Origin: a virus
Taxonomy: Duplodnaviria > Caudoviricetes
Length of the DNA: 47,652 bases
Virus record (IMG/VR): IMGVR_UViG_3300010376_000050
Span: 1-47,652 of that record
Direction: 5' to 3' (one strand)
Of the stretch, positions 1 through 47,652 are shown piece after piece (position 1 is the stretch's first letter; the number at the start of each line of letters is the position of its first letter). The translations under genes were made by a program, and so were the position numbers. The notes beneath the pieces were generated by a model that saw only the letters and a program-made list of their open reading frames with translations, searched no databases and was not told where the DNA came from.

Positions 1-1101
1 CGCCAGCGGGATCGAAATCCGGTACGTGAAGTAAACGTACCCGCGCGACTCACCCGGCACGATCGCGGCCACCGGATTCCCGCTCGTCAGAGCCAAGTCG
101 GCCATGATGGCGTCGCGCGCCTTTCCGCCTATCGGCTCGAAGCTCGAGATGCCGAGTTTGTAGATCTGTTCGCTCGAGATGAAGCATCCCATCGACCCGT
201 ACGAGTGTATCGACCACGGGAAAACGTTGCCGATGCCGTGGTCGCTGGCCCAGAGGTGATCGAATTGAAATGGCGCTATCCCGCTCCCCGTGGGATCGAA
301 AAACGTTATCCCGTTGGTGCGGAATAGATATCCGGAAGCGCCCGTGGTGATTATCCCCGTGATGTTGTCCGGCACGTCGAGGAAGTCGTTCTCTCCGGCG
401 TTGGTGTTGGCGGCGAAATCCCACTGCGTCGGTATCCCGTTCGCCGACCACCACAACCGTTGCGGGAAAGCGTACGACGCCCCGGACGTATTGTCTAAGA
501 CCGAGACGTTCGCCAGGAGCAGGTGGTTATCGAGTTCGCTCAAAAACAGACCGCCGATCGAGAGCGGTCCCGTCGAGCCGGGGATCACCGTCGGAGCGTC
601 CGCCGCCGCGACGGCCGCGATAGAAGTGGCCCCCGGGGCCGAGGCGTTCGAGGCCACGGCCGCGTTCGTTATACCGTCCCAGGCGGCCAGGAACGGGGCG
701 CCGTTGGTGTAGTAAAGCACGTTGGCGAAGGCTTTGTACGAGATCGGATTCACGGGCGCCGGGTTCGGCCCGAACAGCGGACTCCACGGCGTCAGTGATC
801 CGTACGGGACGCCCGAAGGGGCCAGCTGCCACAGACCTCCGCCGTCCCAACAAACCGTGTGCGTAACTTGATTCGCGTCGACAAAACTGAACAGGCCGAG
901 CAGCGGGTTCTTCGACGGGCCAGGATACTTCTTGGTCAAGGCGGGACGGGAGCGGAGTTCTTTGTTGCGGAGCTGAAAGTTGGTGGCCGCGGGCGTGTAG
1001 TTGTCTTCTATCTCGCTTTCGGGTTCCTGAACGTTGAGTCCGCCGTCGAAACCCGAGTAACTGATCTCGAAATACCCGTCGCTTTTGATCGCCACGGCCA
1101 C
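1..1101 (-). CDS. Tail hub/stabilisation protein (P22 gp10 / tail tubular B-like), N-terminal 367 aa, runs off window start
   Basis: Absent from the ORF track because it has no stop. Translated by hand from GTG at 1101: MAVAIKSDGYFEISYSGFDGGLNVQEPE...RLWWSANGIPTQWD...GIGNVFPWSI...YFTYRISIPLA. The FxGGLN start and beta-propeller-like W/S motifs are typical of podovirus hub proteins. Confidence 0.75.
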   Translation of the reverse strand, partial: MAVAIKSDGYFEISYSGFDGGLNVQEPESEIEDNYTPAATNFQLRNKELRSRPALTKKYPGPSKNPLLGLFSFVDANQVTHTVCWDGGGLWQLAPSGVPYGSLTPWSPLFGPNPAPVNPISYKAFANVLYYTNGAPFLAAWDGITNAAVASNASAPGATSIAAVAAADAPTVIPGSTGPLSIGGLFLSELDNHLLLANVSVLDNTSGASYAFPQRLWWSANGIPTQWDFAANTNAGENDFLDVPDNITGIITTGASGYLFRTNGITFFDPTGSGIAPFQFDHLWASDHGIGNVFPWSIHSYGSMGCFISSEQIYKLGISSFEPIGGKARDAIMADLALTSGNPVAAIVPGESRGYVYFTYRISIPLA

Positions 1102-1104
1102 AAG

Positions 1105-1635
1105 TCAATTCACCGTCACCTGAAGCGTGTTCCCCGCCGGGAGCGTGTTGATCACCAGCCCGTTCTGTAGCCAATACAATTTCCCGTACGTGTACGGACC
1201 GAAACTGCCGCTCGCCGCGGCCTGCGTCACTTTCGGATTCCAGACCGTGTTCCCGGCGCCGTCGGTGATCAGGAGTTGATCGGCCGCCGCGTTCGGTTGC
1301 CAGTAAATCTGTTCCGCCCGCCAGGCGGCCGGATAAGCCACGGGCGTAAGCAAACTTCCCGTCGCGCCGGTGTTCGCCAGACCGCGGTTCTTCATCTGGT
1401 TTTGAAGCAACACGGTGGTCGTCGTCGGCACCGTCAACGTGCGGTAAAGCCCCGCGTACGCCCCGATCGTTCCGCCCTGCAGGCTCACCGCCACGCCCGC
1501 CGACCCTATCGCTATGCCGTGCGCCGCGCTGGTCACCAGTATCGATTCGCCCTGATTGACGATCGACGTCAAGGCGAAGGTCGATGCCTGATCGGCGTTC
1601 GTGAAGAACCACGGGTTAGCGGATATGTTCGCCAC
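1105..1635 (-). CDS. Putative virion structural protein (176 aa)
   Basis: Beta-rich, T/A/G-rich ORF abutting its neighbours in the structural operon. Confidence 0.6.
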   Translation of the reverse strand: MANISANPWFFTNADQASTFALTSIVNQGESILVTSAAHGIAIGSAGVAVSLQGGTIGAYAGLYRTLTVPTTTTVLLQNQMKNRGLANTGATGSLLTPVAYPAAWRAEQIYWQPNAAADQLLITDGAGNTVWNPKVTQAAASGSFGPYTYGKLYWLQNGLVINTLPAGNTLQVTVN

Positions 1636-1642
1636 CAGCGCC

Positions 1643-2299
1643 TCAATCGAAATTCAAGTTGAAGTGCCACGCTATGCCGTAAAAACGGTACGCGCCCGAA
1701 GCCGTCGTCGCGACGTTGACTTCGGCCACCAGGTCCGTGTTGTCCGTCGTCTCGAACACGGGCGTGTTAACCGTGATCTTGGTCACGTACGGATTCGCTT
1801 GCGTGGCCGTCGCCAGCGTGCCCGTCGTCGCCACGGCGGCCGTCGCGAGGGCCACGTTATTGACGAACGTGGTCCTCGAGAGCGTGAAGGCGTTCGTCGT
1901 CGCCGCCGCCCCGGTGACCAGGTATATCACCGTGCAATCCAGGATCTGAATGCCCTTCGGCGTGTCGCCCGTCGCCGGAGTCAGTTGCGTCGACCCGGTG
2001 TAGGGCGGCATACCGGCCGCCCCGGCCGGCCAGCCCGGCGTGAGCGCGGCCGTGCCGAACTTCTCCTGAAACGGCGCGTTCCGCTGCGCCAACGCCGCCG
2101 TCTCGATCAGCCGCTTGATGTCGGCGAACCCGCAGACGACGACGCCCGATTGGTTGGCCGTCAAGTTGTAGCTGTAGTCGCCGACGGCGTTCTTGGTCAA
2201 CAGGAAGTTCGCGCCCGTGACGTTGACTTGGCTCGCGTCGTAGAAAACGATTCCGCCGCCGTGAGCCGTGTCGGCGAAAAACGCGCCTTGACTCCTCAT
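1643..2299 (-). CDS. Putative virion structural protein (218 aa)
   Basis: GGGAG RBS, T/A-rich beta composition, located downstream of the capsid gene. Confidence 0.6.
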   Translation of the reverse strand: MRSQGAFFADTAHGGGIVFYDASQVNVTGANFLLTKNAVGDYSYNLTANQSGVVVCGFADIKRLIETAALAQRNAPFQEKFGTAALTPGWPAGAAGMPPYTGSTQLTPATGDTPKGIQILDCTVIYLVTGAAATTNAFTLSRTTFVNNVALATAAVATTGTLATATQANPYVTKITVNTPVFETTDNTDLVAEVNVATTASGAYRFYGIAWHFNLNFD

Positions 2300-2333
2300 C
2301 CGAGTTCTCCCTTCCCTAGGAAATTATCAGGGC

Positions 2334-2699
2334 CTAGTCCCGGTTCGAAGGTCTAACTCTTTCATACTCCTTTATCAAATTGCAGTTAGCACATAAAATC
2401 TGGAAACGTGGTCGGTTCTCTTCTTTGAGAGCTGTTCGATATGCTTTGAATTGATCCCTTTTCTTGCCGTTACCTCTCCAATTGGCATCGTTGTTTACAT
2501 GATCCAATTGCAGGGCACGCTTGTCTGAAAATCCACAACTCGCACACTTATCGCCGTAAACAGCAAAAACGCGCTCCCGTAGACGTGCACGCCTCCATCC
2601 TTTCGGTTTCTTGTGCAACCAACGGCGCGTGTACTCCACCGCTTTCCCTGGATGTTCGGCATACCATCGTCGTTTCCATGCCAGCCTTTCCATCAGCAA
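2334..2699 (-). CDS. HNH endonuclease (free-standing, homing type)
   Basis: YGDKCASCG...LQLDHVNND...FQILCANCN motif; visibly lower GC than flanks. Confidence 0.85.
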   Translation of the reverse strand: MLMERLAWKRRWYAEHPGKAVEYTRRWLHKKPKGWRRARLRERVFAVYGDKCASCGFSDKRALQLDHVNNDANWRGNGKKRDQFKAYRTALKEENRPRFQILCANCNLIKEYERVRPSNRD

Positions 2700-2715
2700 T
2701 ATCCCGGTTGCCAGG

Positions 2716-2976
2716 CTAATACTGTATCCCCGCCGTTATCTGCGGGAACGATCCTTGATCCTGCGCGTTGTTCGAGAGCGGCACGAAGCCGTTGCCCGTG
2801 TTGTCCGTGAACGCGAAAACGTCGCCCGCGTTCTGCCCCGAAAAATGAATCCCGCAGAACTGAGCGCCGTAGATCGCCTGCGTGAACCGGCCCTGAACGC
2901 CGCACGAACACGAGAACGCGTACGGGTAGCCCGGGATCGCCGCGTCGCCGCCGTTCAGCGTGGCCGTGTGTGGCAC
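2716..2976 (-). CDS. Small protein with H...SCSCG...H putative metal-binding motif (86 aa)
   Basis: Probable GTG start at 2976, just after the upstream stop; paralogous to the N-terminus of 3285..3617. Confidence 0.6.
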   Translation of the reverse strand: MPHTATLNGGDAAIPGYPYAFSCSCGVQGRFTQAIYGAQFCGIHFSGQNAGDVFAFTDNTGNGFVPLSNNAQDQGSFPQITAGIQY

Positions 2977-2978
2977 CG

Positions 2979-3257
2979 CTAGTAGACTCCCGAGCTCGCC
3001 GGTATCGATTCGAGTTGAATCGCCGGATCGGCCGGATTCACCAGCTTCGGCTCCGGCTCGTATTCCCGCTTGTACGTCGCCGCCTCGCGCGCCGACCTCA
3101 GCTCGAAGCTGCCGTTGACGGCGCCGTCGGCCGAACAGTAGAGGCCGGCGCCGCGCGCGCAAACCAAGCGCCCGAAATCCCACTCGGCCAGCGCGATCGG
3201 TATCTTGTGTTGACAGCGCATGCAGGTGGTGTAGGGACCTTCTTCCCGCAAGATCAC
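2979..3257 (-). CDS. Small Cys-containing protein (92 aa)
   Basis: CMRC...LVC...C; GGAGG RBS upstream. Confidence 0.6.
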   Translation of the reverse strand: MILREEGPYTTCMRCQHKIPIALAEWDFGRLVCARGAGLYCSADGAVNGSFELRSAREAATYKREYEPEPKLVNPADPAIQLESIPASSGVY

Positions 3258-3284
3258 CGTGGGAACCTCCGTTTTTTGGCCGGT

Positions 3285-3617
3285 TTAGGTTCCGGCGCCT
3301 CGGGACGCAGCTTTTTCGCCTTCTTCACCGTTTTTTTTTACTTCTTCACTTTCTTCGGCTTCCGGAGCTTCGGCCGGTTCGCCTTCGGCGGGCTTCGCGG
3401 CGCCGGGCTCTTCGGGTTCGGCGGCCGGTTTCGGTTCGGTTTCGTCGGCGAACTCCACGGTGTTCAGCCCGGCCGCGAGCGTCGCCGAGTGATTGCTTAA
3501 GAACTCGACGGCCTGGGCCTTTTCGACGAAGTTGCCCTGCGGGCCGCACGAGCACGAGGCGAAATACGGGCGGTGCGGCATCGATTCGTCTATCCGTACG
3601 ATGGTTTTGTGTATCAT
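3285..3617 (-). CDS. Small protein with SCSCG motif and acidic/Pro-rich tail (110 aa)
   Basis: ORF track; in operon order. Confidence 0.6.
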   Translation of the reverse strand: MIHKTIVRIDESMPHRPYFASCSCGPQGNFVEKAQAVEFLSNHSATLAAGLNTVEFADETEPKPAAEPEEPGAAKPAEGEPAEAPEAEESEEVKKNGEEGEKAASRGAGT

Positions 3618-3624
3618 TGCGGGT

Positions 3625-3846
3625 TCACATCCTCAAGCCCAAGTTGGGCGTTATGACCAAACTGTTTTTCTGCGCCTCGTGGTACCGCTCGATCGCGCCT
3701 TTGGCGGCCTCCATCATGCCGAACGCCACCACCTTGTTCGCGATCGGACCGCTCACGTTCACCGACCCGGTCAGCTGGTCCCAGGTTATCTCGAGCTTCA
3801 ACACCACCGGGCTCTCGCCCGTTTTCGCCACGGCCGGTTCGCTCAT
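3625..3846 (-). CDS. Hypothetical protein (73 aa)
   Basis: ATGA overlap with the capsid stop codon gives start MSEPAV. Confidence 0.6.
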   Translation of the reverse strand: MSEPAVAKTGESPVVLKLEITWDQLTGSVNVSGPIANKVVAFGMMEAAKGAIERYHEAQKNSLVITPNLGLRM

Positions 3847-4808
3847 GGCCCGAAGCTGCCGAACGTTCCGTACCATGTGGTGGCGCCGACCGAAAAGCGT
3901 TGCGTCGACAAGAACAACAAAACCTGCGTGGCGAAGTCGTCGTCCGTCTGCGCCATTATCGGCTCGCGCTCGTAGAACTTCAGCTGGTGGCCTTCCTTCT
4001 CGGCGATCAGGAACCAGGCGCTCGCGCTCGTAAGATAATTCAACTCCAAGCCTTGAAGGTTGTCCGCCTGAAGGGCGTTCAACTCGTTGTCGGCCGTGTA
4101 GGGCTTCCCCGGCGACCCGAGTATCTCGCGGACGATCCAGCGCAGCTCGGGAGGGTGAATCAAGTGCCGCGGCTGCACGTGCACCGGTATGCCGCGCCCG
4201 TCCGGCATGCGCGTGAAGATGTTTATGGCCTGCTGAAGTGCCGTGAACGACAAATCCGTGTCCGGGTTCGGACGGTTCGGATACGTCCCCGTCGACGTTA
4301 TGATGTTCGTTATCCCCGGCGCGACGTTCGTCGCCTCGGCCCCGGCCAAGAGCGGCTGGCTGGTGTTGAACAGACTCACTCCCGTGTTCGTCGTCAACGT
4401 CGTGCCGCCCAGGTTGAACACCGTCGCCGAAACGGCTTCGCGCCCGAAGAGCCCCGACCGCCCGTGGGCCTTCGGAATCTGCCGTATGATGCCGTATTTG
4501 TCGTCCGCCACCAGTTGCCGCGTCGCCTGCGACAGGAGCCCGTACTGAAGGTGCACGTACTTCTTCGTGTTGCCCTGCACGATCCCGTCGGCCATCGGCC
4601 GCGTGCCCTCGGGCATCTCGGGCATCGGCCCGGTGCCGCTGAGCTCGTAGTCGATTTCGTAGGCGTCCTCGGAAGTCATCTCGTTCAGGTAGTGCGTATA
4701 CTGCGGAGCGCGCTGCTTGAGGTCGAAGAATTGAACGAAAATGTGTCTCAAACCCGGTGCGAGGAGGGGCGGAAAGTTCGCCCGCGACATCTGCGTGTTG
4801 AACGGCAC
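3843..4808 (-). CDS. Major capsid protein (HK97 fold, Mu gpT-like family)
   Basis: LLAPGLRHIF, EMPEG, VADDKYG, PRHLIHPPEL and AWFLIA motifs; 321 aa; AGGAGG RBS. Confidence 0.9.
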   Translation of the reverse strand: MPFNTQMSRANFPPLLAPGLRHIFVQFFDLKQRAPQYTHYLNEMTSEDAYEIDYELSGTGPMPEMPEGTRPMADGIVQGNTKKYVHLQYGLLSQATRQLVADDKYGIIRQIPKAHGRSGLFGREAVSATVFNLGGTTLTTNTGVSLFNTSQPLLAGAEATNVAPGITNIITSTGTYPNRPNPDTDLSFTALQQAINIFTRMPDGRGIPVHVQPRHLIHPPELRWIVREILGSPGKPYTADNELNALQADNLQGLELNYLTSASAWFLIAEKEGHQLKFYEREPIMAQTDDDFATQVLLFLSTQRFSVGATTWYGTFGSFGP

Positions 4809-4836
4809 GTTAGCCTCCTAGGAAAATGCCGAAGTC

Positions 4837-5472
4837 TTATGCGAAAATCTGAGCCACGGCCGGCAAAAAGACGAACAGAACGTGCCCGCCGACCGTTCCG
4901 ACGGCCTCGTACGGGCTGAGTTGAACGATACTGACCGCCGCGCTCGCGCCCGTCTTGTTCGTGTCCACGTACCAGTAAGCGTTGCCCGAATCCTTGGTGA
5001 GCCCGTAGGCCACGCCCACCTGGTTGTTGGCCGTCGCCACGGGCGTCACCGTCGAACTCGTTCCGATCTTGCCGATGAAGACCGTGCCCGGCGCGGCGAT
5101 CCAAAACCGGAGGCGTCCGTCGGACATCGGCACCATCGGCGGCGTGACCACGCCCGACGCTTGGGCCGCGTTCCCCGCGTAGTTCCCCATCACCGAACCC
5201 GGACCGAGGATCGGCGAAAATCCGGCCGGAGCCCCGGAGCCCGTCGACCCGAGGTTGTTGAAGCTCATCTCGGCCAAAACACCGGCGATCCCGGCCGTCA
5301 ACGTGGTGCCGTCCCAGTTCTTCAGCCCGCCGTCGGAAGCCGCTATCTGAACCGGCGTGCCGCACGGTATCGAAGTGGAAATGCCCGCTTCTTCCGGGGC
5401 GAATCCGACGGGGAAGCTCACCGCCCCGCCCAAGTTTTGCACCGGGAAAATTCCGTCAGCGAAGTTAGCCAC
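4837..5472 (-). CDS. Putative capsid decoration/cement protein
   Basis: G/A/V-rich 211 aa immediately upstream of the capsid gene. Confidence 0.55.
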   Translation of the reverse strand: MANFADGIFPVQNLGGAVSFPVGFAPEEAGISTSIPCGTPVQIAASDGGLKNWDGTTLTAGIAGVLAEMSFNNLGSTGSGAPAGFSPILGPGSVMGNYAGNAAQASGVVTPPMVPMSDGRLRFWIAAPGTVFIGKIGTSSTVTPVATANNQVGVAYGLTKDSGNAYWYVDTNKTGASAAVSIVQLSPYEAVGTVGGHVLFVFLPAVAQIFA

Positions 5473-5473
5473 G

Positions 5474-6115
5474 TTAAGCCCCCTTGTTCACGGTCTTCAG
5501 CGGAACGCGCGAGGCGTTCCCGCGTATCTGTCCCTCGGCGAGGTCGGCCGCCGCGTCGCTCTCGACGGCCGCGCCCTTGAGCCCGGCCGAAGCCCTGACG
5601 TCGCCGACGTTCGTCGTGTCGATCGAAGTGGTGCGCACGCCGGGAATCAGCCCGCCCACGCCCATCACGGTGCCGTCTTCGCCCATCACCTTGCCGCGCG
5701 GGTTCGTCATGCGGATCGCTTCGAGCAAGTGGCTCTTGCGGATTTCGAGCCAGCGGCGCTTGGCTATTTTCAACAATACCAGGTCGCCGTTCCGTATTTC
5801 GGCTTCGCCTTTCACGGCGTCGGCCACGGCCATCTCGACGTCCCGGGTGGTGGCCATCTCGAAGCCGACGGACTTCAGTTGCTCGACGCGCGTGTGAAAC
5901 GGCGATTGCCCGTTCCTGTCCATCGCCCAGTAAAACTCGACGTCGGAGTTCAAACGCCGCCGTATCTGCCCGGCCACCGGCACGAAGAGCGGCTTCGCTT
6001 CGATCGAGGGATTGAAAAGCGCGTCCGTCTCTTCGTTCCCGCCAGCGCGGTACGAGGGGTTCGAGTCGAGGAAGTTGCGGACGAAACCCGCCGGGATTGA
6101 TTTGTCTATCGCCAC
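5474..6115 (-). CDS. Head-module hypothetical protein (213 aa)
   Basis: Abuts both neighbours, between scaffold and decoration genes. Confidence 0.6.
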   Translation of the reverse strand: MAIDKSIPAGFVRNFLDSNPSYRAGGNEETDALFNPSIEAKPLFVPVAGQIRRRLNSDVEFYWAMDRNGQSPFHTRVEQLKSVGFEMATTRDVEMAVADAVKGEAEIRNGDLVLLKIAKRRWLEIRKSHLLEAIRMTNPRGKVMGEDGTVMGVGGLIPGVRTTSIDTTNVGDVRASAGLKGAAVESDAAADLAEGQIRGNASRVPLKTVNKGA

Positions 6116-6116
6116 G

Positions 6117-6797
6117 CTAGACCACTCCGGCCTTCACGCTCTTGGCGAAATCTTCCGGGGTGATGCCGAGACGCTCGAGCTGCTGACGCCCCGTCAGCGT
6201 GCGGCCGCTCGCCGGATCGGTCCAGGTCATGTCGGCCGAGAGGAAGTCGTGCGCCGCCTCGCCCGTCTTTCCGGTACCCGGCTCGAGGAAGAAAGTTTTG
6301 TTGGCGTTGTCGTACGTCAGGCCGCCGGAAAGCGCCGCCTGGCCGATGACCATCGAGACGACGTTCCGGCAATAGGTGGCGTAATCGGCTTGCGCTTTCC
6401 GCTCGAGCGGCGTGTTCGCGAAATACTCTTTCACTTTGTCTTCGAAGTTCGGGAACTTCCCGCGCACCTCGGCGAGTATTTCCGCTTCCGTGATCCGCGC
6501 GTTCGTCGCTATCGACAGCGCCAGGAGTTTTTGCTTCTCGATCGCGTCGTCCCGGCGGCGGCGTTCTTCGTCGCTCAGGCCGCCTTCGTCGGGCTTTTCG
6601 TCGGGCGTCGCGGCGGCTTCTTCGAGCTTTTTCCAGCGCCCGTCCCACGCTTCGACTTTTTCGGTGAGGGGCTTGAGTTTGGCATCGATCGACACTCCTA
6701 TCCGCTCGACGAAGGCGTTCATCTCCGCTTCTTCGCGCTTTTTCTTGTCTTCTTCGGATTCACCGGCAGGAGCAGACTTGGGGAAAGGCCACGCCAT
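6117..6797 (-). CDS. Putative capsid scaffolding protein
   Basis: Charged, helical 226 aa ending LGITPEDFAK; lies between portal and capsid. Confidence 0.6.
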   Translation of the reverse strand: MAWPFPKSAPAGESEEDKKKREEAEMNAFVERIGVSIDAKLKPLTEKVEAWDGRWKKLEEAAATPDEKPDEGGLSDEERRRRDDAIEKQKLLALSIATNARITEAEILAEVRGKFPNFEDKVKEYFANTPLERKAQADYATYCRNVVSMVIGQAALSGGLTYDNANKTFFLEPGTGKTGEAAHDFLSADMTWTDPASGRTLTGRQQLERLGITPEDFAKSVKAGVV

Positions 6798-6855
6798 GAT
6801 GCCGGGGTTTCTACCCCGGACGGCGGCGGGAAGTAAACCGGAAGTAACGTAAACG

Positions 6856-7074
6856 TTACGCCCGGCGGCGCGTGGCCACCTCCCGGCCGCACGCTTCGAC
6901 GAGGATGAAGAACGTGTCTACCCGGAACGTCCGCTTGCCGTTGACCACGGCGCTCACCGTCGGACGCGGAATCCCGCTCTTCTCGGCCAACTTCGAAACC
7001 GAGAGTCCGGCGCGGCGCATGGCGTCGTACACCAGGTCGCTCGCCGCAGAGGTTATTTCGTTTGCTCTCGCCAC
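6856..7074 (-). CDS. XRE/Cro-like helix-turn-helix protein
   Basis: GLSVSKLAEKSGIPRPTVSAVVNGKR is a canonical XRE HTH. Confidence 0.85.
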   Translation of the reverse strand: MARANEITSAASDLVYDAMRRAGLSVSKLAEKSGIPRPTVSAVVNGKRTFRVDTFFILVEACGREVATRRRA

Positions 7075-7337
7075 GCCTTGAGCTCTTCTTCGAAATCCAT
7101 GACGCGCTCGATGGCGCTCAGTTGTCCGCGTTGGAAATTCTGCTCCGCCATCTTTTCCACGGTGTCCGGCACCTCGTGAATCACCTTATACGACAGCTCC
7201 CGGTAGAGTTCCGCCAGGTCCGCCGCCAGGTTCGCCCATCCCGGCTGGCTGACCAGCAGTTGCGCCGCCTCCGCGTCCCCGAACGACGTTCGCCATCTGT
7301 AGGATTCTGGGGTCGATCCCCGGCGGCGCTCCGGCAT
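7053..7337 (-). CDS. Small post-portal helical protein (94 aa)
   Basis: GAGGAG RBS; PGW...FQRGQL pattern; overlaps the portal 3' end. Confidence 0.6.
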   Translation of the reverse strand: MPERRRGSTPESYRWRTSFGDAEAAQLLVSQPGWANLAADLAELYRELSYKVIHEVPDTVEKMAEQNFQRGQLSAIERVMDFEEELKAWREQTK

Positions 7338-9207
7338 CGGGTTTCTCCTCTTCGGGCAATTCCACGTTCGGCACGTATTCTTCCGGTTGATCGGAAAGTT
7401 GAAAGTCCCTGACGATTTGTTGCATCAAACGCGTGCGCGCCTTCACGACCGACCGCAGCCACTTTACCACGGGCGGAGGCACGCCCGGGTTCCCGAGCGC
7501 CTGAAGCATCTGCATCGCTTCGCGCGTGAACATCGCGAGCGATTGGTTCAACACCAGCTCGTTTTGTTTGGTCACTTCGCGGTTCGCGCTCGCCGTCGCC
7601 GCCCGTATCGGTATCCGCACTTTGCGTTCCAGGTAATCGGCCAGGGATTCGGTCAACAGTTCGTCGTCGAGGCCGAACAGGCTGCCCTTGCGGCCCAGCC
7701 CCATCGCCCCGTACATGTCCGTCAGCAGGCCGAACAGCTTTACATGCGAGTGGCGGAAGTCGCTCGTCCTGTGCGCCACGCGCGTGTTGGCGTCCTGTAG
7801 TACCGCGAACGTGCCCATCGATCCGAACCGTCCGCGCTTGTCCACCGGCCCGCCCGACCCGGCCCCGGCCACGGCCGGACCGATGCCGAAGCGGTCGCGC
7901 GCCTGCTGTATCATCATCTGCTCGTTCTGTTGACTGACGGCGTGCATGGCCGGTTCCGCCACGCTGATGTGTTCGTATTCGTCCTTGGCGAACGGCAACC
8001 TGATGCCCGGAAATATCTTGAAGTTGCGGTCGATGTTTTTGTTCATCGGGCTGATGCGGTTCACGCCGAGTATGCCCCAGGTGGTCGCGTCGATCCGCTG
8101 ATTCTTCGTCGTCGAGATCTCCTCCTGAGCGTCGCGCCCGACGTCGGCCAGGCCGCGACCGTTCATCCCCTTCTCGCCGCTCGAGAGCCGCGTGCGGACG
8201 ATCGGCAGCGCGTTTTCGGGGATGAAGTTGTACACGCAGTTCATCAGCTCTTTCGTCTCGTAGTGAAGCCACGCTATCAGCCGGAACTTCCGCCGGTTGT
8301 GATACCAGTAGAAGTAACACTCGTCGACGTCCCACTCGGCCAGTACCTCGCGGTCTTCCTCCGTGGTCACGCCCTTCCCCTTCAGTTCCTTCCGCCGCGC
8401 TTCGCTCGGCCCCGCCCGGTCCGGGTGCCCGATGATCTTCTCGACCGTGCCCTTGCGGTACGTGCCCTTGAATTCCCTCTCCTGAAGTTCCCGGCGCGTG
8501 AGCGTCGTCTTGCGCGAGACAAACTCCGAGTCTTCGGGCGCGTCGGCGTCCGGATCGTAGAGCACGTCTTCGTCGCGGAGGTTCACCACCTTCGGGCCTT
8601 CGTAGAGCGTGGCGTCTTCGAACTTACCGCCGCGCTTCTCCTCGTATCCGACGTAAACGGCCTCTTGCCGCTGCTCCGGAACCACGGCCAACCACGCCGT
8701 GCCGATCACGTTCGACGTCGAGAACCAGACGTTTTCCTTGGCGTAGAGGTCCAGCTCGTTCGGCTCGTACGCGGCGTAATCCATAAACTGTTCGAGCAGC
8801 TTGGACTTCTTCGAGTTCCGCTCGGCATCCTCGTCGCTCGCCGACTTGGTAAAGTACTTGTAGACGATTATCGGTGCCGTCGCCCAGATCATCTGCATCA
8901 CCCGCGCCGCCATGTCGTCCGACGCCTCGCCCACCACCTGATGAACCAAGTTCGCCGCGTGCTCGAACGGCCACGACTTCTCCTCTTCCTTCGGCCGTCC
9001 TTCGGCGATCCGGCGCCACTCGGGCACGAGCTTCTTGTGCCGGTTCCGCAACTGCTGGCGGCGCACCCGCACCTGGTTCCACAGCCACTCTTTGATCTTC
9101 TCGAGAACTTCGGGCGCGAAATCAACGGGCCGCGCTTCGAACTTCCGCCCGGCACGGTAACTCAATCGCGGCTTCACGTCCGGCGCTATCTTCGGAATCG
9201 TGGCCAT
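7186..9207 (-). CDS. Portal protein (P22-like)
   Basis: About 673 aa from MATIPK (GGAGG RBS); WPFEHAANL, YDPDA and GMNGRG motifs; downstream of TerL. Confidence 0.85.
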   Translation of the reverse strand: MATIPKIAPDVKPRLSYRAGRKFEARPVDFAPEVLEKIKEWLWNQVRVRRQQLRNRHKKLVPEWRRIAEGRPKEEEKSWPFEHAANLVHQVVGEASDDMAARVMQMIWATAPIIVYKYFTKSASDEDAERNSKKSKLLEQFMDYAAYEPNELDLYAKENVWFSTSNVIGTAWLAVVPEQRQEAVYVGYEEKRGGKFEDATLYEGPKVVNLRDEDVLYDPDADAPEDSEFVSRKTTLTRRELQEREFKGTYRKGTVEKIIGHPDRAGPSEARRKELKGKGVTTEEDREVLAEWDVDECYFYWYHNRRKFRLIAWLHYETKELMNCVYNFIPENALPIVRTRLSSGEKGMNGRGLADVGRDAQEEISTTKNQRIDATTWGILGVNRISPMNKNIDRNFKIFPGIRLPFAKDEYEHISVAEPAMHAVSQQNEQMMIQQARDRFGIGPAVAGAGSGGPVDKRGRFGSMGTFAVLQDANTRVAHRTSDFRHSHVKLFGLLTDMYGAMGLGRKGSLFGLDDELLTESLADYLERKVRIPIRAATASANREVTKQNELVLNQSLAMFTREAMQMLQALGNPGVPPPVVKWLRSVVKARTRLMQQIVRDFQLSDQPEEYVPNVELPEEEKPDAGAPPGIDPRILQMANVVRGRGGGATAGQPAGMGEPGGGPGGTLPGAVV

Positions 9208-9428
9208 CAGCGTCGCCTCCCGCCTTCGAGCAAAACCGTCGCGTGCATAAGGCACAACCCGGTGGTGAATTCGCGCGACCGGCAACCCATCCAGCCGCAC
9301 TTCCCGAGCTCGGCCAGCGGCATCCCGAGCCAGCGCGGGCGCCCCGGATGAACTATCTCCCGCACCGAAGCTTCTTCGTACGTGGCGGGCGCCATCGCGC
9401 TCCAGGCGAGGAACTCCAGGCGCGTCAC
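9207..9428 (-). CDS. Hypothetical protein (73 aa, CxWxxC...CxxH)
   Basis: Exactly fills the TerL-portal gap. Confidence 0.5.
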   Translation of the reverse strand: MTRLEFLAWSAMAPATYEEASVREIVHPGRPRWLGMPLAELGKCGWMGCRSREFTTGLCLMHATVLLEGGRRR

Positions 9429-9429
9429 G

Positions 9430-11130
9430 CTAGTACCCGCTGACTCCGACGGCCCGCTCGGCGAAGGCCGTCCGTTGATCCGCCACCCAACGCGTCGCTT
9501 CCGCCCCGCGTATCCCGCCGAGCGTGCCGGGAACGTAGCCGAGCGTGTCGAGCACGTCGAGCGTCGCCGAAGCCGGATAAGAGTTGTATTCGCGCAGGAA
9601 GGCGTCCGAGGCGCGGTGAACCCACACTTGCCCGTTCTTGAAGAGCGGCTCGAGCGCCTCGATCCGGTTCTTCTTGGCGTTTTCCGAGTTGTCGTACGGG
9701 AGTTCGTTCACCGAGATGGGACGCTTCTCCCGCCGGTTGCGCTCCGCGATGTGAAACGCCATCAAGTTCTGCGCCGCCACCGTCTCCAACCACGCGTCGG
9801 ACATCGACCAGCGGTGCCCGATCTCGTAAAACTTGTCGACCAGCACCGAGTAGGGCGAATTATTAGCCCAAACTTCTAAAATGTAAATCCTGTCCGTCTC
9901 GGGATTCCAGCCGACGACCAGGATCACGTGGTTGCAACGCGAACGCTTCTTGGCGTGGTTCAGGTCGACGATCATCCGCCGGTGAAGCACCCCCGCCGGA
10001 AGGTCCTCGATCGCCGCGCCTTCGCGCGCTTCGTGCTCGAGCAGGAGTTGATTCCTCAGGTCCTCGAGCGCCAGGTCCGCGCGCGATTGCTTGAAGCGGT
10101 AAAAACGGAGCCAGTCTTTCTTGAAGATGCACTCTTCGGGCAAGACGCTCAAGTTCAAAAAGAAGTGCGAGTAGTCGTACGCCCCGATGTCCGCGCGCTT
10201 CTGCGCCAACCGCGCCATCGTCCACTCTTCCGGGAAGATCGGCCGCCCGGCCGGGTGGGCCGCGCAACAACCGCCTTCGGCCGAATGCGTCTGGAACCGG
10301 AATTGCGGTTGGTTGGCTTTGATCCAGGAGTTCAGATCGTTGTGCGCCCAGCGGTTCCCGATCACCAGTTGCTCGCCCACCGAGCGCGCGTCGAATTCGG
10401 CGTCGCCGGTGAACACATCCAGGCGCGTCGTAAGTTGACGGTGCCAACGGATCAGCCCGTCGAGCACGCGCCCGTCGCCGTGAAGCAGCGAGTCCTGTGC
10501 CGCCTTGCCCATGTTGTCGTCCTGAATCGTGCGGTCCGGGTGTATGCCTTGCAGCGCCTGCCCCACGCCGCGGTACTCGTACGTGCCCGTGGTCGCGTCG
10601 ATGTTCGCCTCGGCCCGCTCCCGGCGGTGAAACTTACTGTGGTCGTTCCACGTCGCCTGATTCGTCGGCAGTACCTCGGGGAACAAGTAGCGGAACAAGT
10701 CGTTCGACTGATAGTGCTCGTCGACTTCTTTGCCGATGTCAATCGCCCGCGACTCGATCTCGTGCGTCACGAGCGTGCGCGTGTTCTGATTATGCGCCAG
10801 CCGCATCCACCGTACCCACGCGTCGCCGTAACCGAGCGCGCGCATCATGTGCTCGTCGCGTGCCGTGAACGGTAGGGCCTTCCACATCGAGAACCCCACG
10901 CCGATCGTCGTCTTGAAGTGCGACATCGGTATCTCGAAAACCAGATGAAGGTCCTCGGCCTCGAGCGACGCGCACATCAGCCTGTGAAGCGAATTACGAG
11001 CCGCCGAGAGCCGGTACTTGTGAAGCACGTTCCGCGTGAAGAAATAAAGCGAGCCGAGGGAGTTCAAGCGGTAGGCGTCGCGCCAGGCGGCGTTCTTCAC
11101 CGGCGGCAACGCGATCGGGCGCCACTTCAT
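9430..11130 (-). CDS. terL: Terminase large subunit
   Basis: Walker A-like PMSHFKTT, GIHPDRTIQDD Walker B region, IGNRW coupling motif, and RNase H-like nuclease motifs (IVD, ETVAAQ, KNRIEALEP, DVLD). Confidence 0.9.
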   Translation of the reverse strand: MKWRPIALPPVKNAAWRDAYRLNSLGSLYFFTRNVLHKYRLSAARNSLHRLMCASLEAEDLHLVFEIPMSHFKTTIGVGFSMWKALPFTARDEHMMRALGYGDAWVRWMRLAHNQNTRTLVTHEIESRAIDIGKEVDEHYQSNDLFRYLFPEVLPTNQATWNDHSKFHRRERAEANIDATTGTYEYRGVGQALQGIHPDRTIQDDNMGKAAQDSLLHGDGRVLDGLIRWHRQLTTRLDVFTGDAEFDARSVGEQLVIGNRWAHNDLNSWIKANQPQFRFQTHSAEGGCCAAHPAGRPIFPEEWTMARLAQKRADIGAYDYSHFFLNLSVLPEECIFKKDWLRFYRFKQSRADLALEDLRNQLLLEHEAREGAAIEDLPAGVLHRRMIVDLNHAKKRSRCNHVILVVGWNPETDRIYILEVWANNSPYSVLVDKFYEIGHRWSMSDAWLETVAAQNLMAFHIAERNRREKRPISVNELPYDNSENAKKNRIEALEPLFKNGQVWVHRASDAFLREYNSYPASATLDVLDTLGYVPGTLGGIRGAEATRWVADQRTAFAERAVGVSGY

Positions 11131-11136
11131 GCGGCC

Positions 11137-11259
11137 TCAGTCCTTCGTCGCCAGCAAAACCAGGCCGACGACCAGGGCGATGAACAGTACGGCCCACGGC
11201 CAAAGGTCGGCCGCCACGCGGTGCCAGAACGGCACGTGCTTCCTCCAATAACGCGGCAT
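11137..11259 (-). CDS. Small single-TM protein (40 aa)
   Basis: Hand-translated MPRYWRKHVPFWHRVAADLWPWAVLFIALVVGLVLLATKD; fills the gap between GroES-like and terL. Confidence 0.55.
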   Translation of the reverse strand: MPRYWRKHVPFWHRVAADLWPWAVLFIALVVGLVLLATKD

Positions 11260-11263
11260 CTCG

Positions 11264-11857
11264 TCACGCCGCAGTATGAAGAGCCGTCGACCGCTTCACC
11301 CTCCGCAGCTCGAGGTGACCTTTGACGCGCGCGATGATTTCATCTTCACGCAATACGCCGAGCGTCACGTCGACGGGCTTGCCTTCCAGATCCACGGCGC
11401 TCAGGTCCCAAAAGTGCCCTGCGAAGCTCGGATAGATCACGCTCTCGCCGCGCTCGTAGTGCGTCACCTTCCAGCCCTTACTAACGATCGTGCCCGTAGT
11501 AGGACGCTTCTCGCTCTCTTGCGCGTGCGATATGCCGCCTCCGGCGGCGCCCGTTCCGGCGCAATCCGGACAGACCACCCAACCGCGGCCGTCGCAAGGG
11601 GCGCAGGTTTTCTTCGCACCGCTCACGACGGTCGACAGCTGGCTGCCCAGACCGGCGCAGTCCGGACAGACGATCACCGACGCTTGGTGAAGTTGATCGA
11701 GCATGCGTATGTCCTGCGCACGGCACCGCAGACACTCGTAGCCGCTCCGGAACTCGTCCTGAACGACGATCACCCGGTCACCGGCGGCCTCCATCTCGAG
11801 CGTGCCGAGTTTGATCCAGTTCGATTGAATCGCAGATTCGAAATCCAGTTCAGCCAC
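11264..11857 (-). CDS. groES: GroES/Cpn10-like co-chaperonin with inserted DnaJ-type zinc finger
   Basis: GDRVIV...AGGGI...EKRPTTGTIVSKG...GESVIYPSFAG...LREDEIIA parallels the GroES consensus; the insert has CLRC, CPDCAGLG, CAPCDGRG, CPDCAGTG. Confidence 0.8.
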   Translation of the reverse strand: MAELDFESAIQSNWIKLGTLEMEAAGDRVIVVQDEFRSGYECLRCRAQDIRMLDQLHQASVIVCPDCAGLGSQLSTVVSGAKKTCAPCDGRGWVVCPDCAGTGAAGGGISHAQESEKRPTTGTIVSKGWKVTHYERGESVIYPSFAGHFWDLSAVDLEGKPVDVTLGVLREDEIIARVKGHLELRRVKRSTALHTAA

Positions 11858-12047
11858 TCGCGCCCTCCGTCCGCCGCGCTTCGGCGTCGATTATCCCGCG
11901 CGCGCGGTTCACCGCTTCTTCGTAGGAAATCTTCGGCGAACCGGCGTAGATCATCGCCGCGGCCAGGATCAACAACTCGCGGTCGCTCAGCAATGCCAGT
12001 TGCCGAAGGTTCTTCGAGCTCACAGGAATCGCCCCGGCTTTTTCCAC
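11850..12047 (-). CDS. Hypothetical protein (65 aa)
   Basis: Short overlaps with both neighbours; helical. Confidence 0.5.
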   Translation of the reverse strand: MEKAGAIPVSSKNLRQLALLSDRELLILAAAMIYAGSPKISYEEAVNRARGIIDAEARRTEGASG

Positions 12048-12316
12048 AACGGTTTGCGCGCGGCTTCGGCCGGCATCCCTCGGCGTGACCTCGAGACGAC
12101 GGCACCCGGCCGAATCTCCGCGACTCCCGGGGTTGCCGTAGTCGACCGTTCATCGCCCGCGCTAGATTCGGTCGCCCCGGGAATTTCGCCCACGAGCAAC
12201 GCGCGCGCGTACGCGCTCACGCTGAACTGTCCGGCGCGTTCGCGCAACTCTTCGTACTCGCCCCGCTCGAGATAAATCACCAGCCGGACCCGGTCTTTTA
12301 TGCGTGACGCTACCAT
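12020..12316 (-). CDS. Ribbon-helix-helix-like DNA-binding protein
   Basis: RVRLVIYLERGEYEELRERAGQFSVSAYARALL fits the CopG/RHH pattern. Confidence 0.6.
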   Translation of the reverse strand: MVASRIKDRVRLVIYLERGEYEELRERAGQFSVSAYARALLVGEIPGATESSAGDERSTTATPGVAEIRPGAVVSRSRRGMPAEAARKPLWKKPGRFL

Positions 12317-12336
12317 GACGCTACCGTGACGCTACT
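12304..12336. repeat. Three tandem 11-bp direct repeats (core TGACGCTAC)
   Basis: gtgacgctacc atgacgctacc gtgacgctact, read directly. Confidence 0.85.
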
Positions 12337-12532
12337 TAAATCGCTTCGCCCGCAACAGCGCGATCGAGCGACGCACGCGGCGCTTCATCACGCCGTGGTC
12401 GTCGCGCGGGGCCTGAATCAATTCGCCTTTGCTGTAGTAGCAACGCCAGCGCGACCATTCGATCGCCCGCGCCAACGCGCGCTTTTGCTGCCGCGTTTTC
12501 TCTTCAGGATTCATCATCGACGAACTCTCCAT
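12332..12532 (-). CDS. Small basic hypothetical protein
   Basis: ORF track; start uncertain. Confidence 0.45.
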   Translation of the reverse strand: MESSSMMNPEEKTRQQKRALARAIEWSRWRCYYSKGELIQAPRDDHGVMKRRVRRSIALLRAKRFK

Positions 12533-13001
12533 CTACAGCGTTTTCGCCATCACCGTTCTCGGCCAGCAAACATTTCACGGAGTTTTCGGCCTCGCGTTTT
12601 TCGCGTTCCGAGAGCACGTGTTCGACGATTCCCGAGTGCTCCACGGCGAGCGGCGCGTAAACTCCGAGTATTTTTAAGCTCATGTCTTGGGCTTGAATTT
12701 GAATCGCGTAATCTTTCACCGTTCTCTGGTCCGTGACTTCACCTTCGTGAGCGAAGAACTGAGTTTTGCGAGCTCCGAGCAATTCGGCTTGATGTTTGGC
12801 GAAGCGGGCCGCGTCCCAACCTATTTTCTCGAGCTCGGCCAGGATGAGCGGGCGCATCGCCTTCAGTGCGTTGTTCGCTCCCTGTGGCGACGTATATCCC
12901 GCGGCTTTCGCGGCTTCGGCGATCGTTCGGGATTTCGAGAACACCTTCAGGAGACGGCGGCGTTGCGGCGAGAGTTTCTCGAAGGTGCGCTTTTTTTTCA
13001 T
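12504..13001 (-). CDS. terS: Terminase small subunit (putative)
   Basis: N-terminal HTH (TIAEAAKAAGY), FFAHEGEVTD...D...ILGVYAP...VEHSG pattern; upstream of TerL. Confidence 0.7.
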   Translation of the reverse strand: MKKKRTFEKLSPQRRRLLKVFSKSRTIAEAAKAAGYTSPQGANNALKAMRPLILAELEKIGWDAARFAKHQAELLGARKTQFFAHEGEVTDQRTVKDYAIQIQAQDMSLKILGVYAPLAVEHSGIVEHVLSEREKREAENSVKCLLAENGDGENAVDGEFVDDES

Positions 13002-13447
13002 CGGAACACGAGGCGCAAAAAGTTTTCCGCTCTTCGGACGTTGGCGGGCGAATTATACCAGCGGTTTACGCCCGAAGGATGAGGCACGACCGCGAACTCT
13101 CCGCGGCCGAGTCCCCAACGCCTCGTCTCGAGGATCGGAAGCGGATCGGCGAAGAAGGCGCGCGCTACGTTCGCTCCGAGCAGAATCACCAGCCGGTAAC
13201 GAACGAGCGAGGGGAAAAGCGCCGCCGCTTCCTCCCGCGCGATCTCGAGCGGAAACGCATCGCCCTTCCCGTTCTTTCCGCAGAAGCGCGAGAGCAGGTT
13301 TACGACGTCCGCTTTCGCGAAAAGTTCGGCGAGGGAAAGCCCGGCGAACTCGGCGAGCCGCGAACCGCTTCCGGGACCATCGAGGGGCGCTTGGCCCAGC
13401 CGGTGTCGCTTCGACGGTCCTTGCGCGATCACCAGCACGTTTTTCAC
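12998..13447 (-). CDS. Uracil-DNA glycosylase superfamily protein
   Basis: VLVIAQGPS (motif A variant), SGSRL, VILLGANVA and VPHPSGVNRWYN (motif B). Confidence 0.75.
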   Translation of the reverse strand: MKNVLVIAQGPSKRHRLGQAPLDGPGSGSRLAEFAGLSLAELFAKADVVNLLSRFCGKNGKGDAFPLEIAREEAAALFPSLVRYRLVILLGANVARAFFADPLPILETRRWGLGRGEFAVVPHPSGVNRWYNSPANVRRAENFLRLVFR

Positions 13448-14382
13448 CCCGCAGTCTCTCCGTCGACGACGAGGCGCATGCCGTAGTCGTCCTTCCCGGC
13501 CGGGATTCTATACCACTCCGGGCGCGGCGCCAACTTTTGTTTGAATCCCGAGTAGTCGACCTGGTGATGAACACGCCCGAACTTCTCGACCACCTTCGCG
13601 ATCTCCGGGTAGACGGCGGCGAGCATCTCCGATTTCGCCACCGTCCCGTTCTCCGCGTACCGCTTCCCTTCTTCGCGGCGGCCTTCGGCCCAGTAGAAGT
13701 CGGCGGTGCAGCCGCCCTTCAAAAGCTGAGTCCCTTGCTTCAAGATCAAGAAGGCGTTGAACAAGACCGTCACCCAACCGTCCGAGAGCAGGTCGAGCGA
13801 AAGGATCGTGTCCTCGTTGTACCTCCCCCGCCACCGCGCCGCCGCGTCGTTCCGCACGAGGTTGCACGAATAAATCCGCGTGTTGGTCGTGAACGGCGGC
13901 ATCACCGTTTTCCGCGAAGCGAACATAAAATAATTCGGCCCGGCCATCCCGACGTTCTCGTACCGCGAGCAGAAATCCTCCATCGCCCGGAAGAAGGCCG
14001 GAGAACGGCAGGGCGTCTTCAAATTGTGATTCAGCCGGAAGAACCCGTAGAGGTTGTCGTCCATAACCCAGTGCCACGCCGCCCCGCGGGCGACGGAGTC
14101 GGCCCAGGCGAAGTTCCGCGCCGGTCCCGGGCCGGTCGACTTCGAGAGCCCGAGGTCGTCGCACGTCTCGTACCGCTCCTTGAACGCCAGATCGAGTTCG
14201 AGCACGTCGGCCGCCAAGTCGTGATACTCCACCGCCCGCCGGTACTTCTCCGCCTCGGCCGGTTCGGCGACGACGTAGTGACGGACGCCCATCTCGGTCA
14301 GGTGTTTAGACGTGATCATCAACTCCGACCGCCCCTTCGAGACGACGTAGAGCGGGTGACGCGGATACGGGCGGTCACTCAT
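13444..14382 (-). CDS. TET-associated/GREB1-like glycosyltransferase (TAGT, GT-A fold)
   Basis: PLYVVSKGRS, GPARNFAW, WHWVMDDN, NTRIYSC, WRGRYNEDTILSL and GRVHHQVDY motifs. Confidence 0.85.
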   Translation of the reverse strand: MSDRPYPRHPLYVVSKGRSELMITSKHLTEMGVRHYVVAEPAEAEKYRRAVEYHDLAADVLELDLAFKERYETCDDLGLSKSTGPGPARNFAWADSVARGAAWHWVMDDNLYGFFRLNHNLKTPCRSPAFFRAMEDFCSRYENVGMAGPNYFMFASRKTVMPPFTTNTRIYSCNLVRNDAAARWRGRYNEDTILSLDLLSDGWVTVLFNAFLILKQGTQLLKGGCTADFYWAEGRREEGKRYAENGTVAKSEMLAAVYPEIAKVVEKFGRVHHQVDYSGFKQKLAPRPEWYRIPAGKDDYGMRLVVDGETAG

Positions 14383-14797
14383 AGCTCTTGTCCGCGAACC
14401 TCCCGATCTCCGCCTTCGGATACCAGATCGAGCGCGTCGTGAGGTTTATCGTCTGATCGACGAGCCGGGCGAAACGTTCCATCGCCGAGCGCGACTCGAA
14501 GTGAACGAGGACCGACGCGAACGGTTCGAGGTCTTTCTGAACGAACTCCGGCATCGACCGCCAATGTTCTTCCCACCACGTGCCGATCTCTAAGAGCGGG
14601 ATCTGCCCGTCGGATTCCAATTCGGCCCGCATCGGCGGCGCCGCCTCCGGTTCCGCTTCTTCCGGTTCTCCGCCGACGAGTTCCTCGACCGGGTTCCCGG
14701 AGGAGTCGGTTTCCTTCCCGTCTCCGGAAAACAAACCGAATTGTTCTCCGCCGACGGTCACGATCTCGCCTCCCGACGGGCGCTCTTCGCACCGCAC
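14375..14797 (-). CDS. Small acidic protein coupled to the glycosyltransferase
   Basis: WEEHWRSMPEFVQ...VHFES...TRSIWYP; stop overlaps the GT start region. Confidence 0.65.
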   Translation of the reverse strand: MRCEERPSGGEIVTVGGEQFGLFSGDGKETDSSGNPVEELVGGEPEEAEPEAAPPMRAELESDGQIPLLEIGTWWEEHWRSMPEFVQKDLEPFASVLVHFESRSAMERFARLVDQTINLTTRSIWYPKAEIGRFADKSYE

Positions 14798-15000
14798 GTC
14801 ATCACTGCGATTTTATCGCGAGCCACAAAATGAACCTCACCACCGCCAGCACGGCGATCGCCCGGGCGACCTTGCCGATCATCGAACTTTGTCCCTGAAC
14901 AAAAACTTCGTAAGCCCCACGGTTGCGAAACAAGCCAGGTAGGCGTAAATAGTGGAGTGAGTCCACAACTCCACTATCCCGCCGACCAGCGCCCCGGCGA

Positions 15001-15375
15001 CTACTTCGCGGAAAATCTGTGCCATTCGGGCCTCTTCCGCATAAGGAGTCCCGTGAGTGCCACGAGGAGCATGGCGATCGTAGATGGTTCGGGCGTTGAG
15101 ATTGGTGCCGCAGGTCCACCGAGATTTTGGACAACAACCCTTCCATTCTCGATAGTGAGATGCGGACCCGTAGGCACGATGGTTGTGTTGACGTCCTCGC
15201 CCTGGTCATCGGTCATAATCGGAGGTGCGGACGGCGTAGTAGGTCCGCCGACCGCACAGATGGCAGACCATCCTACCGGAACGATGCAATCACTCGGCAA
15301 GGTTGCCGTGTCAGCGTGGCAGGTTGAGACTGCAAGTACGAGTGTGAGTAAAGCGAATTTAATCGGGCTGGTCAT
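15001..15375 (-). CDS. PEP-CTERM sorting-domain protein with signal peptide (124 aa)
   Basis: Start MTSPIKFALLTLVLAVSTCHA (AAGGAG RBS); C-terminal TPEPST-IAMLLVALTGLL-MRKR. Confidence 0.85.
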   Translation of the reverse strand: MTSPIKFALLTLVLAVSTCHADTATLPSDCIVPVGWSAICAVGGPTTPSAPPIMTDDQGEDVNTTIVPTGPHLTIENGRVVVQNLGGPAAPISTPEPSTIAMLLVALTGLLMRKRPEWHRFSAK

Positions 15376-15547
15376 TTTTCTCCTTTTCCTTTCGCCACTT
15401 CTCCGCCAGCACCCAGAGTCCCAGAATGATTGCGGCCACCAGGATGCCGGTGTTGATGGTTTTGTCATGGAACAGTTTCACGTTGGCAACCACAAACAGA
15501 ACCGCGCTGATCGCGGTCAAGATCGCCAGAATTATCTTGCGTCTCAC
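15359..15547 (-). CDS. Small two-TM membrane protein (62 aa)
   Basis: Two hydrophobic segments and a basic C-terminus. Confidence 0.65.
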   Translation of the reverse strand: MRRKIILAILTAISAVLFVVANVKLFHDKTINTGILVAAIILGLWVLAEKWRKEKEKNDQPD

Positions 15548-15548
15548 T

Positions 15549-16142
15549 TCAGCACCATCCTTGCTCGGCTTCCCAGCCGTAGAACAAGCCCAAAGCCAGG
15601 AAGTAAGCGTCCTCCGGCGGAGGTGTGTAGCGTGCTAGGATAAAGCACTCCACTGCCAGGTACTTGCAAGTGGACATGATTTGGAGCCACGGTCGCGGAA
15701 GCGCAAATGAGGCGTTCGCTATCGTGTCTGGTGCGCTTTCGAGTGTCGAGATACGTTCGAGCATGACAGCCTCAAGCGCAGCTAGTCCGAGGTTGCGGAG
15801 GTTCTCATGGAACGTCTTCTCGTCCTCTGTTGGAGCTTCTGATGGGTGGGTCAGCACCTGCTCGGTTAGCCAGGTGTTGAACCCTGTCTCTTCCATGTGA
15901 GCGAACGTCATGCGTGACGCTACAACCGCCTCGCGGACGTCCGCCTTGGTCTGCTTGTGGAGTTTGACTTGCTCGGTCAGGCGCTGGATTGAGAGTGTGG
16001 CACCGTGCATCACAGCCTGCGATAGATGTGGCGATTTGCCTTCTTCTGCGGGGTCCTTCGCAAGCGGCCTCGACTGTCCCAACACTACGCTTGGAACTGC
16101 TACCGCACCTGCTACCGCCAGGAACTGCCTGCGGCTGGTCAT
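15549..16142 (-). CDS. Twin-arginine (Tat) signal protein (197 aa)
   Basis: ATGA-coupled start MTSRRQFLAVAGAVAVPSVVLGQ matches S/T-R-R-x-F-L. Confidence 0.75.
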   Translation of the reverse strand: MTSRRQFLAVAGAVAVPSVVLGQSRPLAKDPAEEGKSPHLSQAVMHGATLSIQRLTEQVKLHKQTKADVREAVVASRMTFAHMEETGFNTWLTEQVLTHPSEAPTEDEKTFHENLRNLGLAALEAVMLERISTLESAPDTIANASFALPRPWLQIMSTCKYLAVECFILARYTPPPEDAYFLALGLFYGWEAEQGWC

Positions 16143-16435
16143 TGTGGCTCCCTTCCCTTCGGCGTGTAACTTCTCTCCCAGGTTTCCTGATCTTTCGCTA
16201 CGTTCTCCTTGGACTCGCAATAGACGATCTTTAGATTGAGTCTGCGGATGCCGGTGTGTACCGAGTATCCAGGCGGACAGGTCCAGTGGTAGTAGTCCCA
16301 ATATTTGTCCGGGGGCGCGAGCACCGGCTTGGGGCCATCGTAGTGTTCAGCGCATCCGCCGAGGAGCGTTATTGCTGCGAGCGCGAGAAGCGCCAATCCG
16401 AAGGCGATCCAGAATGCTACCTCGATCAGTGTCAT
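16139..16435 (-). CDS. Putative lipoprotein (98 aa)
   Basis: Hydrophobic N-terminus ending in a lipobox-like LLGGC. Confidence 0.55.
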   Translation of the reverse strand: MTLIEVAFWIAFGLALLALAAITLLGGCAEHYDGPKPVLAPPDKYWDYYHWTCPPGYSVHTGIRRLNLKIVYCESKENVAKDQETWERSYTPKGREPQ

Positions 16436-16893
16436 CGCTTCCCCTTCTCGCGCAGTAGGGCATTCAGTACGTCGGTAAGCAAGTCACAGTCTATGTCGTC
16501 CCGCCCCATTGATTCGCGATGGGCCTTCTTAACTTCTGGCACTGTAAACTGTGGCACGGTAGATGGCTCGGCGGGTGTGGACTCGGCGGCCAGTTTTTGG
16601 TGCAACTCGTGAATCTGTCTCTGATAGTCATTCAAACGTCCCATGTTATCCCTGCATGCTAGCGTGTGCTGATGCTGTCCACCGCAAACACAATAGTAAA
16701 CGGCTAATTCAGGTTCCTTGGATGCAATGCGTTCAATGTCTGCTTGACTTAACACTTTTGGATGCGCGGGTACTGACTCGGCTGCCTTCATGCGCTGGAT
16801 ACGCCAAATTATCATCGTGAGTTCGTCCGCGCATCTCTGCGGATCGTCACCACTGCGCAACTTATCCCGCAGTGCTTCTAGCTCGTGGATCAT
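16432..16893 (-). CDS. Tandem paralogue 3 (MIHELEALRD family)
   Basis: Shares N-terminus with the two upstream genes and LREKGKR C-terminus with paralogue 1. Confidence 0.7.
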   Translation of the reverse strand: MIHELEALRDKLRSGDDPQRCADELTMIIWRIQRMKAAESVPAHPKVLSQADIERIASKEPELAVYYCVCGGQHQHTLACRDNMGRLNDYQRQIHELHQKLAAESTPAEPSTVPQFTVPEVKKAHRESMGRDDIDCDLLTDVLNALLREKGKR

Positions 16894-17156
16894 GGCTTAC
16901 CACTTGCCAGGGCAGCCAGAGTGTCTTTATGGAATATGCCATCTGGTAGATACTCATGAAGGAAAGCTATCTCGCCCCGCTGTGCCATGCACACCCTCAC
17001 AGCCATTTCAAACTCAGCGCGTTCGCCCGGCTGCACCTTCATGCGCTGGATGATGGCGTCTAACTCAAGAGCACATATCTTCGCAGAGATTCCAGCTATA
17101 GGAGAGTTCTTCTCGCTCCTCCACCTATCCCGCAGCGCTTCTAGATCGCTAATCAT
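16890..17156 (-). CDS. Tandem paralogue 2 (MISDLEALRD family)
   Basis: Shared N-terminus and ELDAIIQRMK. Confidence 0.7.
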   Translation of the reverse strand: MISDLEALRDRWRSEKNSPIAGISAKICALELDAIIQRMKVQPGERAEFEMAVRVCMAQRGEIAFLHEYLPDGIFHKDTLAALASGKP

Positions 17157-17623
17157 CGCTTCCCTTTCTCGCGCAGTCGAGGAGGGAGTTCAATCCATGC
17201 GTGGCAACGCCCACAGTACAGAACGCCGTCAATATCATAAGTGCCATCATCGTCAGGAGCATGACCGTATGAAATGCCAACAGCGTGGTCTACTTTAAGG
17301 CAATTTACTCCGTGAACTGGCTGCGCGGGTGCGGATTCGGCGCGGATAGCCGCAAACTCATAGGCAAGCGCAGGGATGACCTTCTTTTCAACCCACCACT
17401 CTTTCGGATCGTTGGCGAATGCTTCGCGTATGAACTTCTGTGCCCGTTCCAGATCGCTCGGCTGCGCTTTCATGCGCTGGATGATGGCGTCAAGCTCGTG
17501 TGCGTATTCCGACAATACGTGCCTTACCTGTCTTGTCGCCGATTTGTACGATTCGGGTAGATCTTCGAGTTCTCGTAACTCACTGAAGCACCTATCCCGC
17601 AGTGCTTCTAGCTCGCTAATCAT
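17153..17623 (-). CDS. Tandem paralogue 1 (MISELEALRD family)
   Basis: Shared N-terminus, ELDAIIQRMK and LREKGKR. Confidence 0.7.
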   Translation of the reverse strand: MISELEALRDRCFSELRELEDLPESYKSATRQVRHVLSEYAHELDAIIQRMKAQPSDLERAQKFIREAFANDPKEWWVEKKVIPALAYEFAAIRAESAPAQPVHGVNCLKVDHAVGISYGHAPDDDGTYDIDGVLYCGRCHAWIELPPRLREKGKR

Positions 17624-17976
17624 GGCTCATCACCCTCCCACACGGCGATGAACGTCTCGGGCCGTTCCCCCCGTCTTTTGTGAAGCACCAGCATCGTCAC
17701 GGCGGCGTCCGAATGTATCTGCCCTCCTTCGGCCAGCCCGTCGAGCACGACCTTCGCACAGTTGTCGAGATCGAGTCTCTGCTTAGGCCCGAGCGTGCGA
17801 TAAATTTCTACCGAGTGGAAAGCCTGACGCACGCGCCGCCCGCGGGCCGCTACCGCCACGGCTTGCTTAAACGCCGTCGCCTCGTCCGTCACGTAGTAAT
17901 GCCCGTCGCGCGAACGCATCTTGTAGTGGTTCACCGAAGGCGGCGCGAGCGGTACGGTGAACTCAAGTTCGCGCAT
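17620..17976 (-). CDS. rusA: RusA-family Holliday junction resolvase
   Basis: PPSVNHY, DLDNCAKVVLDGL and SDAAV catalytic motifs. Confidence 0.9.
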   Translation of the reverse strand: MRELEFTVPLAPPSVNHYKMRSRDGHYYVTDEATAFKQAVAVAARGRRVRQAFHSVEIYRTLGPKQRLDLDNCAKVVLDGLAEGGQIHSDAAVTMLVLHKRRGERPETFIAVWEGDEP

Positions 17977-18148
17977 AACCGTCCTCGAGATACCGCTTCG
18001 CTTGTTGTGGCGAAATGCCGAACCGCCGCCCCAGGTCTTTGTAGTTGAGCGCGTACTCGCGCCTGAGCCAACGCATCTTCTCCACCTCTTTCGTCCCCAG
18101 GTGAAACCGGCCCGCGCTGAACGCGCTGTGATGGTTCGCGCTCTTCAC
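17963..18148 (-). CDS. Small HTH protein (61 aa)
   Basis: GTGA-coupled start; NYKDLGRRFGISPQQAKRYL. Confidence 0.6.
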   Translation of the reverse strand: MKSANHHSAFSAGRFHLGTKEVEKMRWLRREYALNYKDLGRRFGISPQQAKRYLEDGYART

Positions 18149-18885
18149 GCCGCGTCGCCTCCGGGCGCGTCCAGACAATCGTGCGCCATGAATTCCCGGG
18201 CCGCCGTCGCCGGGTCGCTCCAGAATTCCTTCCCGCAACGTTCGCACCACGCGTTCGGCTTCGGCTTCAGCTTCTCGACGACCACGCCAAGCTTCGCCAC
18301 CGGCCGCGGCCCGATCATGTCGTCCCGGTACCACTCGGCCAAGTCGACTTTGCCGGCCAGCCGCGCGAACTTGGCCAAGAACGCCCGGCCCTCGGGACAA
18401 TCCTCGGCGCGGTAGAGTAAGTCTCCGGTGCGCGCGTCGATCTCGCAAGGCGTGCCGTCCGCGTCTACATGCTCGAGCGAACCGCGGACCGTCGCGTGCT
18501 CCTGGTGACAATCGCACTTGATCGCCACTTGATATCCGCTGCCCGGCGCGGCCTTGGCATTAGTCACGATCTGGAAACCCGTCCCGTCGCACTTCGTGCA
18601 GCGGCAGTTTCGCTCGCCGCGTTGCGGCATCACCCACGGTTGCGCTTCGATAACTTTCTCGAGCTCTCGCTTTAAACCGCCGGGCGTAGGCATCCGCTCG
18701 GCATTCTCTGTGACTTTTTCCAACGCCACAGACAGCGCGGCGACGGGATATGATTTGAAGACGCGCATCCACACTTCGATCGCCTCATCTTTTATCGCCT
18801 TCCCGTAGAGGAGGCTCCACTCCCTTAATGCCGTGACGAGTAACGACTCTGCTGATGGCCCGTTCGGTTTCATCGGCTGCGTCAT
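18145..18885 (-). CDS. Replication accessory protein (helicase-loader/inhibitor-like N-terminus plus Zn ribbons)
   Basis: Follows the initiator; W...F...RMPTP pattern, CTKCDGTG...KCDC, C-terminal CERC...HDC. Confidence 0.55.
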   Translation of the reverse strand: MTQPMKPNGPSAESLLVTALREWSLLYGKAIKDEAIEVWMRVFKSYPVAALSVALEKVTENAERMPTPGGLKRELEKVIEAQPWVMPQRGERNCRCTKCDGTGFQIVTNAKAAPGSGYQVAIKCDCHQEHATVRGSLEHVDADGTPCEIDARTGDLLYRAEDCPEGRAFLAKFARLAGKVDLAEWYRDDMIGPRPVAKLGVVVEKLKPKPNAWCERCGKEFWSDPATAAREFMAHDCLDAPGGDAA

Positions 18886-19588
18886 AACGATTCGTCTCCT
18901 TGAATAATCCAATGTGCTCTCGCCACGTCACCACGGCGGCGTGCCAGTTTTTCATCAACAAACCTCCGCGGAGTTTCCAGCCGCGCGCTTCATGATGAGC
19001 TATGAAAAGTTCCGCTTCATGTTGGCAGTTTTCTATTCCTTGCTCGCGCATATATTCGGCCACATCCGGGGGCGCGGGCGGAGCGAAGCGAACGCCTTCC
19101 CTCGCGCGAGGAGATGATTTTCGACGAGCGCGAGCCTGAAGTCCGTCACGCGTCACCGACGGACTGTTTCCTTTCCTTATGTCACTGTCGCGTGCCTCAC
19201 GCGTGCCTGACGCGTCAAAGTAGTTATGTACCTTTATTTTGTTTCGTTTAGCGGGGGCCGGTAACCGGCTGGCGGACTCCCGATTGTTAACGAATTGATG
19301 CCTTTTCCAGGTCGGAATGTAGCCGTACGCGTCCGTCCGGGACGCGTACTTGACGAGAAAGCCACGTGACGCTAACGCGTCAAGCACGCGTGAGAAGTCT
19401 AAATCGTCGTACGGAAGGACCAAAAGTTTGAGCGTTTTTGGTCGCCAAGGGAAGCGTCCTTCGCGGTCGCAACAGGTCCAAAGTCCGGCGTAGGCTAAGC
19501 GTATCGGTAGCGAGGTTTCGACTTCGAGTTGATAGAGTTCTTCGTGTCTGAAAAACTCCGGTTTGATCGTCCGAATACGTTGAAACAA
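18785..19588 (-). CDS. Phage replication initiator / replisome organiser
   Basis: RIRTIKPEFF, LWTCCDREGRF, IPTWKRHQ, C-terminal FAPP...GW...KNWHAAVVTW; AGGAGG RBS before a TTG start. Confidence 0.8.
   Translation of the reverse strand: MFQRIRTIKPEFFRHEELYQLEVETSLPIRLAYAGLWTCCDREGRFPWRPKTLKLLVLPYDDLDFSRVLDALASRGFLVKYASRTDAYGYIPTWKRHQFVNNRESASRLPAPAKRNKIKVHNYFDASGTREARDSDIRKGNSPSVTRDGLQARARRKSSPRAREGVRFAPPAPPDVAEYMREQGIENCQHEAELFIAHHEARGWKLRGGLLMKNWHAAVVTWREHIGLFKETNRYDAADETERAISRVVTRHGIKGVEPPLREGDKR
19148..19391. repeat. Putative replication origin: seven ACGCGT-core iterons around an AT-rich patch
   Basis: ACGCGT at 19148, 19199, 19210, 19327, 19342, 19375 and 19386; AT-rich stretch at about 19222-19250. 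Confidence 0.6.
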
Positions 19589-19702
19589 CTGCTACCTCCT
19601 CAACAGGTAGGTGGGGGCAGCCGGTTGAGGCGGCCGCCCCACGCAGGGTGTTACTCTTAATGGACGCTACGGGACTATACGCCCTTTCGGCGCGGTGCGC
19701 TA

Positions 19703-19876
19703 CTATTTTTCGCCCCGGATGCGCTTGAGCAACAACCGGGCCTCGACGTTGCGCTTAACCACCAAAACCTCGTCCCCGCTCTCGATCGCCTCGCATAATT
19801 TCAAGAGCATAATGGCGCAGTCCAGAGCCGTCTTCGCCGCCTCGTCGCGCTGTCGTACCAGCTCACTCGTCTTCAC
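19703..19876 (-). CDS. Hypothetical protein (57 aa)
   Basis: GTGA-coupled start MKTSELVRQRD. Confidence 0.5.
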   Translation of the reverse strand: MKTSELVRQRDEAAKTALDCAIMLLKLCEAIESGDEVLVVKRNVEARLLLKRIRGEK

Positions 19877-20187
19877 GCGGCGTCCGGCCCGTGGGCACGC
19901 CGGTAGGCGCGGGCGTCGTTTTCCTCGCACTCGCGGCATGCGCCGCACTCGGGGCAATAGCCGTGACGGCAAAGCGTGCGGTCGCAAGCGCCGCAAACCC
20001 CGTTGCGGATTCGCTCCAGGCGGCGGTGTTTCTCGAGGTCGTCGGGTTCGATCATCAGGTTCTCCTGTCCGAAGGCCCACATCGTTTTCCAGTGTAGATG
20101 GCAGACCCGGTCGATGCGCCCCCCGCGGCGGAAGAAGAGCCGCCAACGCCGCCAGCACCCGGGCCACCCGCAGAAGTCGCTAATCAC
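19873..20187 (-). CDS. Cys-rich hypothetical protein
   Basis: CGAC, CRHGYCPECGACREC. Confidence 0.5.
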   Translation of the reverse strand: MISDFCGWPGCWRRWRLFFRRGGRIDRVCHLHWKTMWAFGQENLMIEPDDLEKHRRLERIRNGVCGACDRTLCRHGYCPECGACRECEENDARAYRRAHGPDAA

Positions 20188-20539
20188 GGGCGGGTATCTC
20201 CGCGCGCGGCGGTCCGGCCGCGCCTTGCTCGATGATCTCGAGCTGGGCCAAGATTTGATCCAACACGACGTCGCTCAAACCCTCACGCAGCGCACGTATA
20301 AACAGTCCGATCATGATCGACTTGTCCTTCACCTTGCGGTAGATCCTCTCGCGCTCGGCGTGAAGCTCCGAATACTCCTCGGGCGTCGAGCAGACGAGGA
20401 CGAAGCGCGTGCTCTTGCGCTCGTTCCGTATGCGCTTCTTCTGCTCCTCTTCGACGAGCACGACGTGGACGGTTTCGTGTCCGCGGCCTTGACGGGACAA
20501 AAAGCGCAGGTATTCGATGGCGGCTTCAACGTTTGGCAT
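20180..20539 (-). CDS. Hypothetical protein (119 aa)
   Basis: Short overlaps with neighbours; normal composition. Confidence 0.6.
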   Translation of the reverse strand: MPNVEAAIEYLRFLSRQGRGHETVHVVLVEEEQKKRIRNERKSTRFVLVCSTPEEYSELHAERERIYRKVKDKSIMIGLFIRALREGLSDVVLDQILAQLEIIEQGAAGPPRAEIPARD

Positions 20540-21668
20540 TTTCGGTCAAATCGCGTACTTCTACGCCACAATCGCGGCAGCGATCGTAGAATTTCGTCAG
20601 CGCCGCGTACTTCACCAGGCGGTGATTTTCTTCGCCTTCTTTCACGGCCGCCGGGACGCGCCGGAGCTCGAGCAGCGCGACGATTTCGGCCGAAGCCGTC
20701 ACCACGACGTCGCCGTCTTCGCGGCCCGGGTATTCGATGATGAAGACGACCGAGCCTTTGGCAGCTCGGGCGGGTTTGCCAGAGGTGTCGGCCGACTTAC
20801 CCGCCTCCGCCGCACTCCGAGTCTCCACCCTCACAGTGTGCTCGGAATGGCGCTTCATCGCGGCCTCTTCGGCGGCCCGCTCGTCGGGCGTGAGCCGCGC
20901 CAGGTAGTTCGCCACGTCCGGGTCCGCTTCCACCGGCGGCAGATCGAGCGTCCGCCCGTCGTCCGTGCGGGCGTACTCGATCGCACGGCCCTCCGGCGTG
21001 AACTCCGGACGGCCCGCGAATTCTTCCCGTATGTATAAGCCGTCCGTTGCCGGATAAGCCGTGCGCGTGACGGCGGCGCGCGCGCACTTCGCGAGCATCA
21101 GCCGCGGCATCTTGCGAACCATCGGAGAGTAATCGATCTCGGCGTATATCTCGTCCCAGTAGACGGTCGAAGTCGTCGCTTCGCTCGAGCCTCGCTTCGT
21201 CGTCGCGGCACGTGCCCATTCGGGGGCCGTCAGCTTCAACACCGGGCCTTTGCCGTTCTCTTGGTACTTCACCTCGTGGAGCGGCCCGTACTCGACGTCG
21301 GAGTAACTCCCGAAGCTGCGGTGATCGCGCGCCGCGATGTGAAGCAACCCGTTGATGCCGACGATCGGGATCCAACGCTTGCCCGACGGCGCCGAAGCGT
21401 CGCGCCGCGGCACGAACCATATCTGGCCGCGGAACGGGTCGAGCCGGTAGCGCCGGGCCGTGGCCAGGCAGAAGGCTAACTCGGCGTCCGTGGCGCCGCG
21501 GCAGAGCGCGCCCTTGACCAGCTCGACTTCCTCGGCTTTTAACTCCCAGGGGCGCGCGGGCGGGGCCGGGATGCGCACAATGGCCCGTTGCGCGCCGTTG
21601 GGCGGCGCCAGCCGGGCTTTCCCGCCCCGCCTCGGCTTACCCCTCGTGTTCCGCCTCGCGTTCGCCAT
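20526..21668 (-). CDS. bet: Bet/RecT-family single-strand annealing recombinase
   Basis: GATDAEL...LDPFRGQIWFVPR, VGINGL, MPRLMLAKCA...AYP...GLYIREE. Confidence 0.85.
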   Translation of the reverse strand: MANARRNTRGKPRRGGKARLAPPNGAQRAIVRIPAPPARPWELKAEEVELVKGALCRGATDAELAFCLATARRYRLDPFRGQIWFVPRRDASAPSGKRWIPIVGINGLLHIAARDHRSFGSYSDVEYGPLHEVKYQENGKGPVLKLTAPEWARAATTKRGSSEATTSTVYWDEIYAEIDYSPMVRKMPRLMLAKCARAAVTRTAYPATDGLYIREEFAGRPEFTPEGRAIEYARTDDGRTLDLPPVEADPDVANYLARLTPDERAAEEAAMKRHSEHTVRVETRSAAEAGKSADTSGKPARAAKGSVVFIIEYPGREDGDVVVTASAEIVALLELRRVPAAVKEGEENHRLVKYAALTKFYDRCRDCGVEVRDLTENAKR

Positions 21669-21713
21669 ATCGTCTCCTATTCGCTTCCCGCTTTTAGTAC
21701 TACAGGCGTAGTT

Positions 21714-22301
21714 CTATTCCTTGATTACCCTGATTCCGCCCACTTCCCGCTCCGTTAAAGCCGGGTCCTTGTCGTGCCGGGCCTTTTCGGCGATCCGCGC
21801 CAGGTCGGGTACTAACCACTCGCGCTTGACCTTCCGCGCGTTCACCACCTCGACGCGGTAGCGCGTCACCAGGCGCGCCCCGGGGACCGGCGGCGTATTC
21901 GGCTTAACCTCGACGCGCGCCTCCGGCCGCTTACCCTTGTTCAGCCGGGCCTCTTCCCGGGCGGCAGCCTCCTGTTCGGCAAGCCGCCACTTCCGGCAGG
22001 CGTCTTCGATCGGCCCGACGACGGCCTCGATCTCGGCGATGATCTTGTCGCGTTGGGCCCTAAGGTCGGCGAGCGCCGCCGCCAACCTTAACCGCTCCGG
22101 CTCGGCCAACGCTTCGATGGCCTTGGCGTCCCGACGGCCGCTCGAGACGATCTCGAGCCCGCTTTGGTAACTCGGCAAATCCTTCACCGTGCAGAGCGCC
22201 GCGGCGCGCTGCGCCAGGCTTTCGACGGCCATGCGGAACTCTTCGCCGGCAACGATTTGTCCTTCCGTGACGCGGATCAATGCCGTTCCGGTCGCAGTCA
22301 T
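21714..22301 (-). CDS. Coiled-coil protein associated with the recombination module
   Basis: Helical N-terminus; C-terminal EVVNARKVKREWLVPD...VGGIRV. Confidence 0.6.
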   Translation of the reverse strand: MTATGTALIRVTEGQIVAGEEFRMAVESLAQRAAALCTVKDLPSYQSGLEIVSSGRRDAKAIEALAEPERLRLAAALADLRAQRDKIIAEIEAVVGPIEDACRKWRLAEQEAAAREEARLNKGKRPEARVEVKPNTPPVPGARLVTRYRVEVVNARKVKREWLVPDLARIAEKARHDKDPALTEREVGGIRVIKE

Positions 22302-22664
22302 TTATTCTCCTATCCTCCCGAGTTTTACTCGAACGTGCTTGGCCCGGTGGCACTCCGGCGAAAGCGCCCGAAGGTTGTCCAGGCAATCGCAGCGGCCCGA
22401 CGTGCCGCCGCGGATATGATCCATCTCGAATTCGTCCGAGCCGATCGAGAGCGGGCACCCTGCGGCGTGCTGCTTCGCCTGACAGTAACCGCGCGCGCGC
22501 GTCCAAACGATCGGGCGCATCCGCGAGCGGTCGCTGCCCTCGAGGTGAAAGTGAACTTTGCCTTCCGAATCGGGCAGTGACATGAACGAGCCGCGCTCCA
22601 TCAGGAAACGGTTCCGCCGCAACGCCCGCGTCGAGACCAGGTCGCGCTTGAAGCCATGCGGCAT
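22302..22664 (-). CDS. HNH endonuclease
   Basis: RARGYCQ...C...EMDHIRG...NLRALSPECHRAKH. Confidence 0.8.
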   Translation of the reverse strand: MPHGFKRDLVSTRALRRNRFLMERGSFMSLPDSEGKVHFHLEGSDRSRMRPIVWTRARGYCQAKQHAAGCPLSIGSDEFEMDHIRGGTSGRCDCLDNLRALSPECHRAKHVRVKLGRIGE

Positions 22665-23089
22665 CACGCCGCCCCTATAATTTTGCGCATCGCTTCGGCT
22701 TGAACCTTGCTTACTTCTCCGCGGGCTTCCATGCGCTCGAGCTGGAGATTGGCGCACACTTGTTCCGTAGAGTTCGAGGGGTTGAGGATCTTAATACGAG
22801 TAATAGAGCCACGCGGAGAATAATCCTTCAGCACGAAGATCCCGCGCTTTAAAAGTTCTCGCGAGGTGCTTGTTACTCGATTGCGCATCTTGCGTCGGTT
22901 CCCTTCACTGACGCGCCCAAAAAAGACCCTGCACAACGATTCGATCGGCGTCCACTTGTTGACGTCGGAAACGAGTTGTTGCTTGAGATGTTCTTCTAAG
23001 GCCACGACGCTAAAGCCGCCCTTGGCGAGAACTCGGTCGCCCACCTTGAACAGCTTCGGTTCTTGCCGCGGAACTAGATCGCTGGTCAT
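22664..23089 (-). CDS. Hypothetical protein (possible winged helix)
   Basis: ATGA-coupled to the upstream gene; lower GC. Confidence 0.55.
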   Translation of the reverse strand: MTSDLVPRQEPKLFKVGDRVLAKGGFSVVALEEHLKQQLVSDVNKWTPIESLCRVFFGRVSEGNRRKMRNRVTSTSRELLKRGIFVLKDYSPRGSITRIKILNPSNSTEQVCANLQLERMEARGEVSKVQAEAMRKIIGAA

Positions 23090-23628
23090 CGGATGCATCC
23101 TTTCAATTCAGTTTTGGCCCGATTCAATCTGCTCATGGCCGCTGCCGACCCACCTTTGTCAGGGTGGAGTTTGGTGGCCAACACTTTGTAGCCGATGTCG
23201 ATAATCTGGCCCTTAAGCTGGGCGACCAGCTTGTTTTCCTTATCCCTCTCTTGTTGTTGTCGCTTCAGGTTCTCGATGTTCACCGAGGAAAGAGCGTTCC
23301 GCACGGGCTCGTGCCAAACCGGCTGGTGATGCGGGCGCGGGGGGTCCACGGCAGCGCTCAGAGTTGAAAACGAGCGCCGGGGCTCTTTTTGGGTAACTAA
23401 TACCAATCGCATATACTTGCGGGCAGTCGTTGCGCTGAGCGCGAAATTGCGCTTGAGCCAAACGTCCCATTCGCCACGATTGACTTGCTCTTTGGCCTCG
23501 ATCAGCATCTCGCCAGCTCGGCGGTAATGCTCGAGGCCAGCTTTCTCGCCTTCTTCGAGTTCTTCTTTGATCAGCGGAACCAGTATGGGTAAGGACCTGA
23601 CCAGATCGTGTTGCGCGGGTTCGTTCAT
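23086..23628 (-). CDS. DUF3102-like domain fused to a C-terminal J-domain-like (HPD) segment (180 aa)
   Basis: AGEMLIEAKEQVNRGEWDVWLKRNF...TARKYMRL, then GYKVLATKLHPDKGGSAAAMSRLNRA. Confidence 0.7.
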   Translation of the reverse strand: MNEPAQHDLVRSLPILVPLIKEELEEGEKAGLEHYRRAGEMLIEAKEQVNRGEWDVWLKRNFALSATTARKYMRLVLVTQKEPRRSFSTLSAAVDPPRPHHQPVWHEPVRNALSSVNIENLKRQQQERDKENKLVAQLKGQIIDIGYKVLATKLHPDKGGSAAAMSRLNRAKTELKGCIR

Positions 23629-23816
23629 CGTCTCCTCTTTCCGGCGAGCGCCGCGCGGGCTTCCCGCCACACTTCCTTTAAGTATTCGACGGCCGCGCGA
23701 AAGGGCCTCGGTTCGCGCCGTTCGTTGATGATGATCCGCCCGGCCCAGTTGCACTTGTCGCAGCCTTCGCCGATGCACTCGTCGCAGGTTACGGACCAGT
23801 AGGGGGTTACGTTCAT
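23625..23816 (-). CDS. Small zinc-finger protein (63 aa)
   Basis: CDECIGEGCDKCNWAG. Confidence 0.6.
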   Translation of the reverse strand: MNVTPYWSVTCDECIGEGCDKCNWAGRIIINERREPRPFRAAVEYLKEVWREARAALAGKRRR

Positions 23817-23986
23817 TGGTCCGCTCCGTTCGCTTTCAAATAGTCTTCGAGTGCGAACATCAGTATCGACGCTACCGAACGGCGCTGGCTCGCCGCGAGC
23901 TTCGCGAGCTTGTCGTAAAGCTCGATCGGAATCCGCGTGGCCACGAACGCCGTGTGCGTGGGTTGCTTCTTGGTGTTCTTCGCCAT
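23813..23986 (-). CDS. Arc/CopG-like ribbon-helix-helix regulator (57 aa)
   Basis: FVATRIPIELYDKLAKLAASQRRSVASILMFALEDYL. Confidence 0.8.
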   Translation of the reverse strand: MAKNTKKQPTHTAFVATRIPIELYDKLAKLAASQRRSVASILMFALEDYLKANGADQ

Positions 23987-23992
23987 GGCACC

Positions 23993-24021
23993 ACTATACG
24001 CTAGCGTTTTGCGAATGTAAA
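23993..24021 (-). promoter_or_regulatory. Leftward sigma70-type promoter, leaderless
   Basis: TTTACA-N17-TATAGT-N6-ATG on the minus strand. Confidence 0.75.
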
Positions 24022-24040
24022 TAATTATTTTAAAAAGTTC

Positions 24041-24070
24041 TTTACACGTAACCTGTGGACGGGGTATACT
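24041..24070 (+). promoter_or_regulatory. Rightward sigma70-type promoter
   Basis: TTTACA-N18-TATACT with an AT-rich UP-like tract at 24017-24040. Confidence 0.7.
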
Positions 24071-24171
24071 GCCTTCACCATGCGACAAGGGGGCGGCGGG
24101 CAACCCGAACAGACCAAACCCCCTGCGGACGTCCGCCGCCCCAACCCCTATATAACAAAGGAGATAGAGAT

Positions 24172-24369
24172 ATGATGGGAGCTTCTTACCAGACCAAGAA
24201 AGAGCTCAAGGCGGCCGTCGGGCGGCCGTTGCGCTACGTGGAAACCAGTGCTTTCGGCCCGGAGTATAAAGAAAATGGGAAGTTCGTCGTCGTCGGACCA
24301 TCGCCGTATCAGCGCACCTGGTACGCGCAGGTCACTATGAAAGACGGCCTGATCGAGAAGGTGAGCTGA
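24172..24369 (+). CDS. Small early protein (65 aa)
   Basis: AAAGGAG RBS; MMGASYQTKKELK. Confidence 0.7.
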   Translation: MMGASYQTKKELKAAVGRPLRYVETSAFGPEYKENGKFVVVGPSPYQRTWYAQVTMKDGLIEKVS

Positions 24370-24442
24370 CGATGATCTTGATCGAAGCCCAGCTCGCGAT
24401 CGTGATCCTCGTGGCCGCCGTGATGATGCTGTGGGCGGACCT

Positions 24443-24628
24443 ATGACGCGCGACGAACTCATCGCCATCCGCTCGAACGAAAACCTCGAGGCGCTGCTCG
24501 AGTGCCTGGCCCGGCGCCGGTGTCGCATGCCGAATTGCGGCCGGTCCACGTACGGGAGCCTGTTCCTCACCATCTGCGACGAATGTTTATACAAACCATT
24601 GTTCGAAGAGAGGGAAGACCAGAATTAG
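24443..24628 (+). CDS. Small Cys4 protein
   Basis: CRMPNC...CDEC; start MTRDEL. Confidence 0.5.
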   Translation: MTRDELIAIRSNENLEALLECLARRRCRMPNCGRSTYGSLFLTICDECLYKPLFEEREDQN

Positions 24629-24745
24629 GCCGAAATTCGGCCGAGGGACGGCAAGACAGCCGGTGGATTTTAGACATCCTTTGCCCCGGCCGAATCGCGG
24701 CGTCAGGCGCCGCCCGAAGATGGCCAGACGTGAGGAGGGGAATCG

Positions 24746-25075
24746 ATGAGCTCTCAACCTTCGCTTTTCGGCAATCCACCGCGGCTCGTACCAACCAAGC
24801 GCCCGAAGACTACTCTCGACGGACGCTTCGACGACTGGGCCGCCGAGAACCCCGAGATCGTCGAGCTCTTCCTCCGCTACGCGCGCGAGGCCCGCGCCTC
24901 GGGCCGCCATTACGGGATAAAGGCGATCGCCGAGCGCGTCCGCTGGCACGTGACGGTGGAGAAGCGCGAGGATTACAAGATCAACAACAGCTACATGAGC
25001 CGTCTGTCGCGCCTGTTAGTGCGCGTCGATCCCGACCTCGTCGGTCTGTTCGAGTTCCGCAAGCTGAAGAGCTAA
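24746..25075 (+). CDS. Phage hypothetical protein (109 aa)
   Basis: GAGGAGG RBS; ENPEIVELF...ERVRW...KINN...LFEFR. Confidence 0.7.
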   Translation: MSSQPSLFGNPPRLVPTKRPKTTLDGRFDDWAAENPEIVELFLRYAREARASGRHYGIKAIAERVRWHVTVEKREDYKINNSYMSRLSRLLVRVDPDLVGLFEFRKLKS

Positions 25076-25257
25076 CCGCCGTTCGCCTTCGGCGGCTTGA
25101 ACCTCTCGAACTTCGTGCCGATCAGCGAGAACAGCCGGTAAAGCCACTTGAGGAAGTAATTGTTGCCCGTGTAGACCGGGATCGCGCTCGAGATCGCGCC
25201 GAGTATCCAGGCGGACAACGCCCCCATCTCGAATCCGGTCCGCAATTCGTGCGTCAT
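25072..25257 (-). CDS. Small membrane protein, holin candidate
   Basis: Hydrophobic 61 aa at the end of the late operon. Confidence 0.45.
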   Translation of the reverse strand: MTHELRTGFEMGALSAWILGAISSAIPVYTGNNYFLKWLYRLFSLIGTKFERFKPPKANGG

Positions 25258-25631
25258 TTTGGCTTCGGCGGATTAGGTGGAATCCGCGGGGCCTGAGTCC
25301 CGGGAGGAGGTATTTCTTTAGAGCTCACTTTGTTCGATGCCGCCGACTCCTGGCCATCCTCGGACTCGGCCGTCACGTACCACTCGTAGACGCCGATCTC
25401 GGGCTTGGCGAAGACCAGGTAATACGTCGCCGTCGTCGTCAGCATCTTGCGGAACTTGTCCCCGTTGAAGTTGACGTAGAGGTCGTACCGTGCGGCGGCC
25501 GCGCTCTTGGTCCACTTCAGCGTCGGCAACTTGGCGTCGGCGTCCCAACTCACCTTTACCGTTTCGGGGGCTTTGCCCTTTTGCGCGGGCGCGGCGGACG
25601 CCAGGAGTAGAATCAGGACGAGCGGCCTCAC
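25254..25631 (-). CDS. Secreted fibronectin type III-like protein
   Basis: Signal MRPLVLILLLASAAPAQ; LKW...YDLY...YEWYVTA...ESAASN. Confidence 0.7.
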   Translation of the reverse strand: MRPLVLILLLASAAPAQKGKAPETVKVSWDADAKLPTLKWTKSAAAARYDLYVNFNGDKFRKMLTTTATYYLVFAKPEIGVYEWYVTAESEDGQESAASNKVSSKEIPPPGTQAPRIPPNPPKPK

Positions 25632-25819
25632 GGGGCCACCGGGTGGTGCGTCACCATGCCGAACAGCGCGTAGACTACGTAGATGGCCGCCACCACGATG
25701 ACCAAGACCTTCACGATTTGCTTGACGGTAGCGTCGAGCGCCGGGAAGGCTTGAACCCCCCAGAGTATGATCCCGGCGACGACTACGACCAAAATAATCT
25801 GCAACAGATCATGCGGCAT
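25628..25819 (-). CDS. Two-TM small membrane protein (63 aa), holin candidate
   Basis: AAGGAG RBS; MPHDLLQIILVVVVAGIILW... Confidence 0.65.
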   Translation of the reverse strand: MPHDLLQIILVVVVAGIILWGVQAFPALDATVKQIVKVLVIVVAAIYVVYALFGMVTHHPVAP

Positions 25820-25830
25820 CGGCAGTCTCC

Positions 25831-28272
25831 TTACGGACCAGTGTCGAGCGGGTGCGGATATTGATACGGCTTGTAATACTGCACCCACGTATCCTTGCCT
25901 GCGCACACGAACAGTGTGTTCGTATCTGTCTCCCAATACCCCACCCCCGGACTGTTTCCCGCGGGATAGGTTGCGGGGTTCATCGTGCAAGTTAATGGCC
26001 GGGAAGCGTGAGTTCCCGCGCCCGTCCCGCTGGTCCCGTTAAACACCGTGGTGTACGGGAAGTCGTCCCGGTTCGCCGCGGGCGCCGTTCCGTTGAAGTT
26101 CATGTTCAGCGCCATCGCCGTCGCAGCAGCCTTGGTCTCGAGCCACTGGTACCACGGCTCGAGTTTCTGTCTGGGCCAGGTCGCCGGACAGGAGCCGAGC
26201 GTCGAGTTCGCCTTTCCGCATCCCGATCCGTGCCCCGCGGGCGGCAGCCAGTCGCCGGAAAGGAGGTCGCCCTGTCCGCGCCCTACTTCATCGAAGCAAG
26301 CGTACCCGGTCGCGTCCAGGTTCTGATCGATGGGAGAAGATTTCCCGGAGGAACCCACTCCGCAGTACCCGGGCCCGGTCGGATAGGGAGTCGCCGCGTG
26401 CCCGCTCGCGAGCTCGCGCAGTACCCGGAACACGATCACGTTCGAGTAGCCTGCCGTATAAGTGTTGCCCCAGTCCACGCCCGTGCCGCCGCCGATCTCC
26501 CCGCCCGCGAACTGATTGTTGGCCGGATTGGGATTGTGGAAATAGTTGTGATATGCCTCGATCGCCCGGCAGGTGCGTTCGTTCTCCGTGCCTTGACCTA
26601 CGCCGTGCGATTGGTACGCTCCCGAATACCCCACGACGATCAAACGGTTGTAACGCAGCACCATCCTCCCGCCGTTCTTGCAATCGTTCGCGAAGCCACC
26701 GTTCATCAGGTTATCTTCGATGAAGATGAATTGCGAACTGCCCAGATTGGCGGGTTGATTGAACTCTTTGTCTCCGTAGCCGGTCCCGTTGTACACCTTC
26801 ACATTGTTGTTCTGCTGCGGCGCCTCGAACAGGTTGTGATCGATCACGCCGTAGACTGGCGAGTAGTTTAGCTGAATGGCCGTTCCGGCGTTCTGCGGCG
26901 AATACGTGTTGAAGTTGAAGCGGCAGTGGTCCACGCGCAGGCCCGGAGTTCCGCCGCCCACATTTATGACCCCGTTGAATTTCGCCTGTCCGGTTCCACC
27001 TCTGAAAGTGAGCCCCGTGATCCGCAAGCTGTTCGCCGCCCCCGCGCTCAGCGTGAGGACCGGCTGGCCACTCGCGAAGCCGTCTACGAGGACCGTATTG
27101 TCCGTTGACGTGCAGCTATAGGTGGAGCTGCCGGGAGTCCCGGTGCAGTTCACTATCGTGTTGCCTTGGAGCGTCACGCTCGCGACCGCCGCGGGAACCG
27201 TCAGCGTCTTGTTGGCCGTCCAGGTCGTGGTGCAGTTCGGGAACTTGAGCACGTAGGAGCCGCTGGACATCTGCCCCCAAGCGTTCGCGAGAGCCGTTTG
27301 GCTGCAGTCGGACAAGTTGATCGTCGATCCGCCGCCACCTCCACCGCCGCTCGAAGCGCACTGATACACCGCCGTGCCAGCCATCAAGCCAGGATAGGTT
27401 GCCGTGACGGTGAACGGGCCGCCCGATTGCGCGCAGGAGAATGTCGTGGTCAGACCCGAAGTTGGAATGATCGAAGCAACCCCTCCGCTCGGAGCGATAG
27501 ACCAATTTGCCGAATAACCGTTGCTCGCTACGTTCCCGATCGCCTTCACGGTCAGTGGCGATCCGACCTGCACCGGAATAGGAGTCGCGCCGTTATTAGG
27601 AACTACGATCAACGAGTAGTTAGGATCGGTGACCGTGAACTGGATCGCAGACGATGCCAGGCCACCGTTGTTGACAGTGACCGGATAGTTTCCCGCGACC
27701 GCGTAGAGACTGGTGGGAACGGGGGCGGAACAAGACGTCGCGCCGGGGCAAGTGGTGGTGAGCGCCGTCGATCCCCACTTGATTACCGAATCCGCCTCAA
27801 AGCCTGTGCCTGTCGCTGTAATCGAAAGGCTCGTGTCTGGTACAGAAGCAGTGGTTGGAGAGATGGAACTCAGCACTGGAGGATTGGCTGTGCCTGCGAC
27901 AGTGACAGGAACGGATCCGGAAGATTGGCCGCTGGTTGTGTTAACTACCTTGACCTGGAGAGTTCCCGCGGTTACGAGCGATGCCGATGGCACTGTGGCA
28001 TTCAGTTGCTTGTCGGAAAAGAATGATGTCTGCAAATACTGTGTGCCACCAAGCATCGCCACCGAGTCTCTATCGAAGCCCGAACCTGTGAGCAACAGTT
28101 GGGTGTGCTCGGAGCCAGCAGCAATGGTGGACGGATAAACGGAGTCCAATATAGGCGCAACACCAGCCTTGGGACGCAGGAAAAGATAGAACAACCCGGC
28201 GAGAACGATGGCTGTCCCGGCGACGTAGAGCGCCTTCTTGCTGTGTATTAGCTTCTCAGTGTCCATGACCAT
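25831..28272 (-). CDS. Membrane-anchored adhesin-like protein: IPT/TIG-like and Ig-like domains plus right-handed beta-helix
   Basis: N-terminal TM; two PxLxSxxP...TGxGF repeats; poly-Gly linker; VDHC/IDHN/IEDN beta-helix coils; ends YKPYQYPHPL. Confidence 0.75.
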   Translation of the reverse strand: MVMDTEKLIHSKKALYVAGTAIVLAGLFYLFLRPKAGVAPILDSVYPSTIAAGSEHTQLLLTGSGFDRDSVAMLGGTQYLQTSFFSDKQLNATVPSASLVTAGTLQVKVVNTTSGQSSGSVPVTVAGTANPPVLSSISPTTASVPDTSLSITATGTGFEADSVIKWGSTALTTTCPGATSCSAPVPTSLYAVAGNYPVTVNNGGLASSAIQFTVTDPNYSLIVVPNNGATPIPVQVGSPLTVKAIGNVASNGYSANWSIAPSGGVASIIPTSGLTTTFSCAQSGGPFTVTATYPGLMAGTAVYQCASSGGGGGGGSTINLSDCSQTALANAWGQMSSGSYVLKFPNCTTTWTANKTLTVPAAVASVTLQGNTIVNCTGTPGSSTYSCTSTDNTVLVDGFASGQPVLTLSAGAANSLRITGLTFRGGTGQAKFNGVINVGGGTPGLRVDHCRFNFNTYSPQNAGTAIQLNYSPVYGVIDHNLFEAPQQNNNVKVYNGTGYGDKEFNQPANLGSSQFIFIEDNLMNGGFANDCKNGGRMVLRYNRLIVVGYSGAYQSHGVGQGTENERTCRAIEAYHNYFHNPNPANNQFAGGEIGGGTGVDWGNTYTAGYSNVIVFRVLRELASGHAATPYPTGPGYCGVGSSGKSSPIDQNLDATGYACFDEVGRGQGDLLSGDWLPPAGHGSGCGKANSTLGSCPATWPRQKLEPWYQWLETKAAATAMALNMNFNGTAPAANRDDFPYTTVFNGTSGTGAGTHASRPLTCTMNPATYPAGNSPGVGYWETDTNTLFVCAGKDTWVQYYKPYQYPHPLDTGP

Positions 28273-28275
28273 CTC

Positions 28276-31200
28276 CTATGGTCCAGCCAAAGGATGAGGG
28301 TATTGGTACGGCTGGTAATACTGCGTCCACGTGTTCGTAGCAGTGCACACGAAAAGCGTATTGGTGTCCGTTTCCCAGTAACCTACGCCTGGACTGTTGC
28401 CCGCAGGATAGGCTATAGAGTTAGCTGTGCATGTTGCAGGCCGTGAAGCGTGAGTTCCTGCGCCCGTCCCGCTCGCCCCAGTGAATGAAGTCGTGTATGC
28501 GAAGAAATCCTTGTTTGCCACGACTGAGCTGCCATTGAATACCACGCTAGTGGCCATGTTCGTAGCAGCATCTTTGGTTTCAAGCCACTGATACCAAGGT
28601 TCTATTTTCTGTCTGGGCCATGTGGCGGGATTCGTGCCTTGAGTCGTATTGGTTTTACCGCTGCCGCCATCAACAGGCCAGTTCCCGGCAAGTAAGTCTC
28701 CCTGCCCTCGACCCACAATATCGAAACAGGCATAGCCGGTAGCATCTGAGTTCTGATCCATTGGGGAGGAACTTCCATTCGAACCCGTGCCGCAATAGCC
28801 AGGACTCTGAGGATAAGCGGACATTGCGTGAGCGGCCACTTCCCGCATGATTCTGAATACAGTCACGTTCTGATAGCCTGCGGTATAGGTATTCCCCCAG
28901 TCCATTCCGGTGCCGCTCGACACCTCGCCCCCAGCATATTGTGAGTTCCCCGTCGGATTAGGATTTTGGAAGTAGTTCTTGTAAGCCTCGATGACTCTGC
29001 ACCCGCGTCCACTGTTCCCTTGTCCAACACCATGAGACTGATACTCGCCAGAATATCCCACTACAACCAAGTGGTTGTAGCGCAGGACCATGCGCCCGCC
29101 ATACTGGCAATCGTTCGCAAACCCTCCGTTGAAGTAGTTAGATTCTATGAATATCGCCTGTGAACTCCCCAGATTGGCTGGCTGGTTGTAGTCAACATCC
29201 CCACCGCTCGACCCGTTATAGACTTTCACCATGTTGCCTTGGTTCGGGGCCTCGAAAAGATTGTGGTCAACCACTCCATAGACTGGCGAAAAGCTGAGCA
29301 GGATTGCAGTGCCGTTGTTCTGCGTGGCCGACGTGTTGAAGTTGAAATGGTTGTGGTCCGCACGAAAGCTTGAAGTGCTGCCGCCGACGGCAACTACCCC
29401 GTTGAATTTCGCCCCGCCTGTTCCGCCGTTGAAAGTCATCCCAGTGATGCGTAAACTCCCCGTGGATCCAACGCTGAATATAACAGCCCTGTCGTTGCCT
29501 GAAATGTTATCCACGATCACTGTTCCGCTCGTGCCATTGGCGTCTGCACAGCTATAAGTCGAGCTGCCCGCTGTGCCTGTACAGTTCACAGTCGTTCCAC
29601 CTTGAACTGTTACGGTAGCTCCAGAGGGGACCGTGAGAGTGGTAGGAATGCTGGCCCACTGTCCCGAGGTGCTTGGGCAAGGAGACGGGAAAACTATGAT
29701 GTAGGCTGCGTTGGCAGCCACCGAACTCCACTTTGATTGCAACTGTGCTTGGCTGCAATCAGTCATGCTCAAGATCGTTCCCGAGCCGCTGCTAACACAA
29801 TTTAGCGAAGCTGGATTGACCGATGAAATTCCCGTATTCGTAGCGGTTATTGATACCGTGCCCACCGCGTTGCAGGTAGCCAGACCAGCATTGGTGATCG
29901 TGGCAAACAAGGTGTTAGAGCTGCCCCAATTCGTACAGTTGTAAGCGTTCCCGCTTTGAGTTCCGACGCAACTATATTGCTGCTGTCCTGGCGGGTTGAT
30001 GACTAGAGTTCGCGTCGTGGGATTGATCGAAAGAGAGGTGTCCGTGGTGGTTGAAGTTACGGTGAGCGTGGCCGCGCCTGTGGGGGAACCGCCCGCGTAG
30101 GTGCCTGTAATCGTCGTGGTGCAAGTGGTCGTAATGGTCAGGGCGGTTATAACCCCGGTGGCACCATTGACAGTGGCGCAGGAAAGATTGCTGGAAGTAG
30201 AGGTCACGGTCCCGGCCGGTACTGTTGCTCCGGTAGCCGTAAGGGCTAAGCCTGCCGTGACCGCATAACCATTCGACGTGGTGTTAATGACGTCGGCAGC
30301 CCCGGAGCTGGTGTTCAACAAACTGGTGGCCGCCGTTTTCTCGCTATTCGGCAGAGAATTTTGGGCTTCCAAGGTATAAGGAGAATTTACTGAAGCGATG
30401 CTGCCGCCATTCACCGCCCAACCTCTTAGAATCGCGTCCGTAGTTCCAGTGGGACTCAGGGTCGCGCCTGTTATGGCTGTAGCTAAAGTTAGCCGCTTAA
30501 CAGTTGCTGCTGTATCAAATGACCATGTTCCGTTGCTTGGTGCCAATTCCCAATAATAAACGTAAGTCTGCGAAGAACCTGAGAAGGTAATAGGTATAGA
30601 TGTCATTCCCGCTGGGGCCGTGGCATAGGCACAGCTTACCGTTGAAAACACGTTGGTGTTGTCTGTGACCGAGCAGCCGCCGGGGATAGTCCAGGTAGCT
30701 GATCCCCCAACCGAAAATATCGGTGAGTTGTTTGCAGCCATGATGACCAAGGCGTTGCCCGAGGTAGTGGAAGGAACCGTGATTGTGATGCTGGAACAAG
30801 CAGTCGTGCAGCTATTTCCAGTAGCGGAAGATGGTCCGTGAGTTGTTGTCCAAGTGCCGCTCGCGGTTCCGCCAGGAGCAAGAGGAAGGTTAGCCGTGGA
30901 ACCATCATTGTAATTTCCTGTATAGCTGACCGTCGTCGTGCCCCCGCTTGGAATGCTTGATTGGGCCAGATTGGCAGTCATCGAGGAAAGACTGGCTACC
31001 GTGATTCCAGAGGAAGCCACAAAGTCATTCGACAGTGGTGTCGGACTAGTGGAATCAACCACATGTACGGTGAAGCTGGAACCGGCTGCCGCCGTGGTAG
31101 GTATGCCAGTGAACAGACACCCGGTGTCGCCGCCAATATTGGCTTGGGTTATCCCGGCCGGCAGCGATCCCAGACTGATCGTACAGGTATAAGGAGCCGT

Positions 31201-31983
31201 GGCTCCCGTAGCCGTAATTCTGACTCCTTGACCAACGCCTTGGGAGCCATTGACCCCGGTCGGAGCCACTGAATAGGATCGCAGAATCTGCCCGTTGGGC
31301 AGAGGATTTGTGTTTTGAATTGTGACGCTGCCAGTCGCTCCGACAACCGTCGCGACAGCCGTACCAGTGAGGCTTAAGAAAGCGGCATTCACGTTGCAAG
31401 TCCCAACCGTCGTTCCCGCCGTGAAGAGTCCCGTAGCTGCACCTACCGTGCTTCCAGTGCAGCCACCAGTACCACCCGAGGGTGTCCATGCCGCCAATGT
31501 GGTTACGTCGATAGTAGTGTTGTTGCTGTAAGCCGCCGAGGCCGCAAATTGCTGCGTCGCAGATTTGTTTACGTTCGCCGTGAGCGGGCTGACTGTAATC
31601 AAGGAAAGATTGGCAACAGTTATTGCAATCTGTTTTTGCTCTACCTTACCCTGGGAATCTACCCACTTAACGGTCCAAAGCGCAGTTCCTGCCGTGGGAG
31701 TTGCTCCAGAGATAGAGGCAGTTCCACCAACCGTCAATATAATACCTAGCTGTGTGGCCGTTCCGCTTACGCGCGTCCACGTAACTGAACCGACCGCTCC
31801 GACTGCAACAAAGTTTCCGCTGCTGTACGATATTCCTTCCTGCGCATTTGTGTTGGGGATGGTGATATCAAGGAACGGTTGGGCGCAGATACCGGAATGA
31901 CCCGCAGTAGTGCCGCATTGCGCTCGGGCCAGCAACGGGAAGGCGAGAAGCAGTAACAACAGCCTGTAGATCGTCCGCATCAT
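28276..31983 (-). CDS. Secreted Ig-like repeat adhesin with C-terminal beta-helix (1235 aa)
   Basis: Sec signal ...LLARA|Q; putative Ig (GSLPAGI...GIPT) and Big_2-like repeats; C-terminus paralogous to the 813-aa protein. Confidence 0.75.
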   Translation of the reverse strand: MMRTIYRLLLLLLAFPLLARAQCGTTAGHSGICAQPFLDITIPNTNAQEGISYSSGNFVAVGAVGSVTWTRVSGTATQLGIILTVGGTASISGATPTAGTALWTVKWVDSQGKVEQKQIAITVANLSLITVSPLTANVNKSATQQFAASAAYSNNTTIDVTTLAAWTPSGGTGGCTGSTVGAATGLFTAGTTVGTCNVNAAFLSLTGTAVATVVGATGSVTIQNTNPLPNGQILRSYSVAPTGVNGSQGVGQGVRITATGATAPYTCTISLGSLPAGITQANIGGDTGCLFTGIPTTAAAGSSFTVHVVDSTSPTPLSNDFVASSGITVASLSSMTANLAQSSIPSGGTTTVSYTGNYNDGSTANLPLAPGGTASGTWTTTHGPSSATGNSCTTACSSITITVPSTTSGNALVIMAANNSPIFSVGGSATWTIPGGCSVTDNTNVFSTVSCAYATAPAGMTSIPITFSGSSQTYVYYWELAPSNGTWSFDTAATVKRLTLATAITGATLSPTGTTDAILRGWAVNGGSIASVNSPYTLEAQNSLPNSEKTAATSLLNTSSGAADVINTTSNGYAVTAGLALTATGATVPAGTVTSTSSNLSCATVNGATGVITALTITTTCTTTITGTYAGGSPTGAATLTVTSTTTDTSLSINPTTRTLVINPPGQQQYSCVGTQSGNAYNCTNWGSSNTLFATITNAGLATCNAVGTVSITATNTGISSVNPASLNCVSSGSGTILSMTDCSQAQLQSKWSSVAANAAYIIVFPSPCPSTSGQWASIPTTLTVPSGATVTVQGGTTVNCTGTAGSSTYSCADANGTSGTVIVDNISGNDRAVIFSVGSTGSLRITGMTFNGGTGGAKFNGVVAVGGSTSSFRADHNHFNFNTSATQNNGTAILLSFSPVYGVVDHNLFEAPNQGNMVKVYNGSSGGDVDYNQPANLGSSQAIFIESNYFNGGFANDCQYGGRMVLRYNHLVVVGYSGEYQSHGVGQGNSGRGCRVIEAYKNYFQNPNPTGNSQYAGGEVSSGTGMDWGNTYTAGYQNVTVFRIMREVAAHAMSAYPQSPGYCGTGSNGSSSPMDQNSDATGYACFDIVGRGQGDLLAGNWPVDGGSGKTNTTQGTNPATWPRQKIEPWYQWLETKDAATNMATSVVFNGSSVVANKDFFAYTTSFTGASGTGAGTHASRPATCTANSIAYPAGNSPGVGYWETDTNTLFVCTATNTWTQYYQPYQYPHPLAGP

Positions 31984-32735
31984 TTGTGGAAAGCCGATAT
32001 CAAAATAATGTACTTGGTTCCGCTCGTGCTGAGCGTAGTCGCCGGCGTGATGGTTGCTATAGTCTGCTGCTGATACGAAGCCATGTTGCTGGCCGATACG
32101 TTAAGATATGTAAGCAAGGAACCATTACTCTCCGTACCCGACCCCGCCCAACTGCATCCTATGAACAATTCGTTATTCTGCGAAACGGTCATGGTAGTCG
32201 GGGAATTGCACTTCATGTTGTTCGTGCCCGTGCCGGAAGTGGTAGTGCCGTCTGTATCCTTGCAAGACGAATCAAGTGGTGAAGCGGCGTTGCCGGTTAT
32301 CAGAGCTGCTTCGCAGAATATGTTGGCTGAAGCGGAATTCCGGCAAGTAACCGCGTCGGTCCCAGAGCTGCCGGAGACGGTATAATATGTGCACATTACT
32401 TCATTTGCTAAGTCGGTGGTAGATTGTATGAAGCCGTAGCTATTTCCAAGCGTATCCGTAGGGTTGGTGCCGGTGCACGTACCCCCGAAGCCCGCTAAGG
32501 TTTGGACGAAGATCAGCTTGCCGCTGGTCGGATTAGTGGAGAAGTTGCCAACGGTGCAGGATGTAACGGTGCTACAAAACAGCGATTGCCGATCCACGAT
32601 CGTTGGCCCGGTGTAGCCAGCCACCGTGACTTTCCTGTGTCCGCCCGTACTGATGACGGCATCCTGAGCAAACAGGGAAAGAGTCAGCCCTGCGAACACG
32701 ACCGCCGCCCTTATTGCGTAAAAGCCACGACCCAT
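31980..32735 (-). CDS. Secreted Cys/Thr/Ser-rich beta protein (251 aa)
   Basis: Signal ...LTLSLFA|Q; TDTLGNSY motif. Confidence 0.7.
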   Translation of the reverse strand: MGRGFYAIRAAVVFAGLTLSLFAQDAVISTGGHRKVTVAGYTGPTIVDRQSLFCSTVTSCTVGNFSTNPTSGKLIFVQTLAGFGGTCTGTNPTDTLGNSYGFIQSTTDLANEVMCTYYTVSGSSGTDAVTCRNSASANIFCEAALITGNAASPLDSSCKDTDGTTTSGTGTNNMKCNSPTTMTVSQNNELFIGCSWAGSGTESNGSLLTYLNVSASNMASYQQQTIATITPATTLSTSGTKYIILISAFHK

Positions 32736-35700
32736 GTTGATTGCTTGCTCGCTCCGTCAGAAACAAACGTAAACTTGATGTAATCACCGCTCGCTATCGT
32801 CGTCGTCGCGCTCTGAGTTCCCGACGCAAAGGCGTTCGTGCAGGTGACGGCTCCAGTTAGGAGACCGGTGCCCGCTCCGTTCGTGGCGTTCAGCGTCGAG
32901 GTGCCGTTGTTATCCGTCAGACACTTGATGCTGGTGATCGTCCAGGTTACGCCACTGTAGTTATAGCAGGTATATTGCAGGTAGGTGCCGGACGTGATGG
33001 CGTTCAAACCGTCGCCGATGCCCGGCTCGCAGCCGAGTTTGCTATATTGAGCGGCGAGTTGCGTGGCCGTGACCGTGTTGTTAGTCATCATTGCGCCGGT
33101 CACGGACGAGCAAGTGCCCACGGCAGTAGCTTGGGCAATGGCTGTTACAACCTGGTTGGTGCAAGATGTGGCTGCCGAAAGAGTTGGATTCGGATACGTT
33201 CCCCCGAGTGCGCCACCCGCTGCACCGGACGGCGCTCCCGCCGCCCCACCGTCCGCCAAGCATGGATAGTTGGTGCCGAATACCGCAAGGTGGCCAGCCA
33301 CAGGGGATGTGCTGCATTGCAGGGCGAGATATTGCCATGCGGAAGCCAGCACGTTATAAGACATATCGGCCGACTGAGGACCGCATGTGAAGATTCCTCC
33401 TATTGTCGGAGGGCTGATGGACGGAGGAGTGTTGGCGGCAGTGCAGGGAAAGAACAGGTTGGGGCCATTGAAGTCGAAGGCATTCAGATACAATATGCTA
33501 ATCGGATTCGCCAGACTGCCTATCGTCTTGGAGTAAAAACCCCCTCCCGAAAGCCACTGCGCGAACAAAGTTCCCGTACCGTTGTCCAGCACGGCGGTCG
33601 TGGTAGTCGAGATAGTATTTATATCTACGGAATTCCCGGTCGAAGCCGCGTCGGAGATCTTGATGCCCACGCCGCCGTCGCCCGTCGGGTTGTTGAAGTT
33701 CGATATGTTGTTCCGCGAGAGGTCTACGTTGTTGCTGTTCGTCATGACGATCGCCGGGACCGTGCCGCCCGACCCCAGACCGGGGATGATGTTGTCGCTC
33801 ACGGAGCTGTTGCTGATGTTCGATACTACGATGAAGTTTTGGGCGACGGCCGTCGTGGCGAAGTTGCGCAGCGTGTTCCCGCGGACGAAAATTTCCGAGG
33901 ACTGCCCCGCCGTCGTGTTGCCGACGATCGAGATGCCCGTCGACGCAGTGGCCGTGAAGCTGTTCGGCTGACACTCGTTGTCGATGATCATCAACCCGAA
34001 CATCTGTATCGCCGCGCCGTTGTCGCTCGTTATCGAGATGCAGCCGTTGTTCGACCCGAACGAGTTGTTGTCCACGTGCGAGTAAGTCAAGTTCCCCGAG
34101 GACGACGCTTTCAGTTGGATATCCCAACCGACGCTCGCCGTCGGACCGTTGCCGCCGAAGATGTTCTTGTCGATGTACAGGCTCGAACCGCCGTTCGTGA
34201 AGTTGATCCCGCCCAGCAGGCCGTTCGCGAAGATGTTGCTCATCAGATAGACCTGGCTGAGGCTGGTCGACGAAGAGTAGACCAAGTACCCGCCGGTGGT
34301 TTGGTTGGCGCGGTTCCCGTCGACGTAGCAATACTCCAGCGTCAAGGTTCCACCGGCAGCGATGGTGATGACGTTGGCGTTCGAGGCGTTCGGAATCGTT
34401 ATCGTGGTCGAGGGAGTTCCGTTCGGCTGAGCGCAAATGATGTGCGTCGGCTTACTGATTGTTACAGCCCCGGCGTACGACCCGGCCGCCAGGAAAATCG
34501 AACCCCCGGCCCCGGGCAGTGCGTTCTCGGCAGCTTGAATCGTGGCCTTGGCCTGGTTGTAGGACAGTCCGTTGTTGGAATTGTTCCCGTACGTGGTGAC
34601 GTACATCACGCCGTCCGTCGCGCTCGGGATGTTCGACGACAAACCGGGTATGACGACGTTCGCGCTGCCCATGCCGCACAGGCTGCCGACCGGGCAGCTG
34701 GTATCGTAGCTCTTCAGGTTGTCGTAGTAGTCGAGCACGGTAGTGTCGTCGAGTCCGAGCGTGGCGGGGATGTAGTTGATCACCAGCCCGTAGACGTCGG
34801 TGCGGTTCGCCGCGGTCGCGCGTACAAACCCACCCAGCTCGCAGGTCGTCGAATCCGAGCCCCACTTCACGTAGCCGGAAAGCCAGACGTAATTCGTGGC
34901 CACCGTGAAAATATCGGGCTGGAGGTACGGGTAATAATTCGCGCGGGCAACCGATGACGCCGTGCACGCGCCTCCGGTCATAGACCAAGAGAACGGTGTG
35001 TTGCCCGTGAAAACACCGCCATCAGGCGCGCGGAACCAGCCGCCGTAGAGCACCCAGTCCCCCGCGTGAAATACACCCGTGACGTCGTAAACCGTCGCAC
35101 CGCCGAACGGAGAGATGGTAGAGGAGATGCGCGTCGCGTTCGCCGCCCCTATCGGGTCGCCGGTCGAAGCGAGGGTGGTCGTTCCACCCGTGTTGTAGGG
35201 AATCCAAGACGCCTGCGGAATCGAGACGTTGGCGTATTGAACCGGCTCGAGCGGGAAGGTGCGCTTCACCTGGTCGAGTTCTCCCATGACGCGCTGCCTT
35301 TGATAGCCCAGTTGTCGGTTGTTGATCGCGTCGGCCAGCAAATCAAAGCCATCGACTTTGTTCTGGCTGAGCAGAAGCATGGGACCTTTTACGGGAGCTT
35401 GCTGGCCCTGAACACCATTTACGACCACATCGTTGGGAGCCGCAGCATCTACCCTGACCGCGTAGGATGGCGGCGTGGCGGCACCGCCCGCACAGTCGGC
35501 GTTCGTGATGTGCTCGAACGTGTAGTGATTGCCCTGAGAATTGTCCAGCCAAACGACCGGATCACACACGCCGCCGGTCGAGCTGTCCAGCTCGGCCCAT
35601 TTGATATCTAACCCATTCACTTGACCGCCGTAGATTCTGATGCCCGAGTCACCACCAATAGAAACGTGATCGAGCGTTGCGATGCCCAGGGCCTTCAGCG

Positions 35701-38700
35701 ACATCGCCGAGCGTCGGTAGCTGCCCACGGGCTCGTTGTTGTTCGCTTCCGCACCGATGTAACTGAACCATTGCCAATAGCCGCCGACGACGTCCCAGTC
35801 GGGACCGAACCCGGCCGTATTATTGATCAGCGGATAAACGTGGTCGAAAAGAATCGAGGAGTTGTAGCACAACCCGGTGCGGTCGTTGTTACTGCACTCG
35901 CCGTCGACCACGCCGCGGCCCGGGTACTTGAACGCCATGTTGCGGAACGTCATCTGCTGAAAAATCTGAGAGAGCCAGATGCCCGGTTTGTTGTTACTTG
36001 GCCCGCCCGCGTTGGATAGCAGCATCTGGCCGGTGCCGTCGCCCTGAACAATGAGCGGTCCATAGTTTTCCTTCATCCAGCAGGTGGGCGGAGTGCTGAA
36101 GTTCGGATCTCCTGGACCCATAATGTAGAGTCCCGAGTTCGCGTCTTGAGCGCAGGCGTACGTGTTGTCGGCGTAATAGACCGTCCCGGCCCCCTGCGTG
36201 TACGGCGGACCGGCGCAAGAACCTCCGGGAAGCGCGCAGATGGCGTTGTCGATGTTTAGTTTGGCCGTGCCCCAGGTGGTGCCGTCGTTCGCGTTCGATC
36301 CCCAGGGCGCGGCGTAGCGGACGGCGGCGGCGGTGGGAGTAATCGGAACGTAACTCGTCGACGAAGCTGGCCCCCCGATGCCGCACACCGTCGCCACCGG
36401 GCAGTTGTTCGCGTACGGAACGACGGTCGAGGCGTACATGAATGCCTCGTTCGCACTCATCGCCCCGGCCGTAGCGTGATTGAAAATCGGCGCGTAATAC
36501 TCGATCGCGTGCGTCGTATCGTAGGGGCCGTAGAAACCGACGAAAACGGGGCTGCTGGTTACCGAGGTAACATAACAGACCAGGTAGAGCAAGTCCCACT
36601 GACCGTCTCCGCCCACGATCGGCTGCCCCGAGCCGCTGTTGCAACTGAACGATCCACCAACCTGCGTGATCAGTATGTTCCCGGGAATCCCGTTGGCCGT
36701 CTGAGACCTCGCCCACACCTTGGCGACGAACACGTCGCCCACGCCCACGGTCATATTCGTCTGCGGCATCAGGTAAGCGTACTGCGTGCCGGACGTGGAA
36801 ACGAACCTCGCGGCCCCGGCGGTGCCGTCCGGCGCCGTAACGCCGGTAGTTACGGTGGTGCTGCCGCTGTTCGTAACGCTCGTCATCGTGGTGGTGGCCA
36901 GGTTCGGAAAGCGCACGGCGGCGGGGGCGAACATCCTAGAGGTATCTTCGCGGAAGCCGACCGGGTGACCGCTTTGAAAGCCCACTTGACCTTTCAAGAG
37001 CGGCGACGCTTTCTCGTAGGCGGCCTGATAGTCGTTGCCCAGGATCGTCATAGGGCCGAGAGTGTTCAGGTTTATTCCGAACCCCGAAGGGTCGTAGCCC
37101 TGAACCCCGTTGACCACCAGGTTGCCGTAGACGGCTTCGTTCCTCACGGCCGGGATCACGTTCGGGCCGAAATAGTCCTGCAGCTCGATCGCTTCGATCT
37201 CGCAATCGAGGCACGGGCCGCCGGTGGCGCCGTGCGAAGTAAACCATACGCCGGGCTCCACGTTCGTCCCGAAAGCCTCGATGTCCAAAGCACGGACGCG
37301 GATCGAGGCGAATCCCGTGTCGACGTAATACTTCACGCCGCCGCCGCAGTACCACCAGTTGTTGTCCAGCTGCCAGGCGAACGATTGCGTGTTCCCGAGC
37401 CCGGCGCTGATCAAGATGTTCGCACCACCGTCCGAGCCCGGCGTGGCGCCGCAATCGGTCGCCAGCGTGGTATGATCCATATAGTTCTGAAACGAATTCT
37501 GCCCCTGCTTGATCGTCGGACCACCGGTGCCGTTGTTCGTGGTGACGATGATCGCGTCGTTCGTGAAGTGCATCGAGACGGATCCACCCGTGTTGGCACC
37601 CGTCGAGTCGTAACCCATCTGCACGGGTTGCTTGCTTCCGAAGGTGATGTTCTCGATGGTGACGCCCGAACCGTTCAGCACCACCATCGTCGTCGGGGCC
37701 GTGCCGCTGACCGTCAGACAGGATTTGCCGCCACCGGTGGACAGCGAGGCGTTCAGCTCGCGGCTGACGCCAACTATCGTTATCGCTTGATTTCCCGCGG
37801 CGACGTGCATCCAGCCGTTCGGCGGGCTGGCGTAATTCGGGTCGCCCGCGCCCATAAAGCCCAAGCCGACGGGCGGAGACGTGTAGGGGTTCCAGAGGGC
37901 GCAGTTCGCCTGCCCGTTCGAAAGCACTTCGACCACTCCCGTCCCCGCCGTGGGAGGCGAGACCGCCCCGCCCGGCAACGCCTCGAGCGCAGCTTCGACG
38001 GATGCTTTGCACGAACCGCGGCCTTTGCCGTCGTTCGAGTCGTTACCGGACGACGAAACGCATTGATACGCATTCGTAGCTATTTTCGGATCGAACGAAC
38101 CCACCGTGGGCGTCCCCGACGTGACCGGCCCCGGGACGGCGATGCTCGTGCCGCCCGCGTTCGTCGTGATGCCCGACGGCCCCACCACCGCGGCGGTCCC
38201 CGCGTTCGTGTAGAACGGCAGACTGAATTGCGCTCCGGGACTGACCGTGCCCGAACCACCTCCACCGGCGGGCGTCGAGCAACCGAGAACTAACCCGGCC
38301 CCCAGAGACGAGGCGAACTGACCGGGAGAGCAAGAACTGCCGGCCGGAACGTCCGCCGCGGCGAGCGTGTGGCCGGTCCATACTCCACCGACGACTTGCA
38401 GAAACTGACCGGCCGACGGCACCCCCGAAGCCACTGGCGTGTTCCTGATGCCGACTACCGTTTGACTGGTCGGTGATCCGCTCAGGTCCCCGGCCGCGAC
38501 GAACCCGCCGCCCCCGCCGCCGCCGCCGTTGGCCACCCAAGCGGTGCAGTTGTTATTCGACGAAGCTTGGCAAATCCGTTGACTGAGCAGCGTCACGTTG
38601 TAGTAGAAAGCCCCGATCACGACGCCCGTCAATTCCTGATCGCCGTAAGCCGTGACCGGCTGCGTGGCCGTGAACAGGTTTATCCGTATCGAAGGGGGCG

Positions 38701-39112
38701 TCAACGTCACCGTCTGCGGCGACGTCGTTGCCACCGTAACCTGTTGCGTGTAGCACGGTGAGCTCGCCTGCGGGCAAACCTGAAACACCCAGATCGAATC
38801 GGCCGGTATAATGTTCGCGTTCGCCGGCAGCAAGATCGTCGCCGTACCGGTGGCGCTCAACGCGCCTTGCTGCGGTGCCGTCGAGCCCCCTCCGCCCGAC
38901 ACCGTGTATATTCCCGACGGGTTATTGCCGATCCGCATGGTCAACGACACCGACCACGTGCCGTTATTCCACGTCTGATTGTCCGGCGTGTCCCGGACCG
39001 TCAGATTCACCGTCGTTTGGGCCGTCAGACGACCGGCGAACAAGAGCAGAAAGAGCAGCGGAAGTACCTTATTCGTCGTCTTCGCCAAGATCTTCAGGGT
39101 TTGCCTCATCAT
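32711..39112 (-). CDS. Giant tailspike/tail-fibre-like protein with three beta-helix modules and a signal peptide (2133 aa)
   Basis: Fibre motifs GDLSGS and GGTYPNPT; three GxxxNxG...KxxxxxAxxALPG beta-helix caps; N-terminal KVLPLLFLLLFAGRLTA|Q. Confidence 0.8.
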   Translation of the reverse strand: MMRQTLKILAKTTNKVLPLLFLLLFAGRLTAQTTVNLTVRDTPDNQTWNNGTWSVSLTMRIGNNPSGIYTVSGGGGSTAPQQGALSATGTATILLPANANIIPADSIWVFQVCPQASSPCYTQQVTVATTSPQTVTLTPPSIRINLFTATQPVTAYGDQELTGVVIGAFYYNVTLLSQRICQASSNNNCTAWVANGGGGGGGGFVAAGDLSGSPTSQTVVGIRNTPVASGVPSAGQFLQVVGGVWTGHTLAAADVPAGSSCSPGQFASSLGAGLVLGCSTPAGGGGSGTVSPGAQFSLPFYTNAGTAAVVGPSGITTNAGGTSIAVPGPVTSGTPTVGSFDPKIATNAYQCVSSSGNDSNDGKGRGSCKASVEAALEALPGGAVSPPTAGTGVVEVLSNGQANCALWNPYTSPPVGLGFMGAGDPNYASPPNGWMHVAAGNQAITIVGVSRELNASLSTGGGKSCLTVSGTAPTTMVVLNGSGVTIENITFGSKQPVQMGYDSTGANTGGSVSMHFTNDAIIVTTNNGTGGPTIKQGQNSFQNYMDHTTLATDCGATPGSDGGANILISAGLGNTQSFAWQLDNNWWYCGGGVKYYVDTGFASIRVRALDIEAFGTNVEPGVWFTSHGATGGPCLDCEIEAIELQDYFGPNVIPAVRNEAVYGNLVVNGVQGYDPSGFGINLNTLGPMTILGNDYQAAYEKASPLLKGQVGFQSGHPVGFREDTSRMFAPAAVRFPNLATTTMTSVTNSGSTTVTTGVTAPDGTAGAARFVSTSGTQYAYLMPQTNMTVGVGDVFVAKVWARSQTANGIPGNILITQVGGSFSCNSGSGQPIVGGDGQWDLLYLVCYVTSVTSSPVFVGFYGPYDTTHAIEYYAPIFNHATAGAMSANEAFMYASTVVPYANNCPVATVCGIGGPASSTSYVPITPTAAAVRYAAPWGSNANDGTTWGTAKLNIDNAICALPGGSCAGPPYTQGAGTVYYADNTYACAQDANSGLYIMGPGDPNFSTPPTCWMKENYGPLIVQGDGTGQMLLSNAGGPSNNKPGIWLSQIFQQMTFRNMAFKYPGRGVVDGECSNNDRTGLCYNSSILFDHVYPLINNTAGFGPDWDVVGGYWQWFSYIGAEANNNEPVGSYRRSAMSLKALGIATLDHVSIGGDSGIRIYGGQVNGLDIKWAELDSSTGGVCDPVVWLDNSQGNHYTFEHITNADCAGGAATPPSYAVRVDAAAPNDVVVNGVQGQQAPVKGPMLLLSQNKVDGFDLLADAINNRQLGYQRQRVMGELDQVKRTFPLEPVQYANVSIPQASWIPYNTGGTTTLASTGDPIGAANATRISSTISPFGGATVYDVTGVFHAGDWVLYGGWFRAPDGGVFTGNTPFSWSMTGGACTASSVARANYYPYLQPDIFTVATNYVWLSGYVKWGSDSTTCELGGFVRATAANRTDVYGLVINYIPATLGLDDTTVLDYYDNLKSYDTSCPVGSLCGMGSANVVIPGLSSNIPSATDGVMYVTTYGNNSNNGLSYNQAKATIQAAENALPGAGGSIFLAAGSYAGAVTISKPTHIICAQPNGTPSTTITIPNASNANVITIAAGGTLTLEYCYVDGNRANQTTGGYLVYSSSTSLSQVYLMSNIFANGLLGGINFTNGGSSLYIDKNIFGGNGPTASVGWDIQLKASSSGNLTYSHVDNNSFGSNNGCISITSDNGAAIQMFGLMIIDNECQPNSFTATASTGISIVGNTTAGQSSEIFVRGNTLRNFATTAVAQNFIVVSNISNSSVSDNIIPGLGSGGTVPAIVMTNSNNVDLSRNNISNFNNPTGDGGVGIKISDAASTGNSVDINTISTTTTAVLDNGTGTLFAQWLSGGGFYSKTIGSLANPISILYLNAFDFNGPNLFFPCTAANTPPSISPPTIGGIFTCGPQSADMSYNVLASAWQYLALQCSTSPVAGHLAVFGTNYPCLADGGAAGAPSGAAGGALGGTYPNPTLSAATSCTNQVVTAIAQATAVGTCSSVTGAMMTNNTVTATQLAAQYSKLGCEPGIGDGLNAITSGTYLQYTCYNYSGVTWTITSIKCLTDNNGTSTLNATNGAGTGLLTGAVTCTNAFASGTQSATTTIASGDYIKFTFVSDGASKQSTWVVAFTQ

Positions 39113-39188
39113 CGCCGCCGTCCGACTCCGGTGCCGTGTTTACTTCGTACTCTTCCCCGAATTCTTCGTACGTCTCGAGTGGCATCAT
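39069..39188 (-). CDS. Hyper-acidic 39-aa peptide
   Basis: ATGATG overlaps the ATP-grasp stop; MMPLETYEEFGEEYEVNTAPESDGGDDEANPEDLGEDDE. Confidence 0.5.
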   Translation of the reverse strand: MMPLETYEEFGEEYEVNTAPESDGGDDEANPEDLGEDDE

Positions 39189-40762
39189 GCCGCTATCACG
39201 CCAGTGTTCTTCTCGACCTCGACGACGCGGTCGTCCCAGAGTTCGATCATCGCCGGGTCCTTCGAGCAGGTGACTTCCAACGGCAAGTTGATGTTCCCCG
39301 TGATCCAGTTGTAAACTTTCACGAGTTCGGCGGGACCGAGCGCGGCACGCGCCGTGACGATCCTCACCTCCCGACCGGCGGCGACGCGGCGCCTTAACTT
39401 CTCGACGGCCGGTCCGATCGGATCGCCTATCTTTATCTGCCCTTTGCGGTGTTTGGCCAGCGTTCCGTCGAGGTCGAAACCGATCCAGCCGGGCAATTCC
39501 GGCTCGCCGGAAAGAATCCGCACGAGCTCGCGGTAGTCCGCGAGGAATTCTTCGGCGAGGTCGACGCGGTATTGAACCTCGGGAATCTTCAGCCGCCCGG
39601 AGATTTCGTACGCGCGCGCGAACGCTTCGCCGATTACTCCACCGCGGCCGTTCACCACGCCGAGGATGCCGAACCCGCCCGAACTCCGGAGCTCGTCGTC
39701 GTCGAGCCGCACGTTGTACGGATAAAACCACCGCTCGTCGCCTCGTTCGAATCCTCGCAACGGCACACCTTCTTGCGCCTCGTATCTTGTAGATGGATAA
39801 GGGGATAGCGTCAACCTGACGCCCGCGGCGTAACCGTCGTAGAGGACCGCTTCTGATGCTGTGCCGCGCGCCGAGGCGCTTAAAAAAGCTCCGAAGTCGA
39901 ACTCGCACAGACCGCACAGCAAGGTCGGGAGCGCGTCGTATCCGAAGCGCGGCGTGAATTCTAAACCGTATACTCCGCGCTCGTTCACCACGGCGTTCAC
40001 GTCGAGGGGCCCGACGTAACACCTCTCGCGGAGAAGTTCGGTCAGCGGAGCGAGAGTTTCTTCTACGATCGGGTCGCGCCAGTCGCAACGCCAAACGACG
40101 TTCCCGGAACAGCCTCCCGAGGGCCCCAAATCTCCGGCGAGGAAGTGCTTCCGCTCGAGCGTGTGATTAAACATGCCGTCGACCCAGTTCTCGCCGTCGA
40201 ACCAGCCTTCCGTCGAAACCGCCACGCCCTCGACGAATTCTTGAACCGTCAATTCGATTTCCCCGGCCATGTGGGTCTTCGCCCACTGCTCGAGCATCTT
40301 CGCGGCGTCTTCCGGGTCGCTCGCCACGTAGGAAGGAAGGTTGCCGCTTAGGGCGCCTTCCGGTTTAAGGACAACCTTCCCGCCCCCGGCCAGATCATCC
40401 ACCCCCTTCCGGGCGTCCTCCCAGGAGGTCACCCGCTTAGATTTCGGCACGAGCATCCCCGACCGCGACATCACCTCTCCCGCGAATTTCCGGTCGCCCT
40501 CCAGGCGGTCGGCGAACGCCGAACCGCCGAACACCGCCCGCCCGGACTCGCGGAATTGATCCATCAAGACGCCGAAGCCCGTGCAATCGGCCACGACCGT
40601 CTCGCCGTACTCGTAATCCCCGGCGAAATCGATCAAACCTTTGCCGTGCTTTTCGGCCGTCGGGTCGCGCGGCCACAACCGCGCTTCGTGGCCTTCCATC
40701 TTGAGGCGCAGAGCGAGGCCGACGCCGTCGCCAGCCTCGCTGAGTATGAGGAAGCGAGCCAT
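39185..40762 (-). CDS. PurD/GARS-fold ATP-grasp ligase fused to a C-terminal HAD-family phosphatase
   Basis: FGGSAFADRLEGDR, VVLKPEG, QEFVEG, LEFTPRFG and AFARAY...QYRVD follow PurD order; C-terminal WIGFDLDGTLA...IVTAR...K...WDD are HAD motifs I-IV. Confidence 0.85.
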   Translation of the reverse strand: MARFLILSEAGDGVGLALRLKMEGHEARLWPRDPTAEKHGKGLIDFAGDYEYGETVVADCTGFGVLMDQFRESGRAVFGGSAFADRLEGDRKFAGEVMSRSGMLVPKSKRVTSWEDARKGVDDLAGGGKVVLKPEGALSGNLPSYVASDPEDAAKMLEQWAKTHMAGEIELTVQEFVEGVAVSTEGWFDGENWVDGMFNHTLERKHFLAGDLGPSGGCSGNVVWRCDWRDPIVEETLAPLTELLRERCYVGPLDVNAVVNERGVYGLEFTPRFGYDALPTLLCGLCEFDFGAFLSASARGTASEAVLYDGYAAGVRLTLSPYPSTRYEAQEGVPLRGFERGDERWFYPYNVRLDDDELRSSGGFGILGVVNGRGGVIGEAFARAYEISGRLKIPEVQYRVDLAEEFLADYRELVRILSGEPELPGWIGFDLDGTLAKHRKGQIKIGDPIGPAVEKLRRRVAAGREVRIVTARAALGPAELVKVYNWITGNINLPLEVTCSKDPAMIELWDDRVVEVEKNTGVIAA

Positions 40763-40780
40763 TCTCCCGTAGTCACCGCT

Positions 40781-41032
40781 TTACTTGTAGCTGGTTGGTT
40801 TCTTTTGCCCGTATTGGCGCACCACGCTGCCCACCGGGTGATCCTGTATGCCGGTGCGCGTGCGCGCCTGCGTGAACTCCGTCGCCCCGCCGCCGATCGA
40901 CGTGGCTACGGGCGCCCCGCCGACGTCCGTGCCGCCGTCGCGGACCGGAGAAGTCGACGTCTCGCCGTCGATCACCACGCTCGCTTCGTTGGCGAACCGC
41001 TTGGCATCCTCTCTGTTGCCGAAAAAGCTCAT
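40781..41032 (-). CDS. Small peptide B with RTRTGIQ motif (83 aa)
   Basis: AAAGGAGG RBS; motif shared with the upstream peptide. Confidence 0.75.
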   Translation of the reverse strand: MSFFGNREDAKRFANEASVVIDGETSTSPVRDGGTDVGGAPVATSIGGGATEFTQARTRTGIQDHPVGSVVRQYGQKKPTSYK

Positions 41033-41067
41033 AAGAACCTCCTTTCGTCCGTCACTATACTATTTCT

Positions 41068-41304
41068 CTAATGCCCTGTGTCTTGCGGCTTTCCGTTCGG
41101 ATGATGCTTTAATCCGAACGTGCGGTCGCCCCACACGTACTCGGAATTCTGTATCCCCGTACGCGTCCGCCCCATGTCGCTGTAAATCTCGACGAGCTTG
41201 GTCGGCTCGGCCTCGATCGGCTCGTCGACGCTTTGCTTCGACAACGACGTCTTTTTTCGGTCGTCCGGCTTGCGGATGTCCGCGATCGGAACGTGTTCGC
41301 TCAT
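41068..41304 (-). CDS. Small peptide A with RTRTGIQ motif (78 aa)
   Basis: GGAGGAG RBS before MSEHV. Confidence 0.75.
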   Translation of the reverse strand: MSEHVPIADIRKPDDRKKTSLSKQSVDEPIEAEPTKLVEIYSDMGRTRTGIQNSEYVWGDRTFGLKHHPNGKPQDTGH

Positions 41305-41333
41305 TTTACTCTCCTCCCGCAACGCGCTATAAT
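41305..41333 (+). promoter_or_regulatory. Antisense sigma70-type promoter
   Basis: TTTACT-N17-TATAAT, with ATG 6 nt downstream. Confidence 0.65.
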
Positions 41334-41339
41334 ACGGGA

Positions 41340-41474
41340 ATGATTACACTTATCGTCGTACTCGGCCAAGTCGCGATCGGCGTCATCGTCGGCCTCATCG
41401 TCGCGCTATGGCCCTCCCGGGACGGCGTCGGCCGCATCTTGCCCCGCTCCACCGGCCGCCAAAACCGTTTTTAA
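41340..41474 (+). CDS. Leaderless single-TM peptide (44 aa)
   Basis: MITLIVVLGQVAIGVIVGLIVALWPSR..., directly after the promoter. Confidence 0.55.
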   Translation: MITLIVVLGQVAIGVIVGLIVALWPSRDGVGRILPRSTGRQNRF

Positions 41475-42821
41475 GAACCTCGGTATGTTCTCGATCGGGT
41501 CCCGCCCGGCCAGCGTCTGTATAAACTTACCCAACCGCGTCGCCCCGCCCGGACTCTCGACGGCGCGCTTGGTCATCACGGCCGCGGCCGCGCCCGGCGT
41601 GCCGCCGAATATCTCGCCCATTCCTCCGGCCATGACGTCGCGGAATCCTATCCCCGTGCCCTTTCCGGCGGTTTCGCGGCGCGTGGCTCGGATAAGAGCC
41701 TGCCGCGCCCCGGCCAGGTCGGCGTAATCTTGGTTCAACGCTTTCGCCCCGGGGGCGGCCCCTTCGATGACCTGGCGCAAATTCCCGTAGATCCGCTGCT
41801 GAACGCTCTTCATCATGTCCGGGAAGGCGCTCGATTGCCAGTTCACGTTGTCGCCCACCAGGCGCTTCATCTCGAGGGCGTCGGAGGCCGTCACCGTCGT
41901 CTGTGTTTTGAATTTCCGCGGACGTCCCAGGATGATGTTGCCTTGCGGATCGAGCGCGTGTTCGTAGGTTAGCGATTCGCGCAGGCCGTTCAACTCCTTC
42001 ACGGCCGCCTGTTTCTGCTCGGGGTTCATCGTGGACTTCAATATGTCTTGCTGCGCCTGTTGAATCGGATCGTTTATCGCCGACGTGATGTTCACCGGCT
42101 TCGGAGATTTGCCGATCTCCGTTCCGATCTCCTTGCCAACCTGATTCATCTTGGCTTCCACTTGCGAGAGCAATTCTTCCTGGCTGCCGCCCGTAAGTTT
42201 GTACTTCAGGATCGCCCGCGCCGGGTCCTTGCCGTACATCACGTCCTTGACGCCCACGCCCATCATCCGCGAGATCAGATTCTTCGTCAGTCCTCCGGCC
42301 ATCTCGATCGCCTTGCCGCCAACCTTCCCGGCCACTTCCGGCGCTATACCGTACTCGGCCACGTCCTTCGCCGTCTGCTTCAGCGTGACCTCGCCCGGCA
42401 CGGCCGCTTGCCCCGCCGTCGAGCCGATCGCCGAACCGAGCGCCGAACCCGCCATGCGTCCGAGCCAGGAACCTTCCGGACCGAATTCGGCTCCGATTCC
42501 GGCGCCCAACGCCGGGAACACGCCTTGGGCGATCGGCGCCGTGACGCGCCCGAATTCCCGCTGTTGGGTCATCGTGCGCGTGGGCCCGGGCGGACGCTCC
42601 CAACGCGGGCGGCCCCAAGTTTCGGTGGTGAGTTCGGGAGGTGCGGCCGCGGGTTTAGGGGCGGCGGTTTTCGGCCGCGGAAGATTTGCCGCGGCAAACT
42701 TCGGCTTGTTCTTCACGGCCCAATCGTAAGCGTCCGCGTCGGAGAGTCCCTTCGGGACGGTGACCGTATAATTCTGGCCGCCCTTGGTGAACGTCACGAC
42801 CTCGTTTTGTCCGTTCGGCAT
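41406..42821 (-). CDS. Putative ejection/internal virion protein (471 aa)
   Basis: Helical with G/A-rich hydrophobic segments; third of three genes after the adaptor. Confidence 0.65.
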   Translation of the reverse strand: MPNGQNEVVTFTKGGQNYTVTVPKGLSDADAYDWAVKNKPKFAAANLPRPKTAAPKPAAAPPELTTETWGRPRWERPPGPTRTMTQQREFGRVTAPIAQGVFPALGAGIGAEFGPEGSWLGRMAGSALGSAIGSTAGQAAVPGEVTLKQTAKDVAEYGIAPEVAGKVGGKAIEMAGGLTKNLISRMMGVGVKDVMYGKDPARAILKYKLTGGSQEELLSQVEAKMNQVGKEIGTEIGKSPKPVNITSAINDPIQQAQQDILKSTMNPEQKQAAVKELNGLRESLTYEHALDPQGNIILGRPRKFKTQTTVTASDALEMKRLVGDNVNWQSSAFPDMMKSVQQRIYGNLRQVIEGAAPGAKALNQDYADLAGARQALIRATRRETAGKGTGIGFRDVMAGGMGEIFGGTPGAAAAVMTKRAVESPGGATRLGKFIQTLAGRDPIENIPRFLKTVLAAGGAGQDAADAVPGGP

Positions 42822-42840
42822 GAACTCGATCCCAACTCGA

Positions 42841-44625
42841 TTAATCTAAACTTATAGACCGCCGCTCGGGAGTTTTCCCCGGGTGCGCGATGCCGCCTTT
42901 CAAAATCGAAACCTGATTGTCGAACGCGTCGAGCTGTTTGATCATCATCTGCTTCGAACCGCTGCGTATCCCCGGCAGCATCGCCCGGATCGCCGTGCGC
43001 AAGTCTTGAGCGCCCACGCCCATCCCGGCCACGTTCCTCAGGCTCATCGCGCGCTCGTTCAACTGACGGATCCAGATGACGAAGTCCTGCTGCCCTTCGG
43101 ACAGATTCTGCGAAGCCAACGAGGCCAGCTCCTGATTCGCCAACCCTTCGTCGTCGGTCGTCATCGCGTAGTGGAGTTTCGCGATCTGAGCTGTCGAGAA
43201 TTGTTTGTCTAACCCGTTTATGGCGTCCCGCGCGTGCGCGCTCGCCGTCTCGATGTCCTTGATCTGAGCCTCGCGCGGCCTGAGCTTGATGCCCTCCCCG
43301 GCCCCGGCCATACCCATCGCGATAGCCTTCGCCGCCGTCGTGTAGAACACGTTACCGTCGTCGTCCATCGCTTGAACCGGGCGGTACTCGTTCCAGGCCC
43401 GCGCGCGCGCCTCTCCGGTGATCGCGGCTTTCTCGAGTTGGAGTTTGAAGGCCGCGTCGCCCCACTTCTTCAACGCGTCGCGGTATTCGGTCGACGACCG
43501 GCCACCTTTGAAATCCGCCGGTAACGGCGGCTGTCCGACTTCGGCCGCGATCACCGGATCCACGCGGAGGAATTGCTTCTCGAACATCCCGTCTTTGTAT
43601 TCCGAATAGAGCTTGGCGTCTTGTTCGGTCCAACCCGGGTCGCCGGGCATCACCGGCAACCCGTTGTGAAACACTCCCATCGGGATGCCGTTCTGCGAAT
43701 AAATCTGCCCCTCTTTCGGCATCAGCTTGCCTTTGTACTGTTGTCCCGTCTCGGCGTCGCGCACAAGGTGAGCGTCCATCGGGTTCGTCTTGTTCACCGC
43801 TATCACGCCCTCCGACGTGACGTGGTACTCGTATTTTTGCCGCGCCTCGGTGACCACTTTTTCCAAGTCCGCGATGTTCCTCACCGAATTTATGTCCGGA
43901 CCGCCCCCCAGCGCCCCGCCCAGTGCTGCCGCCCGCGGCGCGCGGGCGAGCACGTCGCCGGTAACTCCGCTTTGCTGTTCCGGAGTAAGTTGCTGCTGCT
44001 GTTGCTGCTGGCCGCGGATCAAGTGTTGAAACAACCCGCGGATTCCCGTGGCCGCCTGTTGCTTTTCTTGATGTTTCCCGAGGTGAGTGCCCAAAGCCTC
44101 CAGGTGCGGGCTGTACTTCGGGTTCAGCCAATCCTGGTTGAGGGCCTTGTACATCTTCTTGAGTTTCTTCGGGTCCGTCGCCGCCATCACGTATTTGTCG
44201 CCCGCGGCCGCGGGATCGATCGAGCCGTCGTCGCGCATGTACGGTTGAAGCGACGTCATCAGGTCGGACCAATCGCCTTCGGCCTCGGCCAAGTTCTTCT
44301 CGCGGTGCGCGACTATCGCGTTGTTTATCGCCGCGCCCAGTCCGAGCAACCCGCTGCCCGATGCGTACGCCCCGGTCGGCCGCGGAGTCGGCCGCGGCAG
44401 TTGCGGACGCGCTTGCTGCGAGATTAACTTCGAGATGTACGCCAAAATCTCCGCCCCCGGTTGCCCGGCCGCCGAAGCGCCACCGGACGCCGGAGCAGCC
44501 GCCCCGGGAACGGCGGAACCGCCCGGAGCTTCGCCCGCGCCCAGGGCGCGGCCTTCGTCCTCGCGGAAGAACGGAGGAGTAGTGCCGGGCGTCACGCCCG
44601 GGACCACGGTAAGTTCAGGAGCCAT
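42841..44625 (-). CDS. Putative ejection/internal virion protein (594 aa)
   Basis: Q/A/G-rich and helical; position in the tail module. Confidence 0.65.
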   Translation of the reverse strand: MAPELTVVPGVTPGTTPPFFREDEGRALGAGEAPGGSAVPGAAAPASGGASAAGQPGAEILAYISKLISQQARPQLPRPTPRPTGAYASGSGLLGLGAAINNAIVAHREKNLAEAEGDWSDLMTSLQPYMRDDGSIDPAAAGDKYVMAATDPKKLKKMYKALNQDWLNPKYSPHLEALGTHLGKHQEKQQAATGIRGLFQHLIRGQQQQQQQLTPEQQSGVTGDVLARAPRAAALGGALGGGPDINSVRNIADLEKVVTEARQKYEYHVTSEGVIAVNKTNPMDAHLVRDAETGQQYKGKLMPKEGQIYSQNGIPMGVFHNGLPVMPGDPGWTEQDAKLYSEYKDGMFEKQFLRVDPVIAAEVGQPPLPADFKGGRSSTEYRDALKKWGDAAFKLQLEKAAITGEARARAWNEYRPVQAMDDDGNVFYTTAAKAIAMGMAGAGEGIKLRPREAQIKDIETASAHARDAINGLDKQFSTAQIAKLHYAMTTDDEGLANQELASLASQNLSEGQQDFVIWIRQLNERAMSLRNVAGMGVGAQDLRTAIRAMLPGIRSGSKQMMIKQLDAFDNQVSILKGGIAHPGKTPERRSISLD

Positions 44626-44637
44626 GAATTATTCGCC

Positions 44638-45381
44638 TCAGATTCCGCCTCCACCACCGCCGCCGCCACCACTGCTGTGTCCCGGGCTTATCGATCCGAG
44701 GATGTCCGACAGCCCGCGGACGAACCCCGTGAGCGCGCCGCCGTGCGTGGCCTTGCGACCGGCGACGACGCCGCTCGTGCCCATCAACGTCTGCATAAAG
44801 CGGTCGAGCGCGTCGTTGTAAAATTGCTCGATGATCTGCCCCTGATTCAACTGAACGCGCGAAAGGTAATCGCCCAACCCCACACCGGCCGGGCTGCCGA
44901 AGCGGTTGCCCGTCGCCGAGAATTGCTCCATCACGTCTTCTTCGCCGCGCTCGATCCCGGGCTGCATCGCTGCGAGCAGGTTGTTCAGCATCTGCGGATT
45001 AAAGCCCGCCCCGCTCTGTATGAAGTGAAACATCATGTCGCCCATGCCTTTGCCGAAAGCCTTGTTCAGGATCGATTGAAAGTTTTTCGATTCCTTCGCC
45101 GACATCGGGCCGGAAAGCCCGCCGAACTGTTGCCCTGCCGTCGTCGCCGCCGTCGCTCCGTACGGCCCGGCGTTCGCTGGCATCGCGCCGCCGGGCACGA
45201 GCGAGCCCGTCCGGACCGTCGAAGTCCCCGTCGGAACGTTCGGCAGCATCGGGTTCGTTCCCGCGCCGGTCCCGCCGAACGGGTCGGCGAACGCCGTTTG
45301 AGTTCCCGTCGGATTGTACGCGCCGCCCGGCACGGCGCCGTAGTAAACCGGGTTGGGGAAGGCTCCCGCAGATCCGTTCAT
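44638..45381 (-). CDS. Putative ejection/pilot protein (247 aa)
   Basis: G/M/Q-rich, with EQFSATGNRFGS and a poly-Gly tail. Confidence 0.65.
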   Translation of the reverse strand: MNGSAGAFPNPVYYGAVPGGAYNPTGTQTAFADPFGGTGAGTNPMLPNVPTGTSTVRTGSLVPGGAMPANAGPYGATAATTAGQQFGGLSGPMSAKESKNFQSILNKAFGKGMGDMMFHFIQSGAGFNPQMLNNLLAAMQPGIERGEEDVMEQFSATGNRFGSPAGVGLGDYLSRVQLNQGQIIEQFYNDALDRFMQTLMGTSGVVAGRKATHGGALTGFVRGLSDILGSISPGHSSGGGGGGGGGI

Positions 45382-45384
45382 CGT

Positions 45385-46179
45385 CTAATACCTCTCGACC
45401 ATCGGCGTAACCTGTATCACGGACAGCCGCCGGTCGCGCTCCTGCTGAAGCGTCCGCGCCTCGATCAGTCCCGGGCGCCCGAGGCGGCCGTCCGGCAGCG
45501 CGCTCTTCGGATCGCCGTAAAGCAATTCGTGAAGGAACGTCGCCTGCTCGTTCCACCGCAGCGCCACGGCCCCGCGCTCGGCCGCGGCGTACCCGATGAT
45601 ATCGTGCCAAGAGGGCGGGACGCAGACGTCGCTCTCACCGACGTTCTCGTCGTTGAATTTATGCCTCAACTGATACGGCAAATACACTTGGTAATTCGTG
45701 CCCGGCTGCGTGCCGAACCAGAACTGATTGCCGAACCGCGTGTACTTGAACGGTATCCCGCCCGGGATGAACAAAAGCGGCTGGATGGCCTTGGGCGTCA
45801 AGTAATCCATCGAGTAAGCTCCGGCGGCCGACGTGGCCAGCGCGGCCGTCGCCGCCCCGATCGGCGAAAGGAAGATCACCGGGTCTTCCATCAGCGTGAC
45901 GTCGTCGCCCGTGGCGATGAACTGACTGACCAGGTACGCGTAGTTCGAGCCGTTAACCCCGAGCCGCGGCCCGATCGTCACGAGCGGCGGATTCGGCTGC
46001 CTTAACTCTTCGAAGGGCAAACTCTCGGTTATCTCCCGGAGCGCGTCGCGGATCCACGAAGACGGCCGCATCTCCGGGTTCGCGTTCGCCTCGGTGACGT
46101 CGCCGCGGTTCTGCAGCGCCGCCACCACGCGCGGGATCAGTTCGCGTATCTTCGCCGTCGCTCCACCGGGGTTGTTCAT
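45385..46179 (-). CDS. Head-tail adaptor (tail tubular A / gp4-like)
   Basis: ELIPRVVAALQNRGD...WIRDALREI...VPPSWHDIIGYAAA pattern. Confidence 0.7.
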   Translation of the reverse strand: MNNPGGATAKIRELIPRVVAALQNRGDVTEANANPEMRPSSWIRDALREITESLPFEELRQPNPPLVTIGPRLGVNGSNYAYLVSQFIATGDDVTLMEDPVIFLSPIGAATAALATSAAGAYSMDYLTPKAIQPLLFIPGGIPFKYTRFGNQFWFGTQPGTNYQVYLPYQLRHKFNDENVGESDVCVPPSWHDIIGYAAAERGAVALRWNEQATFLHELLYGDPKSALPDGRLGRPGLIEARTLQQERDRRLSVIQVTPMVERY

Positions 46180-46598
46180 GCCGCTACCAGCACCTCCACG
46201 GGCGTAGCCGCCGCGTTGGCCGAAAGCGTCAACGTCGTGACGCCGTTGGTCAAGCCGCCGATCGGAGTTCCGGCCGTCTCGTTAGCCGGAAAGTACAGGA
46301 ACACGCCGCCGGGTCCGAGGGCGCAGACGTTTATCACGCCCGGGCCGCCGTTCGGCGTCCAATTTATAAGCAGGTTGTTCGTCGTGTGAAGGTTCCTGAT
46401 GAACACCGTGTAGACCACCGGCGCCGGGGTGAAGATGTTCACCGGGGCCGTGCCGATCAGTATGAATGGATCGTAGAAAACCGTGTTCACCGTGAGTGAC
46501 GGGTTGTTCATATTCCGCGTCACGATCGTCGGATTCGGCGTGATCGTCGTATCCGTCACCGTGATCACCGCGCTGAGCACTTCCGTCATGTTCGGCAT
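46176..46598 (-). CDS. Putative virion protein (140 aa)
   Basis: GGGGAG RBS before MPNMTE; beta-rich. Confidence 0.6.
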   Translation of the reverse strand: MPNMTEVLSAVITVTDTTITPNPTIVTRNMNNPSLTVNTVFYDPFILIGTAPVNIFTPAPVVYTVFIRNLHTTNNLLINWTPNGGPGVINVCALGPGGVFLYFPANETAGTPIGGLTNGVTTLTLSANAAATPVEVLVAA

Positions 46599-46609
46599 CT
46601 TCTTCTCCC

Positions 46610-46957
46610 CTAGATCAAAATCAAATTGTAAACCGCCGAAGCCGTCGTCGAGCGGAACGTCGCCGTCGTGGCGGTCCACGGCGTGACGGGCGAACGGTAG
46701 ATGACGCCGCCGTTCGTCGTGTCCCACCCGGCCAGCGTCACGGGCACGCGCCCGAGCGTGTGCTGGACCGTGAAGTCCGTGTTCGCCGACGCGGGCGACG
46801 TCCCCGAAGCCTTCGAGCACTGTATGTTCCGGTCCGGCTCTTGGTTCCGCATCGTCGCGCCGAAACTCACCTTGCCCGCCAGAACGCGCCCGTGATTCCG
46901 GATGGCGTCGTACAGACCCGTCGGCGTGGTCAACAGCGGGCGGCGGTAGGGCTTCAT
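46610..46957 (-). CDS. Putative tail-associated protein (115 aa)
   Basis: ATGA-coupled start MKPYRR; VQHTLGRVP motif. Confidence 0.6.
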   Translation of the reverse strand: MKPYRRPLLTTPTGLYDAIRNHGRVLAGKVSFGATMRNQEPDRNIQCSKASGTSPASANTDFTVQHTLGRVPVTLAGWDTTNGGVIYRSPVTPWTATTATFRSTTASAVYNLILI

Positions 46958-47418
46958 GCGAACTCCTGCTGCGTCTCGACGCGCCCGCACAACACGATCT
47001 TGACGATCGAGAGCGGACCGTCACCGGGCGCGCGCCCGACCGTCAACTGCACGTCCTTGGCCGTGAACCCGCCGAGCCCGACGATCGCCGTCATGATCCG
47101 CGCCGTCGGCGCCCGGTTGCCCACCGTCACCGCGATCGTCTTCGTCTCCACCGTTTGATCTTCCCTCACGCCCGTCAACACGAGCGTGAACCGCGCTACT
47201 CCCAAGTCTCGGTACTTGATAACGGCCTGACCGAAAGTAGGAACGCGGCCAGGCAACACTTCTTCCACTTTGAAGGCGTAGAACCCCCCGCTCGTCGCGT
47301 CGTCGTAACCGGCCGACGGGTCGAAGGCGTAAAACCCCGTCGCACCACCGGCCGTCTCCTGCATCGGAAACAGCGTGAGCCGCGATACCGTCGAGACGCC
47401 GCCATTAGACTGTGCCAT
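46954..47418 (-). CDS. Tail protein, possibly the separated C-terminal domain of the hub (154 aa)
   Basis: Beta-sandwich-like; starts 6 nt after the hub stop. Confidence 0.6.
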   Translation of the reverse strand: MAQSNGGVSTVSRLTLFPMQETAGGATGFYAFDPSAGYDDATSGGFYAFKVEEVLPGRVPTFGQAVIKYRDLGVARFTLVLTGVREDQTVETKTIAVTVGNRAPTARIMTAIVGLGGFTAKDVQLTVGRAPGDGPLSIVKIVLCGRVETQQEFA

Positions 47419-47424
47419 CGCTCG

Positions 47425-47652
47425 TCACAGAGGATACCCGTGCTGCGTGAAGTATTGCTGCAAATAATAATTCGCCAAACCCTGATTGTATTGCGCCGTC
47501 GTCGCCCCCGGAGCCTTCTGTACCGCCGTGCCGGCCGGAACCACGCCCACGGGCAGCGCCGAAAGGATGCCGATCCAGGCTTCTTCGCACCGTCCGGTTT
47601 GTATCAGCCCGGGGGCATCCCATGGCGGCAGCCAGTGATTCAGCTCGAGGTC
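47425..47652 (-). CDS. C-terminal 75 aa of the tail hub protein (continuation of 1..1101)
   Basis: Open from the window edge: DLELNHWLPPWDAPGLIQTGRCEEAWIG...HGYPL*. Confidence 0.65.
   Translation of the reverse strand, partial: DLELNHWLPPWDAPGLIQTGRCEEAWIGILSALPVGVVPAGTAVQKAPGATTAQYNQGLANYYLQQYFTQHGYPL

Follow-up and report, generated by a model that had tools for sequence, protein, structure and literature searches.

Two short proteins, encoded side by side in the virion region of a soil phage and followed by the gene of an ATP-grasp ligase, carry the same seven residues, RTRTGIQ, and the question raised by this locus is what the shared sequence is for: is it a site at which the ligase modifies the two peptides, or a signal that belongs to the virion? 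The window (the whole analysed stretch of 47,652 nucleotides) is a virus record that is 96% complete and represents an uncultured soil phage of podovirus type. Its terminase, portal, capsid protein and a weakly matching adaptor are all encoded on the minus strand; the adaptor is followed by three genes that lack a family match, then by peptide A, peptide B, the ligase, a short acidic ORF and large tail-region genes (Table 1). The products of the three genes, for which family searches gave no match, we infer to be ejection proteins from their size and the gene order, by analogy with the ejection-gene synteny in the accessible part of PMC8954989, which was used as a guide.

Table 1. Features of the window at and around the peptide-ligase locus
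Feature	Positions	Strand	Remarks
Tail adaptor	45385..46179	-	SU10_adaptor match weak, E 0.008; virion-module marker
Three ejection-like genes, 247, 594 and 471 aa	41406..45381	-	Assigned by size and position after adaptor
Antisense hydrophobic ORF, 44 aa	41340-41474	+	Between last ejection-like gene and A
Antisense sigma70-like promoter	41305-41333	+	Between last ejection-like gene and A
Peptide A, 78 aa	41068..41304	-	Predicted disordered
RTRTGIQ in A	41149..41169	-	Residue 46 of 78; codons CGG ACG CGT ACG GGG ATA CAG
RTFGLK in A	41107..41124	-	R-x-aromatic partly conserved, GxK not
Peptide B, 83 aa	40781..41032	-	Predicted N-terminal helix (7-17), then extended
RTRTGIQ in B	40844..40864	-	Residue 57 of 83; codons CGC ACG CGC ACC GGC ATA CAG
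RQYGQK in B	40802..40819	-	R72 invariant; K77 kept in 18%
PurD-like ATP-grasp ligase, 525 aa	39185..40762	-	Ligase about residues 1-420, fused to HAD-like domain (DLDGT)
Asp/Glu-rich ORF, 39 aa	39069..39188	-	Overlaps ligase stop

Small hydrophobic antisense ORFs of differing sequence are found in L138, L139, L154, L155, L208, L404 and L408 at the same place as in the window, and the arrangement is reminiscent of a superinfection-exclusion moron. The last ejection-like protein, otherwise unalignable, often ends in a Pro-Val-Pro-type sequence (TPVP, APVP, APLP; seen in L048, L142, L289, L292, L293, L411, L412 and L417). Before the terminase (12998-14797, minus strand) lie a TET-associated-type glycosyltransferase (PF20691, E 8e-34) and two coupled unknown genes, possibly a DNA modification module. 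The large tail-region ORFs (32711-39112, 31980-32735, 28276-31983 and 25254-25631, minus strand) have signal-peptide-like hydrophobic N-termini ending in A-Q or similar, as do downstream genes of L139, L154, L207 and L208, which is unusual for tail fibres; the products of these ORFs may be exported proteins or ones associated with an envelope. Among nine genome loci with relatives of the ligase, three are in Acidobacteriaceae genome bins, a weak hint that Acidobacteriaceae are the hosts of this phage family.

The heptamer was first noticed in a sequence-only reading of this DNA, and most of that description stands. Minus-strand codons, read directly, give RTRTGIQ at both places; the four codon differences are all synonymous, every one at a third position; the spacing to RTFGLK or RQYGQK is eight residues in either peptide; and the two chains are indeed otherwise dissimilar, with a profile-profile probability of 0.9% between A and B and the motif region alone aligning. 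No homology outside the motif was detected by that comparison. About 1.9e-5 shared 7-mers are expected between A and B, a shared length of 7 was reached in 0/20,000 shuffles, and a further RTRTG[IVL]Q was found in none of the six frames of the window. Since the DNA repeat shared by the two motif regions is only 28 nt long at 79% identity, conservation is at the protein level; a regulatory repeat acting as DNA is ruled out, and so is a fusion of A with B, by the 35-nt gap and the separate ribosome site.

Both peptides are products of real genes under purifying selection: a GGAGG-type ribosome site precedes each ORF, and comparison of the window with the related locus L118 gives dN/dS of 0.20/0.87 for ORF A and of 0.075/0.55 for ORF B, dN being far smaller than dS in both. 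Their chains are predicted to be unfolded, the model of B showing a single helix and otherwise an extended stretch (pLDDT 61, pTM 0.22) and the Atlas model of A having pLDDT 0.29. Each is near neutral overall (12 K+R and 13 D+E in A, 10 and 9 in B), and the motif-bearing half is basic, with a median of +4. Neither peptide of the window matches Pfam, PHROGs or NCBIfam, their family profiles find nothing significant in PDB, B has no match among GenBank phages, and Atlas searches gave no usable match. A and B are two new, unannotated families of mini-proteins; that their motif is under selection, as the first description had proposed, is borne out by the chance test, the family conservation and the dN/dS values.

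For the family comparison, 92 clusters of B came from a protein search, and 18 clusters of A were joined by 7 more from a protein search, with one repetitive 1004-aa match dropped; the final sets, including locus-derived sequences and keeping near-duplicates, hold 33 unique A and 114 unique B sequences. The core R[TS]R occurs in 33/33 A sequences (3 of which came in through a pattern containing RTR) and 83/114 B sequences, R[TS]R[TS]G[IVML] in 20 and 52, and exact RTRTGIQ in 12 and 27, respectively. The entire motif as originally written, RTRTGIQ-x8-Rx[FY]GxK, is over-specified: its RTR core is conserved, but the closing part is not, as Rx[FYW]GxK is seen in 7/33 A and 17/114 B and the full pattern in 4/33 and 13/114. 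A looser [RKT]-x-aromatic, 10-13 residues past the RTR core, is present in 20/33 A and 73/114 B, and the motif, on the evidence of these alignments, is properly R-T-R-x-x-hydrophobic followed by [RKT]-x-aromatic. In the A family RTRTGIQ is the tied best-conserved window of seven residues. In the B family TSPVRDG is better conserved than the motif, and constraint runs from end to end, with TSP[VI]RDGG, GGAP, EF[TS]xxRTR and the final R as the conserved blocks. In distant B proteins the motif takes the form RLR[AK]GI, in one case next to the gene of a third type of ligase; the distant B proteins of G069 and G071 escaped the genome search, and G064, G065 and G068 are fragments that stop before or at the ejection block. 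A low-depth contig from a second soil run has only synonymous changes across the B motif (a thin sample of one contig). The A homologs P0228, P0235 and P0237 are extended by a basic tail, which in P0237 shows a weak similarity to DUF3008 (E 0.013) and to five unnamed PHROGs; a search on DUF3008 found no relevant paper among freely readable main texts.

A pattern search in viral small ORFs had been suggested as a check on wider use of the motif, and it found the motif at this type of locus and in no unrelated small ORF. Scanning the DNA of viral contigs with the full motif gave 0 matches; looser RTRTGI[QH]D/N scans gave 34 stretches, of which two (L210 and L220, equal to G001 and G002) are small ORFs accompanied by A, B and the ligase. 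An exact RTRTGIQ was also seen at L164:1840-1860, where its frame overlaps an acidic ORF and is in frame with a small peptide downstream; it is absent from the related L171 and was treated as a shadow-frame coincidence, though an improbable and unexplained one.

What is kept together with the motif can be asked by looking at where the small genes stand. We examined 19 relatives in which the ligase lies elsewhere, 3 of them unscorable from the DNA at hand; in 16/16 scorable ones the ejection-like block ends with a basic ORF of low hydrophobicity, 42-86 aa long. In 14 of the same 16 the ligase gene precedes the adaptor gene at a distance of 4.7-12.6 kb; in the other 2 it is outside the examined DNA. 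These post-ejection peptides, which are Lys/His-rich, bear a weak likeness to the N-terminal half of B (E 0.014, probability 3%), and among 10,169 small ORFs they make up 4 of the 5 matches ranked after the true B proteins. When 39 records were picked by capsid protein or adaptor, and not by ligase, B was present in 18, including 8/8 of the near-complete ones. In a more distant clade, where 17 candidate positional equivalents were chosen by composition, 8 of the 17 repeat a short motif within one chain (5% shuffle level). The small peptides encoded there behind the last large gene have [IV][PA][NG][TV][IV]T or [IL]DP[KN]L in two or three copies (loci L095, L096, L099, L105, L106, L113, L191, L195 and L196). 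Several relatives (L403, L407, L408, L409 and L155) have insertions of HNH-like genes, placed immediately ahead of B or in the interval that separates B from the ligase.

The neighbouring ligase is a PurD-shaped protein. Its model (pLDDT 92.5) shares the whole N/ATP-grasp/C-domain fold with glycinamide ribonucleotide synthetase (PurD; TIGR00877; PDB 5VEV, 2YW2, 2XCL), and the top 15 Foldseek matches are all GAR synthetases; no graspetide ligase was found among the matches listed. Yet by score and by substrate motifs the enzyme is not PurD: in the NCBIfam scan it reaches 79.8 bits against purD (TIGR00877), where the cut-off is 288, and in the family profile QDHKR is replaced by TIERKQ and EFNARFGDPE by EFTPRFGYDAF. 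It further differs from PurD in the HAD fusion and in its location in a virion operon. Nor is it a graspetide ligase, the models TIGR04187 and TIGR04184 giving no match at E 1. The third ligase type (L422:888-2189, in G075), at 21% identity, was missed by Pfam GARS_A and NCBIfam; it fills the ligase slot there, which suggests that the gene at this position has been exchanged on more than one occasion. A literature search on such a ligase in phage virion modules found no relevant paper among freely readable main texts.

If the ligase acted on the motif, the two would be expected to change together, and they do not. G001 and G002 keep RTRTG[IM]Q in both peptides, and their ligase is 32% identical to that of the window and lacks the HAD domain; G008 and G016 have RTRMPI in A and no RTR in B, and their ligases are 56/58% identical and carry HAD. 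Identity to the window is 59/71% for terminase and 71/69% for adaptor in G001/G002, against 48/47% and 51/50% in G008/G016, so that terminase, portal and adaptor rank the two pairs opposite to the ligase. Capsid identity fails to separate them (82% in G001, motif kept; 83% in G008/G016, motif lost). A quick tree of 56 ligase rows nests the enzyme of the window among ligases without A/B nearby, and a 100-supported branch divides it from those of L207, L208 and L301; its closest relatives belong to head modules that lack A/B, and most of them follow lysin-like genes. Of 50 ligase-bearing records, the 4 with a strong B match are exactly those with a capsid protein 83-94% identical; a fifth, weak B match, in G009, comes after the final ejection-like gene and at a long distance from the ligase of that genome. 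In the capsid-plus-adaptor tree, the window, G002 and G001 share the TG state; G008/G016 branch outside them, with weak support (0.795), and past RTR the sequences of derived clades diverge, A being unlike B in several clades (RTRPPF vs RTRTKF; RTRIPM vs RTRHGW). TGI has given way to other residues in G052-G054 as well as in G008/G016. A is confined to part of this phage group. As judged by these comparisons, the motif tracks the virion genes, independently of the type of ligase, and for that reason it is likely to be a docking signal rather than a site of graspetide modification.

We see an even chance that A and B are minor virion proteins that work like gp6.7 and gp7.3 of phage T7, with a shared docking motif. 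Targeting to the capsid had been raised before as an alternative to modification, and of the two it is docking that fits the comparative data best, short of direct demonstration. Both peptides would be made late, probably together, and would be incorporated in extended form into the prohead or the tail, where the RTR motif of each would bind one repeated site on a common virion partner, for which the capsid inner face, the portal/adaptor, the scaffold or an ejection protein are candidates. B is the family-wide gene; A is confined to a single subclade and likely gained its motif by duplication or conversion from the C-terminal half of B, so that two ligands would serve one site; lineages in which A and B alike have lost the TG half would then point to a change in the shared partner. 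The internal motif repeats in the distant positional equivalents are as expected of multivalent docking. R[TS]R is missing from each of the three ejection-like proteins, so that the motif is not a general packaging tag; its matches in terminase and portal are at chance level only.

Two known systems resemble this arrangement. The capsid targeting signal of phage T4 is N-terminal and cleaved, whereas the A/B motif is internal, in B it is part of a chain conserved throughout, and the ejection-like proteins lack it. In both cases a short conserved sequence stands on otherwise unrelated small proteins: the internal proteins of T4, according to the part of PMC3012670 available, have in common only a targeting sequence. 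As described in the available part of PMC11784390, gp6.7 and gp7.3 of T7 are small ejected virion proteins of 88 and 99 aa; two short loops of gp6.7 bridge the portal and the core, and lysines of gp7.3 anchor the DNA end. They are like A and B in size, in being mostly extended chains and in belonging to a podovirus virion module, and the loops by which they dock on portal, core or tail proteins are the model for the docking proposed here. A and B differ in following an ejection-like block, in sharing one motif and in adjoining a PurD-like ligase. PDB and PHROG searches found no sequence similarity to the T7 small proteins, and the likeness is an analogy, not family membership.

Other readings of the shared motif were weighed as well. 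An arginine-rich motif might bind packaged DNA, condensing it or holding its end, instead of a protein, a reading that draws on the two invariant Arg with a further Arg downstream, on the Lys/His-rich composition of the distant positional equivalents and on the lysine-anchored DNA end of T7 gp7.3 (PMC11784390, in the part available); we regard it as improbable, because A and B are near neutral overall and residues other than Arg (Thr, Gly and Ile) are conserved too, which fits a site of defined shape better than charge alone. That two unrelated chains carry one motif would also be seen if A and B were effectors, made late or ejected, that meet one host protein through it or present it to a protease or kinase, and the joint loss in G008/G016 could then reflect a change of host. 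Quite improbable in our view, this reading has against it the fixed family-wide position and whole-length conservation of B, which are unlike those of variable host-takeover genes; no prohead protease was identified among the proteins of the window that were scanned. We hold it very improbable that the identical heptamer is a mere relic of duplication or gene conversion without shared function: the divergence between A and B after RTR in several clades would suit a relic, but third positions differ at 4/7 codons with residues unchanged, and RTR is kept in all A sequences while its flanks drop to about 45-50% identity.

The ligase itself gives rise to the remaining rivals. The sequence-only reading had pointed to Thr and Lys as the nucleophile types used by graspetide ligases, and the locus does share with graspetides (microviridin and plesiocin types), as far as the accessible part of PMC8939145 describes them, small ORFs directly upstream of an ATP-grasp gene and the presence of a Thr, here a conserved one. 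That the neighbouring ATP-grasp enzyme cyclises A and B, as graspetide precursors, by way of Thr and Lys is nevertheless scarcely credible. The same part of that paper has a Phhx(1,2)h-type leader in about half of graspetide precursors and leaders that follow the ATP-grasp phylogeny, but here the leader is present in 3/33 A and 2/114 B, the ligase has the PurD fold and leaves the two graspetide models searched unmatched, and the motif is scattered over the ligase tree. Among possible donors and acceptors, the Thr of RTR is conserved, an Asp at +7 is present in 53/81 B and is missing from most A, and the Lys is kept in 17-21%. A non-graspetide reaction fares better: A and B may be substrates or partners of the PurD-like enzyme, which would activate a carboxylate, e.g., one of the acidic 39-aa product, and link it to an amine that the RTR peptides carry or hold in place. 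This is not very likely either, since the motif state does not follow the ligase phylogeny, the closest ligase relatives are found in head modules without A/B and the Lys of the motif is not conserved; it stays a rival because the PurD-like ligase accompanies B in every near-complete relative. All 8 such records carry both, 7/8 by HMM and the eighth, G075, by profile alignment. G075 had been a candidate for B without ligase and was dropped when a 433-aa ORF one gene downstream of B aligned to the ligase profile (21%, E 6e-4, probability 28%), so that no B-bearing genome without ligase was found among the 8. In the A/B clade, moreover, the ligase lies within about 1 kb downstream of B despite three very different ligase types, and the motif-bearing half of the peptides is basic. 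The acidic ORF, a candidate carboxylate donor, follows the ligase, of whatever type, in 13/17 A/B-type loci and 1/39 other ligase loci, and was noted in the window, L118, L139, L154, L155, L207, L288, L289, L297, L298, L299, L301 and L164; it is 32-44 aa long and usually starts with MMP. In G009, G015 and G010, which lack this ORF, the second ejection-like protein ends in a resembling acidic DDE...D tail, not seen in G005, G048 and G023. It is rather unlikely, but would be a distinct outcome, that peptide(s), ligase and acidic peptide form an enzymatic system of virion maturation, in which the PurD-derived ligase, retained throughout the phage family, would covalently join or modify small virion peptides and the RTR motif would place them at the portal or core; our literature searches found no such phage peptide ligation described.

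This locus defines two unannotated families of mini-proteins whose genes hold a constant position across a large family of uncultured phages from soil, represented by 504 viral stretches with a related capsid protein, and its seven shared residues offer a way into the question of how these phages load ejected cargo or anchor it. The question of what the phage PurD-like ligase acts upon is narrowed, as the obvious motif next to it does not co-evolve with the enzyme; if maturation by the ligase were nonetheless true, virions would have a chemical route to maturity that is new.
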